This document shows, piece after piece, positions 1-64,000 of a stretch of 64,000 nucleotides of DNA. The translations under genes were made by a program, and so were the position numbers. Positions within the stretch are counted from its first letter, which is position 1. Each line of letters starts with the position of its first letter. The notes beneath the pieces were generated by a model. That model saw only the letters and a list, made by a program, of their open reading frames with translations. It was not told the origin of the DNA and made no database searches. This DNA comes from Bacteroidia bacterium (GTDB lineage Bacteria; Bacteroidota; Bacteroidia; JADZBD01). Where the stretch lies: assembly GCA_020852255.1 (NCBI GenBank), contig JADZBD010000002.1:283531-347530 (forward strand), written 5' to 3'.

Positions 1-2784
1 ACAATTATCGTAGATAGCATAGAGTGCCTGCAGCGTTGTGCGAATATCATTGAAATCAATTTCCTGTGCATGAAGCGACCGGCCAGATGTCTGTATATGG
101 TACTTCAACATCTGGGAGCGTTCATTGGCTTTATACTTGTTTTTCATGGCCCGCGCCCAGATCCTTCGAGCAACACGTCCAATCACGGAATATTCAGGGT
201 CAATACCGTTGGAGAAGAAAAATGAAAGGTTCGGTGCAAAGTCATTCACATCCATTCCCCGGCTGAGATAATACTCCACATATGTAAAACCATTGGCGAG
301 TGTGAAGGCCAGCTGGGTAACAGGATTCGCACCAGCCTCCGCGATATGGTACCCGGAAATGGAAACAGAATAGAAATTACGGATACTGTTCTCAATGAAA
401 TACTCCTGTACATCCCCCATCAGACGTAATGCAAATTCCGTAGAGAAAATACATGTATTCTGCGCCTGATCTTCCTTCAGAATATCCGCCTGAACTGTAC
501 CGCGTACGGCAGCCAGCGTACATTCTGCGATCTCTTTATACACGGATGCCGGCAACACCTGATCTCCTGTTACACCCAGCAGCATCAGTCCCAGTCCGTC
601 GTTTCCTTCGGGAAGTGGTCCCTGGTAGGCCGGACGGGGCACTCCCTTTTTCTTATAGATCTCCCGGATCTTTTCCTCCACTTCCTTTTCCATTCCCTGC
701 TTACGGATATACAATTCACATTGCTGATCTATTGCCGCATTCATAAAATACGCGGTCATAACCGCAGCCGGACCATTGATGGTCATGCTTACGCTGGTTT
801 TTGGATCTGAAAGATTAAAACCGGAGTATAATTTCTTTGCGTCGTCCAGACAGCAAATGGAAACGCCGCTGTTTCCGATCTTGCCGTAAATATCCGGACG
901 TGTTTCAGGGTCGCGACCATATAGTGTAACTGAATCGAACGCAGTAGATAATCTTTTTGCCGGCATACCCAGAGACACATAATGAAAGCGGCGATTGGTA
1001 CGCTCCGGGCCGCCTTCGCCGGCGAACATGCGTGTAGGATCCTCACCCTCCCGCTTGAAGGGAAAAACGCCTGCCGTATAAGGATACTCTCCGGGCACAT
1101 TCTCCTTCAGGTTCCACCGCAGAATATCTCCCCACCCTGTATAAGAGGGAGTAACCACCTTTGGAATCCGTATATGTGAAAGGGATTCCGTTTGTGTAGA
1201 AACTTTCAGATCCTTTCCCCGTACCTTATAAATAAAAACCTCATCCTTGTACTGTTTACGCTTCGAGGTCCATCCATCAAGGATCTTTCTGCACTCCGGC
1301 AGAAGGACTTCTCTCCGTAGTTCAAGCTGCTCTTTGAGTTTCCGGATCATCCGGTCTTTATCATCCATAGAGGAGCCCGCAAGCGACTGGATAGCTTTTT
1401 CGATTCCGAACAGTTCATCGGCAACTGCGGCCTGCTCTTCAATCCACTGTCGTTCGCTCCTGTTCTGCTCTGATATTTCTGAAAGATACCTTGTACGTCC
1501 GGGCGGAATAATAAAGATCTTTTCGCTTACCTCAGCGGCGGCGGAAAGTTTAGAATTGAAATTTAATCCCGTCTTCTCCGCGATCTTTCCCAGAACGGAA
1601 CGGTAGAGCCTGTTCATTCCCGGGTCGTTAAACTGAGAAGCGATGGTTCCGAATACCGGGAGATTTTCGTCCTCAGCGGCAAAATCCTTCCGGTTGCGTT
1701 TATACTGTTTACGCACATCCCGCAACGCATCCTGAGCACCACGCTTATCAAATTTGTTCAGGGCCACCACATCTGCGAAATCCAGCATATCTATTTTTTC
1801 CAGCTGCGATGCGGCGCCGTATTCTGGTGTCATCACATAAAGGGAAAGATCGCTGTGATCAACAATTTCTGTATCACTCTGTCCAATCCCGGACGTTTCA
1901 AGTATGACCAGATCATACCCTGCTGCTTTAACCACCAATACTGCTTCGTTCACATACTTTGAAAGGGCGAGATTACTCTGGCGGGTAGCCAGTGAGCGCA
2001 TATACACGCGATCGTTGCTGATGGAATTCATACGTATGCGGTCACCCAGAAGAGCCCCTCCGGACTTTTTCCTGGAAGGATCCACCGAAATGATAGCCAC
2101 TGTTTTGTCAGGGAAATCCAGTAAAAACCGGCGAACGAGTTCGTCTACAAGTGAAGATTTCCCGGCGCCTCCTGTTCCGGTAATTCCCAGAACAGGAATT
2201 TTCTTCTTAGCTGCACGAGTCCGCACCTCGTCCAGCATACCCTTTACCTCTCCGGGATAATTTTCGGATGCGGAAATAAGAGAAGCAATGGCTTTGGGAT
2301 CCTTCAATTGAAGATGGTTTACCTCTCCGTTGAGATTCTTTCCGCTAGGAAAATCGCTCTTCTGGAGCAGGTCATTGATCATGCCCTGCAAACCCATTGC
2401 TCTTCCGTCGTCAGGAGAATAAATGCGGGCGATACCATAGGCGTGTAACTCCTTTACTTCAGAAGGCAAAATTGTTCCGCCACCGCCGCCAAAGATCCTG
2501 ATATGTCCGCAGCCTCTTTCCTTCAGCAGATCGTGCATGTATTTAAAAAATTCCATGTGTCCGCCCTGATAGGATGTGATTGCAATGGCCTGCACATCTT
2601 CCTGCACGGCGCAGTCAACAATCTCCTTCACGGAACGATCGTGTCCGAGGTGGATTACCTCCGCTCCGCTGGCCTGAATGATCCTGCGCATCACATTGAT
2701 GGCTGCATCATGTCCGTCGAACAGCGAAGCTGCGGTTACTATTCTGATCTTATTTTTCGGTTGATATACTTCCGTCTGAATCAT
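1..2784 (-). CDS. icmF: Fused isobutyryl-CoA mutase IcmF (B12-binding domain + MeaB-like G-protein + mutase substrate domain). ATG at 2784; the 3' end runs off the window start, so the gene is partial.
   Basis: Reverse-strand translation from 2784 reads [31 protein letters not shown] (DxHxxG cobalamin-binding motif), then [19 protein letters not shown] (MeaB P-loop), then a long methylmalonyl-CoA-mutase-like domain that stays open to position 1 (ends ...[13 protein letters not shown]). The ORF track omits it because no stop falls inside the window. Confidence 0.8.
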
Positions 2785-2889
2785 ATTCCACTTTAGCTGG
2801 GGATAACCAACAAATTTACCCTTCCTTCAGGTGACCTCCAAAAGAGCAGTGAAAATACTGATAATCAGGGTTATTGCTATCTTTACGGG

Positions 2890-3666
2890 ATGTTTTTTCT
2901 ATTCAGCAAACTGCTTCATTTCCTGATCAGCCCATTTACCTGGATTTTAGGTGTCCTGATATGGGGCATTCTATGCAAAGATCCGTTGCGGAAAAAGAAA
3001 TTATTCCGCTGGACACTGATCCTCTTTCTGTTTTTCTCCAATCCCTTTATACAGGATGAATTCATGCGTGCCTGGGAAGTTCCGGCTATTGCTGATGAAA
3101 AACTAGAAGTACATGATGTAGCAGTTGTATTGGGAGGGATAAGCACGTATGATGGAAAAATTGACCGGATCCAAATGCAGCGGGGGGCCGACAGGCTTAT
3201 TCAGGCCATCCGTTTGTACAAGGAGGGAAAAGTTAAACGCATTTTATTCGCCGGTGGCTCTGGAAGTATACTTCACCAGCACGTGAAGGAAGGAGAGCTG
3301 ATTGGAAGAATGATGAAACATTTAGGGGTACCGGATTCCGTGGTGCTCATTGAAAATGATTCGAAGAACACACATGAAAATGCTGCGGCAACACGGAAAC
3401 TGCTGGACACAAAAAAACCGGGATGGGAAGACCTGGATCTGAAAATACTTCTGGTTACTTCAGCATCTCATATGAACAGGGCAGTTGCTTGTTTCAGAAT
3501 GGAAGGGATGAATGTTACTCCGTATTCAACCGATCGTAATTCAGGAGAACGCAAATGGGAGTTTGATCATTTGTTTATTCCCAATGTGGAAACATTAAGC
3601 AGTTGGGATAAACTTTTCCACGAATGGGTAGGGATGGTGATATATACCGTGATGGGATATGTATAA
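2890..3666 (+). CDS. YdcF/ElyC/SanA (DUF218) family membrane protein
   Basis: N-terminal TM helices, then AVVLGGISTYDGKIDRIQMQRGADRLIQAIRLYKEGKVKRILFAGGSG, the DUF218 core. Divergent from icmF. Confidence 0.6.
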   Translation: MFFLFSKLLHFLISPFTWILGVLIWGILCKDPLRKKKLFRWTLILFLFFSNPFIQDEFMRAWEVPAIADEKLEVHDVAVVLGGISTYDGKIDRIQMQRGADRLIQAIRLYKEGKVKRILFAGGSGSILHQHVKEGELIGRMMKHLGVPDSVVLIENDSKNTHENAAATRKLLDTKKPGWEDLDLKILLVTSASHMNRAVACFRMEGMNVTPYSTDRNSGERKWEFDHLFIPNVETLSSWDKLFHEWVGMVIYTVMGYV

Positions 3667-3727
3667 ACAAGTAAGCGTCTAGATTCAAGAAATACAACTT
3701 TCTCCGTTGACTCTTGATTCGTACGTT

Positions 3728-4729
3728 TTATTGCGGAATTACAATATCCGTCTGCCATTTTGTTGAATCCGGTTCAGCGCCCGGATCCGTGATGTACAAT
3801 TCCCAACGAGGAGCATGAACGTCTTTGCCATTAACCTTCAACCATTCGCTGATTCCCATATGGAAAGGATACATACTCTTATACCCTCCGAAATAGGAGA
3901 CTTTTAAAGCTTTGGTGTGAGTGGTAGAATACGCATTAAATCCCTCATCTGTTTTTACAGGAAGCTTATCTACGATAAAACCAACCTCCATGTCCACTTT
4001 GGTATCCGTGTAGTTCATGTAAATAGCGAACACCGGTCCGGCTTGTTTCGAACCTGCTTTTCCTGCCATGGCACCGATCTTTCCATATGTCTCGCCCAGG
4101 GTTTTAGAAATTTCTGAAGGGGTGCAGGAAACCTTCATCGTCACCACATTCATGGGAGCAGCGTCTACTTCTTCCATGGCAACGGGTGTCCATTTTGGAA
4201 AGCTCTCCACCAAGGTTTTCAAACCGTTCAACGACTTCATAAAATCAGCACCCAACATGGCATCCATATCCACCAGGGCCATCATAGGCCGAAGCATGAA
4301 AGGAGTTTCCATATCCATGTAACAAGTCACTTTCGTTGCGCCTGCAGAATCCTGAAATACCCATCCACCAATACTTTCTCCCATCCCCTCGAAGGTGAGC
4401 TTATATTCAACCAGCTTTCCCGCATCACTCTTCAAGATTTCAATTGAACCCTTTCCTACACTGTCGTTTGTACTTTCCCAAAGATGGATAGCACCAACAC
4501 CTGCATTCGGGCCTTCAAAAGTGGTTTTCATGTTGGGATCAATATTATCCCAGTATGACCACTTGATCCATTGGGTCAGATCATTCACGGGTCCAAAGGT
4601 GGTATTGGGGTCTGATTGAATGAGCAGGGAACGTTCAATATGCATTTTTGAAGGGAGGGTTACAGCCCAAACACACCATCCGGTAAAAATTACCAATGTA
4701 GTGATAATCAGGTATTTAACTACTTTCAT
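3728..4729 (-). CDS. Membrane-anchored SRPBCC (polyketide-cyclase/START-like) plus GyrI-like small-molecule-binding domain protein
   Basis: The track ORF (3728-5101) overlaps the divergent M23 gene. The start at MKVVKYLIITTLVIFTGWCVW (ATG 4729) is followed by a TM helix and is preferred. The fold assignment rests on an overall beta-rich SRPBCC/GyrI-like pattern only. Confidence 0.45.
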   Translation of the reverse strand: MKVVKYLIITTLVIFTGWCVWAVTLPSKMHIERSLLIQSDPNTTFGPVNDLTQWIKWSYWDNIDPNMKTTFEGPNAGVGAIHLWESTNDSVGKGSIEILKSDAGKLVEYKLTFEGMGESIGGWVFQDSAGATKVTCYMDMETPFMLRPMMALVDMDAMLGADFMKSLNGLKTLVESFPKWTPVAMEEVDAAPMNVVTMKVSCTPSEISKTLGETYGKIGAMAGKAGSKQAGPVFAIYMNYTDTKVDMEVGFIVDKLPVKTDEGFNAYSTTHTKALKVSYFGGYKSMYPFHMGISEWLKVNGKDVHAPRWELYITDPGAEPDSTKWQTDIVIPQ

Positions 4730-4817
4730 GAGGGTCTTTTTAATTTCTCCAAAGGTATAAGAATGGTGAATATTCCTTGGATTTCCGCTTGATTTTTTTA
4801 GTTTAGCACTCCTCATT

Positions 4818-5837
4818 ATGAAGACCAGGAATCTCATAGTGCTACTCCCCTTCTTTTTAGGGCTGGTATTCGCCGGTCCTGCCTCGGGTATGGCGGTTAG
4901 TAATGTGGATACACTGCCTCTGCGCGAAGTAATCCGCACGAATAACCTGGAACTTGTGTCGAAGATGAGCGATGAGCAGTTAGTAGTCCTGATTGATCTG
5001 CTTTTTGAACTGGACTCGATACCGGTAGACCTGGCGGCCGAGATAGGAAGAACAGTCAAGTCACGCAGATCATCAGACCCTGCGCCACTGACGGTTGTCA
5101 AGCCTGTAAGTCTGCAACTATATGAAAGTTCAACGCCTGCGTCAGAATATTACACGGTTTTTGATTCGAAACATCTTGTTCCCATCGAGGACAGCTGGAA
5201 AAAATCCGATACGGGATTTGTTATCAATATGTATCCTGAGGGACATGAGGAATTCTTCATGCCCACTTGTGCCATCGTTTCTTCACCTTTCGGATGGAGG
5301 GGCGATACGGCAATGCACAACGGCATTGATCTTGACCTGAACCGGGGTGATCCTGTGGTGGCAGCCTGGGATGGTATTGTGCGCATGTGCGGCCGGCATG
5401 GTAACTACGGTAATCTTGTGGTGGTGCGGCATTACAATGGACTGGAAACAGTGTATGCGCACTTACATAAGATCAGGGTGAAAGTAGGTATGCAGGTAAA
5501 AGCCGGGCAGGCGGTAGGATTAGGTGGAAGCACAGGGCGATCTACGGGTTCACATCTTCATTTTGAGGTACGTTTTAAGGGGCAGCCGATCAATCCAAAA
5601 TACTTCATTTCATTCCGTTCGGAAAAGCCAATTGGAATGTACATGGTCATCCGGAAAACCCGTAATGGTATGTGTGCCTATCCGCTGGGAGTCGAATACC
5701 ACACAGCCGAAAAAGGAGATAATATTTTTGAGATCGCGAAGCGGTACGGAAAAACCGTGAAGGATATTAAAGAGTTGAACGGAATGAGTGGCAAGAGTTA
5801 TAAGATCAAGCCGGGTATGAAGGTAAGAGTGAGTTAA
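4818..5837 (+). CDS. M23 family metallopeptidase with C-terminal LysM domain
   Basis: Signal peptide MKTRNLIVLLPFFLGLVFA. M23 motifs HNGIDL and GSTGRSTGSHLHFEVRFKGQPINP. LysM at the C-terminus (YHTAEKGDNIFEIAKRYGKTVKDIKELNGM). Confidence 0.8.
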   Translation: MKTRNLIVLLPFFLGLVFAGPASGMAVSNVDTLPLREVIRTNNLELVSKMSDEQLVVLIDLLFELDSIPVDLAAEIGRTVKSRRSSDPAPLTVVKPVSLQLYESSTPASEYYTVFDSKHLVPIEDSWKKSDTGFVINMYPEGHEEFFMPTCAIVSSPFGWRGDTAMHNGIDLDLNRGDPVVAAWDGIVRMCGRHGNYGNLVVVRHYNGLETVYAHLHKIRVKVGMQVKAGQAVGLGGSTGRSTGSHLHFEVRFKGQPINPKYFISFRSEKPIGMYMVIRKTRNGMCAYPLGVEYHTAEKGDNIFEIAKRYGKTVKDIKELNGMSGKSYKIKPGMKVRVS

Positions 5838-6274
5838 GGATTCAACAGCTTTTTAACCATTTCTGATATTGCCTTCCCATCCGTTTTTCCTGCAAGAGCT
5901 TTGGTAGCTTGTCCCATCACCTTCCCCATGTCACCTGGACCTTTGGCCCCCACTGCTTCGATGATTTTCTGAAGTTCCGCCTTCAACGCATCCGGACTCA
6001 TTTGCGCCGGAAGAAAGGCTTCAATCACTGAAGCCTGAAACAACTCCACTTCTTCCAGGTCCTTCCTGTTCTGAGAGGAGTAAATCTCTGCCGTTTCCTT
6101 GCGTTGCTTGACCATCTTTTGAAGGGCTTTCAATTCCGTTTCCTGAGTATACCCTTCAGGGGAAGTCTTAAGCAGCAGGATGGCAGATTTAATTCCCCGG
6201 AGTGCTTCGAGCTTTCTGGCATCTTTGGCAAGCATGGCCGCCTTTATATCAGCGTTGATCTTTTCCTCTAACAT
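5834..6274 (-). CDS. GatB/YqeY domain protein
   Basis: MLEEKINADIKAAMLAKDARKLEALRGIKSAILL... is the typical YqeY N-terminus. The internal Met at 6274 is preferred over the track start at 6343. Confidence 0.7.
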   Translation of the reverse strand: MLEEKINADIKAAMLAKDARKLEALRGIKSAILLLKTSPEGYTQETELKALQKMVKQRKETAEIYSSQNRKDLEEVELFQASVIEAFLPAQMSPDALKAELQKIIEAVGAKGPGDMGKVMGQATKALAGKTDGKAISEMVKKLLNP

Positions 6275-6296
6275 ATTTCTGTGTTTGGGAACAAAT

Positions 6297-6333
6297 ATAA
6301 AAAAAGTAGGGAGGCCCGAAGCTGCCCCCCTAC
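6297..6333 (-). terminator. Rho-independent terminator downstream of ftsZ
   Basis: On the minus strand: GUAGGGGGG-CAGCUUCGGG-CCUCCCUAC (9-bp stem with one G-U pair) followed by U7. Confidence 0.6.
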
Positions 6334-6354
6334 TCGACTGCATTCTAATCTAAA

Positions 6355-8829
6355 CTAATCTACATTGTCGTGAAGGAAAGAATTGTTCGGTTTAATCTCG
6401 ATCTTCTTGTCCTCCCCTTCACTCAGGGTATATCTGCTAACGTTGGATTCCGACGAATGTTGCTGGTTATCGAGGTTCACGCCACGACGCTTGTAAGCAG
6501 GCTCGTTTTCCAGTTCGGCCAATCCGTTCGGTGATTTAAGCTTATAGCTCAGTTCCTTCAAGCGCTGGATACGTTCCTGCGCTTTTTTGATCTGACTGTT
6601 GCTGGCCATGGTTTCTTCCGATTTTTCTTCGGCAACCACTTCATCCTGCTTTTTCTGCTCTATGGTGAGCACCGGCGGCTGAATTTCTTCCTTTCGCATC
6701 TCCACTACCGGGGTTTCATCCACAGGTGTTTCCGTTACCCCGGCTTCCGGGGATGCGGTCACCTCCGCTACCGGCGTTTCCTCAGCGGGAATTTCTGCAA
6801 CCGGTTCAGAACTGATTTCCATAACCGGCTCCTCCCGGATTTCTTCGGCGCTAAAGTCCAGTGTAATTTCCACTTCCTTCTTCTCTACCTCCGATTCTAC
6901 TGAAAAGGCATCCGGTTCTACACAAAGGGGCGCCGTTTCCTGCTCCAGCATTTCTTCCAAAGACGATACTTCATCTGTCGTTTCAGGATGCGTCTCCGCG
7001 GTGAACAAGTCCGATTCCGGTGAATTGTGTTCTTCTATTTCGGGGGTCTCCTCGGAAATAAAGGTTTCATTTTCAAAAAGCGACTCCTGCTCCACCTCAG
7101 CCGCAGGTACTTCTGTGATCATTTCCACCTCGGGAGTGGTATTCTCCTCTGTATTCATTAGGACAGGAATTTCCTCCACCGCGGTCACTTCCTCCTCCAC
7201 TTCCGTTACTTCCTCTATTACCGCGGTTACTTCCTCCATTACAGGAGTCTGCACTTCCATCATTGGTGTTTCCTCCGGATGGGTTGTCTCTTCCAGGGCA
7301 GTGATCTCCTCCTCTGCATGGATCACTTCAGAAACAGGTAACTCTTCCAAAACCGGGGTTTCCTCCAACAAAGGTGTTTCTGCCACCGGGCTGATCTGGA
7401 CCTCAGCAGTTATCTCCGCTACCGGAGCTTCCACAACAGGAATTTCCGCCACGGGTGTAATCACTTCAAACTGCTCCTCCGTTTTCACCTCCTCCTCTGC
7501 CAGGGGGGCAACATTTACCCATCCGGACGGAGCAGGAATAGATTCCTCCACCGGGGAAGAAAGAAAGTCAGAAGAATAAAGATCTGATTCCTCCTCTTTA
7601 ACTTCCTCCACAGCGGCAACCTCTTCTACGTTTCTGATAACAAGTACCGGCTCCAGGAGGCGATCTTTTTCCTCACGGGAAAGGTTGCTGAAGGTCTTAT
7701 TCTCATCGGTTCTGAGATCCGATTTTACCTCCATACTCCCTTTCAATACCGGCTCATCCGCGCTATGATCTGCAACAGGAGGAGCCACACAATTCATTTC
7801 GGATGTGCTTTCGTTCAGATCCAGCACTTTTTTCTCCGGCTTCTTGTGGGTTTCATATCCCAGCAGGGGACGGGAATGGAATCCGGTGGCAATAATGGTC
7901 ACATTCACCGAATCGCCGAGTGAATCATCCACACCATATCCGATTTTAATATCTGCATTTGTTCCGGTAGAATCCTGGATAAAATCCGTAATCTCTCCCA
8001 GTTCATCCATTGTGAGTTCCTTGGTACCGGAGGTGATATCAATGAGAACAAACTTGGCACCTGTGATTTCATTATCGTTCAGCAGCGGAGAATTCATTGC
8101 GACCTCCACGGCTCGAATAGCCCGGTTTTCCCCGGCCGCACTGCCTGTTCCCATCAGAGCAACACCGCTGTTCTTCATCGCAGTATGAACGTCGTTAAAG
8201 TCTACGTTCATATGCTTGGTATGGGAAATCAGTTCAGCGATACTCTTGGCAGCATTGGCCAGTACATTATCGGCCTGGGCAAAAGATTCACGCACGCCAA
8301 GGTTTCCGTAGATCTCTCTTAGCTTGTCGTTGGTAATCACCAGCAGACAGTCTACATGCTTTTTCAGTTCCTCGATCCCCAGTTCCGCCTGTTTCCGTTT
8401 ATTTTTCCCTTCGAAAGAGAAAGGAAGTGTTGCAATTCCCACGGTAAGCACGCCCATTTCGCGGGCGGTCTGGGCGATGATCGGAGCCCCTCCTGTGCCC
8501 GTGCCCCCACCCATGCCGGCGGTAATGAACACCATCTTTGTGCCCTTGGAAAGAAAATCTTTGATCTGATCCAGGCTTTCTATGGCTGATTTCATACCGA
8601 TCTCAGGAAGAGATCCTGCGCCGAGGCCCTGGGTAAGGGCTTTGCCCAATTGTACCTTTATGGGAACGGGACTGGACTCCAGTGCTTTAATATCGGTATT
8701 ACACACAATAAAATCCACCCCTTTGATACCGAGGCGAAACATGTGGTTTACTGCGTTTCCTCCTCCGCCACCAACGCCGATGACCTTGATAATGGAGAGG
8801 AGTTCTTTTGGAATGTCGAAGCGCATCAT
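6355..8829 (-). CDS. ftsZ: Cell division GTPase FtsZ with very long acidic C-terminal linker (824 aa)
   Basis: N-terminus IKVIGVGGGGGNAVNHM plus tubulin signature GGGTGTG. The core ends near aa 330, followed by roughly 450 aa of E/V/T/P/A-rich low complexity and a short conserved tail. Confidence 0.95.
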   Translation of the reverse strand: MMRFDIPKELLSIIKVIGVGGGGGNAVNHMFRLGIKGVDFIVCNTDIKALESSPVPIKVQLGKALTQGLGAGSLPEIGMKSAIESLDQIKDFLSKGTKMVFITAGMGGGTGTGGAPIIAQTAREMGVLTVGIATLPFSFEGKNKRKQAELGIEELKKHVDCLLVITNDKLREIYGNLGVRESFAQADNVLANAAKSIAELISHTKHMNVDFNDVHTAMKNSGVALMGTGSAAGENRAIRAVEVAMNSPLLNDNEITGAKFVLIDITSGTKELTMDELGEITDFIQDSTGTNADIKIGYGVDDSLGDSVNVTIIATGFHSRPLLGYETHKKPEKKVLDLNESTSEMNCVAPPVADHSADEPVLKGSMEVKSDLRTDENKTFSNLSREEKDRLLEPVLVIRNVEEVAAVEEVKEEESDLYSSDFLSSPVEESIPAPSGWVNVAPLAEEEVKTEEQFEVITPVAEIPVVEAPVAEITAEVQISPVAETPLLEETPVLEELPVSEVIHAEEEITALEETTHPEETPMMEVQTPVMEEVTAVIEEVTEVEEEVTAVEEIPVLMNTEENTTPEVEMITEVPAAEVEQESLFENETFISEETPEIEEHNSPESDLFTAETHPETTDEVSSLEEMLEQETAPLCVEPDAFSVESEVEKKEVEITLDFSAEEIREEPVMEISSEPVAEIPAEETPVAEVTASPEAGVTETPVDETPVVEMRKEEIQPPVLTIEQKKQDEVVAEEKSEETMASNSQIKKAQERIQRLKELSYKLKSPNGLAELENEPAYKRRGVNLDNQQHSSESNVSRYTLSEGEDKKIEIKPNNSFLHDNVD

Positions 8830-8911
8830 GGATAAGTTTTGGTTAAAATTAAGTGAAGCCCGTCCGCGCTTTGCGCTGGGCTACACCAACTTATCCACGT
8901 TGAATTGTGAA

Positions 8912-10183
8912 TTACTCCCGGGCCGCGTCGTCCTCAAACCACTCTTTCCCGCGAAGAAAAAACCGCTCAATTAAATTGCCGGCCCGCTTCGTGGTATGGG
9001 TAGCAATTTTCTCCTTTCTACGGGTAGTATCCTGCTCCACCGCTTCCAGCCCTTTAATCACAAGTCCCACCCCGGTGGCGTACATTGGACTGGTAACCTC
9101 CTCCACGCTTTTGGCCAGGTGTTCATTAGGATAACCAATACGGGTATCCATTCCGGTGATATACTCAATAAGCTGTGTGATGTGCTTCAGTTGCGCTCCG
9201 CCGCCGGTTACCACTATACCTCCTGCCAGTTTCTTCTCGTACCCGCTGTTTTTGATCTCATAATAAACATGCTCGATGATCTCCTCCATTCTGGCCTGTA
9301 TGATATGTGCCAGGTTTTTAACTGAGATTTCCTTAGGTTCCCTTCCGCGTAACCCGGGAATGGAAACGATCTCATTTTCCTGGGTTTCGTTGGCAAAACA
9401 AGAGCCGAATTTCACCTTCAGCAGCTCTGCCTGACGGTGAATGATAGAGCAGCCTTCTTTAATATCTTCCGTAATCACATTACCCCCAAATGGAATAACG
9501 GCAGTATGGCGGATAATGCCATCGTAGAAGATCGCTATATCCGTGGTACCACCTCCGATGTCTACCAGCACGATTCCGGCCTCCTTTTCTTCCTCGCTCA
9601 GCACGGCAGAGGCCGAGGCCAGCGGTTCAAGAACCAGTCCTACTGTTTCCAGCCCCGCCTTGGCAATGCACTTGACAATATTGTTCATGGCAGCAACCTG
9701 ACCGGTGATAATATGAAAATTAGCCTCCAGGCGGATTCCAGACATTCCGATGGGATCTTTAATTCCCTGCTCACTATCCACAATATACTCCTGCGGAAGT
9801 ACATGCAGTATCTGCTCGCCCGGTAGCATTACGAGGCGGTACATATCCTCTATTAAAGCATTAATATCCTTCTGGTTAATCTCATCCTCCAGACTCTTCC
9901 GGGTATAAATTCCCCGGTGCTGCAGACTTTTAATGTGCTGCCCTGCAATTCCAACCATTACGGTTGTTATATCTACACATGCACGATCTGAAGCTTCCTG
10001 GATGGCTGCACGGATAGCAATAACCGTTTTCTCAATATTGACCACCACGCCGCGCATAACGCCTTGTGAATCGCTCTTCCCCATACCGAGAATTTCGATC
10101 TTCCCGAATTCATTTTTGCGCCCCACAATGGCGGCAATCTTGGTGGTTCCGATGTCTAATCCGACTATGATCTCTGATTCCAT
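8912..10183 (-). CDS. ftsA: Cell division protein FtsA
   Basis: Actin-like ATPase motifs: IVGLDIGTTKIAAIVG and VLVDIGGGTTDIAIF. Start chosen at MESEIIVGLDIG; the track start at 10207 is also possible. Confidence 0.9.
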   Translation of the reverse strand: MESEIIVGLDIGTTKIAAIVGRKNEFGKIEILGMGKSDSQGVMRGVVVNIEKTVIAIRAAIQEASDRACVDITTVMVGIAGQHIKSLQHRGIYTRKSLEDEINQKDINALIEDMYRLVMLPGEQILHVLPQEYIVDSEQGIKDPIGMSGIRLEANFHIITGQVAAMNNIVKCIAKAGLETVGLVLEPLASASAVLSEEEKEAGIVLVDIGGGTTDIAIFYDGIIRHTAVIPFGGNVITEDIKEGCSIIHRQAELLKVKFGSCFANETQENEIVSIPGLRGREPKEISVKNLAHIIQARMEEIIEHVYYEIKNSGYEKKLAGGIVVTGGGAQLKHITQLIEYITGMDTRIGYPNEHLAKSVEEVTSPMYATGVGLVIKGLEAVEQDTTRRKEKIATHTTKRAGNLIERFFLRGKEWFEDDAARE

Positions 10184-10184
10184 A

Positions 10185-10979
10185 TCATTCTGTTTTAGAA
10201 CAAACAATCTGATTTTTAAATTTCAGCTGGATGGTATCGTATTGGTTCCATCCTGTATGATTTAACCCTTCCGTGTAAAAGATACGGAGTTTATCCAGTT
10301 TCTGTTTCATTTCTGAGGTATCTCCCATCATGATCCGGTGATCGCCGGCCCGCGGAATCAACTCAAATTCCATTTGCGCATTCACATAAATCTGCTCGAA
10401 CTGAGCCGCCCACAAAGAATCGCTGTCCAGATATCTGACCAGATGATATACCTCATCCAATATCGTGGTTTCCAGGTCTTTACCTCCATCAGCGAAAGCA
10501 AAATTAAAATGTGAGTTAAAGCATTCGCTGATCTCTCCATTGACCAGAATCACCCTCGGGGTAAAGCCGGGTGACCAGTTCATCATGTGTCCATTCCGGT
10601 CGAGGTAAAAAGTTTCTCCGTTTTTATTCATGACACGCGCCAGGGGGTCCTTCTGAATGATATCAATCCGCAGTTTTCCGTTGATGCTCATATATACCTC
10701 AGCGCTTTCAACCCAGGGATTGGTATTCACCAACATTTCCAGTCGGGGCACACTGATGCTGCCCAGGGGCATTCCCTCCAGTGCATCGCCGTTACTCCTG
10801 ATCAGCTCGCGAATGGCATCTTCTTCCACAAGATAATTTTCTCCATTTCGAAGAATATTGATCTCCACTTCACTGCAAAGCAGGCGCTCTTCCTCTGCTG
10901 AGGCAAAACCCAGCAACACCAGAATTCCTGCTCCCAGCAGGCTCCAGCATACAGCATAAATAATCCGTCTTAATTTCAC
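10185..10979 (-). CDS. ftsQ: Cell division protein FtsQ (POTRA domain)
   Basis: Single N-terminal TM helix, about 260 aa, sits between murC and ftsA. Confidence 0.75.
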   Translation of the reverse strand: MKLRRIIYAVCWSLLGAGILVLLGFASAEEERLLCSEVEINILRNGENYLVEEDAIRELIRSNGDALEGMPLGSISVPRLEMLVNTNPWVESAEVYMSINGKLRIDIIQKDPLARVMNKNGETFYLDRNGHMMNWSPGFTPRVILVNGEISECFNSHFNFAFADGGKDLETTILDEVYHLVRYLDSDSLWAAQFEQIYVNAQMEFELIPRAGDHRIMMGDTSEMKQKLDKLRIFYTEGLNHTGWNQYDTIQLKFKNQIVCSKTE

Positions 10980-12349
10980 TCCAATGCGCGTTTTACAGGT
11001 TCAGCCAGTAACTCAATATCACCGGCTCCCATGAGTAATACCACCTCATAATGGGATGAAGAAAGCAAATCCGGCAACTCCTTTTTTGAAGAAATACATT
11101 TATTTTCTAACCTTACTTTGTTCAGAAGCATGGTGGTATTCACTCCCGGAATCGGTAATTCCCGTGCTGGATAAATGTCCAGAAGTACCAGCTGATCCAG
11201 CTTTTCGAGGCTGCGGGCGAAGTCGTCGGCGAAATCCCGGGTGCGTGTGAACAAATGTGGTTGAAACACTCCGGTAATACGCTTTCCGGGATATAGATCC
11301 CGGACCGCCGCAATGGTGGCACTAAGCTCTGCGGGGTGGTGGGCGTAATCATCAATAAGTACCAGATCGTCGCGACGGATGTGGTATTCGAAACGCCGCT
11401 TCACTCCCCGGAAGGAAGCCAGCCCTTTACGGATCGCCTGTTCCGATACCCCCAGGGACCAGACGGCGGTAACAGCTCCCACGGCATTCTCCACATTATG
11501 TCTGCCGGGCACACCCAGATTCAGGTTGGCGATCCGTGTATCTCCGAGGATCAGATCAAAAACAAAGCGGCCGTTCTCTACCCGCACGTTTTCCGCCCGG
11601 TGAGGAGCAGTTCCTTCTCCGCAATACTCCAGAAATCCGGCAGATGGATGACCCAGGTACTCTTTCAATCCCTGTTTGGTTACCAATACTCCACCCGGCT
11701 TAACACCCGCTGCGAAAAGAGAATACGTACGCAGCATTTCACTGTGATCGCCGTAGATATCCAGATGATCGGGATCCAGTGAAGTGATAATTGCCGTCAG
11801 AGGCCGTAAAGTCAGAAATGAGCGGTCGTATTCATCTGCCTCCACTACCACAATATCCGTGGTTCCTTCCAGCATATTGCTTTCATAATTCTGAGTAATA
11901 CCTCCAAGAAAAGCCCAGCATTCAGTTCCGGCGGTACGAAGCAGGTGTGCAATGAGAGATGAAGTGGTAGTTTTGCCGTGCGTACCGGCTACTGCCACCG
12001 TTCGGGTGCCTTCCGTAAGCATGCCGAGCACTTCAGATCTTTTCCGGATCGTATATCCCCTCTCCCGAAACCATATCCATTCCCCGTGTTCAGCAGGAAT
12101 AGCGGGAGTATACACCACGAGCACATTTTCTTTCGGTGCTTCCAGGAAGGAAGTTGGAATAAGATCGGGGTCTTCTTCGAAATGAATATCCATTCCTTCC
12201 GTTATCATTTGTGCCGTGAGGGAGGAAGGTGTCTTATCGTAACCTGCGATTTCCACACCTGCCTTGTTGTAATAGCGGGCCAGTGCACTCATACCGATGC
12301 CCCCGATACCCAAAAAATACATATGTGTTATATTTTCAGGGACTTTCAT
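10976..12349 (-). CDS. murC: UDP-N-acetylmuramate--L-alanine ligase
   Basis: YFLGIGGIGMSALARYY N-terminal motif, Mur ligase central domain VAVAGTHGKTTTSSL, and dcw position. Confidence 0.9.
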   Translation of the reverse strand: MKVPENITHMYFLGIGGIGMSALARYYNKAGVEIAGYDKTPSSLTAQMITEGMDIHFEEDPDLIPTSFLEAPKENVLVVYTPAIPAEHGEWIWFRERGYTIRKRSEVLGMLTEGTRTVAVAGTHGKTTTSSLIAHLLRTAGTECWAFLGGITQNYESNMLEGTTDIVVVEADEYDRSFLTLRPLTAIITSLDPDHLDIYGDHSEMLRTYSLFAAGVKPGGVLVTKQGLKEYLGHPSAGFLEYCGEGTAPHRAENVRVENGRFVFDLILGDTRIANLNLGVPGRHNVENAVGAVTAVWSLGVSEQAIRKGLASFRGVKRRFEYHIRRDDLVLIDDYAHHPAELSATIAAVRDLYPGKRITGVFQPHLFTRTRDFADDFARSLEKLDQLVLLDIYPARELPIPGVNTTMLLNKVRLENKCISSKKELPDLLSSSHYEVVLLMGAGDIELLAEPVKRALE

Positions 12350-13455
12350 CTCTTCTTTACCATTGATATGATTTCGTCTGCAATCAATGCAGCGGCATTG
12401 GGAAGTGAAAGACGCAATGCATTTTGTGCGAGTTGGTTTCTTGCTTCCTGGTTCTTCATCAGATCCAGAATTAAGTGGATCAACCCTGTTCCGGCATCCC
12501 TGTCGCTGATCATTTGCGCTGCGTTTTCATTCACCAGCGCTATGGCATTTTTGGTCTGATGATCTTCCGCTACATTGGGTGAAGGCACCAGGATACATGC
12601 CTTGCCTGCCACACATATCTCCGACACGGAAATGGCGCCCGCGCGTGATATTACCAGGTCAGCCGCTGCATAAGCCAGATCCATACGCTGGATGAACGCT
12701 GAGAGATGAATGTTCGTATGACCGAACTGTTGCAGAGCTGATGCCATCTCCTTTTCCTGATTCTTGCCCGTTTGCCAGATCACCTGCATACCGGCCTCCT
12801 CCAGCTCCCTTATACCGCGCAACATTGCACCGTTGATGGTTCCCGCGCCCAGGCTCCCTCCTATTACCAGCAGTACCGGCCGGTCCTTTGCCAAATGGAA
12901 ATAACCGATCGCCTCCTCTTTTTTGCTTTTCAGGTCCACAATATCCTTTCGTACGGGATTACCGGTTATGAGTATCTTCTCCCGGGGAAAGTACTTTTCC
13001 ATTCCGCGGAAGGCCACGCAGATCCGGTTTACTTTCGAAGCCAGCAGTTTGTTGGTTACACCGGGAAAGGAATTCTGCTCCTGAATCAGAGTGGGAATTC
13101 CTCTTGCGGCCGCCACCCGCAATGTGGGTGCACTGGCATACCCGCCTGTTCCGATCACCGCATCGGGAGAAAAATCCTTAATGATCTGCCGGGCTCTTCC
13201 CATGCTGGCCATTAGTTTAAAAAGAAGATTCCAGTTTTTCCAGATTTTCTTCCGCTGGAACCCGGCGATGGGCAATCCTTCAATACGGTATCCGGACGCC
13301 GGCACTTTTTCCATTTCCATTCTTCCCAGCGCTCCGATAAAAAGGATCTCCGCATCCGGGCGTTTTTCCCGTATGGCATTGGCGATGGCGATGGCCGGAA
13401 ATATATGGCCGCCGGTACCTCCGCCACTGAAAATAAATTTAAGCGGGACTGACAT
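12346..13455 (-). CDS. murG: Undecaprenyl-PP-MurNAc-pentapeptide UDP-GlcNAc transferase
   Basis: FSGGGTGGHIFPAIAIA N-terminal motif, GT28 family. Confidence 0.9.
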   Translation of the reverse strand: MSVPLKFIFSGGGTGGHIFPAIAIANAIREKRPDAEILFIGALGRMEMEKVPASGYRIEGLPIAGFQRKKIWKNWNLLFKLMASMGRARQIIKDFSPDAVIGTGGYASAPTLRVAAARGIPTLIQEQNSFPGVTNKLLASKVNRICVAFRGMEKYFPREKILITGNPVRKDIVDLKSKKEEAIGYFHLAKDRPVLLVIGGSLGAGTINGAMLRGIRELEEAGMQVIWQTGKNQEKEMASALQQFGHTNIHLSAFIQRMDLAYAAADLVISRAGAISVSEICVAGKACILVPSPNVAEDHQTKNAIALVNENAAQMISDRDAGTGLIHLILDLMKNQEARNQLAQNALRLSLPNAAALIADEIISMVKKR

Positions 13456-14608
13456 CAGGGACAGAATCTTTCTCCGCGGGTAGTTCTGTTTCCAGCTCTC
13501 TGCTCACGCTGAGCAGAATTCCTACCGCAATACTGGTGAACCAAATCGAAGTTCCTCCCATGCTGATGAAAGGCAAAGGCTGTCCCGTTACCGGAAACAG
13601 ATTGACTGCCACCGCCATGTTGATAAATGCCTGGAACACCAGGCTGAAAGCCAGTCCCACCGAGACCAGTACGCCAAATAACTTTTCACACTTGGTGGCT
13701 ATTCTTATCGCCCGGAACAATATGATGATGTAAAAGAAGATAAGGACAATTCCGAGAAGTCCGCCCATTTGTTCCAGGATCATCGCGAAAATAAAATCTG
13801 AGGATGCCTGCGGAAGAAAAGAGCGTTGGTCCGAATTTCCAAGTCCTTTGCCCACAAAAAAATTTGAGCTTCCAATGGCGGTTTTGGCCATTTCCGACTG
13901 ATAATTCTCCTTTGCATTTCCGGAAGTAAAATCTGTCAGGCGTTCTTTCCAGGTCTCACCTCTGGGTATTACGCCCGGTGCATAGATGATGAGCATAATC
14001 ACCACACCGAGAAATACGATCCCGGCACCAGCCACCGTCAACAGGTGTTTGATCCGCGCTTTTCCGATGAAGAGTAAAAGCATGCAGGTAGCAAACAGCA
14101 TAGCCGAAGTAGAAAAATTAGTGGGAAAGATGAGACCACAGATCAGGACAACCGGAAGAAACACAGGCAAGAAACCCTTTTTGAAATCTCCAAGCATATC
14201 CTGCTTTACCGTAAGTAAACGGGCGAGATACATCAGGAGCGAAAGCTTTGCCAGATCAGAAGGCTGGAATGTGAGTCCCAGTCCCGGTATTTCTATCCAT
14301 CTTCCGGCACCTCCCGCTTCCACACCCCAGAAGGTGGCATAGATCAGCAAAGGAATAGATATATAAAATCCAATTTGCCCGATCCGTGAAAAATAGCTGA
14401 ACCGTATCCGGTGGATGAGATAAATGATTCCGAGTCCCATGCAAAGAATTGCGGCGTGTTTGACCAGGTAGGGAATGGTATTTCCCCCTTTATATTTAAA
14501 GGCCAGCGTGCCGATAGATCCGTAAACCATCAACAATGAAACCACTGACAGCAGGACAATGGTCACCCATAGTACCTTATCTCCTTTTAATGCGCGCAGT
14601 ATTCCCAT
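13439..14608 (-). CDS. ftsW: SEDS-family peptidoglycan glycosyltransferase FtsW
   Basis: Polytopic membrane protein with SEDS pattern (...PLPFISMGGTS...), in the dcw position. Confidence 0.85.
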   Translation of the reverse strand: MGILRALKGDKVLWVTIVLLSVVSLLMVYGSIGTLAFKYKGGNTIPYLVKHAAILCMGLGIIYLIHRIRFSYFSRIGQIGFYISIPLLIYATFWGVEAGGAGRWIEIPGLGLTFQPSDLAKLSLLMYLARLLTVKQDMLGDFKKGFLPVFLPVVLICGLIFPTNFSTSAMLFATCMLLLFIGKARIKHLLTVAGAGIVFLGVVIMLIIYAPGVIPRGETWKERLTDFTSGNAKENYQSEMAKTAIGSSNFFVGKGLGNSDQRSFLPQASSDFIFAMILEQMGGLLGIVLIFFYIIILFRAIRIATKCEKLFGVLVSVGLAFSLVFQAFINMAVAVNLFPVTGQPLPFISMGGTSIWFTSIAVGILLSVSRELETELPAEKDSVPDVSPA

Positions 14609-15099
14609 CAGGGTAACAGTTTTCGGACCGCCTTTTTGAACAGGTCGCCCCGGTTTTTATAATTATCAAATGCATCGTAACTGGGACAGGATGGTGAAAA
14701 GAGTACCAGGTCTCCGCTGCGTCCCCACTTTGAAGAGATGAACACTGCTTCCTCAATTGAAATAGCATGCGCAAAAAACATACATTCTCTCCGGAACATT
14801 CTGTACATTCTGTCAGGATCACTGCTCAAACAGATCAGTCCTTTCACTTTTTCCTTCATTAAATCCCTCAGCAGGGAATAGTCCACTCCGCGGTCCTGCC
14901 CGCCGAGGATCAGCAGCACGTTCTTACTGCCTGTTTCCATGGAGCGGAGACTTTCCCAGGTAGTATTCACCCGGATGGAGCGTGAATCGTTAATAAAATC
15001 AATTCCACGGACACTTCCGGCAGGCTCCAGAGCATGGTCAAAGAGCGTGGAGGTATCCCGTTTATAAACCGATATTTTCTTCTTTGCAAACATAGGCAA
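14608..15099 (-). CDS. Stand-alone Mur-ligase C-terminal-domain protein, a diverged paralog of the MurD C-terminus
   Basis: 163 aa. [23 protein letters not shown]...LLILGGQDRGVDYSLLRDLMKEKVKGLICL...GDLVLFSPSCPSYDAFDNYKNRGDLFKKAVRKL aligns at roughly 40% identity with the C-terminal ~140 aa of the adjacent full-length MurD ([23 protein letters not shown]...[28 protein letters not shown]...[33 protein letters not shown]). It starts 12 bp after the murD stop, and its stop overlaps the ftsW start. Confidence 0.6.
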   Translation of the reverse strand: MPMFAKKKISVYKRDTSTLFDHALEPAGSVRGIDFINDSRSIRVNTTWESLRSMETGSKNVLLILGGQDRGVDYSLLRDLMKEKVKGLICLSSDPDRMYRMFRRECMFFAHAISIEEAVFISSKWGRSGDLVLFSPSCPSYDAFDNYKNRGDLFKKAVRKLLP

Positions 15100-15110
15100 G
15101 TGTTTCCTCT

Positions 15111-16448
15111 TTACAGGGCGCGTACAGCAGCTTTGAACTGCGTTCCGCGGTCTTCATAATTTTCGAACAGGTCAAAGCTGGCACAGCAGGGTGAGAGCAG
15201 TACGATATCCCCTTTCTTCGCGAGGGAGTAAGACCGCATCACCGCTTCTTTGGCTGAGGCGGTCTCAACAATCTGTTCTACCACACCTGAGAAGGCCTTT
15301 TTGATCTTTTTGTTATCTGTTCCAAGGCAAACAATGGCCTTCACCTTTTCCGTCACAAGGTCCATCAGCATAGAATAATCATTCCCCTTATCTACACCTC
15401 CTACTACCCATACTACCGGGCGCTGCATACTCTCCAGCGCATACCATGTAGAATTTACGTTCGTAGCCTTACTATCATTAATAAAATCGATGCCGTGAAC
15501 ACGTGCTACAAATTCCAGCCGGTGCTCTACATTCTGAAAATCCGAGAGTGACTCCCGGATAACGGGGTTACGAATCTCCACCAGCTTTGCCGCAATTCCG
15601 GCAGCCATGGAGTTGTACAGATTGTGTTTACCTTGCAATGCGAGCTCTTCAAGAAACATAGCGAACGTGTTTTGGTTTATATTGATATGGAGTTGATTCT
15701 CTTCGATAAAGGCTCCCGTCGGGAGTTTTTTTTTAATGCTAAAGGGATATAACGTGCCGTTGAAGGCACGCCCTTTCATGCCCCTCACTGTTTCATCATC
15801 ATCAGTGCAGTAGATGAAAGAATCTTCCGGTCTTTGATTCTGCGTAATGCGAAACTTTGAATTCACATAGCCTTGCATTCCGTTGGCATACCGGTCTAAA
15901 TGATCAGGCGTAATGTTTGTAAGAACGGCCACGTTGATTCTCGTCCTGAACATGCCATCGAGCTGGAAACTGCTTAGCTCAAGCACATAATGATCATGAT
16001 TTTCCTCGGCGACCAGTTGTGCGAAACTCTTGCCCACATTTCCACCCAGACCTACATTCAGTCCTGCCTTTTTCAGAATATGATAAGTCAACATGGTGGT
16101 AGTGGTTTTACCGTTAGTTCCGGTAATACCGATAAGTTTTGCGCTGGTGTAGCGGGCGGCGAATTCGATCTCTGAGATCACCGGTACGCCTTTATGGGTC
16201 AGCGCTGCTATTATAGGTGCTGCATCAGGGATACCCGGGCTTTTGATCACTTCATCTGCACCAAGTATTCTTCCCTCGGTATGTTGTTTTTCTTCGTAGG
16301 GGATTCCCCGCTGTTCAAGCTCTTTCCGATAGCTTTCCCGGATCGCGCCCTTATCAGACACAAATACATCAAATCCTTTACGTTGCGCAAGGATTGCTGC
16401 ACCTACACCACTTTCTGCGGCACCGAGTATAACCACTTTTCCGCTCAC
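15111..16448 (-). CDS. murD: UDP-N-acetylmuramoylalanine--D-glutamate ligase (full length)
   Basis: [19 protein letters not shown]-terminus, [13 protein letters not shown]-loop, intact C-terminal domain. Confidence 0.9.
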
Positions 16449-17680
16449 CTTAATTTGAGGGTTACAACCGTGAGTATGGCCAGCATCATTCCCACAATCC
16501 AGAAACGGGAAACGATTTTGGCTTCATGAAAATTCAGTTTCTGGTAATGATGGTGTAAGGGCGACATTTTAAAAATGCGACGTCCTTCGCCGTATTTGCG
16601 CTTGGTGTATTTGAAATACGATACCTGCATCACCACTGAAAGACTCTCCACAAAAAATATCCCGCAGAGTATAGGAATGAGCAGCTCCTTTCGGAGTGAA
16701 ATGGCCAGCACCGCGATCATTCCCCCCAGTGCTAGCGAACCGGTGTCACCCATGAACACCTGTGCCGGGTAGGAATTATACCATAGAAATCCTGCACAGG
16801 CTCCCACCATGGCGGCTGAAAAAATAACCAGCTCTCCGGAATTCGGTATATACATGATGTTGAGATAATCTGCGAAGAATGTATTACCAGAAACGTAAGC
16901 AAGAATACCCAGTGTGGCGCCGATAATTGCCGATGTTCCTGTGGCCAGTCCGTCAATGCCGTCTGTGATATTGGCGCCATTCGACACGGCCGTTACAATA
17001 ACGATCACTGCCAGTATATAGAGTACCCATGTATAATCTCTCAGCGATTCCGGAAGGAGCCGCGAATAATTGAATTCATGTCCTTTCACAAAAGGAATGG
17101 TTGTGATGGGAACTTTTGTTTCAACGAAATACTTTTCCTTACCGTCAATGCTTCTGGTGATGATAGTGGGATCCGAAGGATTAGGTTGTCCCTGATACTC
17201 ACGGAGCATGGTCACATCGCTGTTAAAATACAGCACACCTCCCACAATGATGCCCAGGCTCACCTGACCTAAGACCTTGAACTTTCCGTGCAGACCCTTT
17301 TTATCTTTCTTGAAAACTTTAATATAATCGTCGAGAAATCCAATGAGTCCCAGCCACACGGTAGTGATGAGCATAAGTACAACGTAAATGTTTTCCAGCC
17401 TTGCGAATAGGATGGTGGGAATAAGTATGGCTGCCAGTATGATCAGGCCACCCATGGTTGGAGTGCCCTGTTTTTGCATTTGCCCCTCCAGCCCCAGGTT
17501 ACGAATTGTTTCTCCCACCTGTTTGCGCTGCAATGTTCGGATGATCGATTTTCCGAATACCCATGAGATCAGCAGGGAAACCAATACAGCCATTGCCGCA
17601 CGGAAGGAAATGTACTGAAACACTCCTGCTCCCGGGAAATCATGATGCTTATCGAGGTACTGAAAAAGATAATATAACAT
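16445..17680 (-). CDS. mraY: Phospho-N-acetylmuramoyl-pentapeptide transferase
   Basis: Polytopic membrane protein with MraY motifs ([18 protein letters not shown]). Confidence 0.9.
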
Positions 17681-19143
17681 TACCGCGACAGTGTTTTAAG
17701 TGTTTCCTGCAAAACTTCCATATCATCAAAAGGGTATTTAACCCCCATTATCTCCTGGTACGTTTCATGACCTTTTCCGGCCACCAGAATAATATCTTTA
17801 CTGCCGGCCATAGAACAGGCGGTACGGATGGCTTCCCGCCGGTCGGTAATCGTAAGCACCTTTCTTTTCTGGTGCGCTTCCACTCCCTTTTGCATATCGC
17901 GAAGGATGGCTTCAGGATCTTCACTTCGCGGATTGTCAGATGTGAGTATTACCTGGTCACTGTGTTCCAGCGCGATCTTTGCCATTACCGGCCTTTTGAG
18001 CGGATCACGATCGCCTCCGCATCCCACCACAGTAAAGACCTTCTCATTCCCTGTACGTATCTCATGAATTGTTCGCAATACATTTTTCAGCGCATCCGGT
18101 GTATGTGCATAATCGACGATAGCCACAAGTCCGTTTTCTGTGCGGTGAAACTGAAACCTTCCTTCCACGGGCGAGAGCGTGCTTAGGCCGGTTAAAACTT
18201 TCATTTTATCTTCCTTCAGTAATACACCCGCCGAATAAACGGCCAGCAGGTTGTACGCGTTGAAATAGCCGATCAGTTTGGTCCACACCTCGGTTCCGTC
18301 CAGGTTGAGCAGCAGCCCGGCAAACTGGTTTTCCACCACTTTACACTTAAACGTGCTTGCACTGCGAAGGGAATAGGTATTTTTTGACGCCCTGGTATTC
18401 TGGAGCATGAGCTCTCCGTTCGGATCATCCTTGTTCACCAGGGCAAACGCGGAGGAGGGAAGCTGGTCAAAGAATACTTTTTTTGCCCGGATATATTCAT
18501 CAAATGTTTTATGATAATCCAGATGATCATGTGTGATGTTTGTAAAAATTCCTCCGACAAACCGGAGCCCGTTAATCCGATGCTGCACCACCGCATGAGA
18601 GCTCACCTCCATGAAACAATGGGTACACTGCTCCTCTGCCATGCGTGCAAGCAGGGCGTTCAAACTGATTGCATCCGGAGTGGTATGGGTGGAAGGGATA
18701 ACTGAATCATTAATCCTGTTAGACACCGTTGAGAGCAAACCCACATTGTATCCTAACCTGCGAAACAATTCGAACAGTAAAGTGGCAGTAGTTGTCTTTC
18801 CGTTCGTGCCGGTAATACCCACCAGACGAAGTTTCTCGGACGGGTTATCGTAGAAATTAGCCGCAACGATTCCAAGCGCCGCCGAAGAATCCTTGACTTT
18901 TACAAATGTTACTTCGAGAGGAAGATCTGCCGGATACTCCTCGCATATGACTGCAGCCACACCATTGCGCACAACGTCTGCTATAAATGCATGCCCATCC
19001 GCCTTTGTTCCCCTGACGGCAACGAACAAAGAATCCGGCTTCACGTTCCTCGAATCGAACGTAACAGATCCAATGGCTACGCCGGTAGAACCGGTTACTT
19101 CCGTAATCGGCGCTTTATATAAAATATCCTTCAGCACTTTCAT
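17680..19143 (-). CDS. murE: UDP-MurNAc-tripeptide synthetase (meso-DAP or Lys adding)
   Basis: [13 protein letters not shown]-loop, Mur ligase architecture, dcw position. Confidence 0.9.
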
Positions 19144-21266
19144 CCTTTCAGTTGGAGATAAATTACTGTTCCCTTTTTATACCTGGTTCCTGACGGAATA
19201 CTCTGCGCTGTCACTTTCCCGCTTCCCGATATCTTCACTACCAGGCCTGCATTTTCAAGGAGATAGATCGCATCGCGCGCACCCATACCACTGACATCCG
19301 GCATCATTCCTCTGCGGAGATTTTCTTTCACGTTTAGCCCGGTGATCCAGAGAGCTGAATCCTTATGCCCGGTCTTAACCCATTCATGGGCGGTATTCTG
19401 TTCTTCCACCGGCAGATTCAGCAAATGGGCTATCAGACGCAGATCCTGTCCGCGGCCGCTCTTTACTTTGGGGGGATCCGATTTTACCAGTAACGGGTTA
19501 CTGCCGACCTTGTCATGTATTTCCAGCGAGCTGGAATAAATCTTATCAGCCACGGACTTGAAAATTGGTCCTGCCACTTCCGCTCCGTAATACGCATCGT
19601 TGGAGGGTGCGCTAACCACTACAATACAGGTATATTTTGGTTTGTCGGCAGGGAAATATCCTACGAAAGACGCCTGGTACTTCACTACCCCTTCCTTTTT
19701 ATATTTTCCTCCCTGCGCGATTTGCGCTGTACCGGTCTTTCCAGCAATCCTATAAATATTATTTTTCAGACTTCGTCCGGTACCATTCTCTACCACTCCT
19801 TCCAGCAACTGCTTTGCATACAGGATGGTTTGTTCGGAACATATCGGTTTATCACCGATCTGCTCAGGGCTAAAAACTTTCACCGGTTTGCCCCTCTTAC
19901 GAATTTCCTTCACGAACATTGGCCGCATCATCTTACCGTTATTCGCTACGGCATTGTAGAATGCGAGGATCTGCATAGGGGTGAGCAGGGTTTCATATCC
20001 GATAGACATGAAAGGCAACGTTACTCCGGACCAGTCTTTGCTTTTGACAGTTTTAACTTTAGGATCAGCCTCTCCGGGAATTACAAGTCCGAGAGGGGCT
20101 CCCAGGTTCATTGCGTGTATCCTTCCGGCGAATTTTTGCTGGTCCGACGCGTAATATTTCCATATGACTTTGGAAATGCCGACGTTGGACGAATGTTCAA
20201 ACACCTCACGAATTGTCATTTTGCTCTTTTTGGGAGCATGACTGTCCTTCATTGTGAGGTCATAGAATTTTGTCTCTCCGTTACCGACAATTACCTCGTC
20301 CTCCGGCCGGATAAATCCATCCTCAAACGCGGCCATTAAGGAGGCCAGCTTAAATGTAGATCCGGGTTCAGTAGCATAACCGATGGCGTAATTCAGTGAT
20401 TCGGTATAGGTGGATGAATCCTTGCGTGTAAGGTTTGCGATCGCCCGTATTTCTCCTGTTTGGGTCTCCATCAGGATCACACAGCCATTCCGGGCCTTTC
20501 TTTTAATGAGCTGTGTCATCAGTTCATTTTCCACCACATCCTGAAGATTCACATCAATGGTGCTTACGATATCCGCACCATCATCAGGTTCCACTTCATT
20601 ATTATCATTCACGGGCATATCCACTCCGCCGGCAATCTTTTTCATCAATCGTTTGCCGCCTATCCCGCGCAGATCGTTGTTGAATGCTCCTTCGATGCCG
20701 ATTGGTTTGGCATTTTCGGAATAATAACCGATGGTGCGGGCCGCCAGGTGCCGGAACGGGAGTTCCCTTTTATTGACCTGGGTATAAACCATGCCTCCCT
20801 TGTATTTGCCTCTGCGGAAAATCGGAAACTTCTTCACCTCCTGCAGATCCCTGTAGGAAACATCTTTTTGAAGAACAAGGTAGCGGTCCTTATTCCTTCG
20901 CGCATTCAGCAATTCCCGCTTGTATTCCTGCTTGCTTTTATCGCCAAAGAACGCGGAGAGACAAAGTGCCAGCGAATCAACATTTTTTTGAAAGAACTCT
21001 GCAGAAATACCATCGGCACACGGATCCATAGCCAGTGTGAAATAAGGGAGCGAAGTAGCGAGCAGTTTTCCATTGATGTCAAAAATATTACCTCGCACTG
21101 CATCAATGTCCTTGTAGTGATAGGTCATCTGGCGGGAGGCTTCTTTCCATTTTTCAGATTCCACCACTTGCAGTTTCACAATACGGTAGCCGATGGCACC
21201 GGCCAGCAAAAAAATGAGCAGATACACAGCATAAACCCTGATCAATATTTCCTTCCTGTTATCCAT
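19140..21266 (-). CDS. ftsI: Penicillin-binding protein FtsI/PBP3 (transpeptidase) with C-terminal PASTA-like domain
   Basis: N-terminal TM, transpeptidase motifs (STFK, SSN, KTGT), C-terminal PASTA-like segment. Confidence 0.85.
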   Translation of the reverse strand: MDNRKEILIRVYAVYLLIFLLAGAIGYRIVKLQVVESEKWKEASRQMTYHYKDIDAVRGNIFDINGKLLATSLPYFTLAMDPCADGISAEFFQKNVDSLALCLSAFFGDKSKQEYKRELLNARRNKDRYLVLQKDVSYRDLQEVKKFPIFRRGKYKGGMVYTQVNKRELPFRHLAARTIGYYSENAKPIGIEGAFNNDLRGIGGKRLMKKIAGGVDMPVNDNNEVEPDDGADIVSTIDVNLQDVVENELMTQLIKRKARNGCVILMETQTGEIRAIANLTRKDSSTYTESLNYAIGYATEPGSTFKLASLMAAFEDGFIRPEDEVIVGNGETKFYDLTMKDSHAPKKSKMTIREVFEHSSNVGISKVIWKYYASDQQKFAGRIHAMNLGAPLGLVIPGEADPKVKTVKSKDWSGVTLPFMSIGYETLLTPMQILAFYNAVANNGKMMRPMFVKEIRKRGKPVKVFSPEQIGDKPICSEQTILYAKQLLEGVVENGTGRSLKNNIYRIAGKTGTAQIAQGGKYKKEGVVKYQASFVGYFPADKPKYTCIVVVSAPSNDAYYGAEVAGPIFKSVADKIYSSSLEIHDKVGSNPLLVKSDPPKVKSGRGQDLRLIAHLLNLPVEEQNTAHEWVKTGHKDSALWITGLNVKENLRRGMMPDVSGMGARDAIYLLENAGLVVKISGSGKVTAQSIPSGTRYKKGTVIYLQLKG

Positions 21267-21652
21267 TACTTTCCATCAGGATGAGGTTCGACAATTTTGC
21301 CCGGAGGAATCGTAGATTGGTGGATGCCGTAAGGCCGTGCGAGGCGGGCTACCTCCGACTGTTTGCTCAGCTGCATGAGTTCAGAGGAAGAAATTATAAA
21401 CTCACTTTGCAGCTCTTTGAGTTCAAAGCTGACCTTGGAGATGCGGCGTACCGTGCGTTCTGCATAGTAGCCGTTTCCAATATAGAGCAGACCCAAGAAG
21501 GCCAGGAAGAAGATGAAAGGGAGCTGGCGGATCGTTTCCTCATTGGAGAGAAAACTGCCGGAGAAAAGGGTGACGAAGGGGCGGACAAATTTGTTTTGCC
21601 GTTTATTGCTTTTGGGAGCGGGGGGTGCTTTTTTCTCCTTCAGCTTATTCAT
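21266..21652 (-). CDS. ftsL: Cell division protein FtsL-like (small bitopic membrane protein)
   Basis: 128 aa with a single TM (LPFIFFLAFLGLLYIG) and a coiled-coil-like segment, between rsmH and ftsI. Confidence 0.6.
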   Translation of the reverse strand: MNKLKEKKAPPAPKSNKRQNKFVRPFVTLFSGSFLSNEETIRQLPFIFFLAFLGLLYIGNGYYAERTVRRISKVSFELKELQSEFIISSSELMQLSKQSEVARLARPYGIHQSTIPPGKIVEPHPDGK

Positions 21653-21659
21653 CCTTTGA

Positions 21660-22550
21660 TCACGTTTTCTCTGCTATTCTTAGTTTGGCGCTACGCGCTC
21701 TGTTGTTTACTTCTATTTCTTCTTCACCGGGGACCACGGGCCCCTTGTGTACTTCCTTAAAGGGTGCAATACGCCTTCCGTAGAGGTCCTTCACCTCCTG
21801 CCCTTCCACACTTCCGGTGCGTATATAATTTTTCACCATTCTGTCCTCCAGCGAATGATAAGCGATCACCACCAGTCTCCCGCCCTGCTCTGTAACCGCC
21901 GCGGCGGCATGGAGCAGTTTCTTCAGTACTCCGAGCTCATCATTCACTTCTATTCGCAGCGCCTGGAACGTTTGTGCCAGGAACTGATTCCTTTTTCGTG
22001 AGGGAACGAAACCGCCAATGACCTCTACCAATCCACCCGTAGTCCGGATTCTTCCCTTTTTTCTGGCCGCAACTATTTTCCCGGCCACCAATCGTGCATT
22101 TCCGAGTTCCCCGTATGTTCTGAGAACTCCTGCCAACTCCTTTTCATCGTAATCGTTTACTATCTCCTCTGCACTTAACGACTTACCCCTGTCCATTCTC
22201 ATATCCAGCGGTCCATTACTGCGAATGGAAAATCCCCGCTCCGGCGTATCAAACTGATGAGACGAAACCCCCAAATCCGCCAGTATCCCCTGCACCTGCC
22301 GCCCATCTAATTCTTCCTCCAGGAAGGAAAAATTTCTCCTGACCAGCCGGAAGCGTTCATCCATGATTCCATTCTCTTCCGCATCCGCATCCTGATCAAA
22401 TGCAATCAGACTTCCTTTTTCTCCCAGCCGCTCCAGTATCGCCCTGCTATGCCCCCCTCCTCCGAATGTCACATCCACATAAGTGCCGTCCTCCCGTATA
22501 TTCAGACCCTCCAGACTTTTCTCCTTCAGGACGGGGATATGATAACTCAT
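21660..22550 (-). CDS. rsmH: 16S rRNA (cytosine1402-N4)-methyltransferase RsmH (MraW)
   Basis: MSYHIPVLKEKSLEGLNI...YVDVTFGGGGHSRAIL is the canonical N-terminus. Confidence 0.9.
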   Translation of the reverse strand: MSYHIPVLKEKSLEGLNIREDGTYVDVTFGGGGHSRAILERLGEKGSLIAFDQDADAEENGIMDERFRLVRRNFSFLEEELDGRQVQGILADLGVSSHQFDTPERGFSIRSNGPLDMRMDRGKSLSAEEIVNDYDEKELAGVLRTYGELGNARLVAGKIVAARKKGRIRTTGGLVEVIGGFVPSRKRNQFLAQTFQALRIEVNDELGVLKKLLHAAAAVTEQGGRLVVIAYHSLEDRMVKNYIRTGSVEGQEVKDLYGRRIAPFKEVHKGPVVPGEEEIEVNNRARSAKLRIAEKT

Positions 22551-23005
22551 CCCTGTGCCTTATTTCCCATCACCTCTTCCGCCAGTTTTTCAAATCCCCC
22601 GGAAGTGGTCTTCACAAACCGGTAATAAAGAACCCTGTCCCACACCTCTATCATATTACCTGCCGCAGCCATTACAACATCTCTCTTCATACCTACGCTC
22701 TTCATCAGATCCTTCGGCATTAAAAAGCGCCCGCTTCCATCCAGTTCTACCGCTTGAACATTGAAGTTGAACATCCGAATAAACTCAACATTCTTCTTCA
22801 CAAAGCGGTTCAGAGAGTTTACCTCCTTCACCATTCCATCCCAGGTTTCCATGGGATACAATTCAAGCGACTTACTGAAAATACTCTGCTTAATCACGAA
22901 CCCTTTCGACAACGCTTTACCCAATTGTGACTTAAATGCAACGGGAAGCATCACGCGCCCCTTTGCATCGGCTGTTCCTTCATAAACGCCGAAAAGGTTC
23001 ATCAC
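22547..23005 (-). CDS. mraZ: Transcriptional regulator MraZ
   Basis: 152 aa, duplicated MraZ fold, first gene of the dcw cluster. Confidence 0.85.
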   Translation of the reverse strand: MMNLFGVYEGTADAKGRVMLPVAFKSQLGKALSKGFVIKQSIFSKSLELYPMETWDGMVKEVNSLNRFVKKNVEFIRMFNFNVQAVELDGSGRFLMPKDLMKSVGMKRDVVMAAAGNMIEVWDRVLYYRFVKTTSGGFEKLAEEVMGNKAQG

Positions 23006-23045
23006 TGGTATTCTCTATTGGGCGTTAAAGGTAAAAAATAAAATC

Positions 23046-23075
23046 CCACTTTTTACCACTTTTTACCACTTTTGT
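23046..23075 (-). promoter_or_regulatory. Three tandem 10-bp direct repeats (plus strand CCACTTTTTA x3; gene strand AAAGTGG phased at 10 bp), candidate MraZ operator
   Basis: cccacTTTTTACCACTTTTTACCACTTTTGt lies 41-70 bp upstream of the mraZ ATG. Published MraZ boxes are GTGG-type direct repeats phased at about 10 bp. Confidence 0.5.
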
Positions 23076-23112
23076 TGAAAACTTTCATTTTCAGGGGCTT
23101 CCGCTCCCACCA

Positions 23113-24003
23113 TTGCCCGTACCGCCTTTTGCTACTTTTGACCTAATGAGTACGACCGGAAAGGAATTCATTGATCTTAAAAAGATCTTTCGCGAGAAGA
23201 ATCCGGGCTTATACCGTGTCACTCCGAATTTTGTTATTTCATGGATCAGCCAACTGATTCATGAGAATGACCTGAACAACTTTGTACGAGAACACCGTGA
23301 CAAGCAGAATTTTGACTTTGCGAAAGCCGTGGTAAAACATTTTGATGTAACCCTCACCTTCGACGGCCTTGAAAGGATTCCTGAAACGGGTGGCGTGGTA
23401 CTTGCCTGCAATCATCCTCTGGGCGGTTTGGATGCTATGTCTTTACTTCAGACTGTGGAAGCGCGCCGGACGGATTTGAAGTTTCTGGTGAACGATATTC
23501 TCATGAATCTGGAAAATCTCAAGGAATTATGGCTTGGCGTGAATAAAGTAGGAAAGAGCACAGGAGATCTGTTGCGGGAAATTGATGCAGGCTATTCCTC
23601 CGGGAATCTCATCTGTATCTTTCCTGCCGGCCTCGTTTCGAGAATGCAGGAAGGAGAAGTAAGAGACCTGGAATGGAAGAAAAGCTTTATTACCAAGTCC
23701 CGGCAATACGGAATACCTGTTATTCCCGTTCATATCAGCGGAAGAATCACTATGTTCTTCTACCGCCTGGCTATCTGGAGAAAACGGCTGGGAATCAAAT
23801 CCAACATTGAAATGCTGTTTCTCGTGCATGAAATGTATAAATCGAAAGGACAAAAAATACATATCCGCTTCGGCAAACCCCTGCCCGCATCGTCATTCAG
23901 CCGTGATCACTCCGATCTGTATTGGGCTGCGGCCGTTAAAGAGTTAGTATACCGGCTTCCTGCCGACCCGGACGCGGATCTGTTCCGTGAACCGTCTTTT
24001 TAG
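23113..24003 (+). CDS. Lysophospholipid acyltransferase family protein (PlsC/OlsA/GlsA-like O-acyltransferase)
   Basis: Acyltransferase motif VLACNHPLGGLDAM plus FPAG..SR. Divergent from mraZ and followed by an OlsB-like gene. Confidence 0.55.
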   Translation: MPVPPFATFDLMSTTGKEFIDLKKIFREKNPGLYRVTPNFVISWISQLIHENDLNNFVREHRDKQNFDFAKAVVKHFDVTLTFDGLERIPETGGVVLACNHPLGGLDAMSLLQTVEARRTDLKFLVNDILMNLENLKELWLGVNKVGKSTGDLLREIDAGYSSGNLICIFPAGLVSRMQEGEVRDLEWKKSFITKSRQYGIPVIPVHISGRITMFFYRLAIWRKRLGIKSNIEMLFLVHEMYKSKGQKIHIRFGKPLPASSFSRDHSDLYWAAAVKELVYRLPADPDADLFREPSF

Positions 24004-24018
24004 TAGCTTTACCCCTGT

Positions 24019-24957
24019 ATGAAACCCGTGATGGAACCGGTACCGACGGCGGTGCTTCAGTCAGAACTTAATGCCAAAACGTTTGTGCGGAAAACAAACA
24101 ATGGCAGCAATGAGGTATATATCATTCGGGAAGAAACAGCTCCGAATACTCTCCGGGAGATCGGCCGCCTGCGTGAAGTTACTTTCCGCAATGCCGGCGG
24201 AGGTACGGGACTGGAATGTGATTTGGACGAATACGATACGGGGCCGGGCGCGTATTCACAGCTGCTGGTTTGGAATTCTGCTGACCTTGAGATTGTCGGG
24301 GGATACCGGTTTATTCACGGCAAGGATGTGATCATTCGTCCTGACGGAACGCCGAGGCTGGCCACCGCTCACCTTCTCGATTACTCCCCGAAGTTTATGA
24401 AAGAGTTTCTGCCGAAGATGATTGAACTCGGACGCTCCTTCGTTCAGCCTCACTACCAGCCCAGCAGTCAGAACCGGAAAGGGCTTTTCTCGTTGGATAA
24501 TTTGTGGGACGGGCTTGGTGCGTTGGTGATAGACCACCCGGACATTGATTACTTTTTTGGTAAAGTAACCATGTATCCTGATTTTAACCCGGTTGCAAGG
24601 GACATGATCATTTATTTCATGAACTTTTACTTTCCGGACCCTGACCATTTGGTGAGCGCGCGGAATCCCCAGCATTACAAGACAGATATCAGCGTCTTTC
24701 GCGATCTTTTCAGAAAGGAAATGCCCTACAAGGAGGCCCACGCGGTTCTTAACCAGCAAGTTCGGTCGCGCGGAGAAAATATTCCTCCCCTGATCAATTC
24801 CTACATGAACCTATCTCCCACCATGCGCACATTCGGAACGGCCATCAACGACGCCTTTGGTGATGTGGAAGAAACGGGAATCATGGTAAAAATCGCTGAC
24901 ATTTATGAATCTAAAATGGAGCGGCACGTAAAATCGTATCAACCAACCGCCCGATGA
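24019..24957 (+). CDS. GNAT-like N-acyltransferase of the OlsB/GlsB (hemolysin-like) family; candidate N-acyl amino-acid lipid synthase
   Basis: 312 aa, OlsB-like size and pattern, paired with a PlsC-like gene 16 bp upstream as in ornithine-lipid and glycine-lipid loci. Not verified by search. Confidence 0.45.
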   Translation: MKPVMEPVPTAVLQSELNAKTFVRKTNNGSNEVYIIREETAPNTLREIGRLREVTFRNAGGGTGLECDLDEYDTGPGAYSQLLVWNSADLEIVGGYRFIHGKDVIIRPDGTPRLATAHLLDYSPKFMKEFLPKMIELGRSFVQPHYQPSSQNRKGLFSLDNLWDGLGALVIDHPDIDYFFGKVTMYPDFNPVARDMIIYFMNFYFPDPDHLVSARNPQHYKTDISVFRDLFRKEMPYKEAHAVLNQQVRSRGENIPPLINSYMNLSPTMRTFGTAINDAFGDVEETGIMVKIADIYESKMERHVKSYQPTAR

Positions 24958-25562
24958 AATTTACGGTAACCAGTGCCGAGTTTGTTACCGGTTCTCCGGA
25001 TATACAACATCTTCCAACCGATCCGCATCCGGAATTCGCTTTCATCGGAAGGTCCAACGTGGGAAAATCCTCACTGATTAATATGTTATGCGCCAGAAAA
25101 AAGCTGGCACACACTTCCGGCACTCCCGGGAAAACCCGTATGGTAAACCTGTTCCGGATCAACAACCGGATTCACCTGGCGGATCTTCCCGGGTATGGTT
25201 TCGCCAAGGCGGGAAAATCCATCCGGGAGTCCTTCGAGGGTGTGATAACCACCTACCTGCTGGACCGAGAACAACTGCGTTGCCTCTTCGTACTAATTGA
25301 TGTACGGCTTCCCCTGCAAGCAATTGATCTTGAATTCATGAAATGGCTGGGTGAAAAAGAAATTCCCTTTGCCATTGTTTTCACCAAAGCGGATAAACTC
25401 TCTCGCACAGAATTGGAAAAAAACCTGAAAGACTATACAGCTCGTCTGCTGCGTTGGTGGGAAGACCTTCCGGGCATATTCATTACCTCATCGCTGAAAC
25501 AATCCGGGCGTGAAGATCTGCTGAATTACATTGGAGAGCTCGCGAAAACAAAAAAGCCCTGA
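24954..25562 (+). CDS. engB: Ribosome biogenesis GTPase YihA/EngB
   Basis: FIGRSNVGKSSLINML (G1), DLPGYGFAK (G3), TKADK (G4). ATGA overlap with the upstream gene. Confidence 0.85.
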   Translation: MKFTVTSAEFVTGSPDIQHLPTDPHPEFAFIGRSNVGKSSLINMLCARKKLAHTSGTPGKTRMVNLFRINNRIHLADLPGYGFAKAGKSIRESFEGVITTYLLDREQLRCLFVLIDVRLPLQAIDLEFMKWLGEKEIPFAIVFTKADKLSRTELEKNLKDYTARLLRWWEDLPGIFITSSLKQSGREDLLNYIGELAKTKKP

Positions 25563-25582
25563 GCGATCTCGCACAGGGCTTT
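25540..25582 (-). terminator. Convergent terminator hairpin (AAAGCCCUGAGCGAUCUCGCACAGGGCUUU) with U-run on the minus strand
   Basis: 9-bp perfect outer stem overlapping the engB stop. The minus-strand side is followed by a UUUUUUGUUUUC tract. Confidence 0.5.
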
Positions 25583-25600
25583 ACTATCTAGTATTCAAGA

Positions 25601-27436
25601 CTACGTTTTCTTCTTGGTAAGTAATTGTATCCAGCCGGTACGTTTCACTTCCACAGGACCAGACTGGGTTTTCAGCACGGCATCCAGGATGTAATAATAG
25701 GTTCCGTCTGAAAGCAGAATTCCTGAAGTACTTCTGCCATCCCAGCGAATCTCGTCTGCGGTAGTTTCAAACAGCAGGGTTCCCCACCGATTATAGATCT
25801 GAATATGGAAGTTCTCCATCCCTGAATTAGGAATATAGAATTCATCATTCTGACCGTCGCCGTTTGGTGTAAATACGTTCGGAATAAGGAGCATGGTATC
25901 CACTTCAATAATCGTGGTGATGGTATCTGTACATCCCGCCGCATTGGTCACAATAAGGGTCACGATGTAGGTGCCGGCCCCTGAGAACTGGTGATTGGGG
26001 TTCTGATTATTGGAATTATTATTTGTTCCGGAACCCGGGTCGCCGAAGTTCCACTGCCAGGATGTAGCTCCGTTGGAGGTATCCGTGAACTGATAGATGG
26101 GCTCGTAATATCCGATCGCATTGGTGTCAAAACCGGCAATCGGAGCGGGAGAAACAGTTACAAAGCAAGAGTCAGGAAGTGATGGACATCCGGAAGGAGA
26201 GTTTTCAATAACATAAACCCATCCGGAATTGCCTGTCCAGGATACCACGATGGAATCGGTTCCCTGACCGGAAACTATGGTTCCGTTGCCGACCGTCCAG
26301 GTAAACTGACTACCGCTGCCGTTGGCCGTGAAAATATTACCCAGTGAGTTTGCGCAGACATTCTGGGGGCAATTGATGGACGGCGCTCCCGGCTTCAGTT
26401 CTGTAAGGGCATAGGGCTCATCCGCATCCGCGAAAGGCCAGCTCACCCGTTTAAGAGTGGAATAGAACGAAAGCGTGCCTGCATTGACCTGTGTCGAAGA
26501 GTTCATGTCTGTCCAGATATTCGGACTCCAGTGTGCCATCCCGTTGAAAAATCCATCAGCAGTGGGGTCAAATGCGATCAGAAGATCGGCCGAGGTGGTT
26601 CCCGCTACACGCACGATCGAATGATAAAACGTATCGTTAACAAGACAGGGAATGCCGTCATTCACGTTACGGGGATAGTTATCAAAATCCGGATCCCAGT
26701 TGATCATGCGAACGTTCCATGTATTGTTTGCAACCGCAGTAGGTTCGATCTGCACGGGACGATACCTGCGAAGATTACCTGTACTGGAACCCACGGGAAA
26801 AAGATACGCGCTGTCATCATCCGTAACCCACGAAAGCACCCCGGGGGCCAGCGATGAAACCAACCCCTCTTGATTCATGGAAGGGGTGAGATTAATGATT
26901 GCGTTGGTTTGAGGGTTCAGCACATTCATATCGTACACATCAGTAGATAACTCGCGGTCCGTAAGATCAAGCAGGTGATCCACATTGGCATCGATCATAT
27001 GGAGTTTAATGCGGTTAGCGCCTGTTCCGGTGCCCTGACAGCGTAATATGTGAAAGGTGGTAACGTTGGTTCCCATGATCCGTTGCTGAATCGTAGATGC
27101 CATCAGTCGAACATCACTGAGATCCTGCTGAAAAATGGCGTTATTAACCCAATCACCTTCCACATTTGTAATCCCGTCGCCCTGCCAGGTCGAATTATTA
27201 TTTAACGTTACATCACCCGGATTCGGAAGCGTGCTATTGAGGGTCACATTCATTGTCCCGTTGTGGTCAATGTTTCCATTGGAAGTAGAGGAGTTATTCT
27301 CGATACCGCCGTTCACCTGAATGACAGACTGCGGTGCAGTGTATATAGTAGCGCCGTTATTGAAGAATATCTGAGCCTGCACCGGGAGAGAAAGGAAGAA
27401 AGCGGGCAGCAAAATAAAAGAGGCAAGACTCTTCAT
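25601..27436 (-). CDS. Secreted T9SS substrate with type B (gliding-motility-associated) C-terminal sorting domain
   Basis: Signal peptide MKSLASFILLPAFFLSLPVQAQ (start chosen at 27436). C-terminus ...LLIPNVFTPNGDGQNDEFYIP...IQIYNRWGTLLFE is the type B CTD signature. The Ig/PKD-like body is N/T/S-rich. Confidence 0.7.
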   Translation of the reverse strand: MKSLASFILLPAFFLSLPVQAQIFFNNGATIYTAPQSVIQVNGGIENNSSTSNGNIDHNGTMNVTLNSTLPNPGDVTLNNNSTWQGDGITNVEGDWVNNAIFQQDLSDVRLMASTIQQRIMGTNVTTFHILRCQGTGTGANRIKLHMIDANVDHLLDLTDRELSTDVYDMNVLNPQTNAIINLTPSMNQEGLVSSLAPGVLSWVTDDDSAYLFPVGSSTGNLRRYRPVQIEPTAVANNTWNVRMINWDPDFDNYPRNVNDGIPCLVNDTFYHSIVRVAGTTSADLLIAFDPTADGFFNGMAHWSPNIWTDMNSSTQVNAGTLSFYSTLKRVSWPFADADEPYALTELKPGAPSINCPQNVCANSLGNIFTANGSGSQFTWTVGNGTIVSGQGTDSIVVSWTGNSGWVYVIENSPSGCPSLPDSCFVTVSPAPIAGFDTNAIGYYEPIYQFTDTSNGATSWQWNFGDPGSGTNNNSNNQNPNHQFSGAGTYIVTLIVTNAAGCTDTITTIIEVDTMLLIPNVFTPNGDGQNDEFYIPNSGMENFHIQIYNRWGTLLFETTADEIRWDGRSTSGILLSDGTYYYILDAVLKTQSGPVEVKRTGWIQLLTKKKT

Positions 27437-27532
27437 GTGCGTTTTTTTTAGTTTCCTGTAAAACAGGGTATTAGCCAAGCAAATGTAAGAAAGACCCCGG
27501 TTTTATCCAAATAATCTATAATTCTTTGATTA

Positions 27533-27901
27533 TCAGACGTTAGATTCCGTATCCGGTTGCCCGCTCAAGGGGCCTTTTGGTAAAATATCCATTTTTTGCG
27601 CAAAGTAGTTGCAATAGGCTCTAAGTTCATCCATCATTTCCTTTTCACCGGTAGCCCTCTGGAACGAATCCGCCATGGTGAGGAGGTTCTGGTGAAAAAA
27701 CTGTTTCATTTCATCCACCAGCATATCACTGGTCCAAAGATCCATTCGCAGTGTGTTTTGCTCTCCGGCATCCCACATGGCAATCATCACCGATTTACAT
27801 GTCCCGGCTTCGCCTGCGTCAGAGGCTTCCCACCCAATCTCTCTGGGAAGCTTATTCTCATCCAGTCGTACTTTGAATTTGATTTCAGATTCATCGGCCA
27901 T
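27533..27901 (-). CDS. gldC: Probable gliding motility protein GldC
   Basis: 122-aa soluble protein immediately downstream of a ~333-aa lipoprotein, the Flavobacterium gldB-gldC arrangement. Pattern EIKFKVRLDENKLPREIGWEA. Confidence 0.45.
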   Translation of the reverse strand: MADESEIKFKVRLDENKLPREIGWEASDAGEAGTCKSVMIAMWDAGEQNTLRMDLWTSDMLVDEMKQFFHQNLLTMADSFQRATGEKEMMDELRAYCNYFAQKMDILPKGPLSGQPDTESNV

Positions 27902-27912
27902 ATGCTAAGATA

Positions 27913-28914
27913 TTAAGGTTTATATCCGGATGCGTCCAGCAATTTCCGGGCAGGTGTTTTAAGCATTTCATGTAACTTCTCTATGCCGTACTTACGGATC
28001 CAGGACCGCACAATCCGGTGGCCGATCCATATTCCGCTACGGGCCGGAGAAGTTTTATTTAGTCCGGCCGTAAAAGGGCCGTCATTAATAAACTGAGCAA
28101 TGCGCTGGGATTCGGTAGTAAACACCAACTGATCCTTTACCAGGAATGCCCACACGTTCGATTCATTTTCCAGGCACCAGCTATACTGAAGGGCGGAATA
28201 TCCGAATTTCAGAGTATCAGGAAGGCGAGGAGCCATCAGATCGATCAGAAACTGGATTTTCCCATTGTAAATCATTTCCGAGAGTAAATCAGAAGATTCG
28301 TCCGGAGCAGGAACAGCGGACATTCCCATTGCCCGTATGAGATCGGGTATGATATTCTGTTGCGTCATGTTTCGCCTCCGGTATTTTTCAAATTGTGCAA
28401 GTTCATATATCTCATGATCGCGTCCCAGGTACATATCCAAACCAATTCCTACGGCACTATCCGAGATGCTCATCGGCAGATTCAATCCTGTTACCATCGA
28501 ATAAACCGAAGGGAAGGATTTGGTTTCCGGAAAATAATATTTCCATCTTCTGAAAACGTCCGAAACCGGCTCCTCCAGTCCTGACAGATCCGGATAAACC
28601 TTTCCTGTAGCATTATAAATTTGCCGCATATCCGGATGGGAAACGAACAGTTTCAGCGTGGGGATAAAGGATGAATCTCTGACTTTCCCGCCAAGGACAA
28701 CTGTTTCGCAAAAACCCACAAAAAAAGAGCCGTAACGGGCTTCCAGGCCCGACACACTTTCTTCGATCGCAGCGGTATCTATAGAAAACAGATCTGCATC
28801 AAAACGTTTAATATTCACCTTCACCTCCGGCACGCCGGCAAGATCCGGGTCGAACACATCGCCTCCGCAGGAGCAAAGAAGAGGCAACAGGCTCAGGAGA
28901 AACGCTTTTCGCAT
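27913..28914 (-). CDS. gldB: Probable gliding motility lipoprotein GldB
   Basis: Lipoprotein signal MRKAFLLSLLPLLCSCGG, 333 aa, ...NIKRFDADLF... near the N-terminus, followed by the gldC-like gene. Confidence 0.45.
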   Translation of the reverse strand: MRKAFLLSLLPLLCSCGGDVFDPDLAGVPEVKVNIKRFDADLFSIDTAAIEESVSGLEARYGSFFVGFCETVVLGGKVRDSSFIPTLKLFVSHPDMRQIYNATGKVYPDLSGLEEPVSDVFRRWKYYFPETKSFPSVYSMVTGLNLPMSISDSAVGIGLDMYLGRDHEIYELAQFEKYRRRNMTQQNIIPDLIRAMGMSAVPAPDESSDLLSEMIYNGKIQFLIDLMAPRLPDTLKFGYSALQYSWCLENESNVWAFLVKDQLVFTTESQRIAQFINDGPFTAGLNKTSPARSGIWIGHRIVRSWIRKYGIEKLHEMLKTPARKLLDASGYKP

Positions 28915-29057
28915 GAAGGTAAAATTATCAAATAAACGCCCCCTGCCGGAGATGGCATTTTATTTGTTACAAACAGCCCGGCACCGTGGTTTTTGAAAAC
29001 TCCCGGACTACGAATCAAAAAAATAAATTAGGTTTGTAACATTAAACACGAAACATC

Positions 29058-29846
29058 ATGAAAACCAAAGCTGTTATTTTACTGCTGACTGCGTTCTTTA
29101 TCCGTCCTGCTTTCGCTCAGGACGACGATAAGTCCTTTAAATTCGGATTAAAAGCCGTTCCTTCCATCAACTGGTACAAGCCGGAAGATGCCAAGAAATT
29201 CGAAAGTGCCGGAACCAACCTGAAATTCGGTTATGGATTAATGACTGAATTCAAACTGGCAGGATCCGCCTGGTTATCCACCGGACTGCAGGTTGATTAT
29301 GATGGAGGCAGAATCCATTTTAAGGATACCGTGGGCTATTTTGCCAATAAGGACGGAGAGATTATCGCCATTGAGGACACCACCGGTCAGCTCGCGCAGC
29401 TCACCGCCTATAAACTCAATGAAAGAAAATACCGCACCACTTATGTCACCCTTCCGCTGACGCTACGTTTGCGCACAAAAGAGGTAGGAATGATGACGTA
29501 TTTTGGTCAGTTTGGCTTCCCGCTTTCCATTAAACTCAAAGGCCGCTGCGATGACAAGGTGAATGCATACACAATGACCGGTTTTGGCAATGAAACGGAG
29601 AACACGGCACTGGACATTTCCAACGACATGGGTTTTATGAATGTGGGGCTTACCATCGGGGGTGGAGCGGAATACAACATGTCGGGCAACACCTCGATCC
29701 TTTTCGGTATCAATTACACCCAGGGGTTCATGAATACGGTGCGACGCGACTCTAAACAACTCCTGAACGATGCCGCACCTCCCACAGCACTGGAGCAGAA
29801 GTTTTTCTCTCGGAACGTAGGGCTTACAGTTGGTATCCTGTTCTAA
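29058..29846 (+). CDS. Outer-membrane beta-barrel (porin-family) protein
   Basis: Signal peptide MKTKAVILLLTAFFIRPAFAQ, alternating amphipathic beta-strands, C-terminal GLTVGILF. Confidence 0.6.
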   Translation: MKTKAVILLLTAFFIRPAFAQDDDKSFKFGLKAVPSINWYKPEDAKKFESAGTNLKFGYGLMTEFKLAGSAWLSTGLQVDYDGGRIHFKDTVGYFANKDGEIIAIEDTTGQLAQLTAYKLNERKYRTTYVTLPLTLRLRTKEVGMMTYFGQFGFPLSIKLKGRCDDKVNAYTMTGFGNETENTALDISNDMGFMNVGLTIGGGAEYNMSGNTSILFGINYTQGFMNTVRRDSKQLLNDAAPPTALEQKFFSRNVGLTVGILF

Positions 29847-29867
29847 CAAATAATTATCTCTATTTTT

Positions 29868-29900
29868 ACCCCGTCTGCCTGATGCAGATGGGGTTTTTTT
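29868..29900 (+). terminator. Rho-independent terminator
   Basis: ACCCCGUCUGC-CUGAU-GCAGAUGGGGU (11-bp stem with one G-U pair) followed by U7. The nadE ATG follows directly. Confidence 0.7.
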
Positions 29901-30680
29901 ATGCAACACCGGGAAATCACGGAACATATTGTCAGCTGGCTTCGCCACTACTGTGAAGGGGCACGAACACAAGGTTTTGTTGTGGGAATCTCCGGGGGAA
30001 TTGATTCGGCACTTACTTCCACACTTTGTGCGCTCACCGGTGCTGAGACCCTTGTGATTGGGATGCCTATCCGGCAGCACCGGGCAGAATATGAAAGAGC
30101 GAAGGAACATATCCACTGGCTGGAATCTCGCTTTAAAAATGTACGTTCGGAGGAAGTGGATCTGAGCGAATCTTTTTCATCCATAGAAAATAAATTTCCA
30201 AGGGAGATCCAGGATCAGCTCACCATGGCCAATACACGCGCCCGTTTGCGAATGGCCACGCTTTATGCTTTTGCATGTCATTACAAACTACTGGTTGCAG
30301 GAACCGGAAATAAAGTGGAAGATTTTGGGGTAGGATTCTTTACCAAGTACGGAGACGGAGGTGTGGATCTTAGCCCAATTGCTGACCTTATGAAATCTGA
30401 AGTCCGCGAACTTGCACGGCATCTTGGCATCGCGGTATCCATTATTAACGCTGCCCCTACAGACGGACTTTTTGCCGATGGCCGGTCAGATGAAGACCAG
30501 ATCGGTGCATCGTACGATGAACTGGAATGGGCCATGAAGTATATACGGAACGCTGAGCAGGTCCTAGATCTCAGCGAAAGACAGAAACGGGTGTTGAAGA
30601 TCTACAGCGACTATCATAACCGGAACCGTCACAAGATGGAACCTATACCTGTCTGTACTATTCCGGATTCCCTGAAATAA
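29901..30680 (+). CDS. nadE: NH3-dependent NAD+ synthetase
   Basis: PP-loop GISGGIDSALTSTLC, size ~259 aa. Confidence 0.85.
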   Translation: MQHREITEHIVSWLRHYCEGARTQGFVVGISGGIDSALTSTLCALTGAETLVIGMPIRQHRAEYERAKEHIHWLESRFKNVRSEEVDLSESFSSIENKFPREIQDQLTMANTRARLRMATLYAFACHYKLLVAGTGNKVEDFGVGFFTKYGDGGVDLSPIADLMKSEVRELARHLGIAVSIINAAPTDGLFADGRSDEDQIGASYDELEWAMKYIRNAEQVLDLSERQKRVLKIYSDYHNRNRHKMEPIPVCTIPDSLK

Positions 30681-30727
30681 AAAAACCCCGGTCTTCCGAC
30701 CAGGGTTTCCAAATTTGCAGTGGTGTT

Positions 30728-32515
30728 TTACTGATAGCCTACGTTGAGCAAGGCCTGATTAATAAATTTACTCTCCTTGGAGTACACTTTGAACTTGTAA
30801 TCTCCCTTTTTATAGATAGAATATTTAAAATACGTTGTTTGCAGCGTCTTTTTGGAGAGATCGTACTCCTTAGTTTCATATAGCTTGTAATCACCGCCAT
30901 CTTTACGATAAATATCCATGATCAACCCCAGGGTATTCAGCGTATTCGGCTTGTTGGTTACCACAATCCACACGTAACTGCCTTTGTTTGCATTGATATC
31001 AACCGCATCCGTCTTTTCCCCGAGGTATCCGGTGTTTTCGTTAAGCCCGAGAGAAACATACACCTCAGACTCAGAATACGGGTCATCTTTCCCGCCATTC
31101 TTATTATTATCTCCCCCTGTGACATCAACGCTCAGGAAGGCATCGTTGATCCATTTACTTTCCTTGTTATAGATCTTAAACTTATAATCCCCTGCTTTAT
31201 ATATAGAGTATTTGAAGTAAGTGGTTTGCAGGGACGTTTTGGAAAGGTCATATTCCTTTGTTTCGAGCAGTTTATAGTCTCCTCCATCCTTAGTGTAAAC
31301 ATCCATGATCAAACCCAGGGAATTAAGTGTATTGGGCTTGTTGGTTACCACTACCCACACATAAGAGCCGTTCGGGGAAATATCAACAGAGGTAACCTCT
31401 TCTCCCAAACTTCCGGTTTCTTCATTTAAACCGAGATTGATGGAAACCTTTGATTTGGTATAAGGGTCATCGCTCCCCGAATTATTGTTGCTGTTTTTGT
31501 TATTGTTATTGGAATAATTTGAGTTTCCGCCGCCCAGCTGGCTGGCATCCTTGATTGGAAGCCGGTCACCCATAATCGTGTTGATAGAGCCTGCGTTCTT
31601 GGGAATGGTCAGGCCCTTAACTGTGAGTTTTGTCAAAATATCGGACTTAGGCGCCACGATATAATACATGCCATTAACACCTCCCACCAGGCCGATACCG
31701 GTCTTGTTACCTACAGCGGTCGCGATACCGATCACCTTATTGGATTCGTTGAATACCGGTCCGCCGCTGTTTCCGCCGTTGATCTGGGCATCTGTCTTAA
31801 TGTATCCGTAATCCTTGTTGAATACATAATCAAGTCCGGAGAATTTACCGAAAGTGAGTGTACTCATATCTTTTTTATGTGTATCAAATTCCCCGTCGTA
31901 CTGGGCAGGAAATCCAAATACACAGAGATCTTCTCCCTGCTGAGCTGCATCTGAATTACCGATTGGAAGCGGGAAGAATTTAGTGTAAACCGGCTGTCCT
32001 TTAATGTCGGAAACAATTTTCAGGACTGCTCCGTCAAACGATCCGGTACCCATCGTAAGTACTTTCGCTACATAAAGCGTATAGTCTGCTTCCCCTTTTC
32101 CGTGGTAAACCTGCACAATCGGGGTGGTATAACCCGTGCGGTAGGCTTTCACAAAGCCCGGACTGTTCACCAACTCATCGGAGTAAGGATCCACAGCACT
32201 CCGGGTGGTTCCGGTCTCATCTTTATAATCATAGTCAATATAGCCCTTCACGCAGTACTCTACCACGTGCCGGTTGGTAAAAATTACCCCATCCTCTGTA
32301 ACAAAGAATCCTGATCCGCGCCCGATATAACCAGAACCAGGCTTGGAAGGGTTAGACTTTTCAATCGCTGAATCCACCAGGAGTATCTTGACAACACCCT
32401 TGTAATAGTTCGCAGCAATATACTTTGAGTCAAGCCCCTTAGCGGGGGGCTGTGCAAGGAGTGAGCCTCCCAGTAAGGTCAGAACGATACCAACCAGTAA
32501 ATTTTTAAGTTTCAT
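30728..32515 (-). CDS. Secreted trypsin-like (S1) serine peptidase with two tandem duplicated C-terminal domains
   Basis: Signal peptide. TNRHVV (His), GNSGGPVF (Ser). Two ~120-aa C-terminal repeats at roughly 80% identity (DDPY[TS].S.V..LGLNE.TG.LGE...VVTNKPNTLN.LGLIMD.Y.KDGGDYKL.ETKEYDLSK..LQTTYFKYSIYK.GDYKFK.Y.KESK). Confidence 0.75.
   Translation of the reverse strand: MKLKNLLVGIVLTLLGGSLLAQPPAKGLDSKYIAANYYKGVVKILLVDSAIEKSNPSKPGSGYIGRGSGFFVTEDGVIFTNRHVVEYCVKGYIDYDYKDETGTTRSAVDPYSDELVNSPGFVKAYRTGYTTPIVQVYHGKGEADYTLYVAKVLTMGTGSFDGAVLKIVSDIKGQPVYTKFFPLPIGNSDAAQQGEDLCVFGFPAQYDGEFDTHKKDMSTLTFGKFSGLDYVFNKDYGYIKTDAQINGGNSGGPVFNESNKVIGIATAVGNKTGIGLVGGVNGMYYIVAPKSDILTKLTVKGLTIPKNAGSINTIMGDRLPIKDASQLGGGNSNYSNNNNKNSNNNSGSDDPYTKSKVSINLGLNEETGSLGEEVTSVDISPNGSYVWVVVTNKPNTLNSLGLIMDVYTKDGGDYKLLETKEYDLSKTSLQTTYFKYSIYKAGDYKFKIYNKESKWINDAFLSVDVTGGDNNKNGGKDDPYSESEVYVSLGLNENTGYLGEKTDAVDINANKGSYVWIVVTNKPNTLNTLGLIMDIYRKDGGDYKLYETKEYDLSKKTLQTTYFKYSIYKKGDYKFKVYSKESKFINQALLNVGYQ
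30731..31483 (-). repeat. Roughly 390-bp tandem duplication (two copies, ~80% nt identity) inside the protease gene
   Basis: Compare plus-strand 30761-30960 (...aataaatttactctccttggagtacactttgaacttgtaatctccc...) with 31148-31350 (...gatccatttactttccttgttatagatcttaaacttataatcccc...). Confidence 0.7.
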
Positions 32516-32701
32516 ACGGGGTTAAATGTGGTTTCGGCAAATTTAATTATTTCTGATACCTCCATGCATTAAAAACCTTGCCAAAAATCATGATTTCTTA
32601 CCATAGCTTTATGCCTGATTTTCATGCTATTCAACATCCGGGGGTGGATAAAGCCCTCTGTTTGAAACCTTATCCCCCTTTCTTCGTTGTAAATTAGCAG
32701 C

Positions 32702-33652
32702 ATGCCAATGAGGTGGACCATTCATCTTCTTTCTTTCATTGCAACCGCCGGGTGGGCAGTCCCGCCCGGAACCGACACCCTTCGCATTGACTATGGGAAG
32801 GTAACCGTGCCCCTGAATAATACCGACCGGTATTTTATCAACAATACAGACCTCTTTCTGGAAGGGGTGGATACCCTCACACAAACCCACTTCTGGAGAA
32901 GACTGATCCGTTTATCACCTGATTCGGGGATCGTTTGCCTGGGGCATGACCGACGGATCGTAGAAGTGATTCCGGTTAAAAAGTGGGAACAATACTCTGA
33001 CAGCCGGCTTAAATCGTACCGCGACAGTGTACGGAAAGCACTCGGTACTGATTCCACGGAAAGGGTCCTATTCACCAAAGGCAAATCAAATTTTTACCTT
33101 ATCGAGACGGTAGCACCCGAAATACACCGGGGTATAGAGATATTTGAGGAAAACGGTGTAGATCCTTTTTATGCTCAGGCCATTCTGCTGATTGAAAGTC
33201 CTGGACGCCTGCAAAAATCCACTGCCGGGGCATATGGCCCGTTTCAGCTGATGCGCAGGGTGGCACAGCACATGGGACTTAAAGTAAATAAGCACGTGGA
33301 CGAGCGGAAGGATTTTGACAAATCGGCCTGGGCTGCCTCCAAGCTGATCCGCACCATCTGCATTCCCTACACGAATGCAATGCTGGAAAAAAGGGGCATT
33401 GCCTGGTGTGAAACAGACCTTTGGTACCGGCTGCTGGTGCTTCATGTTTATCATGCCGGCGCAGGCAATGTGGAAAAAGCGCTGGCTGTTATCAATCCGG
33501 AAGTTGGCAGCATGGAACTTATAAAAACGCTCTGGAATACACGCGCAGGGGCATTTGGAAATTCCTCCCAGAATTATTCCCAGTTAGCCATTGCTTCCAT
33601 CCTGGAACTCGACGAAAGCCTCGGGTATGGTCTGAGCAGGCAAGGCAACTGA
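32702..33652 (+). CDS. Lytic transglycosylase (SLT domain) protein
   Basis: Signal peptide. SLT-like ESPGRLQKSTAGAYGPFQLM and LIESPG pattern. Confidence 0.5.
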   Translation: MPMRWTIHLLSFIATAGWAVPPGTDTLRIDYGKVTVPLNNTDRYFINNTDLFLEGVDTLTQTHFWRRLIRLSPDSGIVCLGHDRRIVEVIPVKKWEQYSDSRLKSYRDSVRKALGTDSTERVLFTKGKSNFYLIETVAPEIHRGIEIFEENGVDPFYAQAILLIESPGRLQKSTAGAYGPFQLMRRVAQHMGLKVNKHVDERKDFDKSAWAASKLIRTICIPYTNAMLEKRGIAWCETDLWYRLLVLHVYHAGAGNVEKALAVINPEVGSMELIKTLWNTRAGAFGNSSQNYSQLAIASILELDESLGYGLSRQGN

Positions 33653-33674
33653 AAAGCCGGAAATATCTCTACAT

Positions 33675-34925
33675 TTGGAAATGTCCTTTAAGGGAAAAAC
33701 ATTCACTTTCCTGCTCAGTATGCTGGCAGGATGCAATGCAGTATTTGCCGGAGGTTTCCAGGTCAACCTGCAAGGTCAAAAAGCGACCGGTATGGGTCAT
33801 ACAGGCACCGGTTCAGCAAGGGATGCCTCAGCGCTGTTGTTCAATCCGGGCGCCCTGGCCTTCATGGATTCTGTGAATAGTATCATTTTTGGATCCAGTT
33901 TTATTATCCCGAAGATCGCCTACCGTGAACCCTGGCCCGGAGATTACACCGCGCAAAACGAATTGCATGTAGGAACCCCTTTCAGTCTCTATGCAGCTTT
34001 TAAATTAAAACCTCAGCATCATTTTATGCTCGGACTGGCCGTTTATACCCCCTTTGGGAGTCGTTCCGAATGGCCTTCTGACTGGAAGGGACAATTTCTG
34101 ATTCGGGAAATCAATCTGAAAACGATATTCATCCAGCCCACCATTTCTTACCGGATTGACGATAAAATGGGAGTCGGGCTGGGAGTAATCTATGCTACCG
34201 GAGGATTTGGTTTGCGGAAGGGTGTTCCTGTGCAGGACAGTTCCGGCAATTACGGCGAAGGGACACTGGACGGAGCGGCCCGTGGTTTCGGAATGAACGT
34301 AGGCTTTTTTTACCGCCTCACTCCTTCCCTCACTGCCGGCATCAATCTCCGCTCAGCCGTAAAAGTGGAAGTAAAAAACGGTTCGGCCTCCTTCGAAGTG
34401 CCCTCTTCACTGGAAGAGTATTTTCCTGCTACCACTTTCCGGACCTCACTTACCCTTCCGCCGGTAGTTACAGCAGGATTTGGCTGGCGGGCGGATAGTG
34501 CCTGGAGCTTTGCCGCCGATATGAATTATGTGGCCTGGAGAACCTATGATTCACTTCGTATTGATTTTGAAGAAAACACAGATAAACTAAAGGATATCTC
34601 TTCTGCGAGGATGTATCATAACTCCTATATTTTCCGGGTAGGAGCTGAATGGAAGATAAAGAATGGTCATGCACTGCGTATGGGTGCTTATTACGATATG
34701 ACACCCGTACCTGACGGTTACCTGACCCCTGAAACGCCAGACGCAGATAAAACAGGAATAACCTGCGGCGCAACGATCAAAATGGGACAAAAGGTAAATC
34801 TGGACCTTTCTTTCCTGTATATAGAAGGTCAGGAACGGACCGATACCAACATAGAGACACAATTCGGGGGAACATTCAAAAGCAGGGCATTCGTTCCGGG
34901 ATTCGGACTGGAAGTGAAGTGGTAG
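33675..34925 (+). CDS. FadL/OmpP1-family outer-membrane transport beta-barrel
   Basis: GGFQVNLQGQKATGMGHTGTGSARDASALLFNPGAL is the family N-terminal signature. C-terminal aromatic residue. Confidence 0.65.
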   Translation: MEMSFKGKTFTFLLSMLAGCNAVFAGGFQVNLQGQKATGMGHTGTGSARDASALLFNPGALAFMDSVNSIIFGSSFIIPKIAYREPWPGDYTAQNELHVGTPFSLYAAFKLKPQHHFMLGLAVYTPFGSRSEWPSDWKGQFLIREINLKTIFIQPTISYRIDDKMGVGLGVIYATGGFGLRKGVPVQDSSGNYGEGTLDGAARGFGMNVGFFYRLTPSLTAGINLRSAVKVEVKNGSASFEVPSSLEEYFPATTFRTSLTLPPVVTAGFGWRADSAWSFAADMNYVAWRTYDSLRIDFEENTDKLKDISSARMYHNSYIFRVGAEWKIKNGHALRMGAYYDMTPVPDGYLTPETPDADKTGITCGATIKMGQKVNLDLSFLYIEGQERTDTNIETQFGGTFKSRAFVPGFGLEVKW

Positions 34926-35030
34926 GTAATAGTGGGAAGTGGGAAGTTGGCAGTCACGGGAAAGCCTTTGGTCTATTAGTTTTTTAAAGTCGAACCGGAT
35001 TGATTACATTGGTCCCAATAATCACCTATT

Positions 35031-36245
35031 ATGAAAAAAATATTTACGCTCTTTTTTGCTTGCAGCACTGTTTCTGCTTTTGCTCAAACCTGGCTTTTAC
35101 CTGACACCAGCGGCGGAAGGTACTGTAACGAGATTTTTTCCAATGTAGTCACCACTTCCAACATCAGCTACGGGCAGGCAATGAATATCAATAACACCAA
35201 CCAGGTGCTGCAGCTGGATATTTATTCGCCCGCCGGAGATACTGTTTCACACAAGCCCCTGATTGTACTGGCCCATGGCGGAAGTTTTATCTCAGGCAGC
35301 CGTACCTCTCCGGACGTTGTTACCCTTTGTACCCGGCTGGCTAAGATGGGATATGTAGCTGTTTCTATTAGTTACAGACTCGGTATTGGTTTCCCGATTG
35401 ACTCCATCAACGCCACAAAAGCCGTAGTACGTGCTACCCAGGATATGAAAGCAGCCGTTCGGTTTTTCCGGCAGGACGCAATGGGCGCGAACCTCTATAA
35501 AACGCACCCCAATTATGTATTTGCCGGTGGAGTATCAGCGGGAGCATTTATGGGATTGCATCTCGCCTATCTCGATCAGGTATCCGAGGTGCCAACATGG
35601 ATCAATCTTTCCACCATCGGAGGCTTGGAGGGCAATAGTGGAAATCCGGGATATTCTCACAAGGTGAATGCGGTGATCAACCTTTGCGGTGCGCTGGGCG
35701 ATTCATCCTGGCTCGTAAGCGGAGATCCACCCCTGTTGAGCATGCACGGGAATCAGGACGCGACCGTTCCCTTTGGAACCGCGATGATCTATGTTCTTTC
35801 CTTCCCGGTTATGATCGTTGACGGAAGCGCTTCACTCGAACTCCGCGCGAACAATGTAGGAGTTCCCAACACTTTTTATCCATGGTGGGGACAGGATCAC
35901 GTTCCGTTTACCAGCAGTACTGCCTATATGGATTCAACCGTTTGGGCAATCAGGGATTTTCTTTGTCCCCTGGTTGTGCAGCCAAGTGCTACAGGGGTCA
36001 GCGAATTGGTCATGGAGCCTGTTCTGAATGTATATCCCAATCCGGCCGGAGATCAATTCACTCTTTCTATTCCAGGAAAACAAACAGGATTTACGGTTAT
36101 GATTTTCGATGTAAATGGCAAACTACTGATTGAAAAGCGGGATCAGACTACTTTATCCTGCACATTCCTTGAAAATGGTATTTACATCATCCGAGTACAA
36201 ACCTCCGAAGGAATGTTCTATCATACCCGACTGTTGAAGAAATAA
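35031..36245 (+). CDS. Secreted alpha/beta-hydrolase (esterase/lipase) with type A T9SS C-terminal sorting domain
   Basis: Signal peptide. LAHGGSF oxyanion region, GGVSAGA nucleophile elbow. C-terminus VYPNPAGDQFTLSIPG...IFDVNGKLL...GIYIIRV. Confidence 0.65.
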   Translation: MKKIFTLFFACSTVSAFAQTWLLPDTSGGRYCNEIFSNVVTTSNISYGQAMNINNTNQVLQLDIYSPAGDTVSHKPLIVLAHGGSFISGSRTSPDVVTLCTRLAKMGYVAVSISYRLGIGFPIDSINATKAVVRATQDMKAAVRFFRQDAMGANLYKTHPNYVFAGGVSAGAFMGLHLAYLDQVSEVPTWINLSTIGGLEGNSGNPGYSHKVNAVINLCGALGDSSWLVSGDPPLLSMHGNQDATVPFGTAMIYVLSFPVMIVDGSASLELRANNVGVPNTFYPWWGQDHVPFTSSTAYMDSTVWAIRDFLCPLVVQPSATGVSELVMEPVLNVYPNPAGDQFTLSIPGKQTGFTVMIFDVNGKLLIEKRDQTTLSCTFLENGIYIIRVQTSEGMFYHTRLLKK

Positions 36246-36271
36246 ATCAGAGGATTGATGCAGTATTAATT

Positions 36272-36763
36272 TTACTTCTTTCCTTTCCCTTTACCGTTGT
36301 TCCCGCCACCGCCACCTTTAGAATCGTTGTTCGCTTTCTTTCCTTTCATCTTGCCATTTTTTCCCTTTGCGCTGTTCTTCAAGGCATGAAACTCCGGAGA
36401 ACCGGGCTTGATCCCCATCTCCTTTGCTACTGCTCCCCATCCTCCTTTACCCTTGTGACGGTTGAATGAGGCAAGGATCGCATCATGTGATTTATTCATT
36501 TGTTGTGCAATCTGCAATAACATAAATACATCCGCCGGGTTACCTCCCATCTTCACCATCAGTTCGTCTATCAGCTGATTCCCGCAGTTGAAACTGGTGT
36601 TCATTTCTACCTTAAAGGCTTTCATGTCCAGCTTTGCACTGGCGTTGAGTTCATTCAACTGAACATCGAGTTCCTTATCGCCTGTTCCGGCTTTAAAGGT
36701 TACTGTTTGGGCACTCATGGTATAAACCATAATAACAAAAAGATGCAGCAAAGTGGTTTTCAT
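36272..36763 (-). CDS. Hypothetical secreted protein with Lys/Gly-rich low-complexity tail
   Basis: Signal peptide MKTTLLHLFVIMVYTMSAQ. The C-terminal 40 aa read KGKNGKMKGKKANNDSKGGGGGNNGKGKGKK. No family recognised. Confidence 0.4.
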   Translation of the reverse strand: MKTTLLHLFVIMVYTMSAQTVTFKAGTGDKELDVQLNELNASAKLDMKAFKVEMNTSFNCGNQLIDELMVKMGGNPADVFMLLQIAQQMNKSHDAILASFNRHKGKGGWGAVAKEMGIKPGSPEFHALKNSAKGKNGKMKGKKANNDSKGGGGGNNGKGKGKK

Positions 36764-36805
36764 GGGACTGTTTTGAGTCGAATTTACTAAAACTCCGGAA
36801 TAAAT

Positions 36806-39800
36806 CTAAGCACCATGGCAATTCTTGTATTTTTTACCTGAGCCACAGGGACATGGATCATTTCTTCCTACTGTTTTTTCCGCAATGATGGGTTGCCGCT
36901 TTTCAGGAGTCTGATTGGCTTGCGGCTGGCTCTGCGGTCCGGGTCCGGCTCGCTCCGTACGGGAGGTCTGCAACTTGGGTTGCGACTGTCGTTGCTGCGG
37001 AGCCTGCCGCATCTGCTGATTATTCTCTCCCTGAATGGCACACTTGCTCAGGAAAGAAACCACTTCCCGGTTTGTACGGGAAAGCATCTGATTAAACAGG
37101 TTAAAGCTTTCGAATTTATAGATCAGCAGCGGATCTTTCTGTTCGTAAACTGCGTTTTGCACGCTGGTTTTAAGATCATCCATTTCCCTGAGGTGCTCCT
37201 TCCAGGAATCGTCTATCATGGCCAGCACAACAGATTTTGTCATTTCCAGCGATATGCTGGCGCCTTGTGTTTCATAGGCCTTTTTGAGGTTTGCAACGAG
37301 CTGCAGGGTTTTGATACCGTCTGTAATAGGCACTACAATATTCTCGAACTGCTGTCCTTGTGTTTCATACACATTTTTGATTACCGGCCATGCCCTGGAA
37401 CTGAGTGCATTCGCCTGTTCGGCATAGTGCGTTTCTGCTTTAGAAAACACCTCGGCTGTAATCTGATCGGTTCCCAATCTATTGAAATCTTCTTCGCTCA
37501 CTGGCGACTCAACGGATAAGGTCCGGATCAGGTCCAGATTAAAATTAGGGTAGTCTTTCACTTCATGATGATCGCTGACTACGAGTTGGCTCACATCATA
37601 GAAGGTGTTCGAAATGTCAATGGCCAGCTTATCTCCAAAGAGTGCGTTTCTCCGCTTCGTATATATTACATCGCGCTGGGCATTCATTACGTCGTCGTAC
37701 TCGATCAGGCGTTTCCGGATTCCAAAATTGTTTTCCTCAACTTTTTTCTGAGCACGCTCAATAGAACCTGAGATCATGCCGCTTTGGATCACGTCGCCTT
37801 CCTTGTATCCTACGCGGTCCATCATTTTTGTAATTCTTTCCGAACCGAAGAGGCGCATCAGATCATCTTCCATTGAAACGAAGAACTGGGAGGAACCCGG
37901 ATCACCCTGACGGCCGGCCCGCCCGCGAAGCTGGCGGTCTACGCGCCGCGACTCGTGGCGCTCCGTACCAACAATAGCCAATCCGCCCGCCTCCCTAACT
38001 CCAGGTCCCAGTTTAATATCTGTTCCCCTTCCGGCCATATTTGTGGCAATAGTAACGGTACCGGCCTTTCCGGCTTCCTGAACAATCTCTGCCTCCTTCT
38101 GATGAAGTTTCGCATTCAGAACATTGTGTCTTATTTTTCGCATGGTGAGCATCTTGCTCAACAACTCCGAAATTTCTACAGAGGTTGTTCCCACCAGCAC
38201 CGGCCGGCCTGCGTTCACACACTTTACGATCTCCTCGATAACCGCAGTGTACTTTTCCCTCTTTGTTTTATAGATCAGGTCATTATGATCTTTCCGGGAA
38301 ATATTGCGGTTAGTTGGGATGACTACTACATCCAACTTATAAATGTTCCAAAACTCCTGTGCCTCTGTTTCGGCCGTACCGGTCATACCGGCCAGCTTGT
38401 GATACATGCGGAAATAATTCTGCAGCGTAATGGTTGCATAGGTTTGTGTGGCTGCCTCCACCTTCACATTTTCCTTGGCCTCAATCGCCTGATGCAATCC
38501 GTCAGAATACCTTCTTCCCTCCAGAACACGCCCGGTCTGTTCATCAACGATCTTTACCTTCCCGTCTGCCAGAATATAATCCACATCCTTTTCAAACAGT
38601 GCGTATGCTTTGAGCAATTGCTGCACGGTATGCACGCGTTCGGACTTGATCGAATAATCACGTAGAAGTTCATCCTTCTTTTTCCGCTTTTCATCTTCTG
38701 TACCGGCTCCCCGCTCGATCTCCGCGATAATGGCTCCCACATCCGGAAGCACAAAAAAGTGCCGGTCATCCGTTGAGGAAGTAATCAGTTCAATTCCCTT
38801 CTCGGTTAATTCAACCGAATTATTCTTTTCATCGATCACAAAAAACAGCTCGGCATCCACTTTCGGCATGTGCTTGTTCTGCTCCGCCATATAATGATTC
38901 TCCGTTTTCAACAGCAACGCCCTGTTTCCCTGCTCTGAAAGGAATTTGATGAGTGCCTTATTCTTTGGAAGTCCGCGATGAGCCCGCAAAAGGGCAATGC
39001 CTCCCTCTCCTTCCTTTTCTCCTGCCTTTCCTTCAGCAATCAGCCGTTTCGCATCCGCCAGCGCCGTATTGATATAATTCCGCTGAGCATTGAACAACTT
39101 TTCTACTTTAGGCTTATAGGCCTGAAATTCCTGGTTATCTCCACGAGGTGTGGGACCGGAAATAATCAGAGGAGTACGCGCATCATCAATAAGGACGGAA
39201 TCCACCTCATCCACAATGGCATAATGATGTTTGCGTTGAACCAGATCTCCTAGTTCCCTTGCCATATTGTCGCGGAGGTAGTCGAATCCGAATTCATTAT
39301 TTGTTCCGTAGGTAATATCAGCGTTATAAGCAGCACGTCGTTCCGATGAATTCGGTTCGTGCATATCAATGCAATCCACCGTAAGGCCCAGGTATTCGAA
39401 CAGAGGTCCGTTCCATTCTGAGTCGCGTCGGGAGAGGTAATTATTCACTGTAACTATATGCACTCCGCGTGCCGGGAGAGCGTTCAGGTAGACCGGGAGT
39501 GTAGCTACAAGTGTTTTTCCTTCTCCGGTAGCCATCTCCGAAATTTTACCCTGATGAAGCACGATGCCGCCAATCAGCTGCACATCGTAATGCACCATAT
39601 CCCAGGTGACTTCATTGCCGGCTGCCATCCAGTGATTTTGCCAGGCTGCCGTATCACCGCTGATCCGTACATAACCTTTACGTACCGCAAGGTTCCTGTC
39701 CAGCTCTGTTGCTTTTACTTCCAGAACCGGATTCTCCTTTAAGCGTTTCGCTGTCTCCTTTACCACCGCAAACGCTTCGGGAAGAATTTCTTCGAGCTTT

Positions 39801-40099
39801 TCCTCTATTTTCTTCAGAATCTCCTTGTCCAGTTTTTCCGCCTCCGAGAACAATCGCTCTTTCGTGGGAATATCTGCGGCTGTTTCGGCTTCTTTTCGAA
39901 GCCGTTTCACTTCATTCTCTTCTATTTCAATGTATTCGGAAATGCGCTTGCGGAAGTTCGCCGTCATACTGCGCAGTTCATCGTGGTTAAGCTTCGCTAT
40001 CTTTTCGGACGCCCGGTGAATCTCCTCCACCATGGGGCGGATCAACTTCAAGTCTCTCTCATACTTGCTTCCGAAGATCTTGGAAAGGAATCCGAGCAT
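36806..40099 (-). CDS. secA: Preprotein translocase ATPase SecA
   Basis: [19 protein letters not shown]-terminus (a start two codons upstream at 40105 is also possible), DEAD-like motor, C-terminal zinc finger [14 protein letters not shown]. Confidence 0.95.
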
Positions 40100-40233
40100 A
40101 TTCATTAAATTGTATCCTGTTGTATCACAGGGGGAAAAGGATAACAAAAGTAAACTTTATTTGCCATGATCCGAAGGGAAGGGTCAATATTGATGCCAGG
40201 AAGACCGGGGAGGACGAATTGACAGGGAGAGAT

Positions 40234-40289
40234 AAAAAAAACTCCCGGAAGCCAGGCTCCCGGGAGAAAAAAAAGGAGTTATAAACTCC
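40234..40289 (-). terminator. Tandem rho-independent terminators (two hairpins, each followed by U8) on the minus strand
   Basis: Minus-strand RNA: GGAGUUUAUAACUCC-U8-CUCCCGGGAGCCUGGCUUCCGGGAG-U8. The first hairpin overlaps the stop of the DUF2795-like gene. Confidence 0.6.
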
Positions 40290-40510
40290 TAATATTCATC
40301 CTCATTGAAGAAGAAATCCTCTTTGGTAGGATAATCAGGCCAGATTTCTTCAATGGATTCATACGACTCTCCTTCATCTTCAATTTCCTGAAGGTTTTCG
40401 ATCACTTCCATAGGGGCGCCTGTACGAAGAGCAAAATCAATGAGCTCTTCTTTGGTCGCAGGCCACGGGGCGTCTTCCAGGTATTGTGCAAGTTCCAGTG
40501 TCCAGTACAT
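40289..40510 (-). CDS. Small acidic protein, DUF2795-like
   Basis: 73 aa. LAQYLEDAPWPATKEELIDFALRTGAPMEVIENLQEI matches the remembered DUF2795 pattern. Acidic tail. Confidence 0.45.
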   Translation of the reverse strand: MYWTLELAQYLEDAPWPATKEELIDFALRTGAPMEVIENLQEIEDEGESYESIEEIWPDYPTKEDFFFNEDEY

Positions 40511-40687
40511 AATTATCCTCCTTAGAGATGCTTTAAGGTAAAACGCAATTCAATCTAAAAGGTTGCTTTGCTCTCCTCCGCGCTCAGGGCCCTTGTGCAA
40601 CATTCGTGCAAAAGTAGAAATTAGCCTCACATATCAAAGCTCCTGTGGAAAAAGATTCAAGGAAAGAAAAAGTAACTGAAAATCAGC

Positions 40688-41236
40688 CTATAAACGTGGC
40701 TTCCAGGGCATTTCAGGGCTCCCGGTGTCTGCCGAAATCCTCCGGGCCAGCACAAAGAGGTAATCAGACAGGCGGTTCAGGTATGTGATGATGATATTCT
40801 CCACAGGATGAGCCGCCGCCAACGCTACACTGAGCCTTTCCGCCCTGCGGCAAACGCAGCGTGCGATATGACAATACGACACCGTTGTGTGGCCTCCAGG
40901 CAGAATAAAAGATTTCATTTCAGGAAGACCTGAAAGCATCTCATCGATTTGCTTCTCCAGCAACTTCACATCCTCCTCACCAAGATCCGGCAATTTCATT
41001 CTTGCTTTTTCAGGATCCGATGCAAGGCTTGATCCGATGGTGAACAGGCGATCCTGGATCTCCCCCAGTATGTTTCCGAAAGGCATAGCTTCCTTCTGGT
41101 CGCGGATCAGTCCGATCCAGGAATTCAGTTCATCAACCGTACCGTAGGCTTCAATCCGTGCATGCGATTTCGGCACTCGCACACCACCTATGAGTGAAGT
41201 ATCTCCTTTATCGCCGGTTTTTGTGTAAATTTTCAT
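40688..41236 (-). CDS. PduO-type ATP:cob(I)alamin adenosyltransferase
   Basis: MKIYTKTGDKGDTSLIGGVRVPKSHARIEAYGTVDELNSWIG is the canonical MMAB/PduO N-terminus. Confidence 0.85.
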   Translation of the reverse strand: MKIYTKTGDKGDTSLIGGVRVPKSHARIEAYGTVDELNSWIGLIRDQKEAMPFGNILGEIQDRLFTIGSSLASDPEKARMKLPDLGEEDVKLLEKQIDEMLSGLPEMKSFILPGGHTTVSYCHIARCVCRRAERLSVALAAAHPVENIIITYLNRLSDYLFVLARRISADTGSPEMPWKPRL

Positions 41237-41253
41237 AACGCTGAATGATTGCT

Positions 41254-43380
41254 TTACCGGTTTGATGACTGGTTCAGAAGTTTAAATGAGACCGTTCCGC
41301 CGGGTGAACGAAAAACAGCAAAAAATAATCCGTCTGAAAATTCTCTCAGATCTATCTGTGCAGGGCTATGAAGGAATAAAACGATTTGTCCTGATCCGTT
41401 GTACACTGTTACCTCATAATCTCCTTCTGCTGTTTCCACATTGAAAATGCCGGGTCCCGGATTGGGGAAAGTTTTCACCTGCACCGCGGGAACAGTAAGC
41501 GCAGAAGTGACTATGGAAACTGTATCTGCGAATTTGCTTATCAGTTTGATATATGCAGCCTGTGTGTAAATTCCCACTTCTGTAACCTCCCAGGAATTCT
41601 CTGGCCAGGAAGTATTCCAGTCCTTATATGACTTCTGCACCGGCTGGTTCATGGGAGGTGAAATGGGCGGACCGGTATAAGAGCCGTCCGGCTGGTAGGT
41701 GGGATTAATGCCGCAGGTCAGAAAACCGGGAGGCGGTCCGATGTATGGTACGGCCGAACCGTCGTACACGGTTGCATCTCCGAACCAGCCGTGATAGATC
41801 TCACGGATCGGACGATCGGCGCCGTACACATCGCTTTTAACCAGAAAGGAATAATTAACGGCATTCACTCCATGAAAAAAGTGGATATAATCCTCTGCAG
41901 CATACCGGTAGGCAGGATGATTTGCCGAATTGATGTTGTATTCGATCATGTTCCAGAAAATGGATCCGGTTTCCGCCTTGAATTCATTGTTATTCCATAC
42001 ATAATCCGCATTCTTCATATATGCCCGGTACAGATCCGTTTGTGCAGTAACAGAAGGGAGCAGATCTCCATTATTGGCTGAAACGGAAGTGCTGCAGTTA
42101 TTCCTGATAGCATTCACTACGGAAACCGTAGCCCCCGGAACGGTGGTGTAATACAGGAGTGCATCCTGGTACGCAGATTCAAACGGATACCAGTAGGTCC
42201 ACTGGATAGGCTGAATGGATGAATAGTTGGCATCCACGTAACTCCGGTACGTAACATTGCCGGTTGCCGCGTAGAGATAAACCGCTGCCGTGAAGGATGT
42301 GGCAGACTGTGCATACTGGGAAATCTCCGGATTGGCACTACCAAAACCTGTATTGGCATAGGAGGAGAAGCCGGGATTATTCTGCAGCCATGTCCATGCC
42401 AGTTGGGCGCGGCTCAGCAGTGTGGCCCCATAGGTTTGCGTTGCCGGAATACTGCCGTACACGATCGCCGCGTGTGCGAAAATACTTGCCAGCGTACGGG
42501 TAGCGGAAGATGCCACACCGCCGTAGAATCGCTGCGGATTATCCGCTGAGGGCGGGCTGGCGCTGGGAAAACCCTGGGCAGATACCTTCATAAGTCCGCC
42601 CCCGTTGCTCTCCTGCATTTTCATCAGCCAGTCCAGCTCCCAACGGATCTCATCGAGAATGTCGGGTATTCCGTTTCCGCTTTCCGGTATTCCGTAGTTA
42701 TCCGGAAAAATTCCCGGATTCTGTTCATAGGCATCAAGGAGATAGTGAACCGTGGCATGACAAAAATTGGTGTACTTGTTATAATCACCTGCATCGTGCC
42801 ATCCACCCGAGAGATCCCGTTCCAGTCCGGTGTTGTTGGGCTGTGTAACATCCCTGCAGTTCAGATCCTGCATGGATCCCACATGGCAGGCTGTGTTGTC
42901 CGTATGCTGGGAGGAAGCATACGGCACCGATTTTGGCAGGCCGCAGCGCTGATAGTAGAGCGCTCTGATGGCATGTTTTAAAGCATTGTTATATACATCA
43001 TCATTTATGGTAAATGTAAATGATCGTTTGTTACTGGAAGGATCATTGACATAATAATCGCCCTGCACATTTACAGAGGTAAATTCAAACCACCAGCCTT
43101 TGTCGCCCGACTGGGTATGCGTATTTCCGTTGTTCCAGGGAACCGGGCTTCCGGAAAACACGACCAGGTTGTCACTGGCACGCCTGACTTCCAGGACAGG
43201 ACCAGGAGTGAAAGGAGAGGGAGCATTGTACCCTGTTTGCGGTTCTATGATCACTGCTACTTTTCGGGCATTCTGGCGGTATCCGATCTGGTCAATTCGG
43301 AAATGGTCGTCAATAACGGATTGGGATAAAAAGCAAGCTGGTGAGCAGACCAGAAGGGATAGAATCAATACCGATTTCAT
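41254..43380 (-). CDS. Glycoside hydrolase family 9 endoglucanase with N-terminal Ig-like (CelD_N) domain and T9SS C-terminal sorting domain
   Basis: Signal peptide. GGWHDAGDYNKY (GH9 signature). C-terminus VKTFPNPGPGIFNVE...VTVYNGSGQIVL. Confidence 0.75.
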   Translation of the reverse strand: MKSVLILSLLVCSPACFLSQSVIDDHFRIDQIGYRQNARKVAVIIEPQTGYNAPSPFTPGPVLEVRRASDNLVVFSGSPVPWNNGNTHTQSGDKGWWFEFTSVNVQGDYYVNDPSSNKRSFTFTINDDVYNNALKHAIRALYYQRCGLPKSVPYASSQHTDNTACHVGSMQDLNCRDVTQPNNTGLERDLSGGWHDAGDYNKYTNFCHATVHYLLDAYEQNPGIFPDNYGIPESGNGIPDILDEIRWELDWLMKMQESNGGGLMKVSAQGFPSASPPSADNPQRFYGGVASSATRTLASIFAHAAIVYGSIPATQTYGATLLSRAQLAWTWLQNNPGFSSYANTGFGSANPEISQYAQSATSFTAAVYLYAATGNVTYRSYVDANYSSIQPIQWTYWYPFESAYQDALLYYTTVPGATVSVVNAIRNNCSTSVSANNGDLLPSVTAQTDLYRAYMKNADYVWNNNEFKAETGSIFWNMIEYNINSANHPAYRYAAEDYIHFFHGVNAVNYSFLVKSDVYGADRPIREIYHGWFGDATVYDGSAVPYIGPPPGFLTCGINPTYQPDGSYTGPPISPPMNQPVQKSYKDWNTSWPENSWEVTEVGIYTQAAYIKLISKFADTVSIVTSALTVPAVQVKTFPNPGPGIFNVETAEGDYEVTVYNGSGQIVLFLHSPAQIDLREFSDGLFFAVFRSPGGTVSFKLLNQSSNR

Positions 43381-43406
43381 GAAATGAAAGTACGGAATTT
43401 CCGGAA

Positions 43407-44120
43407 TCAGGCCGGAATGTGTACTTTTCGTATAGCCAGGTTTTTTTCATCCCTGTCTACCAGCCCATCTTTCAGGCGTACAATCCGGTGAGCATGCTGA
43501 GCTATATCCTCTTCATGGGTAACCACAATAATGGTATTTCCCAGGGCATGAATTTCTTCAAACAAAGCCATGATTTCAATCGATGTTCTTGAGTCAAGAT
43601 TTCCTGTCGGCTCATCAGCCAGAATAATGGAAGGCTTATTGACCAGTGCACGGGCAATGGCCACCCGCTGCCGCTGACCACCTGAAAGTTCATTCGGTTT
43701 ATGGTGCATTCTGTCTGAAAGTCCCACCTGTGTAAGCACTTCCCTTCCCCGTTCCTCTCTCTCCTTTTTAGGCAATCCGGCATAAACCAGCGGCAGGGTC
43801 ACATTCTCCAGCGCATTCATCCGGGGTAGCAGATTAAAGGTTTGGAATACGAAACCGATCTCTTTGTTCCTGACTTCCGCGAGTTCATTATCCAGCATGC
43901 GGGCTACATTCTTCCCGTTGAGGATATAATCCCCACCTGTTGGAGTGTCCAGGCATCCCAGCATATTCATCAGAGTAGACTTACCGGAACCGGAGGGCCC
44001 CATGAGGGCAACATATTCATTTTTGCTAATAGTAACAGAAACATCCCGAAGGGCGTGAATGGTCTCCGTACCCACGGTGTATATCTTGGAAATATGTGAT
44101 ATTTCAATGATGGAATTCAC
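43407..44120 (-). CDS. ABC transporter ATP-binding protein (LolD/MacB-type)
   Basis: Walker [10 protein letters not shown], signature [15 protein letters not shown], Walker [12 protein letters not shown]. Confidence 0.8.
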
Positions 44121-44220
44121 GGAGTAAAGGTAGTGAGCAGGTCAGTCGTTCAGACAGGATTGGGATGAATGGCTGGATTAGGGGATGCTGGGGTATAAGG
44201 ATATAGGGATATAAAGATAC

Positions 44221-44904
44221 TCAGTACTTCAGGATAAAATCCTCCTTCGACAATCCCGGCTCGAAGAACACCAATCCCATATAGAAAAGATCCACCGTAA
44301 CTTTGACCTCAGGATCCCTCTGAATCTCCTCCCAGGCCTCACACATTTCCTGTGACCAGTGGATATCGTCAACTATGAAAACAGTTCTGGGTGCACGTTG
44401 CGCTTTACATAAATGAAAATAGCGGAGGGTGGGATCTTTCCGGTGGTTCCCGTCGAAAAAAACCATTTCTGGTTGATGCGTCCGCAACACCTCGGGCAAG
44501 GTCTCTGAAAAATCCCCTACCCTCACCTCCACATTATTTAATCCGAGCTCGTTCAGGTTTTGCCGCGCGATCCCGGCGGTCTCAGGACAGCCTTCCAGGG
44601 AGATCACTTTAGCCCCGGAGGAAGCCAGGTATGCAGTGGAGATACCCAGGCTGGTACCGAGTTCCAGAATCACCCTTGGTTTAAAATATTCAGCAAGGCG
44701 AAACAGGAGTTCACCGTATTTTCCGGCTCTGCGAACTCTTCTTGCAATTGTTGCAATTCTACGCGCTCCTGAAGTACCGGTCCCAAAATCAGTGACCTGA
44801 ATCTTCCGCTGGTCTTTCATCATGTTGCAGCGGATCTGCTCGATAGCCGAGTAGCAGTTGTAGCGCTGATTATTATTCAACACCTTTTCTACCAGATTAA
44901 ACAC
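44221..44904 (-). CDS. Class I SAM-dependent methyltransferase
   Basis: VILELGTSLGISTAYLA (motif I), acidic motif II, 227 aa. Confidence 0.55.
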   Translation of the reverse strand: MFNLVEKVLNNNQRYNCYSAIEQIRCNMMKDQRKIQVTDFGTGTSGARRIATIARRVRRAGKYGELLFRLAEYFKPRVILELGTSLGISTAYLASSGAKVISLEGCPETAGIARQNLNELGLNNVEVRVGDFSETLPEVLRTHQPEMVFFDGNHRKDPTLRYFHLCKAQRAPRTVFIVDDIHWSQEMCEAWEEIQRDPEVKVTVDLFYMGLVFFEPGLSKEDFILKY

Positions 44905-45028
44905 AAAAGGCGAATGAACCCCGTGACGGGAACGCGCCTGAATCCTATATTTAAAAAAGGATGCTAAAATAGATTTTCAGTTTTGATAAAGATATTGCGC
45001 TTTCTTCATATTATACTATTTTTAGGGC

Positions 45029-46048
45029 ATGAGATTTTTCCTCTACTTATGCCTGCTAATCCCCTTTACAATGAAATCGCAGAAAATATCCCCCCCTGCC
45101 CTGGTGATCCACGGTGGCGCGGGAACCATCTTAAAAGAGAACATGACTCCGGAGCTGGAGAAACTTTATAAAGCGGGATTGGAGAAAGCGCTTAAGGCAG
45201 GATATGATACATTGATGAAAGGAGGAACGGCCATGGATGCCGTAGAGATGAGCATTCGGGTTTTGGAAGACGACTCCATGTTTAATGCCGGAAAAGGTTC
45301 TGTATTTACACATAGCGGCACTTGTGAAATGGATGCCTCTGTAATGGACGGAAAAACCGGGAAAGCAGGCAGTATCGCCGGAGTGAAGGTGATCAAAAAT
45401 CCGATTACCACCGCAAGAGGTGTGATGGAAAAAAGCCAACATGTAATGTTGATAGGCACGGGCGCAGAGGAGTTTGCGAAAATGCTTGGCCACCAGATTG
45501 TAGATCCCAGTTACTTTCATACCCAAAAGCGCATGGACCAGCTTAAAAAGATAAGGGAAAGCGAAAAGATACAATTGGATCATTCAGATACAACCGGCAA
45601 TGTGAATCCCTCAGAGATAGAGTTCAATGATAAAAAATTCGGTACGGTGGGCTGTGTAGCTCTGGATCAGTACGGAAATATTGCGGCCGGAACCAGTACC
45701 GGGGGAATGACAAACAAAAAATGGGGGCGTGTGGGAGATGCGCCGATCATTGGCGCAGGCACCTATGCTAATAATAAGACCTGCGCTGTTTCCTGCACCG
45801 GCCATGGAGAATATTTTATCCGTCAGATCGTAGCGTATGATGTTTCGGCACTGATGGAATACAAAGGGTATTCACTTCAAAAGGCCGCTGAAGAAGTGGT
45901 GAATCAGAAATTGAAGGAAACAGGAGGAGAAGGTGGTTTGATCGGTATTGATACAAAAGGAAATATGGTGATGGTATTCAATACATCAGGTATGTACAGG
46001 GGCTGGATGAAGGGTGGAAAATCGGAGGTGAAGATTTATAAAGAGTAG
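45029..46048 (+). CDS. Isoaspartyl peptidase/L-asparaginase (Ntn-hydrolase, asparaginase_2 family)
   Basis: Signal peptide. VIHGGAGT, autoproteolytic site GTVGCVALD, C-terminal GHGEYFIR. Confidence 0.8.
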   Translation: MRFFLYLCLLIPFTMKSQKISPPALVIHGGAGTILKENMTPELEKLYKAGLEKALKAGYDTLMKGGTAMDAVEMSIRVLEDDSMFNAGKGSVFTHSGTCEMDASVMDGKTGKAGSIAGVKVIKNPITTARGVMEKSQHVMLIGTGAEEFAKMLGHQIVDPSYFHTQKRMDQLKKIRESEKIQLDHSDTTGNVNPSEIEFNDKKFGTVGCVALDQYGNIAAGTSTGGMTNKKWGRVGDAPIIGAGTYANNKTCAVSCTGHGEYFIRQIVAYDVSALMEYKGYSLQKAAEEVVNQKLKETGGEGGLIGIDTKGNMVMVFNTSGMYRGWMKGGKSEVKIYKE

Positions 46049-46063
46049 GCAGTGGGCAGGCTG

Positions 46064-46315
46064 TCAGGCTTCGGTTAATTCGAATTCGTAAGATTCCATA
46101 ATTGCATTTGCCAAAAGTTTTTTGCAGGCCTCTTCAACTTTTTTTCTCGCTTCCTCTTTGTTTGGGGCATCTAATTCCAGAGAAATATGTTTTCCGATCC
46201 GCACATTGACGATCTCATTTAAACCAATATTCTTCATGCTGGAGGTAACGGCTTTCCCCTGAGGATCCAATAACGCCTTGTGTGGCATAATGTCAATTTG
46301 AGCTATAAATTTCAT
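46064..46315 (-). CDS. purS: Phosphoribosylformylglycinamidine synthase subunit PurS
   Basis: 83 aa; KALLDPQGKAV...VRIGKHISLELDA...LLANAIMESYEFEL is canonical PurS. Confidence 0.8.
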   Translation of the reverse strand: MKFIAQIDIMPHKALLDPQGKAVTSSMKNIGLNEIVNVRIGKHISLELDAPNKEEARKKVEEACKKLLANAIMESYEFELTEA

Positions 46316-46349
46316 AACGCAAAATTAAAAGATAGACCGAATTAAAATT

Positions 46350-47195
46350 TTAACTTTCAATAAAGTTATTCACGACCGATAGAAGAATATATACCAGAAT
46401 GGCGAAAGGAACGCCGGTATATCCGAAGAAAATAACCAAGGCGGCCACGGCAGCGATCAGAATATACCGAATCTCATTATCCTGCCATTTATAGTTTTTA
46501 AATTTCAGGGCGAGCAGCTTCAGTGGCGCCACCAGCAGCACGCTCTGAATCACGCAGATGACCATCAGCACAGGAGTGGTGATTACGAGTTCGCGCCATA
46601 TACCTCCACCGGTATCCACATGGAACAGATCTCCGAAAATGGAGGTAAGGATTCCTTTGAGCACCGAACCGGAGATTGGGTCAGCTGCTTCCACACCATA
46701 GATTAGCGGGAAGGAGGCGATAAACAATGCATTGGCAGGGGTGGGCAATCCGATAAAGGCATCGCTTTGGCGTTCATCAATATTGAATTTCGCCAGTCTC
46801 AGGGCAGAAAACACCGGAATCAAAAACGCAACAAAAGGCGCCAGCATAGCCGCATTGAATTCCGGCTCCTCTTTCACAGAGATCCCCAGGAGATTTGAGC
46901 CAAAGCTGATCGCACTGTCTACCAGATCAGGTAACTGGGTAAAAGAAATCAACTGAAACATGATTACTCCGGGCAGTACACCGAAAGTTACCATATCCGC
47001 TAGGCTGTCCAGCTGCTTACCAATGGCCGATGGTGCATTCAGTAAGCGGGCGGTGAAGCCGTCGAGAAAGTCAAATACACAAGCCAACCCGATCAGCCAG
47101 GATGAGACAACAAGATTTCCCTGAAATGCAAACACAATACCAATGCATCCGCACAGGAGGTTCAGGGAGGTTAATGTATTTGGTATAAATGACAT
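46350..47195 (-). CDS. CDP-alcohol phosphatidyltransferase family protein (possibly phosphatidylserine synthase)
   Basis: DFLDGFTARLLNAPSAIGKQLDSLADMV matches the D-G-x2-A-R-x8-G-x3-D-x3-D motif. Polytopic. Confidence 0.65.
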   Translation of the reverse strand: MSFIPNTLTSLNLLCGCIGIVFAFQGNLVVSSWLIGLACVFDFLDGFTARLLNAPSAIGKQLDSLADMVTFGVLPGVIMFQLISFTQLPDLVDSAISFGSNLLGISVKEEPEFNAAMLAPFVAFLIPVFSALRLAKFNIDERQSDAFIGLPTPANALFIASFPLIYGVEAADPISGSVLKGILTSIFGDLFHVDTGGGIWRELVITTPVLMVICVIQSVLLVAPLKLLALKFKNYKWQDNEIRYILIAAVAALVIFFGYTGVPFAILVYILLSVVNNFIES

Positions 47196-47199
47196 CCGT

Positions 47200-48297
47200 T
47201 TAGGCTGAAAGTTTTTCCTTCCATCTCAGAAAAGGTCTTTCAAAGGTATGAAAACTAATCGCCGCCAGACCGATGGTTAAGGTCAGGATCAACAGAGGGC
47301 GCCATAAAAACATTACCACCGGTTCTTCTGATTCTCCGAACCAAAAGGCAGCCTTCCACACCAGGGTAATTACCACGCCGTGGTACATATAAAGTCCGTA
47401 GGAGATCTTTCCCAGATAGCGCACCACCCCAAATCTACCGGCACTAAAAAGACGATCAGGAGAGAAACACTGTTCAAAGATGATGAGCGCGAACAAAATG
47501 GAGAGGAAGAACCGCTCAAAGAGAATACCCAGCGCGCTGTCGTATAAACGGTGATAAAAAAATAAATTCAGCACCAGCAAGGTATAGACCAGAAACCAGG
47601 TAGAACGCTTCAGCGAGGCAAGATTCTCAAACAATTCGTTACGCCGGACCGCGGCCAATGCCAGGATCCCTCCCACCCCAAAGTTTCCCAGTAAGCTCAC
47701 CGTATGAAACATCAGCATTTCGGAACGATCGGAAAAATACCAACGGAAAAAAAGAGAAACGAAGATCAGCAGGAGGCAAATTTTCAGCAGGTGATTTCGC
47801 ATCCAGGTAAGTACCGCTCCCCAAAAAATATAGAACTGTTCCTCCACACAAACTGACCATAAAAAAACCAGGAAAAACAGGAAGTGCGTTCCATCGCTGA
47901 TAATTCCGAAATTCAGTGTAAAGCTTAAAAAATACCCTATAGATGGCAGCGGCTCCGAATCAATACCCCAGCGGGCAAGTATCCACTGTCCGGCAAAACC
48001 CATACCGATCAGGAGGAAATACAAGGGCCAGATCCGAAGTGCCCTCCGGACAAAATACTTCTTAAAGTCTACCCGGCTCCTTCTCTCCGCTTCATTCAAA
48101 AGAGTATAGGTGATCAGGAAAGAAGAAAGGACAAAGAAAAAATCCAGTCCGACAAAACCCAGGTAATTAAGATCGCGGAGCATATCCCCGAACTGAGCCG
48201 TAGACTCTTCGGTGGCACCCGAAAAAGCATGAGCAAAAAAAATGAAGCAGAATCCGATAAAACGGAGACCATCCAGATTGGGCAGATAGGCATTCAC
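47200..48297 (-). CDS. Acyltransferase family 3 (OafA/NolL-like) integral membrane protein
   Basis: LDGLRFIGFCFIFFAHAF N-terminal signature, about 10 TM helices. Confidence 0.65.
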   Translation of the reverse strand: MNAYLPNLDGLRFIGFCFIFFAHAFSGATEESTAQFGDMLRDLNYLGFVGLDFFFVLSSFLITYTLLNEAERRSRVDFKKYFVRRALRIWPLYFLLIGMGFAGQWILARWGIDSEPLPSIGYFLSFTLNFGIISDGTHFLFFLVFLWSVCVEEQFYIFWGAVLTWMRNHLLKICLLLIFVSLFFRWYFSDRSEMLMFHTVSLLGNFGVGGILALAAVRRNELFENLASLKRSTWFLVYTLLVLNLFFYHRLYDSALGILFERFFLSILFALIIFEQCFSPDRLFSAGRFGVVRYLGKISYGLYMYHGVVITLVWKAAFWFGESEEPVVMFLWRPLLILTLTIGLAAISFHTFERPFLRWKEKLSA

Positions 48298-48404
48298 TCC
48301 TCAAATATCGTTATATCCCTCTTAGAGACAATAAATTAGGATTTTTTCCGTTTACAAAGCACATTGTCAAATCGCACGTTTTCACTAACTTAGGCATCCC
48401 GAAC

Positions 48405-49481
48405 ATGAGAAGAGTCTTCGCTTTAACGCTAACCCTGACCCTGCTTTTGAGCGTGTTGCAGGCACAGGTCAGAAAATACAGTAACGAATTCCTGTCTATT
48501 GGGGTTGGTGCGCGGGGGTTGGGAATGTCCAACGCAGTGGTGGCGATCAGCAATGACGTAACCGGAGGTTACTGGAATCCGGCCGCACTTCACGGCGTGG
48601 GATCCGATCTGCAGATTTCACTAATGCACGCCAACTACTTCGCCAATCTGGCAAAATATGATTACATCGGAATCGCCAGGCGTTTCGATTCATCCAGTGT
48701 GGGAAGTTTTTCTTTTATCCGGTTCGGTGTAGATGACATTCCCAACACTACCGAACTGATAGATAATCAGGGAAACGTTAATTACAATAATATCACCACA
48801 TTTTCAGCAGCCGATTATGCCTTTATTTTCTCTTACGCGAGAAATTTCGGAATACCGGGCTTACAAACCGGCGGAAGTTTCAAAATTATCCGCCGCAAGG
48901 TAGGGGACTTTGGAGGAGCCTGGGGATTCGGGCTGGATGCAGGAGCGCGGCTGGACAAGGGTCGCTTTGTTTATGGTCTTATGCTGCGCGATGTTACCAG
49001 TACATTTAACGCCTGGAGTTTTAACCTGAGCGAAAGCATGAAAGAAACCTTTCTGCTGACAGGAAATGAAATACCCGAAAGCTCTGTCGAAATTACCCTT
49101 CCGAGAATGATTACCGGGCTGGCTTACCGGATTGATCTTACGGCAAAAACATCGATGGTTGCAGAAGCCGACCTCGACTGGACATTTGACGGTAAGCGAA
49201 ACGTGCTGATCCGGACCTCTGTGATGAGCATTGACCCTCACCTCGGTGCCGAATTTGCCTACAAAGACCTCGTTTTCCTCCGGGGCGGAATCGGCAACAT
49301 TCAGCAGGAAACCGATTTTGACAATAAAAAACACCTTACTATCCAGCCGAATATTGGTCTTGGTTTGCGCCTCCGGAAGATTCGCCTTGATTATGCCATG
49401 ACCGATATAGGCGACGCATCCGTGGCGCTTTATTCTCACATTTTCTCGCTTCGTTTCGACATTACCAAAAAAAACCAGTGA
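48405..49481 (+). CDS. FadL-superfamily outer-membrane beta-barrel, PorV/PorQ-like (possible T9SS shuttle protein)
   Basis: Signal peptide. FLSIGVGARGLGMSNAVVAISNDVTGGYWNPAAL matches the FadL/PorV-type N-terminal signature. Stop is 1 bp before the PorU-like gene. Confidence 0.4.
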   Translation: MRRVFALTLTLTLLLSVLQAQVRKYSNEFLSIGVGARGLGMSNAVVAISNDVTGGYWNPAALHGVGSDLQISLMHANYFANLAKYDYIGIARRFDSSSVGSFSFIRFGVDDIPNTTELIDNQGNVNYNNITTFSAADYAFIFSYARNFGIPGLQTGGSFKIIRRKVGDFGGAWGFGLDAGARLDKGRFVYGLMLRDVTSTFNAWSFNLSESMKETFLLTGNEIPESSVEITLPRMITGLAYRIDLTAKTSMVAEADLDWTFDGKRNVLIRTSVMSIDPHLGAEFAYKDLVFLRGGIGNIQQETDFDNKKHLTIQPNIGLGLRLRKIRLDYAMTDIGDASVALYSHIFSLRFDITKKNQ

Positions 49482-49482
49482 T

Positions 49483-52400
49483 TTGAAGAGACTTTACCTT
49501 GCTGTTCTTTTCTTCCTTTCACTTTACGTTGCCAGGTCTCAGCCTTACGGTAACGAATGGATTAATTACTCCCAGAATTATTACCGCATACCGATTGCTG
49601 CAGAAGGCATCTACCGGCTGGACTCCGCAGCACTTGCCGCTTCTGGCATTCCCCTCAACGGACTAGATCCCCGTCGGTTTCAGATCTTTTGCCGCGGACG
49701 GGAACAAGCGATCTTTGTGAGTGGAGAAGCTGATGGTATTCTGAACACTGGTGACTTCATTGAGTTTTATGCGCAGAAGAATAACGGACACCTTGATTCG
49801 GCGGTATATGATACAGCGGCAGTTCCCAACCCGTATCATTCGCTTTATTCCGACACCTCCGTTTATTTTCTGACCTGGAACAGCTCTCTGGCCAACCTGC
49901 GACTTGCACCCGTAACAGACAATACATTCACTCTGTATACTCCGGATCCTTATTTTTTCAGGGAACTCTTGTTCATGACGTCCGCTTATTACCATGCGGG
50001 GCCCGTTACTTTTTATGGCTCGTATAACGGATTTTTTCATTGCACCGAAGGGTGGATGAGTGCGCCGTTTTATAAGGGGCAAACATTGCCCGTTACCTTC
50101 AACACCTCTTTGCGATATGCAGGAGGTCCGGATGGTACACTCACCACTGTTATTGCCGGGGAATCGGACGATTTTACAAACTTTTCATTGCCAGATCATG
50201 AATTGCGTCTGGAATACAACACGAATTCAGGAACCACCCTCCTGGCCGATTCCCTTTTTAACGGCTATAAGCTGATCACGCTGACATTTACTATCCCCTT
50301 ATCAACACTCACGAATAGCACAACATTTTCTCATATCAGCGTTAATAATCCATCGTTCACCTGGAACAATACAACCGCACTGAGTTATTCCCGTTTACGC
50401 TTCCCCCAGATCATGGACCTGGAAAATCAGCCAAAATACACATTGCACATACCCGATAACGGTTCCCAGAGTAAGGCCTATCTGAGAATTTCCAATTTTA
50501 ACGATCAGGGCGGGAACGTATTTCTTTATGATCTCACAAATCGTTTGCGTATTCAGGTAGTTGCCGATTCCGGTTTCCACAAAGTCCTTGTACCCAACGC
50601 AGGCAACATGAAGGAATGCTACCTGCATGCAGAAAATTCTGTGATTTCTCTCAGCGGTGTAACCCCGGTGGGAACGAACGCACAATTCACCTATTATGGC
50701 GCTACAGGATACGATTCTGCTTTTATCATTATTACGCACAGCAGATTGTGGAATGAATCCGCACAGTACGCCGCTTACCGCTCCGGTGTTCCGGGAGGAT
50801 CCAATCACGTACTACTTGCTGAAATCGGACAGCTTTACGATCAATTTGCGTGGGGAATAAAATATCATCCGGCGGCCATCCGGCGTTTCGCTGACCTGTG
50901 TTGGGACAGTGCATCGGTAAAACCGGAACATCTTTTTCTCATTGGAAAATCCATTGTTTTCCCTGATGCGCGCGATTACTATCCGTATTTGCAGGATGTA
51001 CTTGTTCCCACCTTTGGTTACCCGCCTTCCGATGTATTGTTAACTGCTAATCAGAACGGGGCAAATATTGAACCCCGCATTCCCACAGGAAGACTTTCCG
51101 CGCTCACCGGAGCAGAAGTACTGGACTATCTTGCCAAGGTGCAATCGCATGAAGTCAACCCATCTGCGGAATGGATGAAGCATGCCCTTCATTTCGGAGG
51201 CGGCACCACACAGCTTGATCAGCAAACCTTTGCCGGATTTTTAACCGGGTATGAAAACACTTTTGAGGACACACTGTTCGGGGGTTTTGTTCATACCTTT
51301 CTCAAGACCACTTCGCAACCCATCCAGATTACGCTGTCTGACTCGGTAAGGAACCTCATCAACAATGGTGTTTCACTGATGACTTTTTTCGGGCACGCCT
51401 CCGGAAACTCCTTTGATCAAAATCTCGACGACCCGGCCAATTATAACAACAGCGGCCGCTACCCCTTTATCCTCGCAAACTCCTGCTTCTCGGGAGATTT
51501 TCACGCACCTCCCAACTCCTTTGTCAGCAACGCCTCGGAGCTCTGGGTGGTCAATCCCAAAGGAGCCATCGGGTTCCTGGCCTCCGTGGGTCAGGGTATT
51601 ACCTATTACATTGACCAGTTTGCACAACAAATGTACCGGCAGTTCGGGCAAATCAATTATGGCAGCAGCATTGGAGAATGCATGCAGGCAGCAATTGACT
51701 CGGCGCAGGGAACCGTTTCCGATCTTTTTATGAACATAACACTCATGGAGTACAATCTTCAGGGTGATCCATCTGTACGCCTTAATCCGCAGGATAAACC
51801 CGACTATGCCATTGCCGATTCCAGTGTATACTTTACCCCCGGGCCAGTGATCACGGCGGAAGTTGACTCCTTTGAAATGAATATAGTGATTACCAACCTG
51901 GGGCGGGCTCCCCGCGATACGGTGATTGTTGAGCTGAAGCGAATATTCCCCGACAACTCGGAGAGCATATATACCCTTCCCGTACCCTTTGTGTTGTTCC
52001 GTGACACTCTGCAGGTACGAATGCCCGTTGATCTGATCAAAGGACCCGGCATTAACCGGTTTGAAGTATGGGTAGATTCCCCGCAGCAAATTGACGAAGG
52101 AAACGAAGGGAATAATCAGCTGCTGACACCGGCCCAATTGTTCATTGTATCAGGAGATATTGTGCCTGTTTATCCGTACGAATTCGCAATTATTCCTAAT
52201 GACACGGTTACACTTAAAGCCTCCACCGGAGATCCGTTTGAGGCACCTCATAATTACCGGTTTGAGATTGACACAAATGATCTTTACAGTAATCCGCTCA
52301 GCGCCCTTGTGGTTTCCGCCCCCGGCGGAGTGATCAGTTGGACACCCCCACTCACGCTCACGGACACCACTGTATATTTCTGGAGGGTACGGCGGGATAC

Positions 52401-54522
52401 ATCGGACACGGTGAATTATCGCTGGAAAGAATTCTCCTTCCAGTATGTTCCGGGGAAACGCGGTTGGGAACAGTCGCATTTTTTCCAATTTAAGAATAAT
52501 GACCACGTTTTTGTAAAACATAACCGTCCGACACGCACCTGGGATTTTGTGCCGGTAGGAAAAACATTAACAGTTGACTGTTACGGACAGCAGCCGCCGT
52601 TTTACAATTATAGCGAGATGTCGGCCACGCAGTACAAACTGGATCTCTCGGTTCAGGAATATGCCGGTTGCGGCTTTGTGAATGCGATGTTGGTGGCAAT
52701 TATTGATCCGGTGACGCTGCAGCCCTGGGGAAACCGCTGGTTCGATGCGTCAAATAATGTAATGCTGAACCCCACTCACTTTTTTGGAAACGCCAACGAT
52801 ATTCCGAGCGGAGGGCCCTGCGGACGAAACCGTGTAGAAAAATATTTCATTTTTCAGTGGGATCAGGCCGCGCAATTGGCCGGCATGAAGAACCTGCTGG
52901 AGAATGTGGTTCCAAACGGATATTACATCCTCGCTTACAGCTGGCTGAGCAGTGCAGCGAATCTGTGGGTTGACACTTCCCTGTACACAACCTTTGAAAC
53001 ACTCGGATCGGATACAATCCGTGACATTGGCGATGTGCCCTATATTTTCTTCTGTAAAAAAGGAGACCCGGGAAGTGCCCAGGAGGTGGTGGGAGCACAG
53101 ATGGATTCCTACATCAATTTCACCGCCGTACTGAGCAGCAATTCCGACGCAGGAAATTTTACCGGACCGCTGATTGGTCCGGCCATGAGCTGGGATTCCA
53201 TTTCCTGGTATCAGCATGGTCTGGAGAATCCCACGGCCGACAGTGTGAGTCTGAATGTGTATGGTGTGAACAACGCGGGCGCAGAAACCCTGCTGCAAAC
53301 CTACCCCCCTTCCCAGTATGCGATCGACCTCAGTTCGCTGAATGCAGCCACCTATCCATACCTGCGATTGAATCTTTTTATAAAAGACGACAGCCTGGGT
53401 ACTTCCGCTCAGATGGATAAATGGCAGGTGTTCTATCAGCCTGCACCTGAAGTTGCCGTTCACCCTCCTCTTGGCTGGAGTTTGTATGCCGACACCCTGG
53501 CGGAAGGGGATTCTGTGAAATTCAGGGTAGCCGTGAAAAACATCTCCGAATTCTTCATGGACAGTATGCAGGTGAACCACTGGGTGATTGACCGCAACAG
53601 GGTATCCCATCCCCAAACCATTTACTTCTCCGCATCGCTCTACCCCGACAGTTCCCTGCAAACGACCATCACGCTTCCCACCGAAGGTCTTGCAGGCCTC
53701 AACCAGCTTTGGATGGAGATCAATCCTGTGGGCACAGCCTTTACACAACGGGAGCAATATCATTTTAATAATATTGCCACCATTGACTTTTTTGTGGGCG
53801 ATGACAAGATCAATCCCCTGCTGGATGTAACGTTCGACGGAGTGCACATTCTCAACGGAGACATTATTTCCGCCCGACCGGATATTCTGATACAACTCAA
53901 AGATGAGAACCAGTTTCTCGCACTCAATGATACCGCCGATTTTAAACTCTGGCTGAAATACCCCGGTGCCAGTACTTACACCCGGTTCTATTTCAATGAC
54001 CCGCGCCTGATTTTCACTCCCGCAGCGCTTCCTGACAACAGCTGCCGCATTAATTTTCTCCCTGTGCTTCTGCTAGATGGTGTATACGAGCTGCTTGTAC
54101 AAGCGCAGGACCGCAGCAATAACCTTTCAGGTTCCATGGATATGAGAATTTCTTTCGAAGTGGAAAATAAACCCTCCATTACGGAAGTGATGAACTATCC
54201 GAATCCATTTTCAACGTCTACCCGATTCGTATTTACGCTCACCGGTTCCGATCTCCCTGAAACCTTTACCATTCAGATTCTCACTATTACCGGAAAAGTA
54301 GTTCGTGAAATCAGTAAAGAAGAACTGGGGCATATTCATATCGGCCGGAATATTACGGAATACGCCTGGGACGGCAGGGATCAGTACGGTGACCTGCTGG
54401 GGAACGGAATTTACCTGTACCGGGTTATGACCCGTCTCCACGGCAACGCTATAGAACACCGTGAAAGCGGGGCAGATCCCTTTATTCATAAGGGTTTCGG
54501 GAAAATGTACCTGATGCGGTAG
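49483..54522 (+). CDS. C25 (gingipain-like) cysteine peptidase family protein, probable T9SS sortase PorU, unusually long at 1679 aa
   Basis: Signal peptide. Candidate catalytic His in FFGHASGNSF and Cys in FILANSCFSGDF, with C25-like spacing. C-terminal CTD-like beta-sandwich (NYPNPFSTSTRFVFTL...IQILTITGKVV...GIYLYRV). Confidence 0.5.
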   Translation: MKRLYLAVLFFLSLYVARSQPYGNEWINYSQNYYRIPIAAEGIYRLDSAALAASGIPLNGLDPRRFQIFCRGREQAIFVSGEADGILNTGDFIEFYAQKNNGHLDSAVYDTAAVPNPYHSLYSDTSVYFLTWNSSLANLRLAPVTDNTFTLYTPDPYFFRELLFMTSAYYHAGPVTFYGSYNGFFHCTEGWMSAPFYKGQTLPVTFNTSLRYAGGPDGTLTTVIAGESDDFTNFSLPDHELRLEYNTNSGTTLLADSLFNGYKLITLTFTIPLSTLTNSTTFSHISVNNPSFTWNNTTALSYSRLRFPQIMDLENQPKYTLHIPDNGSQSKAYLRISNFNDQGGNVFLYDLTNRLRIQVVADSGFHKVLVPNAGNMKECYLHAENSVISLSGVTPVGTNAQFTYYGATGYDSAFIIITHSRLWNESAQYAAYRSGVPGGSNHVLLAEIGQLYDQFAWGIKYHPAAIRRFADLCWDSASVKPEHLFLIGKSIVFPDARDYYPYLQDVLVPTFGYPPSDVLLTANQNGANIEPRIPTGRLSALTGAEVLDYLAKVQSHEVNPSAEWMKHALHFGGGTTQLDQQTFAGFLTGYENTFEDTLFGGFVHTFLKTTSQPIQITLSDSVRNLINNGVSLMTFFGHASGNSFDQNLDDPANYNNSGRYPFILANSCFSGDFHAPPNSFVSNASELWVVNPKGAIGFLASVGQGITYYIDQFAQQMYRQFGQINYGSSIGECMQAAIDSAQGTVSDLFMNITLMEYNLQGDPSVRLNPQDKPDYAIADSSVYFTPGPVITAEVDSFEMNIVITNLGRAPRDTVIVELKRIFPDNSESIYTLPVPFVLFRDTLQVRMPVDLIKGPGINRFEVWVDSPQQIDEGNEGNNQLLTPAQLFIVSGDIVPVYPYEFAIIPNDTVTLKASTGDPFEAPHNYRFEIDTNDLYSNPLSALVVSAPGGVISWTPPLTLTDTTVYFWRVRRDTSDTVNYRWKEFSFQYVPGKRGWEQSHFFQFKNNDHVFVKHNRPTRTWDFVPVGKTLTVDCYGQQPPFYNYSEMSATQYKLDLSVQEYAGCGFVNAMLVAIIDPVTLQPWGNRWFDASNNVMLNPTHFFGNANDIPSGGPCGRNRVEKYFIFQWDQAAQLAGMKNLLENVVPNGYYILAYSWLSSAANLWVDTSLYTTFETLGSDTIRDIGDVPYIFFCKKGDPGSAQEVVGAQMDSYINFTAVLSSNSDAGNFTGPLIGPAMSWDSISWYQHGLENPTADSVSLNVYGVNNAGAETLLQTYPPSQYAIDLSSLNAATYPYLRLNLFIKDDSLGTSAQMDKWQVFYQPAPEVAVHPPLGWSLYADTLAEGDSVKFRVAVKNISEFFMDSMQVNHWVIDRNRVSHPQTIYFSASLYPDSSLQTTITLPTEGLAGLNQLWMEINPVGTAFTQREQYHFNNIATIDFFVGDDKINPLLDVTFDGVHILNGDIISARPDILIQLKDENQFLALNDTADFKLWLKYPGASTYTRFYFNDPRLIFTPAALPDNSCRINFLPVLLLDGVYELLVQAQDRSNNLSGSMDMRISFEVENKPSITEVMNYPNPFSTSTRFVFTLTGSDLPETFTIQILTITGKVVREISKEELGHIHIGRNITEYAWDGRDQYGDLLGNGIYLYRVMTRLHGNAIEHRESGADPFIHKGFGKMYLMR

Positions 54523-54591
54523 AGCTGGCACGGAATTTGCCTATTTTTAAACTATACGCTCCCAGGAGCGTCTAACCAATAAATAAACGCA

Positions 54592-55101
54592 ATGAAAAAC
54601 CTAAAAAACCTCCTGTTGATTTTCCTGATGGCCGCCGTGGCCGTTCCTGTAGCCGCACAGAAAAAGAAAGTAGTTGTTGTAAGCCCCGGAGGGCATCCAA
54701 AAGTTGAAAAACACCATGCACGAAAAGTACTGCACCGGACCGCGGTGGTTATTTTTCACGCGCACAAATGGGTAAAACAGGGTAAGAACTATACCGGTGA
54801 TCTGGCGAAAGCAATCGCGCATCAGCGTTTTGCCAAAAAGCTATATGCTCAAGGTAAATACCACCGTGCCATACATCAAAGCCGGGTAGCCCGCCTTTAC
54901 GCGATTAAAGCGATCAAGGCCAATAAAGGAACCGACATTGAGGAAAGTAAGATTACAGAAGAAGAAAAAGAACTCTTCAAGAGCGGCCCGAGCGACGACG
55001 AACTGATCAAGGAGATGAACGCACAGAATCCGGGCGCCAAATACAGCGATGAGGACAACCTGATCTCAGAACCGGACATTGACCTGAACGCAGACGAATA
55101 A
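54592..55101 (+). CDS. Hypothetical secreted protein; basic His/Lys-rich N-terminal half and acidic C-terminal half
   Basis: Signal peptide MKNLKNLLLIFLMAAVAVPVAAQ, then KKKVVVVSPGGHPKVEKHHARKVLH..., ending ...SDEDNLISEPDIDLNADE. Confidence 0.4.
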   Translation: MKNLKNLLLIFLMAAVAVPVAAQKKKVVVVSPGGHPKVEKHHARKVLHRTAVVIFHAHKWVKQGKNYTGDLAKAIAHQRFAKKLYAQGKYHRAIHQSRVARLYAIKAIKANKGTDIEESKITEEEKELFKSGPSDDELIKEMNAQNPGAKYSDEDNLISEPDIDLNADE

Positions 55102-55166
55102 AACACTCAAATATCCCTTGAAGAACGTCCGGTCCTGAGTGGCCGGGCGTTTTTCATTTTATACCT

Positions 55167-56762
55167 TTGCCGTGCATGAGTACACTCCGGATTCTTTCAC
55201 TGATGATGATTTCAGGTGCTTTGCTTGCACTTAGCTGGCCGGGCGTGGGTCATCCCGGGATCCTATTCATTGCATGGATTCCATTTCTGTTTGCGGAGGA
55301 GTTCATGGGAGAACAGCACCGCGCGGGAAACAAATTGCGTTTCTTTCTTTTCGCCGTACTCTGTATGCTGATCTGGAATCTTGGCGCTACCTGGTGGGTT
55401 TGGAATTCCTCTGCAGAAGGCTCTCTAATGGCGTTCTCTCTGAACAGCCTGCTTATGGCGCTGGTGTTACTGCTGGCCCATACGATAAGAAGGCGCGTGA
55501 ATCGCAGTGCCGGCATCCTCGTATTTATTGCACTTTGGATGTCTTATGAATGGTTTCATCACCGCTGGGATCTTACATGGCCCTGGCTCACGCTTGGAAA
55601 TGCATTCGCCGGGATCACACCCCTTGTGCAATGGTATGAATTTACGGGTACCCCGGGTGGGACATTATGGGGGCTGGCTGTAAATTTCTCCCTCTATGAA
55701 ATGATCCGGACTTTCCTGAAGGGCAAAAAAAACGCCGGGTGGAAACAAACTGCAATTGCAGGCACCATCCTGCTTTTTCCCATGCTGGTTTCCTTTCTGC
55801 TCCTTCCGAAGCCGGAGACCGAAAAAACCGGAGTTCATCTGGTAGCGGTTCAGCCAAACTTCGATCCGTACAAGGTAAAATTTGACATGGGGCCCGACAA
55901 GCAAATGGATATATTTCTTCACATGGCAAAAGAGAAGCTACGGCCTGACACCCGTTTTCTTCTTTTACCGGAAACCTCCGTGAGCGATGGGATCTATGAA
56001 GACAGATATGAAGAATCCTACAGCGTATACCGTCTGATTGAATTCGCGCGTGAGCATCATGGGCTTAATATCATTACCGGTGCATCCACCTGGAAACAAT
56101 TCCGTCAGGGCGAAACGCCCACGCCAACGGCCCGCCAGTACGGAAACGACTGGTATGAAGCGTACAATTCGGCACTGTGGATTGACTCCTCCGGCGTAAG
56201 GGAGGTGTATCATAAATCCAAACTGGTTCCCGGAGTGGAACAGCTTCCCTACCCTGCCCTCTTCGGGTCGCTGAAAGACTGGGCGCTGGATCTTGGCGGC
56301 ACCTCCGGAAGTTTAGGTACGCAGGAAGAAAGAGAGGTATTTGCCGTTCCTTCAACCGGGGTGGTGGCTGCCCCTGTGATTTGTTACGAATCTATTTTTG
56401 GTGATTTTGTCAAAGGGTATATACATAAAGGGGGCAATGCCATTTTCGTTCTGACCAACGACGGATGGTGGGGAGATACCCCCGGATACCGTCAACATCT
56501 CGAATTTGCCCGTTTGCGCGCTATTGAATTCAGGGTTCCGGTGGTACGCTGTACAAATACTGGAGTTTCCTGTGTTATTGCTCCAGACGGGACTGTGGAA
56601 AAACAAACCCGATGGTGGACCGCGGAAAGCATGGAAGCATTCATTCGTCCGGGTAAGGCAGATACATTCTATTCCCACTGGGGCGATTGGCTTTCCTACT
56701 GTATGATTCCCCTGGGGCTGCTTAGTCTCATCCTTCCCTTTGTGCGGCGAATCCAACGATAG
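55167..56762 (+). CDS. lnt: Apolipoprotein N-acyltransferase
   Basis: Trp-rich N-terminal TM bundle plus C-terminal CN-hydrolase domain with catalytic-Cys motif VICYESIFGDF. Confidence 0.75.
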   Translation: MPCMSTLRILSLMMISGALLALSWPGVGHPGILFIAWIPFLFAEEFMGEQHRAGNKLRFFLFAVLCMLIWNLGATWWVWNSSAEGSLMAFSLNSLLMALVLLLAHTIRRRVNRSAGILVFIALWMSYEWFHHRWDLTWPWLTLGNAFAGITPLVQWYEFTGTPGGTLWGLAVNFSLYEMIRTFLKGKKNAGWKQTAIAGTILLFPMLVSFLLLPKPETEKTGVHLVAVQPNFDPYKVKFDMGPDKQMDIFLHMAKEKLRPDTRFLLLPETSVSDGIYEDRYEESYSVYRLIEFAREHHGLNIITGASTWKQFRQGETPTPTARQYGNDWYEAYNSALWIDSSGVREVYHKSKLVPGVEQLPYPALFGSLKDWALDLGGTSGSLGTQEEREVFAVPSTGVVAAPVICYESIFGDFVKGYIHKGGNAIFVLTNDGWWGDTPGYRQHLEFARLRAIEFRVPVVRCTNTGVSCVIAPDGTVEKQTRWWTAESMEAFIRPGKADTFYSHWGDWLSYCMIPLGLLSLILPFVRRIQR

Positions 56763-56782
56763 GATTTCTATCTTTGACAGGC

Positions 56783-57793
56783 ATGAAAAAAGGGATTCTC
56801 CTGCTTAACCTGGGCACACCCGACAGTCCTGAACCACCGGACGTAGCTACGTACCTTCGGGAGTTTCTGATGGATGAAAGGGTGATTGATGTAAACCCCG
56901 TCTGGAGGTATATTCTGGTGAACTGGATCATTGTACCCTCACGTTCAAAATCTTCATCTGCTTTATATAAGAAGATCTGGACCAAAAGAGGTTCCCCCCT
57001 GCTTTTTCACGGGCGGGATCTGCGGGATAATCTGGCTTCAGTTCTGGGAGAGGAATACATCGTTGCACTTGGGATGCGTTACCGCAATCCGTCGGTACGG
57101 GAGGCGCTGATACGTCTGAGAGATCAGGGAGCCGGCAGCATTCACGTGCTTCCACTCTATCCCCAATATGCAAGTTCCAGCACACAATCATCCCTCGAAG
57201 AAACCGAACGCTGCCTTCATGAACTGAACCTGAAAGTGCCGGTGAGCCGAACCACATACTTTTTTAATGATCCAGGTTTCATCCAGTGTTTTGCACACAA
57301 CGCCGGCAAATTTGATCTCACAACCTACGATCATTTTCTTTTTAGTTATCACGGCCTGCCTGAACGGCATATCTACCAGTCGGCCCGCGAATTAGGAATC
57401 TCCTCCTGTTCCATCGGAACCTGCTGTGATCAGCTTACACCGGATAATGAGCGCTGTTATCGTGCAGCGGCATTCGCTACCACACGGATGCTGGTGAAAG
57501 AACTGGGCATCCCGGAAGGGAAGTATACAACAGCGTTTCAGTCGAGGCTCAACAACAAATGGCTTAAACCCTTCTCCGATCACATGATTCGTGAATGGGG
57601 GAAAGCGGGAAAAAAGCGAATTCTGGCATTCTCTCCATCGTTTGTTGCAGACTGCCTTGAAACCACGTATGAGGTGGGAACAGAATACCTTGAGATCTTC
57701 CGTGAACATGGCGGGGAACAACTTGATCTGGTTCCTTCGCTGAACGCAGATCTTTCCTGGGCGGAGGCTCTGGCAGCGATGATCCGGAAATAA
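56783..57793 (+). CDS. hemH: Ferrochelatase
   Basis: MKKGILLLNLGTPDSPEPPDVATYLREFLMDERVIDV is the canonical N-terminus. Start chosen at MKKGIL; the track start at 56774 is possible. Confidence 0.85.
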   Translation: MKKGILLLNLGTPDSPEPPDVATYLREFLMDERVIDVNPVWRYILVNWIIVPSRSKSSSALYKKIWTKRGSPLLFHGRDLRDNLASVLGEEYIVALGMRYRNPSVREALIRLRDQGAGSIHVLPLYPQYASSSTQSSLEETERCLHELNLKVPVSRTTYFFNDPGFIQCFAHNAGKFDLTTYDHFLFSYHGLPERHIYQSARELGISSCSIGTCCDQLTPDNERCYRAAAFATTRMLVKELGIPEGKYTTAFQSRLNNKWLKPFSDHMIREWGKAGKKRILAFSPSFVADCLETTYEVGTEYLEIFREHGGEQLDLVPSLNADLSWAEALAAMIRK

Positions 57794-57795
57794 AA

Positions 57796-57820
57796 ACGTC
57801 CGGACGAACCGCCCGGACGT
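57796..57820 (-). terminator. Terminator hairpin between convergent hemH and the ppiD-like gene
   Basis: ACGTCCGG-ACGAACCGC-CCGGACGT is a perfect 8-bp stem. The minus-strand side is followed by UUUUUAUUU; the plus-strand U tract is weaker. Confidence 0.55.
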
Positions 57821-57838
57821 TCCTGTGAACGTTTAGTT

Positions 57839-60070
57839 TCAGTAAAATTTGTACCGCGTATCCTGTATTCCTGCTTTATCGCGAAGGATGTTAGAAACGG
57901 AGGCGTCTACCCGGTACTGAAGATTAGTTTTCAGATTGATTTTCTGCTGAGTATAATCCTTTGATTCCGGCGCCGGTGTTACCTTCTCCACCATCACGAT
58001 GTACACACCCTGCTCACCCATTAAAGGTTTAGACATTTTACCCGGTTCCAATGCGAAAACGGTTCCCATGAGGGTCATTTCGCGGCCAAGCCCCGGCACA
58101 GAAAAATCATTATAACGAATACCAGGAACACTGTCCACAGTCAGCTGGAGCTTATTCGCGATTTCGCTGAGGCTCTTACCGGACTTCGCAAATTCCTCCA
58201 TGAACATTTTCGCCTTTTTCTCCTTCTTCGCACCCAGCTCTACCTCCACCTTCTTCTGCTCCAGGGTTGCGAAACCTTTCGGATGAAGTTCAGTGACCAC
58301 CGGTATTACATACTTATTATCATATGTAAAAGGTTCCTTACACACGGTTCCCTGAGGGTTAGTGAAGACCCAGCGAATAAGATCGCGCGCGTTATCCACA
58401 CCCGGAATTCCGCGGGCGGTGGTAGTAACGGTCTCAGCGGTACGCATATTCATGCCTTTCTCCTGAATTCCTTTGCTGAATGTTTCAGCATTGTCTCCAT
58501 ACTGGGTAAGAAAATCCAGCGCTTCGTTATAAATATCATTTTTGGTTTTAGCAGAAGGGATTACCGTTTTCTGGATTGTACCGATCCTGTAACGCGCCGA
58601 TTCCTTTCCCTTATCCAGTACTTCGATAAGGTGGAACCCATAAGTGGTTTCCACCACTACCAGATCTCCTACTTTTCCTTCAAAGGCGGCGGTCTGGAAT
58701 TCAGGTACCATAGCCCCTTCCTTGAACCAACGGTAGGCTCCCAGGTCTTCGCGCTTCTTTTTCACTTTCTTCGACGGATCCTTCTTGTCCGGGTAATCGT
58801 AAAATGATCCGGAGTCTGCAGAATATTTCTGAACCATATCCGGAAACTGAACCTTTTTCTTCTTGAGAAGATTAAGAATACTGTCGGCCAGGGCCTTTGA
58901 CTGTTCTTTAGTTCGTGTTACAGAAGCGGCGGCGCTGGGAGAACCTGCGTAATTAAACAGGATATGGCGAACGGATGCGGAATCAGGATATGACTTCACA
59001 TCCATCACTTTACTCACTTTCCAAATTGTTCCCTCAAGGTAAGGTTTGGTGACATAGCCTTTACCTGTTTTCACCAGCTGTGAATCCGCACTCAGGGAGG
59101 GTGGGAGCTGCATTAACTTCAGAAAGCTGCCGTCGATATTGGGATTTTCAGATTCACGAACAATAATCTGGGTGTCATTTTCTGTTTTAGCAAACTCATC
59201 GGCAACTCTGTTAATTTCCTTTTCCGCGTCGGCCTTGTCCTGATCGGAGGGTAAGACGTCAAATACCAGGTAATCCACTTTGGCAGAAAGTTCCTGCTTC
59301 CAACGGGCCTTGTTTTCATTATAATACTTCTGCATTTCCTCCTCGGTTACAGTTAGGGTACTGTCAGCAACTGCATTGTATCGCTTCAGCACATAACGGA
59401 AACGAACGGAGGTCTGAGACATTTTATAATCCTGCTTGGCGTAGCTGGTGGTAACCTGCAGTCCTTTTTTAAGTAAATTAAAATATTTGTTCTGATACTT
59501 ATTATCGCGAACGCTGATTTCAAAATCTTTCCACTGTTCCCAGAGCTTCTCTACCTGCTTGTCCGTTGCAGCTCTTTTACTCAGTTCGTCAACATACTGT
59601 TTAATTTTCTGTCCGCTCAGCTGACCCTTTTCATCCACAAAGTTCTGGTTGATCTGTCCCGACTGCTGATCGGTAAATGCAGGCACGATCATGGGATCGG
59701 GAGGTACACCAAGAAAAATATCTGTAAGTTCCGCATCGGTAACATTGAGTCCGAGCGACCGGTATTCCGGTTCCATAACCAGCTGACGGATATAAAATTC
59801 CCAGGTGATGTTGCTCACCATGTCCGACATATTATCATCCATGCTGCTTGCTTCGGAGTTTCTCATCTGCCTGTCTGCGTTCAGATTAAACTCCATATTG
59901 TATTCCTCGTATTTGATCTTTTTACCTGCGATTACACCAACGCTCATATCTTCACCGAAGATGCTGAACCCGCTTTCAAAAAGGCCTGTCATTACAAATG
60001 CCAGGAGAGAAACACCCACAATACCGGCGATAAGTCCGGAGCGCTTCCTTAAATTGCCTATAGCTGCCAT
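57839..60070 (-). CDS. Periplasmic chaperone/peptidyl-prolyl isomerase, PpiD/SurA-like with parvulin domain(s)
   Basis: N-terminal TM anchor (LIAGIVGVSLLAFVMTGLF), 743 aa, parvulin motif GDLVVVETTYGFHLIEV. Confidence 0.7.
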   Translation of the reverse strand: MAAIGNLRKRSGLIAGIVGVSLLAFVMTGLFESGFSIFGEDMSVGVIAGKKIKYEEYNMEFNLNADRQMRNSEASSMDDNMSDMVSNITWEFYIRQLVMEPEYRSLGLNVTDAELTDIFLGVPPDPMIVPAFTDQQSGQINQNFVDEKGQLSGQKIKQYVDELSKRAATDKQVEKLWEQWKDFEISVRDNKYQNKYFNLLKKGLQVTTSYAKQDYKMSQTSVRFRYVLKRYNAVADSTLTVTEEEMQKYYNENKARWKQELSAKVDYLVFDVLPSDQDKADAEKEINRVADEFAKTENDTQIIVRESENPNIDGSFLKLMQLPPSLSADSQLVKTGKGYVTKPYLEGTIWKVSKVMDVKSYPDSASVRHILFNYAGSPSAAASVTRTKEQSKALADSILNLLKKKKVQFPDMVQKYSADSGSFYDYPDKKDPSKKVKKKREDLGAYRWFKEGAMVPEFQTAAFEGKVGDLVVVETTYGFHLIEVLDKGKESARYRIGTIQKTVIPSAKTKNDIYNEALDFLTQYGDNAETFSKGIQEKGMNMRTAETVTTTARGIPGVDNARDLIRWVFTNPQGTVCKEPFTYDNKYVIPVVTELHPKGFATLEQKKVEVELGAKKEKKAKMFMEEFAKSGKSLSEIANKLQLTVDSVPGIRYNDFSVPGLGREMTLMGTVFALEPGKMSKPLMGEQGVYIVMVEKVTPAPESKDYTQQKINLKTNLQYRVDASVSNILRDKAGIQDTRYKFY

Positions 60071-60163
60071 ATTCTATTGATTTTCAGGGGGACGAAGATA
60101 CGATTCTTTGGACGTTTAAGGAAATCCGCGGACCTATATAATCTACTGAATACCAGTACCATA

Positions 60164-61417
60164 TCACTCGTCCCGCTTCACATTAACGAGTTCAATGCGT
60201 CCACGGGTAACGTTGGTAATGGTAAAGGTATATGTTCCGATCCGGATGACTTCACCTTGCCGGGGTACGCTCTGGTGGTGATGCAGGATAAATCCTGAAA
60301 GGGTTTCGTACTCCTCTTCCTTCTCGAGGTCAAAACTATATTTTTGATTCAGGTGATCTACTTCAATTCGGCCACTGAAGAGAAACTCGCGCTCTGATAT
60401 CTTCCGGTCTGTAAGTTCCTCCTTATCATGTTCGTCCTCGATCTCGCCGAAAATCTCTTCCATCACGTCTTCCATAGTAAGAATTCCGGCGGTTACGCCG
60501 AACTCATCCACCACCACCGCCATGCTTTTTCTCTGTTGGATAAATAAAGTGAGTGCATCCCGTGCGGGCATAGATTCGGGCACTATAATAAGGGGAAGCA
60601 GTACACTGCGAAGCGTTTCGGGATGGCGAAAGAGCTCATGGGAATGAATATATCCAACGAGCTGATCCACGGTTCCGTCAAACACCAGTATTTTTGAGAG
60701 CCGGGTATCAATAAATTTTTGCCTGAGTTTGCTGACCGGACTGTTTGCCTCCACTGCAACAATCTCCGTCCGAGGAACCATACATTCCCTAACTTTTACT
60801 TCCGAAAAATCCAATGCATTCCTGAAAATGGTTACTTCATGATCCATTCCGCTCAGATCCTTTTGCCCCACGGTTTCTCTTACCAGGTTGTCCAGGTCTA
60901 CCCGTCCAAAGCTGGTTTCAGTTTCCGTAACTTCCACACCGGCCATTCGCTTGAGTAGCTGGTTAGATATAAAAAGAGAAATGAATACAATCGGTGAAAG
61001 TATCCAATAGATAATCATCAGCGGCACGGCGAAAACGCTCAGTAGTCCGTTGGGGTTAATCCGGAACAGGCTTTTCGGAATATACTCCGCCGCCACCAGA
61101 ATAATCAACGTAGAGATCAATGTGGTTAGAACCAGATTCAGCAGGTCGTGACTGATCCACCGTCCAAAATATCCGAAGAGAACTGTTTCCATAAAAATGG
61201 AAAAGATCACCAGTGCAATACTATTGCCAACAAGCATGGTGGCGATGAAATGGGCGGGTTTGCGGACAAAATAGGAGATAATTCCCGCGTTCAGTCCTCC
61301 CTGTTTGGTGCTCAGCTCGATTTTCAGCTTATTGGCAGTCAGAAACGCAATCTCCATCCCGGAAAAAAAAGCAGAAGCAGCAACAGCGGAACAAATATAG
61401 ATCCAGGTAGCGCTCAT
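60164..61417 (-). CDS. CNNM/CorC/HlyC-family membrane protein (DUF21 + CBS pair + CorC_HlyC), GldE-like
   Basis: N-terminal DUF21 TM domain, paired CBS region, C-terminal transporter-associated domain (GEVIRIGTYTFTITNV). Confidence 0.7.
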   Translation of the reverse strand: MSATWIYICSAVAASAFFSGMEIAFLTANKLKIELSTKQGGLNAGIISYFVRKPAHFIATMLVGNSIALVIFSIFMETVLFGYFGRWISHDLLNLVLTTLISTLIILVAAEYIPKSLFRINPNGLLSVFAVPLMIIYWILSPIVFISLFISNQLLKRMAGVEVTETETSFGRVDLDNLVRETVGQKDLSGMDHEVTIFRNALDFSEVKVRECMVPRTEIVAVEANSPVSKLRQKFIDTRLSKILVFDGTVDQLVGYIHSHELFRHPETLRSVLLPLIIVPESMPARDALTLFIQQRKSMAVVVDEFGVTAGILTMEDVMEEIFGEIEDEHDKEELTDRKISEREFLFSGRIEVDHLNQKYSFDLEKEEEYETLSGFILHHHQSVPRQGEVIRIGTYTFTITNVTRGRIELVNVKRDE

Positions 61418-61647
61418 TACTTTCTGTTCTGTTTCTCCTTTGCCATTTTTTCCATATACATTTTTGATCTCCGGCTGTTGAGGGCGATCATGAGCACAGC
61501 AACAAAAAGAAACGCCAGAAACAGGTAGGCATCCTTATTCTGACCCTTGATCAAAGAAACTACGGCGGAGTACAGTGAAACCAATCCCAGCGCCAGCCAG
61601 AGAAACATCAGGATTCGAACCCTGATCCGGAACATCTTTTCATTCAT
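61417..61647 (-). CDS. Small two-TM membrane protein, hypothetical
   Basis: 76 aa with two hydrophobic helices. Stop overlaps the corC-like start, and start overlaps the lptC-like stop by 8 nt. Translationally coupled if real. Confidence 0.35.
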   Translation of the reverse strand: MNEKMFRIRVRILMFLWLALGLVSLYSAVVSLIKGQNKDAYLFLAFLFVAVLMIALNSRRSKMYMEKMAKEKQNRK

Positions 61648-62209
61648 CCTGTTCGTCTTCTATATATTTGGTACCTGTTGGTTCCAGTATATCATAATCC
61701 GAAAAATCCTGACTGGCTACGAGTCCTTTCCCTTCCATAATTTCATCCTTTCTTCGGATGCGCACCGGCTCATTGGTAAACACCTTTGCCTCCTTTCTCG
61801 ACCAGATGAGCTGTTCTGTCTCGAGGCGTTCTCCCCTTTCATTCAGTACCACCACATTTCTTCTCACCTCCATCTTCTCCTCGCCTTCGTAATTGATCGC
61901 ATAATCCGCTTTTAACCACGATTTCACTTTCCCGGAATCGTCGAAAAACTCCACAAATACTCCCTCCGGCAAAATGATCCGGTGCGAGGGCTGCTCGTAG
62001 CGTTCCATCCGCGGAGCAGTTACCCGGACCTTCACATTGGCCGAATCGCTATAGATAAGTTCAACACCAAGGGCCGTTTCGGCCGGCAGGCTATCAGGCC
62101 GGATCAACTTTACCGTTGAGATATCATTCTCACAGGAAAAAAACAGGAGCAGCAAAGCCGGAAGGAACAAAAGCGGCTCCCTCAATCGTATTTTCGGCGT
62201 ATGAACCAT
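61640..62209 (-). CDS. LptC-like periplasmic LPS-export protein (OstA-like fold); GldD is the alternative
   Basis: N-terminal anchor LLFLPALLLLFFSC. Beta-jellyroll pattern IYSDSANVKVRV...IILPEGVFVEFFDDSGKV...LKADYAINYEGEEKMEVRRNVVVLNERGERLETEQLIWSRKEAKVFTNEPVRI resembles LptC. Sits upstream of the CorC-like gene. Confidence 0.5.
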   Translation of the reverse strand: MVHTPKIRLREPLLFLPALLLLFFSCENDISTVKLIRPDSLPAETALGVELIYSDSANVKVRVTAPRMERYEQPSHRIILPEGVFVEFFDDSGKVKSWLKADYAINYEGEEKMEVRRNVVVLNERGERLETEQLIWSRKEAKVFTNEPVRIRRKDEIMEGKGLVASQDFSDYDILEPTGTKYIEDEQDE

Positions 62210-63513
62210 TTTTCGTTAAGTGAGAATCCGATGCCCAGTTTCACAAATTGCTCTTGCACTAGGCCATTGTCAGTGGTTCCTCTCTGACCGACTTCTACCG
62301 ACAGATTCAGGATATTCTGTACATACATATCCACTGCCCGCATCTTTCTCATGGGGAGTCCTACTCCGAAAGTGAGGCTCATTTCCGTGAGTTGAACATC
62401 ATTGCCAAGCACGAGGTAATGTGTGGCGTACTTAAATCCCCCACGGTACTGTATCCTTCTTCTGAAATTGCTGCGCCCGTCGGCATACTTATCAGGAATG
62501 ATCTGAAAACCGACAGAGAGGCGATTTCCCGTTGTAAATTTTCCCTGCTGACCATTTATCACCGACTGACTCCAATCCTGCATAAAATAATCCACCCCCA
62601 GGAGAAAGCGTTCTCCTTTGCGCAGGATAATTCCGCCGCCGATGGCCAGGGGAAACTGAATTGTATCCTTCACATCCTCTTCGAAAAGAGCCGTATCGCG
62701 TGCTATTTCAATCAGTGAATTGAACTTGAGCAATTCCGCGAGTGTGGTAGTACGTGCGATAAATGTGGTGGGCAGTGAGGCGGCAGCACCAAGTACGGCC
62801 GACCATTTTCCTCCCAGCTTCAACTGATACTGAAGTCCGGCTTTAAAATAAACATCATTGAACTGAACAGACCGGATCATCCGGGTATTGAAATACATTC
62901 CGGTAGACGGAAACGAATCGCGGTAGGTGGAACGCACAGCTCCGAACAGCCATCCTGCGGTTATTCCTGCCGAGAGATTCTTTATCCGGAATCCATTGGA
63001 GAGGAACAATTCATTGATTCCTCCGGAGCCCTGGTAATTGTACCTGACTGTACCCACACTGTCTACCTCCTCCGAGGAACCCACATTATATCCGGACGTA
63101 GAAAAGGGCTGCAGTCCGAATGCCATGCCCCAGTTATTTCTCCTGCTCATCGGCACTCCGAAAACCATTTGTCCCAGCGACAGCCGGTTGGTAAAAAGTT
63201 GCTCCGAGGAGGTCTGAATGGAAGAAGCGGTGTTAGAAAGGGAAATATCAAAAACCGTCAAACGCAGGGAACTCAGCGAAGCGGGATTAGAAAGGTTGAC
63301 ATGAAAAGGCGCTGTTGTATCATTCCGCAATGCAAAACCCAGTCCGCTCATTCCAACGCTGTTTCCGGAATTGGCATAGTTCAACTCTCCCAGTCCGAAG
63401 CGGGAGTATGGGGACGAGGTGGATGTTTGAGCTGAAAAAGAAAGTGGTAACAGCAGGGAAATGAATACCAGCTTACCCGGAAATTTTCTGCACATTGAAT
63501 TCAAATATCTCAT
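62182..63513 (-). CDS. Outer-membrane beta-barrel protein, FadL-superfamily-like, hypothetical
   Basis: Signal peptide. SPYSRFGLGELNYANSGNSVGMSGLGFAL...NLSNPASL N-terminal signature. Ends ...IRRKYD. Confidence 0.45.
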   Translation of the reverse strand: MRYLNSMCRKFPGKLVFISLLLPLSFSAQTSTSSPYSRFGLGELNYANSGNSVGMSGLGFALRNDTTAPFHVNLSNPASLSSLRLTVFDISLSNTASSIQTSSEQLFTNRLSLGQMVFGVPMSRRNNWGMAFGLQPFSTSGYNVGSSEEVDSVGTVRYNYQGSGGINELFLSNGFRIKNLSAGITAGWLFGAVRSTYRDSFPSTGMYFNTRMIRSVQFNDVYFKAGLQYQLKLGGKWSAVLGAAASLPTTFIARTTTLAELLKFNSLIEIARDTALFEEDVKDTIQFPLAIGGGIILRKGERFLLGVDYFMQDWSQSVINGQQGKFTTGNRLSVGFQIIPDKYADGRSNFRRRIQYRGGFKYATHYLVLGNDVQLTEMSLTFGVGLPMRKMRAVDMYVQNILNLSVEVGQRGTTDNGLVQEQFVKLGIGFSLNEKWFIRRKYD

Positions 63514-64000
63514 GTAAACCGTCCAGGATCAGATGGGGAACTGCAAAGATGCGCATTTTCAGGCTCTTAACAAAACAGGAGGCATCACCGCCTGTAAGAA
63601 CGACCACCAGTCCCGGATATTTCACTTTATACGCATTAATCATTCCTTTAACTTCCTCAACGGCCCCATTGATAACACCCGACCGGACAGATGCCCCGGT
63701 AGTACTACCTGTCAGAGGGTGCTGCGATCTGGTAGTTACTAACGGCAGTCGTTCTGTAAAATTGTGCAGGGCTTTGAATCGCATTCCGATTCCCGGAGAG
63801 ATGGAGCCTCCCAGGTATTCTCCCTTTTTATTTACAAAGTTGAATTTGATACAGGTTCCCGCATCCACAACCAGTACATTTTTATGTGGGAACAGTACCG
63901 CCGCACCCACCGCACTCGCAAGGCGGTCGCTTCCCAGCGTGAATTTCGTCCGGTACTTATTTTTCAGGGGCACCGGCGTTGAGGAGGTGAAGGCTGCCAC
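63473..64000 (-). CDS. coaX: Type III pantothenate kinase CoaX; the C-terminal ~175 aa only, with the 5' end beyond the window end
   Basis: ...LGSDRLASAVGAAVLFPHKNVLVVDAGTCIKFNFV...YLGGSISPGIGMRFKALHNFTERLP... is typical CoaX. The ORF is open at position 64000. Confidence 0.75.
   Translation of the reverse strand: MAAFTSSTPVPLKNKYRTKFTLGSDRLASAVGAAVLFPHKNVLVVDAGTCIKFNFVNKKGEYLGGSISPGIGMRFKALHNFTERLPLVTTRSQHPLTGSTTGASVRSGVINGAVEEVKGMINAYKVKYPGLVVVLTGGDASCFVKSLKMRIFAVPHLILDGLHEIFEFNVQKISG

What the first reader, a model, noticed from the sequence alone, without database searches (positions are those of the whole stretch)
6460..7810. FtsZ with a ~450-aa acidic, repeat-rich intrinsically disordered linker (824 aa total)
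The GTPase core (about 330 aa) is followed by a very long E/V/T/P/A-rich low-complexity region with reiterated motifs such as PVAE, EEVTAV and TPV.E, before a short C-terminal tail. This is about twice the usual FtsZ length. The linker also produces an open S/T-rich antisense reading frame (7001-7579). FtsZ linker length tunes Z-ring-to-membrane spacing and polymer bundling, so a linker this long is functionally interesting. It is also a likely hotspot for length polymorphism through repeat slippage.
Basis: seen in the sequence. Interest (0 to 1): 0.5.

Follow-up and report, generated by a model that had tools for sequence, protein, structure and literature searches.

The report
FtsZ with unusually long acidic linker
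This is a genuine cell-division protein FtsZ from an uncultured Bacteroidota bacterium, and its floppy acidic tether is the longest I found among relatives, but long tethers of this kind are already described for this phylum, so it is an extreme example rather than a new thing.

Summary
ORF 6355-8829 (-) encodes an intact 824-aa FtsZ, the last gene of a dcw cluster (…murC-ftsQ-ftsA-ftsZ, then a terminator-like hairpin).

**Architecture**
- Residues 1-320: canonical GTPase core.
- Residues ~323-723: predicted disordered, E/V/P/T-rich, net charge about -94, including a 200-residue block with no K or R.
- Residues 726-824: a highly conserved C-terminal module, not a "short tail". It has a helix, a CTC-like EPAYKRR motif, and a 42-aa tail ending in the invariant NNSFLHDNVD.

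- Mis-assembly or frameshift is unlikely. The frame runs into the conserved C-terminus, the longest exact DNA repeat is 12 nt, and independent assemblies encode 680-764-aa relatives.
- The antisense ORF is a compositional by-product.
- The linker evolves fast (dN 0.30 against 0.019 in the core). It carries all the indels, even among more than 90%-identical relatives.

**How unusual it is**
- Core-to-CTC distance is 458 aa, the longest of 203 parsed relatives (median 199).
- A 2025 survey already reports Bacteroidota linkers peaking near 295 aa, a survey-wide maximum of 433 aa, and helical islands.

**Verdict:** a new, extreme member of a known kind. Interest is modest.

The parts
6355..8829 (-). 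ftsZ coding sequence, 824 aa plus stop codon
   Evidence: ORF list; Pfam; TIGR00065 above its cut-off; PDB FtsZ hits.
7870..8829 (-). GTPase/polymerisation core, aa 1-320. Includes the G-box GGGTGTG at aa 107-113 and the T7-loop NVDFND at aa 208-213.
   Evidence: Pfam Tubulin 14-174 and FtsZ_C 222-317. AF2 is confident over aa 8-322. 97.3% identical to the closest homologue with no gaps.
7630..7869 (-). Proximal linker, aa 321-400, mixed charge. Carries the conserved short motifs KKPEKKV (aa 329-335, window 7825-7845) and LEPVL (aa 392-396, window 7642-7656; a DEPVL copy lies at aa 358-362).
   Evidence: Conservation profile on alignment A1. Motif present in 184/210 (LEPxL-like) and 136/210 (KKxEKxV-like) relatives, against about 17 and 13 in shuffled linkers.
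6655..7629 (-). Hypervariable acidic disordered linker, aa 401-725
   Evidence: AF2 pLDDT below 50 for most of it, with no secondary structure. Low alignment occupancy. 63% identity with 112 gap columns against the closest homologue. dN 0.30 against 0.019 in the core. Falls on the disordered side of the Uversky charge-hydropathy boundary.
6883..7482 (-). Polyanionic block, aa 450-649: 200 residues with no K or R and 61 D/E
   Evidence: It is the longest K/R-free run among 210 relatives (median 39).
7172..7237 (-). Degenerate tandem repeat, 21 nt x3.1, encoding EEVTAV(I) x3 at aa 532-553
   Evidence: TRF; sequence. The homologue P0001 has roughly one copy here.
6755..6805 (-). Dispersed internal duplicate (PVAEIPxxExPVAE[VI]TA), paired with 7406-7456 at 78% nt identity
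   Evidence: the repeat finder family D3.
6853..6876 (-). Diverged copy (VEITLDFS, aa 652-659) of the family-wide 'xEFEI' linker island
   Evidence: Alignment A1, occupancy 0.92. An xEFEI-like motif occurs in 173/210 relatives against about 21 in shuffles. The strict pattern is not met in the query.
6535..6654 (-). Conserved amphipathic, basic helix, aa 726-765 (…SQIKKAQERIQRLKELSYKLK)
   Evidence: AF2 helix 726-765, with 10-residue block means of pLDDT 73-83 over aa 741-780. R753 invariant; K758, E759, L760, K763, L764 and K765 at least 90% conserved.
6472..6525 (-). CTC-like motif, aa 769-786 (GLAELENEPAYKRRGVNL), the presumed FtsA-binding peptide
   Evidence: E774, P777, A778, R781 and L786 invariant; Y779 at least 90% conserved. 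Matches the canonical D-x-P-x-F type CTC described in PMC9939409, with E for D and Y for F. Binding to FtsA is inferred.
6358..6471 (-). Conserved post-CTC tail, aa 787-824, ending in the invariant NNSFLHDNVD (aa 815-824, window 6358-6387)
   Evidence: Invariant columns H791, S792, E794, S798 and N816-D824 except N822, which is at least 90% conserved. Tail length after the CTC is 42 aa at the median (range 41-47) in 203 relatives. 116 of 120 hits end in NNSFLHDNVD.
6304..6335 (-). Terminator-like hairpin (12-bp stem, 7 G-C pairs, then a T-run) 20 nt after the ftsZ stop
   Evidence: This is a consensus match only.
8912..10183 (-). ftsA, immediately upstream. Probable start MESEIIVGLDIG, 423 aa. 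The C-terminal segment (…NLIERFFLRGKEWFEDD) sits where FtsA membrane-targeting helices lie; it was read by eye and not tested for amphipathicity.
   Evidence: Pfam FtsA and SHS2_FTSA. Same length and start in seven related loci.
7001..7579 (+). Antisense 192-aa ORF: a compositional by-product, not a gene
   Evidence: An open antisense run at least as long arises in 15% of codon-order shuffles and 41% of synonymous resamplings. In the closest relative the longest antisense open frame is in a different frame.

Best explanation
This is the organism's housekeeping FtsZ and the last gene of the dcw cluster. It is built like other Bacteroidia FtsZ proteins, with the variable part of the C-terminal linker expanded to an extreme.

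Proposed mechanism:
- The GTPase core (aa 1-320) polymerises.
- A predicted-disordered segment of about 400 residues (aa ~323-723) acts as a flexible polyanionic tether. It has net charge of roughly -90 and a central 200-residue block with no basic residue.
- A conserved C-terminal module (helix 726-765, the EPAYKRR CTC-like peptide at aa 776-782, and a 42-aa tail ending NNSFLHDNVD) docks onto the membrane anchor FtsA, and probably onto other partners.

Inferred consequences:
- By polymer scaling (Rg about 0.19 nm x N^0.6, my own calculation), 400 residues give an end-to-end distance of about 17 nm and a contour length of about 145 nm. A 50-residue E. coli-type linker gives about 5 nm. The tether therefore allows a longer and looser filament-to-membrane connection.
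- Its dense negative charge should oppose lateral bundling of filaments.

How the length arose: local duplication and indel turnover in a region where composition and a few short motifs are constrained, but the exact sequence is not.

Shown here: identity, architecture, predicted disorder, conservation pattern, evolutionary rates, indel localisation, and rank among relatives.

Inferred only: FtsA binding by the EPAYKRR peptide, the tether and brush function, and any phenotypic effect of the extra length.
For: Identity and genomic context:
- Pfam and TIGR00065 hits and PDB FtsZ hits.
- The neighbours are ftsA, a slot for ftsQ, murC, murG, ftsW, murD and mraY.
- Synteny is identical in L006 and L007.

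Disorder:
- AF2 with a 62-sequence alignment gives pLDDT below 50 and no secondary structure over most of aa 323-723. It gives a confident core and a helix at 726-765.
- The charge-hydropathy criterion calls it disordered, with NCPR -0.24.

Conservation pattern:
- Invariant C-terminal columns.
- Islands of conservation inside the linker.
- The C-terminal module occurs only at the C-terminus of FtsZ proteins or FtsZ fragments: 1105 representatives in the library, 150 listed and 5 read.
- Every listed hit to linker plus module carries FtsZ Pfam domains.

Evolution:
- Against the closest homologue, the core is 97% identical with 0 gap columns and the C-terminal module 96% with 0. The linker (aa 401-740) is 63% identical with 112 gap columns.
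- dN is 0.019 in the core, 0.30 in the linker and 0.049 in the module.
- There is indel polymorphism inside 90%-identity clusters.

Rank: core-to-CTC distance is 458 aa, the longest of 203 parsed relatives (median 199, next longest 399).

Literature (bioRxiv 10.1101/2025.11.25.690400):
- Bacteroidota CTLs peak near 295 aa.
- The range over 4,603 FtsZ sequences is 13-433 aa.
- Helical ordered islands occur in 533 of 1,013 Bacteroidota sequences.
Against: - No experiment or read-level data were available, so disorder, FtsA binding and tethering are predictions.
- The 2025 preprint found that changing CTL length from 0 to 250 aa in E. coli FtsZ did not change ring diameter, turnover or treadmilling in vitro. 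It also found that CTL length does not correlate with cell width. The extra length may therefore have little functional consequence and reflect neutral drift.
- The conserved motifs inside the linker argue that it is not just a passive spacer.
- The motif patterns were defined after looking at the same sequences, so the enrichment figures are descriptive.
- The sample of 203 relatives is biased towards sequences similar to the query.
Confidence: 0.85

Rival explanations
1. The linker is not mainly a spacer. It is a multivalent interaction hub. Conserved short linear motifs (KKPEKKV, two xEPVL copies, the xEFEI-type island), the conserved helix and the invariant NNSFLHDNVD end each recruit Bacteroidota-specific division partners. 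The acidic stretches only separate these docking sites.
For: - Motif islands are conserved across relatives whose surrounding linker cannot be aligned.
- LEPxL-like motifs are present in 184/210, xEFEI-like in 173/210 and KKxEKxV-like in 136/210, against 13-21 in shuffled linkers.
- The post-CTC tail is 42 aa at the median (range 41-47) with invariant residues.
- The 2025 preprint also suggests species-specific interactions for ordered islands in Bacteroidota linkers.
Against: - No partner is identified.
- The motifs were defined post hoc on related sequences.
- The query itself has only a diverged version of the xEFEI island.
- About 255 residues of the query's extra length lie between islands, where nothing is conserved. 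The hub idea therefore does not explain the expansion that prompted the finding.
Confidence: 0.35
2. The extra ~200-260 residues are functionally neutral. Under this reading, duplication and indel drift in a region needs only to remain disordered and acidic, so 824 aa is just the upper tail of a drifting length distribution.
For: - Linker length varies from about 130 to 458 aa among relatives with identical architecture.
- Indels segregate among more than 90%-identical sequences.
- dN is 16-fold higher than in the core.
- Linker length had no effect on ring geometry in vitro and shows no correlation with cell width.
Against: - Composition is tightly kept across relatives. E is 17-25% (10th-90th percentile) and NCPR is negative in all 84 parsed.
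- Longer linkers are more acidic (r = -0.62).
- pN (0.25) stays well below the saturated pS (0.77) at aligned linker codons, so some constraint persists.
Confidence: 0.4
3. The long linker is an assembly or sequencing artefact, either expanded repeats or a chimeric join.
For: The region is low-complexity with reiterated peptide motifs. The exact protein is absent from the 15-billion-protein collection.
Against: - The longest exact DNA repeat is 12 nt and the only tandem array is 66 nt at 73% matches. That is far too short and too degenerate to mislead an assembler.
- The frame is unbroken from the core to the invariant C-terminus.
- The closest homologue, from an independent run, aligns along the whole linker with conserved blocks on both sides of each indel.
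- Independent assemblies encode FtsZ of 684-764 aa with the same architecture.
Confidence: 0.03
4. The antisense ORF 7001-7579 (+) is a real overlapping gene encoding an S/T-rich protein.
For: It is a 192-aa ORF with a GTG start.
Against: - Open antisense runs at least as long arise in 15% of codon shuffles and 41% of synonymous resamplings of the linker.
- Equally long or longer antisense open frames lie opposite other acidic FtsZ linkers. In the closest relative the longest one is in a different frame.
- The promoter scan is at background level.
Confidence: 0.02

Closest known systems
Bacteroidota FtsZ with long C-terminal linkers and helical 'ordered islands' (survey of 4,603 FtsZ sequences, bioRxiv 10.1101/2025.11.25.690400)
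   Same: - Same phylum-level architecture: core, long acidic disordered linker, then a conserved helix near the C-terminus.
- Relatives retrieved here share the RLKELSxKLK helix, the EPAYKRR motif and the NNSFLHDNVD end.
   Different: - The query's linker is longer than the reported Bacteroidota mode of about 295 aa. It is about 400 aa by the pLDDT-type definition and 458 aa from core end to CTC.
- That puts it at or just beyond the reported maximum of 433 aa.
- It is the longest of 203 relatives examined here.
- It carries a 200-residue block with no K or R.
Alphaproteobacterial long-linker FtsZ (Caulobacter crescentus, CTL about 170 aa; Agrobacterium tumefaciens, about 250 aa). Studied by Goley and colleagues (bioRxiv 10.1101/171280, 10.1101/632075); the A. 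tumefaciens linker was used as a donor in 10.1101/2025.11.25.690400.
   Same: A long disordered linker between the core and the CTC. In those systems the linker regulates protofilament bundling and downstream cell-wall metabolism.
   Different: - Unrelated linker sequence and composition.
- The linker here is two to three times longer and far more acidic.
- It is followed by a roughly 100-aa conserved module rather than a short CTC with a few variable residues.
- The alphaproteobacterial lengths are quoted from my own knowledge.
E. coli and B. subtilis FtsZ (about 50-aa CTL, then CTC and a short CTV)
   Same: Same core family (TIGR00065). Same logic of core, linker and a conserved peptide that binds FtsA.
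   Different: - The linker here is about 8-9 times longer.
- E. coli accepts only about 43-95 aa, and B. subtilis is perturbed above about 100 aa (PMC9939409).
- The CTC core reads E-P-A-Y-K-R-R instead of D-I-P-A/T-F-L-R.
- The region after the CTC is 42 aa and highly conserved, rather than short and variable.

Membership tests
FtsZ (TIGR00065 equivalog; Pfam PF00091 + PF12327) | Whole-protein score above the curated equivalog cut-off | tested here: met
   354.9 bits against a cut-off of 295.2, over aa 12-330.
FtsZ (TIGR00065 equivalog; Pfam PF00091 + PF12327) | Tubulin/FtsZ GTPase domain with the G-box GGGTGTG, a T7-loop with acidic residues, and the FtsZ_C domain | tested here: met
   - PF00091 at aa 14-174 and PF12327 at aa 222-317.
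- GGGTGTG at aa 107-113 and NVDFND at aa 208-213, read from the translation.
- These columns are invariant in A1 apart from G108, V209, F211 and N212.
FtsZ (TIGR00065 equivalog; Pfam PF00091 + PF12327) | Position at the end of the dcw cluster, directly downstream of ftsA | tested here: met
   Same order in L006 and L007.
FtsZ (TIGR00065 equivalog; Pfam PF00091 + PF12327) | C-terminal conserved peptide (CTC) with conserved D, P and F that binds FtsA or other anchors | tested here: inconclusive
   - A CTC-like ENEPAYKRR lies at aa 774-782. P777, A778 and R781 are invariant and Y779 is at least 90% conserved.
- It has E for D and Y for F compared with the consensus quoted in PMC9939409.
- Binding to FtsA could not be tested.
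FtsZ (TIGR00065 equivalog; Pfam PF00091 + PF12327) | GTP-dependent polymerisation and Z-ring formation | not testable with these tools
   Needs biochemistry or imaging.
Intrinsically disordered FtsZ C-terminal linker (CTL) | No stable predicted structure between the core and the CTC | tested here: met
   AF2 pLDDT below 50 with no DSSP elements over most of aa 323-723. The exception is a 4-residue helix at aa 385-388. The Uversky charge-hydropathy criterion calls it disordered.
Intrinsically disordered FtsZ C-terminal linker (CTL) | Hypervariable sequence and length among orthologues while the core and CTC are conserved | tested here: met
   Only P0001 and P0002 align over most of the linker.
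Intrinsically disordered FtsZ C-terminal linker (CTL) | Charge-patterning kappa within the range reported for FtsZ tails (about 0.13-0.36 for 95% of 1209 orthologues; bioRxiv 10.1101/301622) | tested here: inconclusive
   My own simplified kappa gives 0.11-0.13 for the linker and 0.14-0.16 for the whole tail. That is at the lower edge of the range. It is not the reference implementation.
Bacteroidota-type FtsZ tail (long CTL plus ordered helical island) | A conserved helix with high pLDDT beyond residue 310, inside the C-terminal region | tested here: met
   Helix 726-765, with 10-residue block means of pLDDT 73-83 over aa 741-780. The columns are conserved. The feature is described in the preprint.
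Bacteroidota-type FtsZ tail (long CTL plus ordered helical island) | A fixed tail of about 42 aa after the CTC, ending NNSFLHDNVD. This is my own operational definition from the relatives, not a published one. | tested here: met
   116 of 120 hits end in NNSFLHDNVD. Tail length is 41-47 aa, median 42, and the query has 42.

The most novel reading that the evidence does not exclude
The 'linker' of Bacteroidia FtsZ may be a modular interaction scaffold rather than a passive tether. Conserved short motifs (KKPEKKV, xEPVL x2, xEFEI), an amphipathic basic helix and an invariant NNSFLHDNVD terminus would recruit lineage-specific divisome partners.

In this organism, the 200-residue lysine- and arginine-free polyanionic block would be a selected electrostatic brush. 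It would keep filaments unbundled and hold them away from the membrane or the nucleoid.

If so, this would be the longest natural FtsZ tether known. It would serve as a natural experiment on how far the Z-ring can sit from the membrane.
Probability: 0.2. Interest if true: 0.5.

Novelty: new member of a known kind. Interest (0 to 1): 0.25.

Why it matters
FtsZ linkers are a model case for how disordered regions tune a cytoskeletal machine. Model organisms tolerate only about 40-100 residues, yet this natural protein works, presumably, with about 400-460.

As an extreme natural variant it could be useful in two ways:
- Reconstitution with its own FtsA.
- Cryo-tomography of filament-to-membrane distance.

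The conserved motifs and the 100-aa C-terminal module also point to Bacteroidota-specific division partners that nobody has identified.

It does not reveal a new kind of system. Long, partly ordered linkers in Bacteroidota FtsZ are already documented.

Tried and rejected
1. **FtsA docking test.** I built chimeric FtsA-(GGGGS)8-FtsZ-tail sequences from six loci to ask AlphaFold which C-terminal motif docks on FtsA. The CTC assignment therefore rests on motif similarity.
2. **Mis-assembly through repeats.** Rejected: the longest exact repeat is 12 nt, the frame is continuous and independent homologues exist.
3. **Antisense ORF as a gene.** Rejected by two null models and by lack of frame conservation.
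4. **Gene fusion with another domain.** Rejected:
   - No Pfam or NCBIfam hit beyond aa 330.
   - No PDB hit beyond aa 364.
   - Every database hit to linker plus tail is an FtsZ.
5. **Proteome-wide acidity.** Apart from one ~130-aa acidic stretch in the ORF 60164-61417 (-) (window 60215-60604), no other stop-free stretch in the window has a comparable acidic segment. The strand-skew anomaly at 36-40 kb is just secA.
6. **Rfam scan of the window.** No hits.
7. **dN/dS.** No ratio could be given for the linker because synonymous sites are saturated against the closest homologue.
8. **Preprint supplements.** The supplementary tables of the 2025 preprint, which would name the species with the 433-aa linker, are not held.
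9. **The 816- and 842-aa relatives.** They seemed at first to be longer-linker cases. They owe their length to N-terminal extensions of about 77-87 aa instead.
Full report
**What is there**

The minus-strand ORF 6355..8829 encodes 824 aa.
- Pfam finds the Tubulin/FtsZ GTPase domain at aa 14-174 and FtsZ_C at aa 222-317, and nothing else.
- The NCBIfam ftsZ equivalog TIGR00065 scores 354.9 bits against a cut-off of 295.2, over aa 12-330.
- Solved FtsZ structures match aa ~4-340 only.
- Upstream on the same strand lie ftsA, an ftsQ-slot ORF, murC, murG, ftsW, a small ORF, murD and mraY. This is a standard dcw cluster.
- A terminator-like hairpin (6335..6304, 12-bp stem plus T-run) follows the stop codon.
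- The same gene order occurs around the homologues in L006 and L007.
- The finding's coordinates 6460-7810 correspond to aa 340-790.

Residues 331-760 are 24% E, 12% V, 8% P, 8% T, 7% S and 7% A, with 119 acidic and 25 basic residues.

PV.E occurs 13 times against 1.1 expected from composition, and 0 of 5000 shuffles reach that count.

A stretch of 200 residues (aa 450-649) has no K or R and 61 D/E.

At the DNA level the repeats are weak:
- one 21-nt x3.1 array at 73% matches (7172-7237, EEVTAV(I) x3);
- one dispersed 51-nt pair at 78% identity;
- a longest exact repeat of 12 nt.

**Architecture**

AlphaFold2 was run with a 62-sequence alignment. It gives:
- a confident core (aa 8-322);
- pLDDT below 50 and no secondary structure over most of aa 323-723;
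- a helix at 726-765, with 10-residue block means of pLDDT 73-83 over aa 741-780;
- two short helices at 769-774 and 778-781;
- a low-confidence end.

Conservation mirrors this. The last ~85 residues are as conserved as the core. Invariant columns are R753, E774, P777, A778, R781, L786, H791, S792, E794, S798 and N816-D824 except N822, which is at least 90% conserved.

The peptide ENEPAYKRR (aa 774-782) resembles the canonical CTC, whose conserved D, P and F are described in PMC9939409. Here E replaces D and Y replaces F. I take it as the FtsA-binding peptide, which is an inference.

After it comes a 42-aa tail ending in NNSFLHDNVD. Its length is 42 aa at the median (range 41-47) in 203 relatives, and 116 of 120 hits share that ending. 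The 'short C-terminal tail' is therefore really a ~100-aa conserved module.

Inside the linker, three short islands are conserved in relatives whose surrounding linker cannot be aligned:
- KKPEKKV (aa 329-335);
- xEPVL (aa 358-362 and 392-396);
- an xEFEI-type island, diverged to VEITLDF in the query (aa 652-659).

They are present in 136-184 of 210 relatives against 13-21 in shuffled linkers. These patterns were defined post hoc.

**Artefact tests**

- The frame is unbroken into the invariant C-terminus.
- No DNA repeat is long enough to mislead an assembler.
- The closest homologue, P0001 (732 aa, from an independent sequencing run and identical in synteny), aligns through the linker with conserved blocks flanking each indel.
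- Reads could not be mapped, so the case against mis-assembly is indirect.

The antisense ORF 7001-7579 is a by-product.
- Antisense open runs at least as long appear in 15% of codon-order shuffles and 41% of synonymous resamplings.
- Comparable or longer antisense open frames lie opposite other acidic linkers. In the closest relative the longest is in a different frame.

**Evolution**

| Region | Identity to P0001 | Gap columns | dN |
|---|---|---|---|
| Core | 97.3% | 0 | 0.019 |
| aa 331-400 | 72% | 2 | 0.217 |
| aa 401-740 | 63% | 112 | 0.30 |
| C-terminal module | 96.4% | 0 | 0.049 |

Identities and gaps are and dN. The dN segments differ slightly: core 1-320, 321-400, 401-725 and 726-824.

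Synonymous sites are saturated, so no dN/dS ratio can be given for the linker. pN is 0.25 against pS 0.77 at aligned linker codons, which indicates some residual constraint.

The tandem EEVTAV array is expanded relative to P0001.

Within clusters of at least 90% identity in related species, sequences differ by linker indels. P0003, P0364 and P0366 (712, 719 and 707 aa) differ by a 7-aa and a 12-aa indel at one spot in the linker. P0362 differs from P0002 by a 2-aa ET indel.

The linker is therefore a genuine hotspot for length change. Classical slippage on exact repeats can explain only a minority of that change.

**How unusual**

- The top 120 database relatives are all Bacteroidota FtsZ of 494-842 aa, median 572.
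- Core-end-to-CTC distance in 203 complete relatives has a median of 199 and a 99th percentile of 397. The query's 458 is the longest.
- The 816- and 842-aa proteins are long because of N-terminal extensions.
- A search with linker plus tail found only FtsZ proteins and none longer.
- The C-terminal module occurs only at FtsZ C-termini or in FtsZ fragments: 1105 representatives in the library, of which 150 were listed and 5 read.
- The exact protein is not in the 15-billion-sequence collection.

**What is already known**

A 2025 preprint (10.1101/2025.11.25.690400) analysed 4,603 FtsZ sequences.
- CTL length ranges from 13 to 433 aa, and Bacteroidota peak near 295 aa.
- Partly ordered helical islands occur in 533 of 1,013 Bacteroidota linkers.
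- CTL length does not correlate with cell width.
- Changing CTL length from 0 to 250 aa did not change ring diameter or dynamics in vitro. Charge patterning did.

Earlier work, summarised in PMC9939409, shows that E. coli tolerates about 43-95 aa and that B. subtilis is perturbed above about 100 aa.

**Mechanism**

The model is a standard FtsZ whose filaments are tied to membrane-bound FtsA through a very long, polyanionic, flexible tether.

The window's FtsA ends in …NLIERFFLRGKEWFEDD. That segment sits where FtsA membrane-targeting helices lie; I read it by eye and did not test its amphipathicity.

By polymer scaling (my own calculation), 400 residues give an end-to-end distance of about 17 nm, against about 5 nm for a 50-aa linker. 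The strong negative charge should disfavour lateral bundling.

Whether the extra length matters, or is drift within a permissive region, is open. I rate those two readings about equally. The 'interaction hub' reading of the conserved motifs is compatible with either.

**Verdict**

- It is a new, extreme member of a known kind.
- Interest is modest, at 0.25.

Noticed in passing
L007 6001-8529 (P0075); also P0119, P0126 and P0137: Some related FtsZ proteins carry an acidic N-terminal extension of about 77 to 445 aa before the core. All begin at or near the called N-terminus with a shared MD(F/N)Y(S/N/D)IF peptide and end in an HTHN/HTNN…AMKF(D/E)LPE junction. A disordered N-terminal arm with a conserved tip on FtsZ is unusual.
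   Followed up: partly
window 14608-15099 (-): A 163-aa ORF sits between murD and ftsW, with only a weak Mur_ligase_C match (E 1e-4, below the Pfam cut-off). The same slot holds a 164-aa gene in L006, and a 181-aa gene lies directly upstream of ftsW in L007. Neither has a Pfam hit.
   Followed up: no
window 6274-6343 (-): The mechanical ORF for the YqeY-family gene (5834-6343, 169 aa) overlaps the terminator-like hairpin after ftsZ. The homologue in L006 is 146 aa, so the true start is probably the internal ATG near 6274 (MLEEKINAD…).
   Followed up: partly
window 10185-10979 (-): The 264-aa ORF in the ftsQ position, between murC and ftsA, has no Pfam hit at E <= 0.001. The same is true of the genes in that slot in L006 and L007.
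   Followed up: no
P0003 / P0364 / P0366 (relatives; L001 6001-8160): Near-identical FtsZ sequences from different samples (712, 719 and 707 aa) differ by 7-aa and 12-aa in-frame indels at one spot in the linker. This is population-level length polymorphism in a related species.
   Followed up: yes
window 3728-5101 (-) and 4818-5837 (+): The 457-aa TTG ORF overlaps the M23 peptidase/LysM gene on the opposite strand. The homologous gene in L006 is 333 aa (Polyketide_cyc2 / GyrI-like), so the long N-terminal part of the ORF is probably not translated.
   Followed up: no

What the first reader, a model, noticed from the sequence alone, without database searches (positions are those of the whole stretch)
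14608..15099. Stand-alone, diverged copy of the MurD C-terminal domain inserted between murD and ftsW
A 163-aa ORF aligns over about 140 aa at roughly 40% identity with the C-terminal domain of the full-length MurD encoded immediately upstream. It is tightly coupled on both sides: 12 bp after the murD stop, and ATGA overlap with ftsW. That level of divergence argues against a recent duplication remnant or an assembly artefact. It points to a maintained gene encoding only the Mur-ligase C-terminal domain. A MurD-C-only protein could not ligate, but it could bind UDP-MurNAc-Ala or the D-Glu product, MurD itself, or a divisome partner. That would make it a possible modulator of Mur ligases. I do not recall a stand-alone MurD C-domain being a described dcw component.
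Basis: seen in the sequence. Interest (0 to 1): 0.65.

Follow-up and report, generated by a model that had tools for sequence, protein, structure and literature searches.

The report
Conserved stand-alone MurD C-domain paralogue
Between the cell-wall genes murD and ftsW, this uncultured Bacteroidota genome carries a small gene under strong purifying selection that encodes only a diverged copy of the last domain of the MurD ligase, lacking an arginine the enzyme needs; I found no description of such a component in the cell-division gene cluster, and its role is still unknown.

Summary
The ORF at 14608..15099 (-) most likely starts at the ATG at 15093, giving 161 aa. It matches the C-terminal domain of the full-length MurD encoded just upstream (45% identity over 141 aa, E 2e-40). 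An AlphaFold model superposes on MurD domain 3 (TM 0.79).

It is neither a remnant nor an artefact. A family-specific motif scan of 185,579 species genomes found 95 relatives. The 80 listed are all uncultured Bacteroidota MAGs, and each has full-length murD, then the small ORF, then ftsW. The small ORF is intact in 78 of the 80. The small ORFs form one clade apart from the cognate MurD C-domains, and their divergence tracks that of MurD (r = 0.91). dN/dS has a median of 0.037. The nearest outgroups sampled (MurD 57% and 52% identical) lack the ORF.

The protein cannot ligate. It has no N-terminal or ATPase domain, and Arg302 is replaced. The other ATP and D-Glu contact residues (Lys319, Thr321, Lys348) vary between subclades. 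A remodelled motif, LFSPxCPSYDAFDNYKNRG, is nearly invariant.

My best reading is a non-catalytic accessory protein of the MurD/divisome machinery that acts through protein contacts. The partner and the effect are inferred, not shown. I found no prior description.

The parts
14608..15093 (-). The small gene, called 'sC' here. It is 161 aa from the ATG at 15093 (an in-frame TTG at 15099 would add 2 aa), and the stop TGA lies at 14610..14608. It encodes a stand-alone, diverged MurD domain-3 paralogue.
   Evidence: ORF list. BLASTP to the neighbouring MurD: 45% over 141 aa, E 2e-40. TIGR01087 positions 304-441, E 5e-31. AF2 model pLDDT 82.6, with Foldseek top hits all MurD domain 3 (TMq 0.79, rmsd 2.0-2.4 A). 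Identical to the NCBI gene call P0001.
14647..14703 (-). The family signature LFSPSCPSYDAFDNYKNRG (sC residues 131-149). It corresponds to E. coli MurD 408-426, the loop and helix that carry the D-Glu contacts Ser415, Leu416 and Phe422. It holds the family-specific substitutions L409F, A414P, E420D, E423K and D424N.
   Evidence: Translation. Family alignment A1. Column statistics over 76 small ORFs against 74 cognate MurD C-domains. E. coli numbering from the 2wjp alignment.
14971..15036 (-). The degenerate active-site segment [22 protein letters not shown] (sC residues 20-41). It corresponds to MurD H301-R302-x-E304 ... N316-D317-S318-K319-A320-T321-N322. In this protein R302 is Ala, K319 is Arg, T321 is Ile and N322 is Arg.
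   Evidence: Translation. Alignment to E. coli MurD. Arg302 is 100% conserved in the cognate MurD C-domains and is not the main residue in any subclade of the small ORFs.
15039..15093 (-). N-terminal tail of about 18 residues (MFAKKKISVYKRDTSTLF). It is basic, variable in length across the family, and predicted to be disordered.
   Evidence: pLDDT below 50 for residues 1-18. This region is poorly conserved and variable in length in alignment A1.
15111..16448 (-). murD, full length (445 aa) with all three domains and an intact C-terminal domain. It is the parent paralogue, and its stop lies 17 nt before the sC ATG.
   Evidence: TIGR01087 405 bits against a cut-off of 212. Pfam MurD_N, Mur_ligase_M and Mur_ligase_C all match. 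Junction sequence.
13439..14608 (-). ftsW (389 aa). Its ATG overlaps the sC stop codon by 1 nt (TGATG).
   Evidence: Pfam FTSW_RODA_SPOVE, 217 bits. Junction sequence. No promoter-like or terminator-like site on the minus strand at the murD-sC or sC-ftsW junctions.

Best explanation
Shown: this is a real protein-coding gene that has been maintained for a long time. It arose once, by tandem duplication of the 3' third of murD (domain 3 plus the hinge), in the ancestor of a clade of uncultured Bacteroidota. It has since been inherited vertically, between murD and ftsW, inside the dcw cluster.

Shown: the product folds like MurD domain 3 but cannot be a ligase. It lacks the UDP-binding and ATPase domains. 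It has lost Arg302, which is invariant in the cognate MurDs. The remaining ATP and D-Glu contacts (Asp317, Lys319, Thr321, Lys348) are each lost in part of the family, in different combinations between subclades.

Shown: what every member keeps is the structural core shared with MurD, plus five near-invariant residues found only in this family (Phe409, Pro414, Asp420, Lys423, Asn424) on the loop and last long helix.

Inferred: the protein works as a non-catalytic accessory subunit, a pseudo-enzyme paralogue. It would be made together with MurD and FtsW and act through protein-protein contact rather than canonical substrate binding. The most likely mode is docking on MurD itself or on the MurD/FtsW end of the Mur-divisome assembly, to scaffold or tune lipid-II precursor synthesis. 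The remodelled helix replaces MurD's conserved acidic pair Glu423-Asp424 with Lys-Asn and is the candidate interface.
For: Homology and fold.

Conservation of the gene:
- A scan with the family-specific peptide patterns FDNYKNRG and LF[SA]P[SA]CPSY over one genome for each of 185,579 species found 95 relatives. The 80 listed are all Bacteroidota MAGs.
- Every one of the 80 has murD, then the small ORF, then ftsW. The ORF is intact in 78 of 80, at 152-185 aa.
- Independent ENA, JGI and NCBI assemblies show the same synteny.

Single origin and vertical descent:
- The small ORFs are monophyletic in 156 of 200 NJ bootstraps.
- Identity to the genome's own MurD C-domain (0.395) equals identity to other genomes' MurD C-domains (0.394), so there is no gene conversion.
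- Pairwise divergence correlates with that of MurD at r = 0.91.

Selection: NG86 dN/dS has a median of 0.037 and a maximum of 0.163 over 158 unsaturated pairs. The MurD C-domain gives 0.054.

Clade restriction: the outgroups sampled, with MurD 57% and 52% identical, have murD directly followed by ftsW.

Loss of catalytic residues and gain of family-specific invariant residues.

Co-expression:
- The murD stop to sC start gap has a median of 7 nt and is 5 nt or less in 39 of 80 loci.
- The sC stop to ftsW start gap has a median of 15 nt.
- No minus-strand promoter-like or terminator-like site lies at either junction in the window.

Precedent for Mur C-domains as contact modules, and for a physical MurD-FtsW linkage: MurE-MurF and MurD-FtsW chimeras (PMC10214165).
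Against: There is no direct evidence for any partner. Co-folding could not be run, and no expression or interaction data exist for these uncultured organisms.

About half of the family keeps Lys319, Thr321 and Asn322, and every member keeps Ser415, Asn421 and Tyr422. Small-molecule binding in some form is therefore not excluded.

The charge switch on the helix is a sequence-level inference. I could not inspect the model coordinates, so surface exposure rests on helical periodicity only.

Two related genomes (L043, L068) carry frameshifted copies. This may mean the gene is dispensable in that lineage. Both shifts sit in 5-nt homopolymers, so they may instead be sequencing errors.
Confidence: 0.5

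Rival explanations
1. Ligand-binding module. The stand-alone domain still binds a carboxylate ligand in a remodelled pocket: D-Glu, UDP-MurNAc-L-Ala-D-Glu or a related metabolite. It would act as a sensor, a buffer or a hand-over chaperone between MurD and MurE or glutamate racemase.
For: In MurD, domain 3 is the D-Glu-binding domain. Ser415, Asn421, Tyr422 (E. coli Phe422), Arg425 and the N316-x-S318 loop are invariant in the family. The most conserved stretch of the whole protein is exactly the Ser415 loop and helix. Lys348 is conservatively Arg in the window's protein and in 31 of 76 members.
Against: The canonical contacts are not conserved family-wide. Lys348 is Leu in 25 of 76 and Ser in 6. 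Thr321 is Ile, Val or Cys in about a third, including the window's protein. Lys319 is lost in 42%. Residues that are invariant in both the small ORF and MurD may simply hold the fold together. In MurD the site is completed by domains 1 and 2 and the bound nucleotide, all of which are absent here.
Confidence: 0.2
2. Trans-acting alternative domain 3. The small protein docks on the N-terminal and central domains of MurD in place of MurD's own mobile domain 3. It would either block the closed, active state as an inhibitor or present a different amino-acid substrate.
For: MurD domain 3 is known to swing as a rigid body between open and closed states (established structural knowledge of MurD; the open and closed E. 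coli structures are among the hits). The duplicated segment includes the hinge (the H301-x-x-E304 strand and, in most members, a helix-like N-terminal extension). It is often translationally coupled to murD.
Against: Arg302 is replaced throughout the family. Asp317 is lost in about a fifth of members and Lys319 in 42%. A productive alternative active site is therefore very unlikely. Closure in MurD depends on contacts made through the bound ligands, which these same residues make. The cognate MurD keeps a fully intact domain 3 of its own.
Confidence: 0.08
3. Non-functional leftover. The ORF is a decaying duplication remnant, an assembly artefact, or an ORF kept only for DNA-level reasons such as spacing or translational coupling of ftsW.
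For: Pfam Mur_ligase_C scores below threshold. NCBI annotates the ORF only as a hypothetical protein. Two genomes carry frameshifted copies.
Against: The ORF is intact in 78 of 80 species, at a stable length. dN/dS has a median of 0.037, as low as in the MurD C-domain. A 19-residue motif is nearly invariant while the rest has drifted to about 48% identity. The predicted fold is confident. The ORF is present in many independent assemblies from different sources. Selection on spacing alone would not constrain amino-acid changes.
Confidence: 0.03

Closest known systems
Domain 3 (C-terminal, D-Glu-binding domain) of MurD, UDP-MurNAc-L-Ala:D-Glu ligase (e.g. E. coli MurD residues 299-437, PDB 2UAG/2JFG; A. 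baumannii 7TI7)
   Same: Clear homologue. It is 45% identical to the neighbouring MurD domain 3. The predicted fold is the same (TMq 0.74-0.79, rmsd 2.0-2.6 A). It shares the core residues H301, E304, N316, S318, G344, G345, P411, C413, S415, N421, R425 and G426.
   Different: It is a separate polypeptide with no domain 1 or 2. Arg302 is replaced. Lys319, Thr321 and Lys348 are not conserved. Five residues are family-specific and near-invariant (F409, P414, D420, K423, N424). It evolves faster between subclades (48% against 77% mean identity).
Natural Mur chimeras, especially MurD-FtsW and MurE-MurF (Shirakawa et al. 2023, PMC10214165)
   Same: They occupy the same place in the dcw cluster (the murD/ftsW junction). 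They carry the same implication: C-terminal domains of Mur ligases serve as contact surfaces in a Mur/divisome assembly, and the stoichiometry of neighbouring products matters.
   Different: Those are fusions of complete, active enzymes. Here an extra, catalytically dead copy of one domain is inserted as a separate gene. I saw no fusion of it to FtsW among the 148 best profile hits examined.
Non-catalytic or partial Mur-ligase-family proteins: the plastid MurE-like PEP-associated protein, and MurT of the MurT/GatD lipid II amidotransferase
   Same: These are precedents for Mur-ligase-derived proteins that work as partners or structural subunits rather than as classical Mur ligases. Chains of plastid RNA-polymerase complexes appear as weak fold matches (8qma_O, 8ras_Q, 8r6s_Q). 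That these chains are the MurE-like subunit, and the MurT architecture, are from my own knowledge.
   Different: Those proteins keep at least the central domain. None is a stand-alone domain 3, none derives from MurD, and none is encoded between murD and ftsW.
Other proteins that carry a MurD-type C-domain outside MurD, seen here (P0110, P0131, P0175, P0181, P0062, P0074)
   Same: They also carry a Bacteroidota-type MurD domain 3 outside a normal MurD.
   Different: They keep the canonical catalytic motifs (EHRLE, NDSKATN, SPACASFD). They are fused to unrelated N- or C-terminal regions. Where I checked, they lie next to a uracil-DNA glycosylase gene, not in the dcw cluster. They are uncharacterised.

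Membership tests
MurD ligase (NCBIfam TIGR01087 equivalog) | Whole-protein score at or above the curated cut-off (211.95 bits) | tested here: not met
   108.2 bits, matching only model positions 304-441 of 441. The neighbouring MurD scores 405 bits.
MurD ligase (NCBIfam TIGR01087 equivalog) | N-terminal UDP-substrate-binding domain and central ATPase domain with a P-loop | tested here: not met
   The protein is 161 aa and aligns only to MurD residues 308-445. There is no Pfam MurD_N or Mur_ligase_M hit.
MurD ligase (NCBIfam TIGR01087 equivalog) | Active-site residues contributed by domain 3: Arg302, Asp317, Lys319 (nucleotide side) and Thr321, Lys348, Ser415 (D-Glu side), in E. coli numbering | tested here: not met
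   In the window protein R302 is Ala, K319 is Arg, T321 is Ile and K348 is Arg, while D317 and S415 are kept. Family-wide, Arg is not the main residue at 302 in any subclade, K348 is kept in 7 of 76, T321 in 64% and K319 in 58%. The roles of these residues come from established MurD structural and mutagenesis literature (my own knowledge).
Pfam Mur_ligase_C (PF02875) | Score at or above the gathering threshold (28.4 bits) | tested here: not met
   23.6 bits, E 1e-4, over residues 45-138. Many relatives do carry precomputed PF02875 hits, so by sequence the family straddles the threshold.
Pfam Mur_ligase_C (PF02875) | The Mur ligase C-terminal domain fold | tested here: met
   AF2 model with pLDDT 82.6 and pTM 0.78. 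The 33 best PDB matches are all MurD, aligned over about 141 residues at TMq 0.73-0.79.
The stand-alone MurD-C paralogue family defined here | 152-185 aa single-domain protein with the motif LF(S/A)P(S/A/G)CPSYDAFDNYKNRG | tested here: met
   The window protein has LFSPSCPSYDAFDNYKNRG at residues 131-149. The motif is invariant or nearly so in alignment A1 and in 76 species.
The stand-alone MurD-C paralogue family defined here | Encoded between a full-length murD and ftsW | tested here: met
   True in the window, in L001-L004 and in 80 of 80 GTDB loci.
The stand-alone MurD-C paralogue family defined here | Groups with the other small ORFs rather than with its own genome's MurD C-domain | tested here: met
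   The small ORFs, including the window's, are monophyletic in the NJ tree with 156 of 200 bootstraps.

The most novel reading that the evidence does not exclude
The small protein is a dedicated pseudo-enzyme regulator of peptidoglycan precursor synthesis. It is a dead copy of MurD's mobile domain that binds MurD and/or the cytoplasmic face of FtsW through its remodelled helix. It would thereby couple or gate MurD activity to the divisome. That would make it a previously unknown, lineage-specific dcw component and a natural handle on the long-debated Mur-ligase/divisome complex.
Probability: 0.3. Interest if true: 0.7.

Novelty: new variant of a known kind. Interest (0 to 1): 0.55.

Why it matters
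The dcw cluster is among the most conserved gene arrangements in bacteria, and its gene content is considered well catalogued. Here a whole clade of uncultured Bacteroidota, at least 95 species-level genomes, has inserted an extra gene at the murD/ftsW junction. It has kept that gene under purifying selection as strong as on MurD itself.

The gene is a catalytically disabled copy of one enzyme domain, so its retained function must be binding or regulation. Whether the cytoplasmic Mur ligases assemble with each other and with the divisome is still an open question. A stand-alone MurD domain with a new invariant surface is a compact, expressible probe for that question. It is also an example of pseudo-enzyme evolution by partial gene duplication.

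Practically, the family is currently annotated either as 'hypothetical protein' or, wrongly, as a MurD ligase.

Tried and rejected
- Exact-sequence look-up of the window's MurD found nothing. The source organism is known only from the NCBI name of the small protein: 'Bacteroidia bacterium', locus tag IT233_02055.
- My first tree and dN/dS scripts timed out. I rewrote them.
- Rfam found no RNA family in the window, so there is no 16S to place the organism.
- I tried to pin the clade to a GTDB order through MAG names (Palsa-965, UBA4416, AKYH767) in the literature. That gave nothing usable, so I do not name an order.
- The AlphaFold-database fold library was not available, so I could not look for characterised stand-alone relatives by structure.
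- I considered co-folding with MurD or FtsW. The structure tool takes a single chain, restricts its inputs and returns no coordinates or contact map, so it could not reveal an interface. I did not run it.
- I looked for Rosetta-stone fusions of the small protein to FtsW among the 148 best profile hits and found none.
- I checked whether the profile separates the family cleanly from canonical MurD. It does not. After about 15 short top hits, the scores merge into ordinary MurD C-domains and metagenomic fragments. I therefore took family size from the motif scan instead.
- Net charge and pI differ only modestly from the MurD C-domain (median pI 6.15 against 5.10). I do not use this as evidence.
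- I rejected the split-murD explanation, because the neighbouring MurD is complete in all loci. I rejected gene conversion or recent duplication.
Full report
**1. What is in the window.**
On the minus strand the window carries a standard Bacteroidota dcw cluster: rsmH, ftsI, murE, mraY, murD, ftsW, murG, murC, ftsQ, ftsA and ftsZ. Between murD (15111..16448) and ftsW (13439..14608) lies an ORF at 14608..15099, which is 163 aa from a TTG start. An ATG two codons further in (15093) gives 161 aa. That matches the NCBI gene call for this exact protein (P0001, 'MAG: hypothetical protein IT233_02055 [Bacteroidia bacterium]') and the N-termini of the closest homologues. The murD stop TAA is followed by 11 nt to the TTG and 17 nt to the ATG. 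A consensus scan shows no promoter-like or terminator-like site on the minus strand at either junction. This is consistent with co-transcription but does not prove it.

**2.
BLASTP of the ORF against the adjacent MurD gives 45% identity and 63% positives over 141 aa (MurD residues 308-445), E 2e-40. NCBIfam's murD model matches positions 304-441 of 441 (E 5e-31, 108 bits against a cut-off of 212). Pfam Mur_ligase_C is just below threshold at 23.6 bits against 28.4. An AlphaFold2 model built on the family alignment is confident (mean pLDDT 82.6, pTM 0.78), with only residues 1-18 disordered. Its 33 best PDB matches are all MurD, aligned over about 141 residues of domain 3 with TM-score 0.73-0.79 and rmsd 2.0-2.6 A.

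**3. It is a conserved gene family, not a remnant.**
A search of 5.8 billion proteins returned 40 hits. All are short (132-181 aa), and identity runs from 77% down to 39%. Their alignment shows a nearly invariant C-terminal motif, LF(S/A)P(S/A/G)CPSYDAFDNYKNRG.

Genomic context was checked for a close relative (P0006, 61% identical; three independent assemblies) and a distant one (P0023, 43%). Both show full-length murD (444-445 aa), then the small ORF, then ftsW.

I then scanned one genome for each of 185,579 bacterial and archaeal species with two family-specific peptide patterns. This found 113 stretches, of which 95 encode relatives. The 80 listed are all metagenome-assembled Bacteroidota genomes from lakes, groundwater, permafrost, glacier-fed streams, soil and activated sludge. 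Two are labelled as other phyla, but their MurD is of this clade. No cultured isolate is among them.

In all 80, the small ORF sits between a MurD that aligns to residues 1/4-445 of the window's MurD (65-75% identity) and ftsW.
- It is intact in 78 of 80, at 152-185 aa.
- The two exceptions, L043 and L068, are close relatives of each other. Their frameshifts are at different positions, each in a 5-nt homopolymer, and L068 has a 'tig' contig name typical of long-read assemblies. They may be real lesions or sequencing errors.
- The murD-to-ORF gap has a median of 7 nt and is 5 nt or less in 39 of 80 loci.
- The ORF-to-ftsW gap has a median of 15 nt.

**4. One old duplication, vertical descent, strong purifying selection.**
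I built a neighbour-joining tree from 80 small ORFs, their 80 cognate MurD C-domains and 13 outgroup MurD C-domains (144 columns). The small ORFs form one clade in 156 of 200 bootstraps. The cognate C-domains form another clade in the best tree, with weak support (72 of 200).

A small ORF is no more similar to its own genome's MurD C-domain (0.395) than to other genomes' (0.394), so there has been no gene conversion or recent re-duplication. Across genome pairs, divergence of the small ORF tracks that of the MurD C-domain (r = 0.91). It is larger in 98% of pairs (mean identity 0.48 against 0.77).

Nei-Gojobori dN/dS over 158 pairs with unsaturated dS has a median of 0.037 and a maximum of 0.163. 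The MurD C-domain in the same pairs gives 0.054.

Two outgroup Bacteroidota whose MurD is 57% and 52% identical to the window's have murD followed directly by ftsW. So the insertion is specific to one clade. I could not name that clade with the tools available.

**5. What has been kept and what has been lost.**
Numbering follows E. coli MurD, taken from the profile alignment to PDB 2wjp. The comparison covers 76 distinct small ORFs and 74 distinct cognate MurD C-domains.

| Class | Residues |
|---|---|
| Invariant in both | H301, E304, N316, S318, G344, G345, P411, C413, S415, N421, R425, G426; Y422 and F429 nearly so |
| Conserved in MurD, lost or variable in the small ORF | R302 (100% Arg in MurD; Ser, His, Gln, Asn or Ala here); D317 (78% kept); K319 (58%); T321 (64%); N322 (49%); K348 (7 of 76 kept; Arg 31, Leu 25, Ser 6) |
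| Specific to the small ORF, near-invariant | L409F (100%), A414P (96%), E420D (91%), E423K (86%), D424N (88%) |

From established MurD structural work (my own knowledge), R302, D317 and K319 contact the nucleotide, and T321, K348, S415, L416 and F422 contact D-Glu. R302 and D317 are among the residues invariant across Mur ligases.

The window's protein reads H-A-L-E and N-D-S-R-S-I-R. So R302 is Ala, K319 is Arg, T321 is Ile and N322 is Arg, and K348 is Arg. Different subclades have lost different subsets of these residues. One member, L042, still has EHRLE, NDS and GGVDKG. The only loss seen in nearly all members is Arg302.

Positions 420, 423 and 424 lie one helical turn apart, on the face opposite F419, Y422 and G426. 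I therefore infer they are solvent-exposed, although I could not inspect coordinates. MurD's strictly conserved acidic pair E423-D424 becomes K-N.

**6. Interpretation.**
Shown: this is a real, maintained, clade-specific dcw gene. It encodes a stand-alone MurD domain 3 that cannot catalyse ligation.

Inferred: the conserved function is binding. The canonical ligand contacts drift between subclades while a new surface patch is fixed. Given that, I favour a protein-protein role as an accessory or regulatory subunit acting on MurD and/or the MurD-FtsW end of the Mur/divisome machinery. I rank this above conserved D-Glu or UDP-MurNAc-peptide binding.

Published work gives a precedent. Natural MurD-FtsW chimeras exist in Proteobacteria and Actinobacteria. 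[quoted passage not shown] Non-catalytic Mur-ligase homologues used as structural subunits also exist, such as the plastid RNA-polymerase-associated MurE-like protein. Chains of those complexes appear as weak fold hits, and their identity as the MurE-like subunit is from my own knowledge.

The rivals are a remodelled ligand-binding module, a trans-acting replacement for MurD's own mobile domain, and a functionless remnant. They are weighed in the structured fields. The last is effectively excluded.

**7. Novelty.**
Three full-text searches found no description of a stand-alone MurD C-domain protein or of an extra gene at the murD/ftsW junction in Bacteroidota. Curated libraries have no model for it. 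Public annotation calls it either 'hypothetical protein' or, misleadingly, 'UDP-N-acetylmuramoylalanine--D-glutamate ligase'.

It belongs to a known superfamily and to a known evolutionary theme, pseudo-enzyme paralogues. The architecture, the genomic position and the conserved new surface are new, so I rate it a new variant of a known kind.

**8. Limits.**
- All genomes are uncultured MAGs.
- The motif scan gives a lower bound on family size and would miss divergent members.
- The tree is neighbour-joining on 144 columns, and the position of the duplication relative to other Bacteroidota MurDs is unresolved (4 of 200 bootstraps).
- There are no expression, interaction or ligand data.
- No co-fold could be run.

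Noticed in passing
window 6355..8829 (-): The FtsZ of this cluster is 824 aa. The GTPase and FtsZ_C domains end at about residue 317. About 450 residues of very acidic, E/P/V/T-rich, repeat-like linker follow before the conserved C-terminal peptide. That is an unusually long disordered linker for FtsZ.
   Followed up: partly
proteins P0110, P0131, P0175, P0181 (loci L085 664-1884, L086 178-1974); also P0062, P0054, P0047, P0074: These proteins join a canonical-looking MurD C-domain (EHRLE, NDSKATN, GGx[23 protein letters not shown]) to unrelated sequence. Four of them share an N-terminal region with the motif PPDEWSQY, and two of those lie next to a uracil-DNA glycosylase gene, not in a dcw cluster. 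P0062 has a TIR-like N-terminus. P0074 has an Mrr-like C-terminal extension. They may be a second, independent recruitment of MurD domain 3, or gene-call artefacts.
   Followed up: partly
L042 2875-3438: One species has a much less diverged small ORF that still carries EHRLE (Arg302), NDS and GGVDKG, with the motif LFSPACPSYDLYENYEVRG. It looks like an intermediate state between MurD domain 3 and the rest of the family.
   Followed up: partly
L043 3445-3916 and L068 3407-3879: In two closely related MAGs the small ORF is split by a frameshift. The shifts are at different positions, each in a 5-nt homopolymer (T5 in L043, A5 in L068). They are either independent inactivations in one sublineage or sequencing errors.
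   Followed up: partly
L035 and L079: MAG contigs labelled 'Hydrocarboniphaga daqingensis' (a gammaproteobacterium) and 'Synechococcus sp. UW140' carry this Bacteroidota-type murD, small ORF and ftsW locus. The bins are probably mislabelled or contaminated.
   Followed up: no
window 49483..54522 (+), 41254..43380 (-), 25601..27478 (-): There is a 1679-aa protein with a Peptidase_C25 (gingipain-like) domain. There are also two probable type IX secretion cargo proteins: a GH9 cellulase with a Por_Secre_tail, and a PKD-repeat protein with CHU_C. These are ordinary for Bacteroidota and unrelated to the finding.
   Followed up: no
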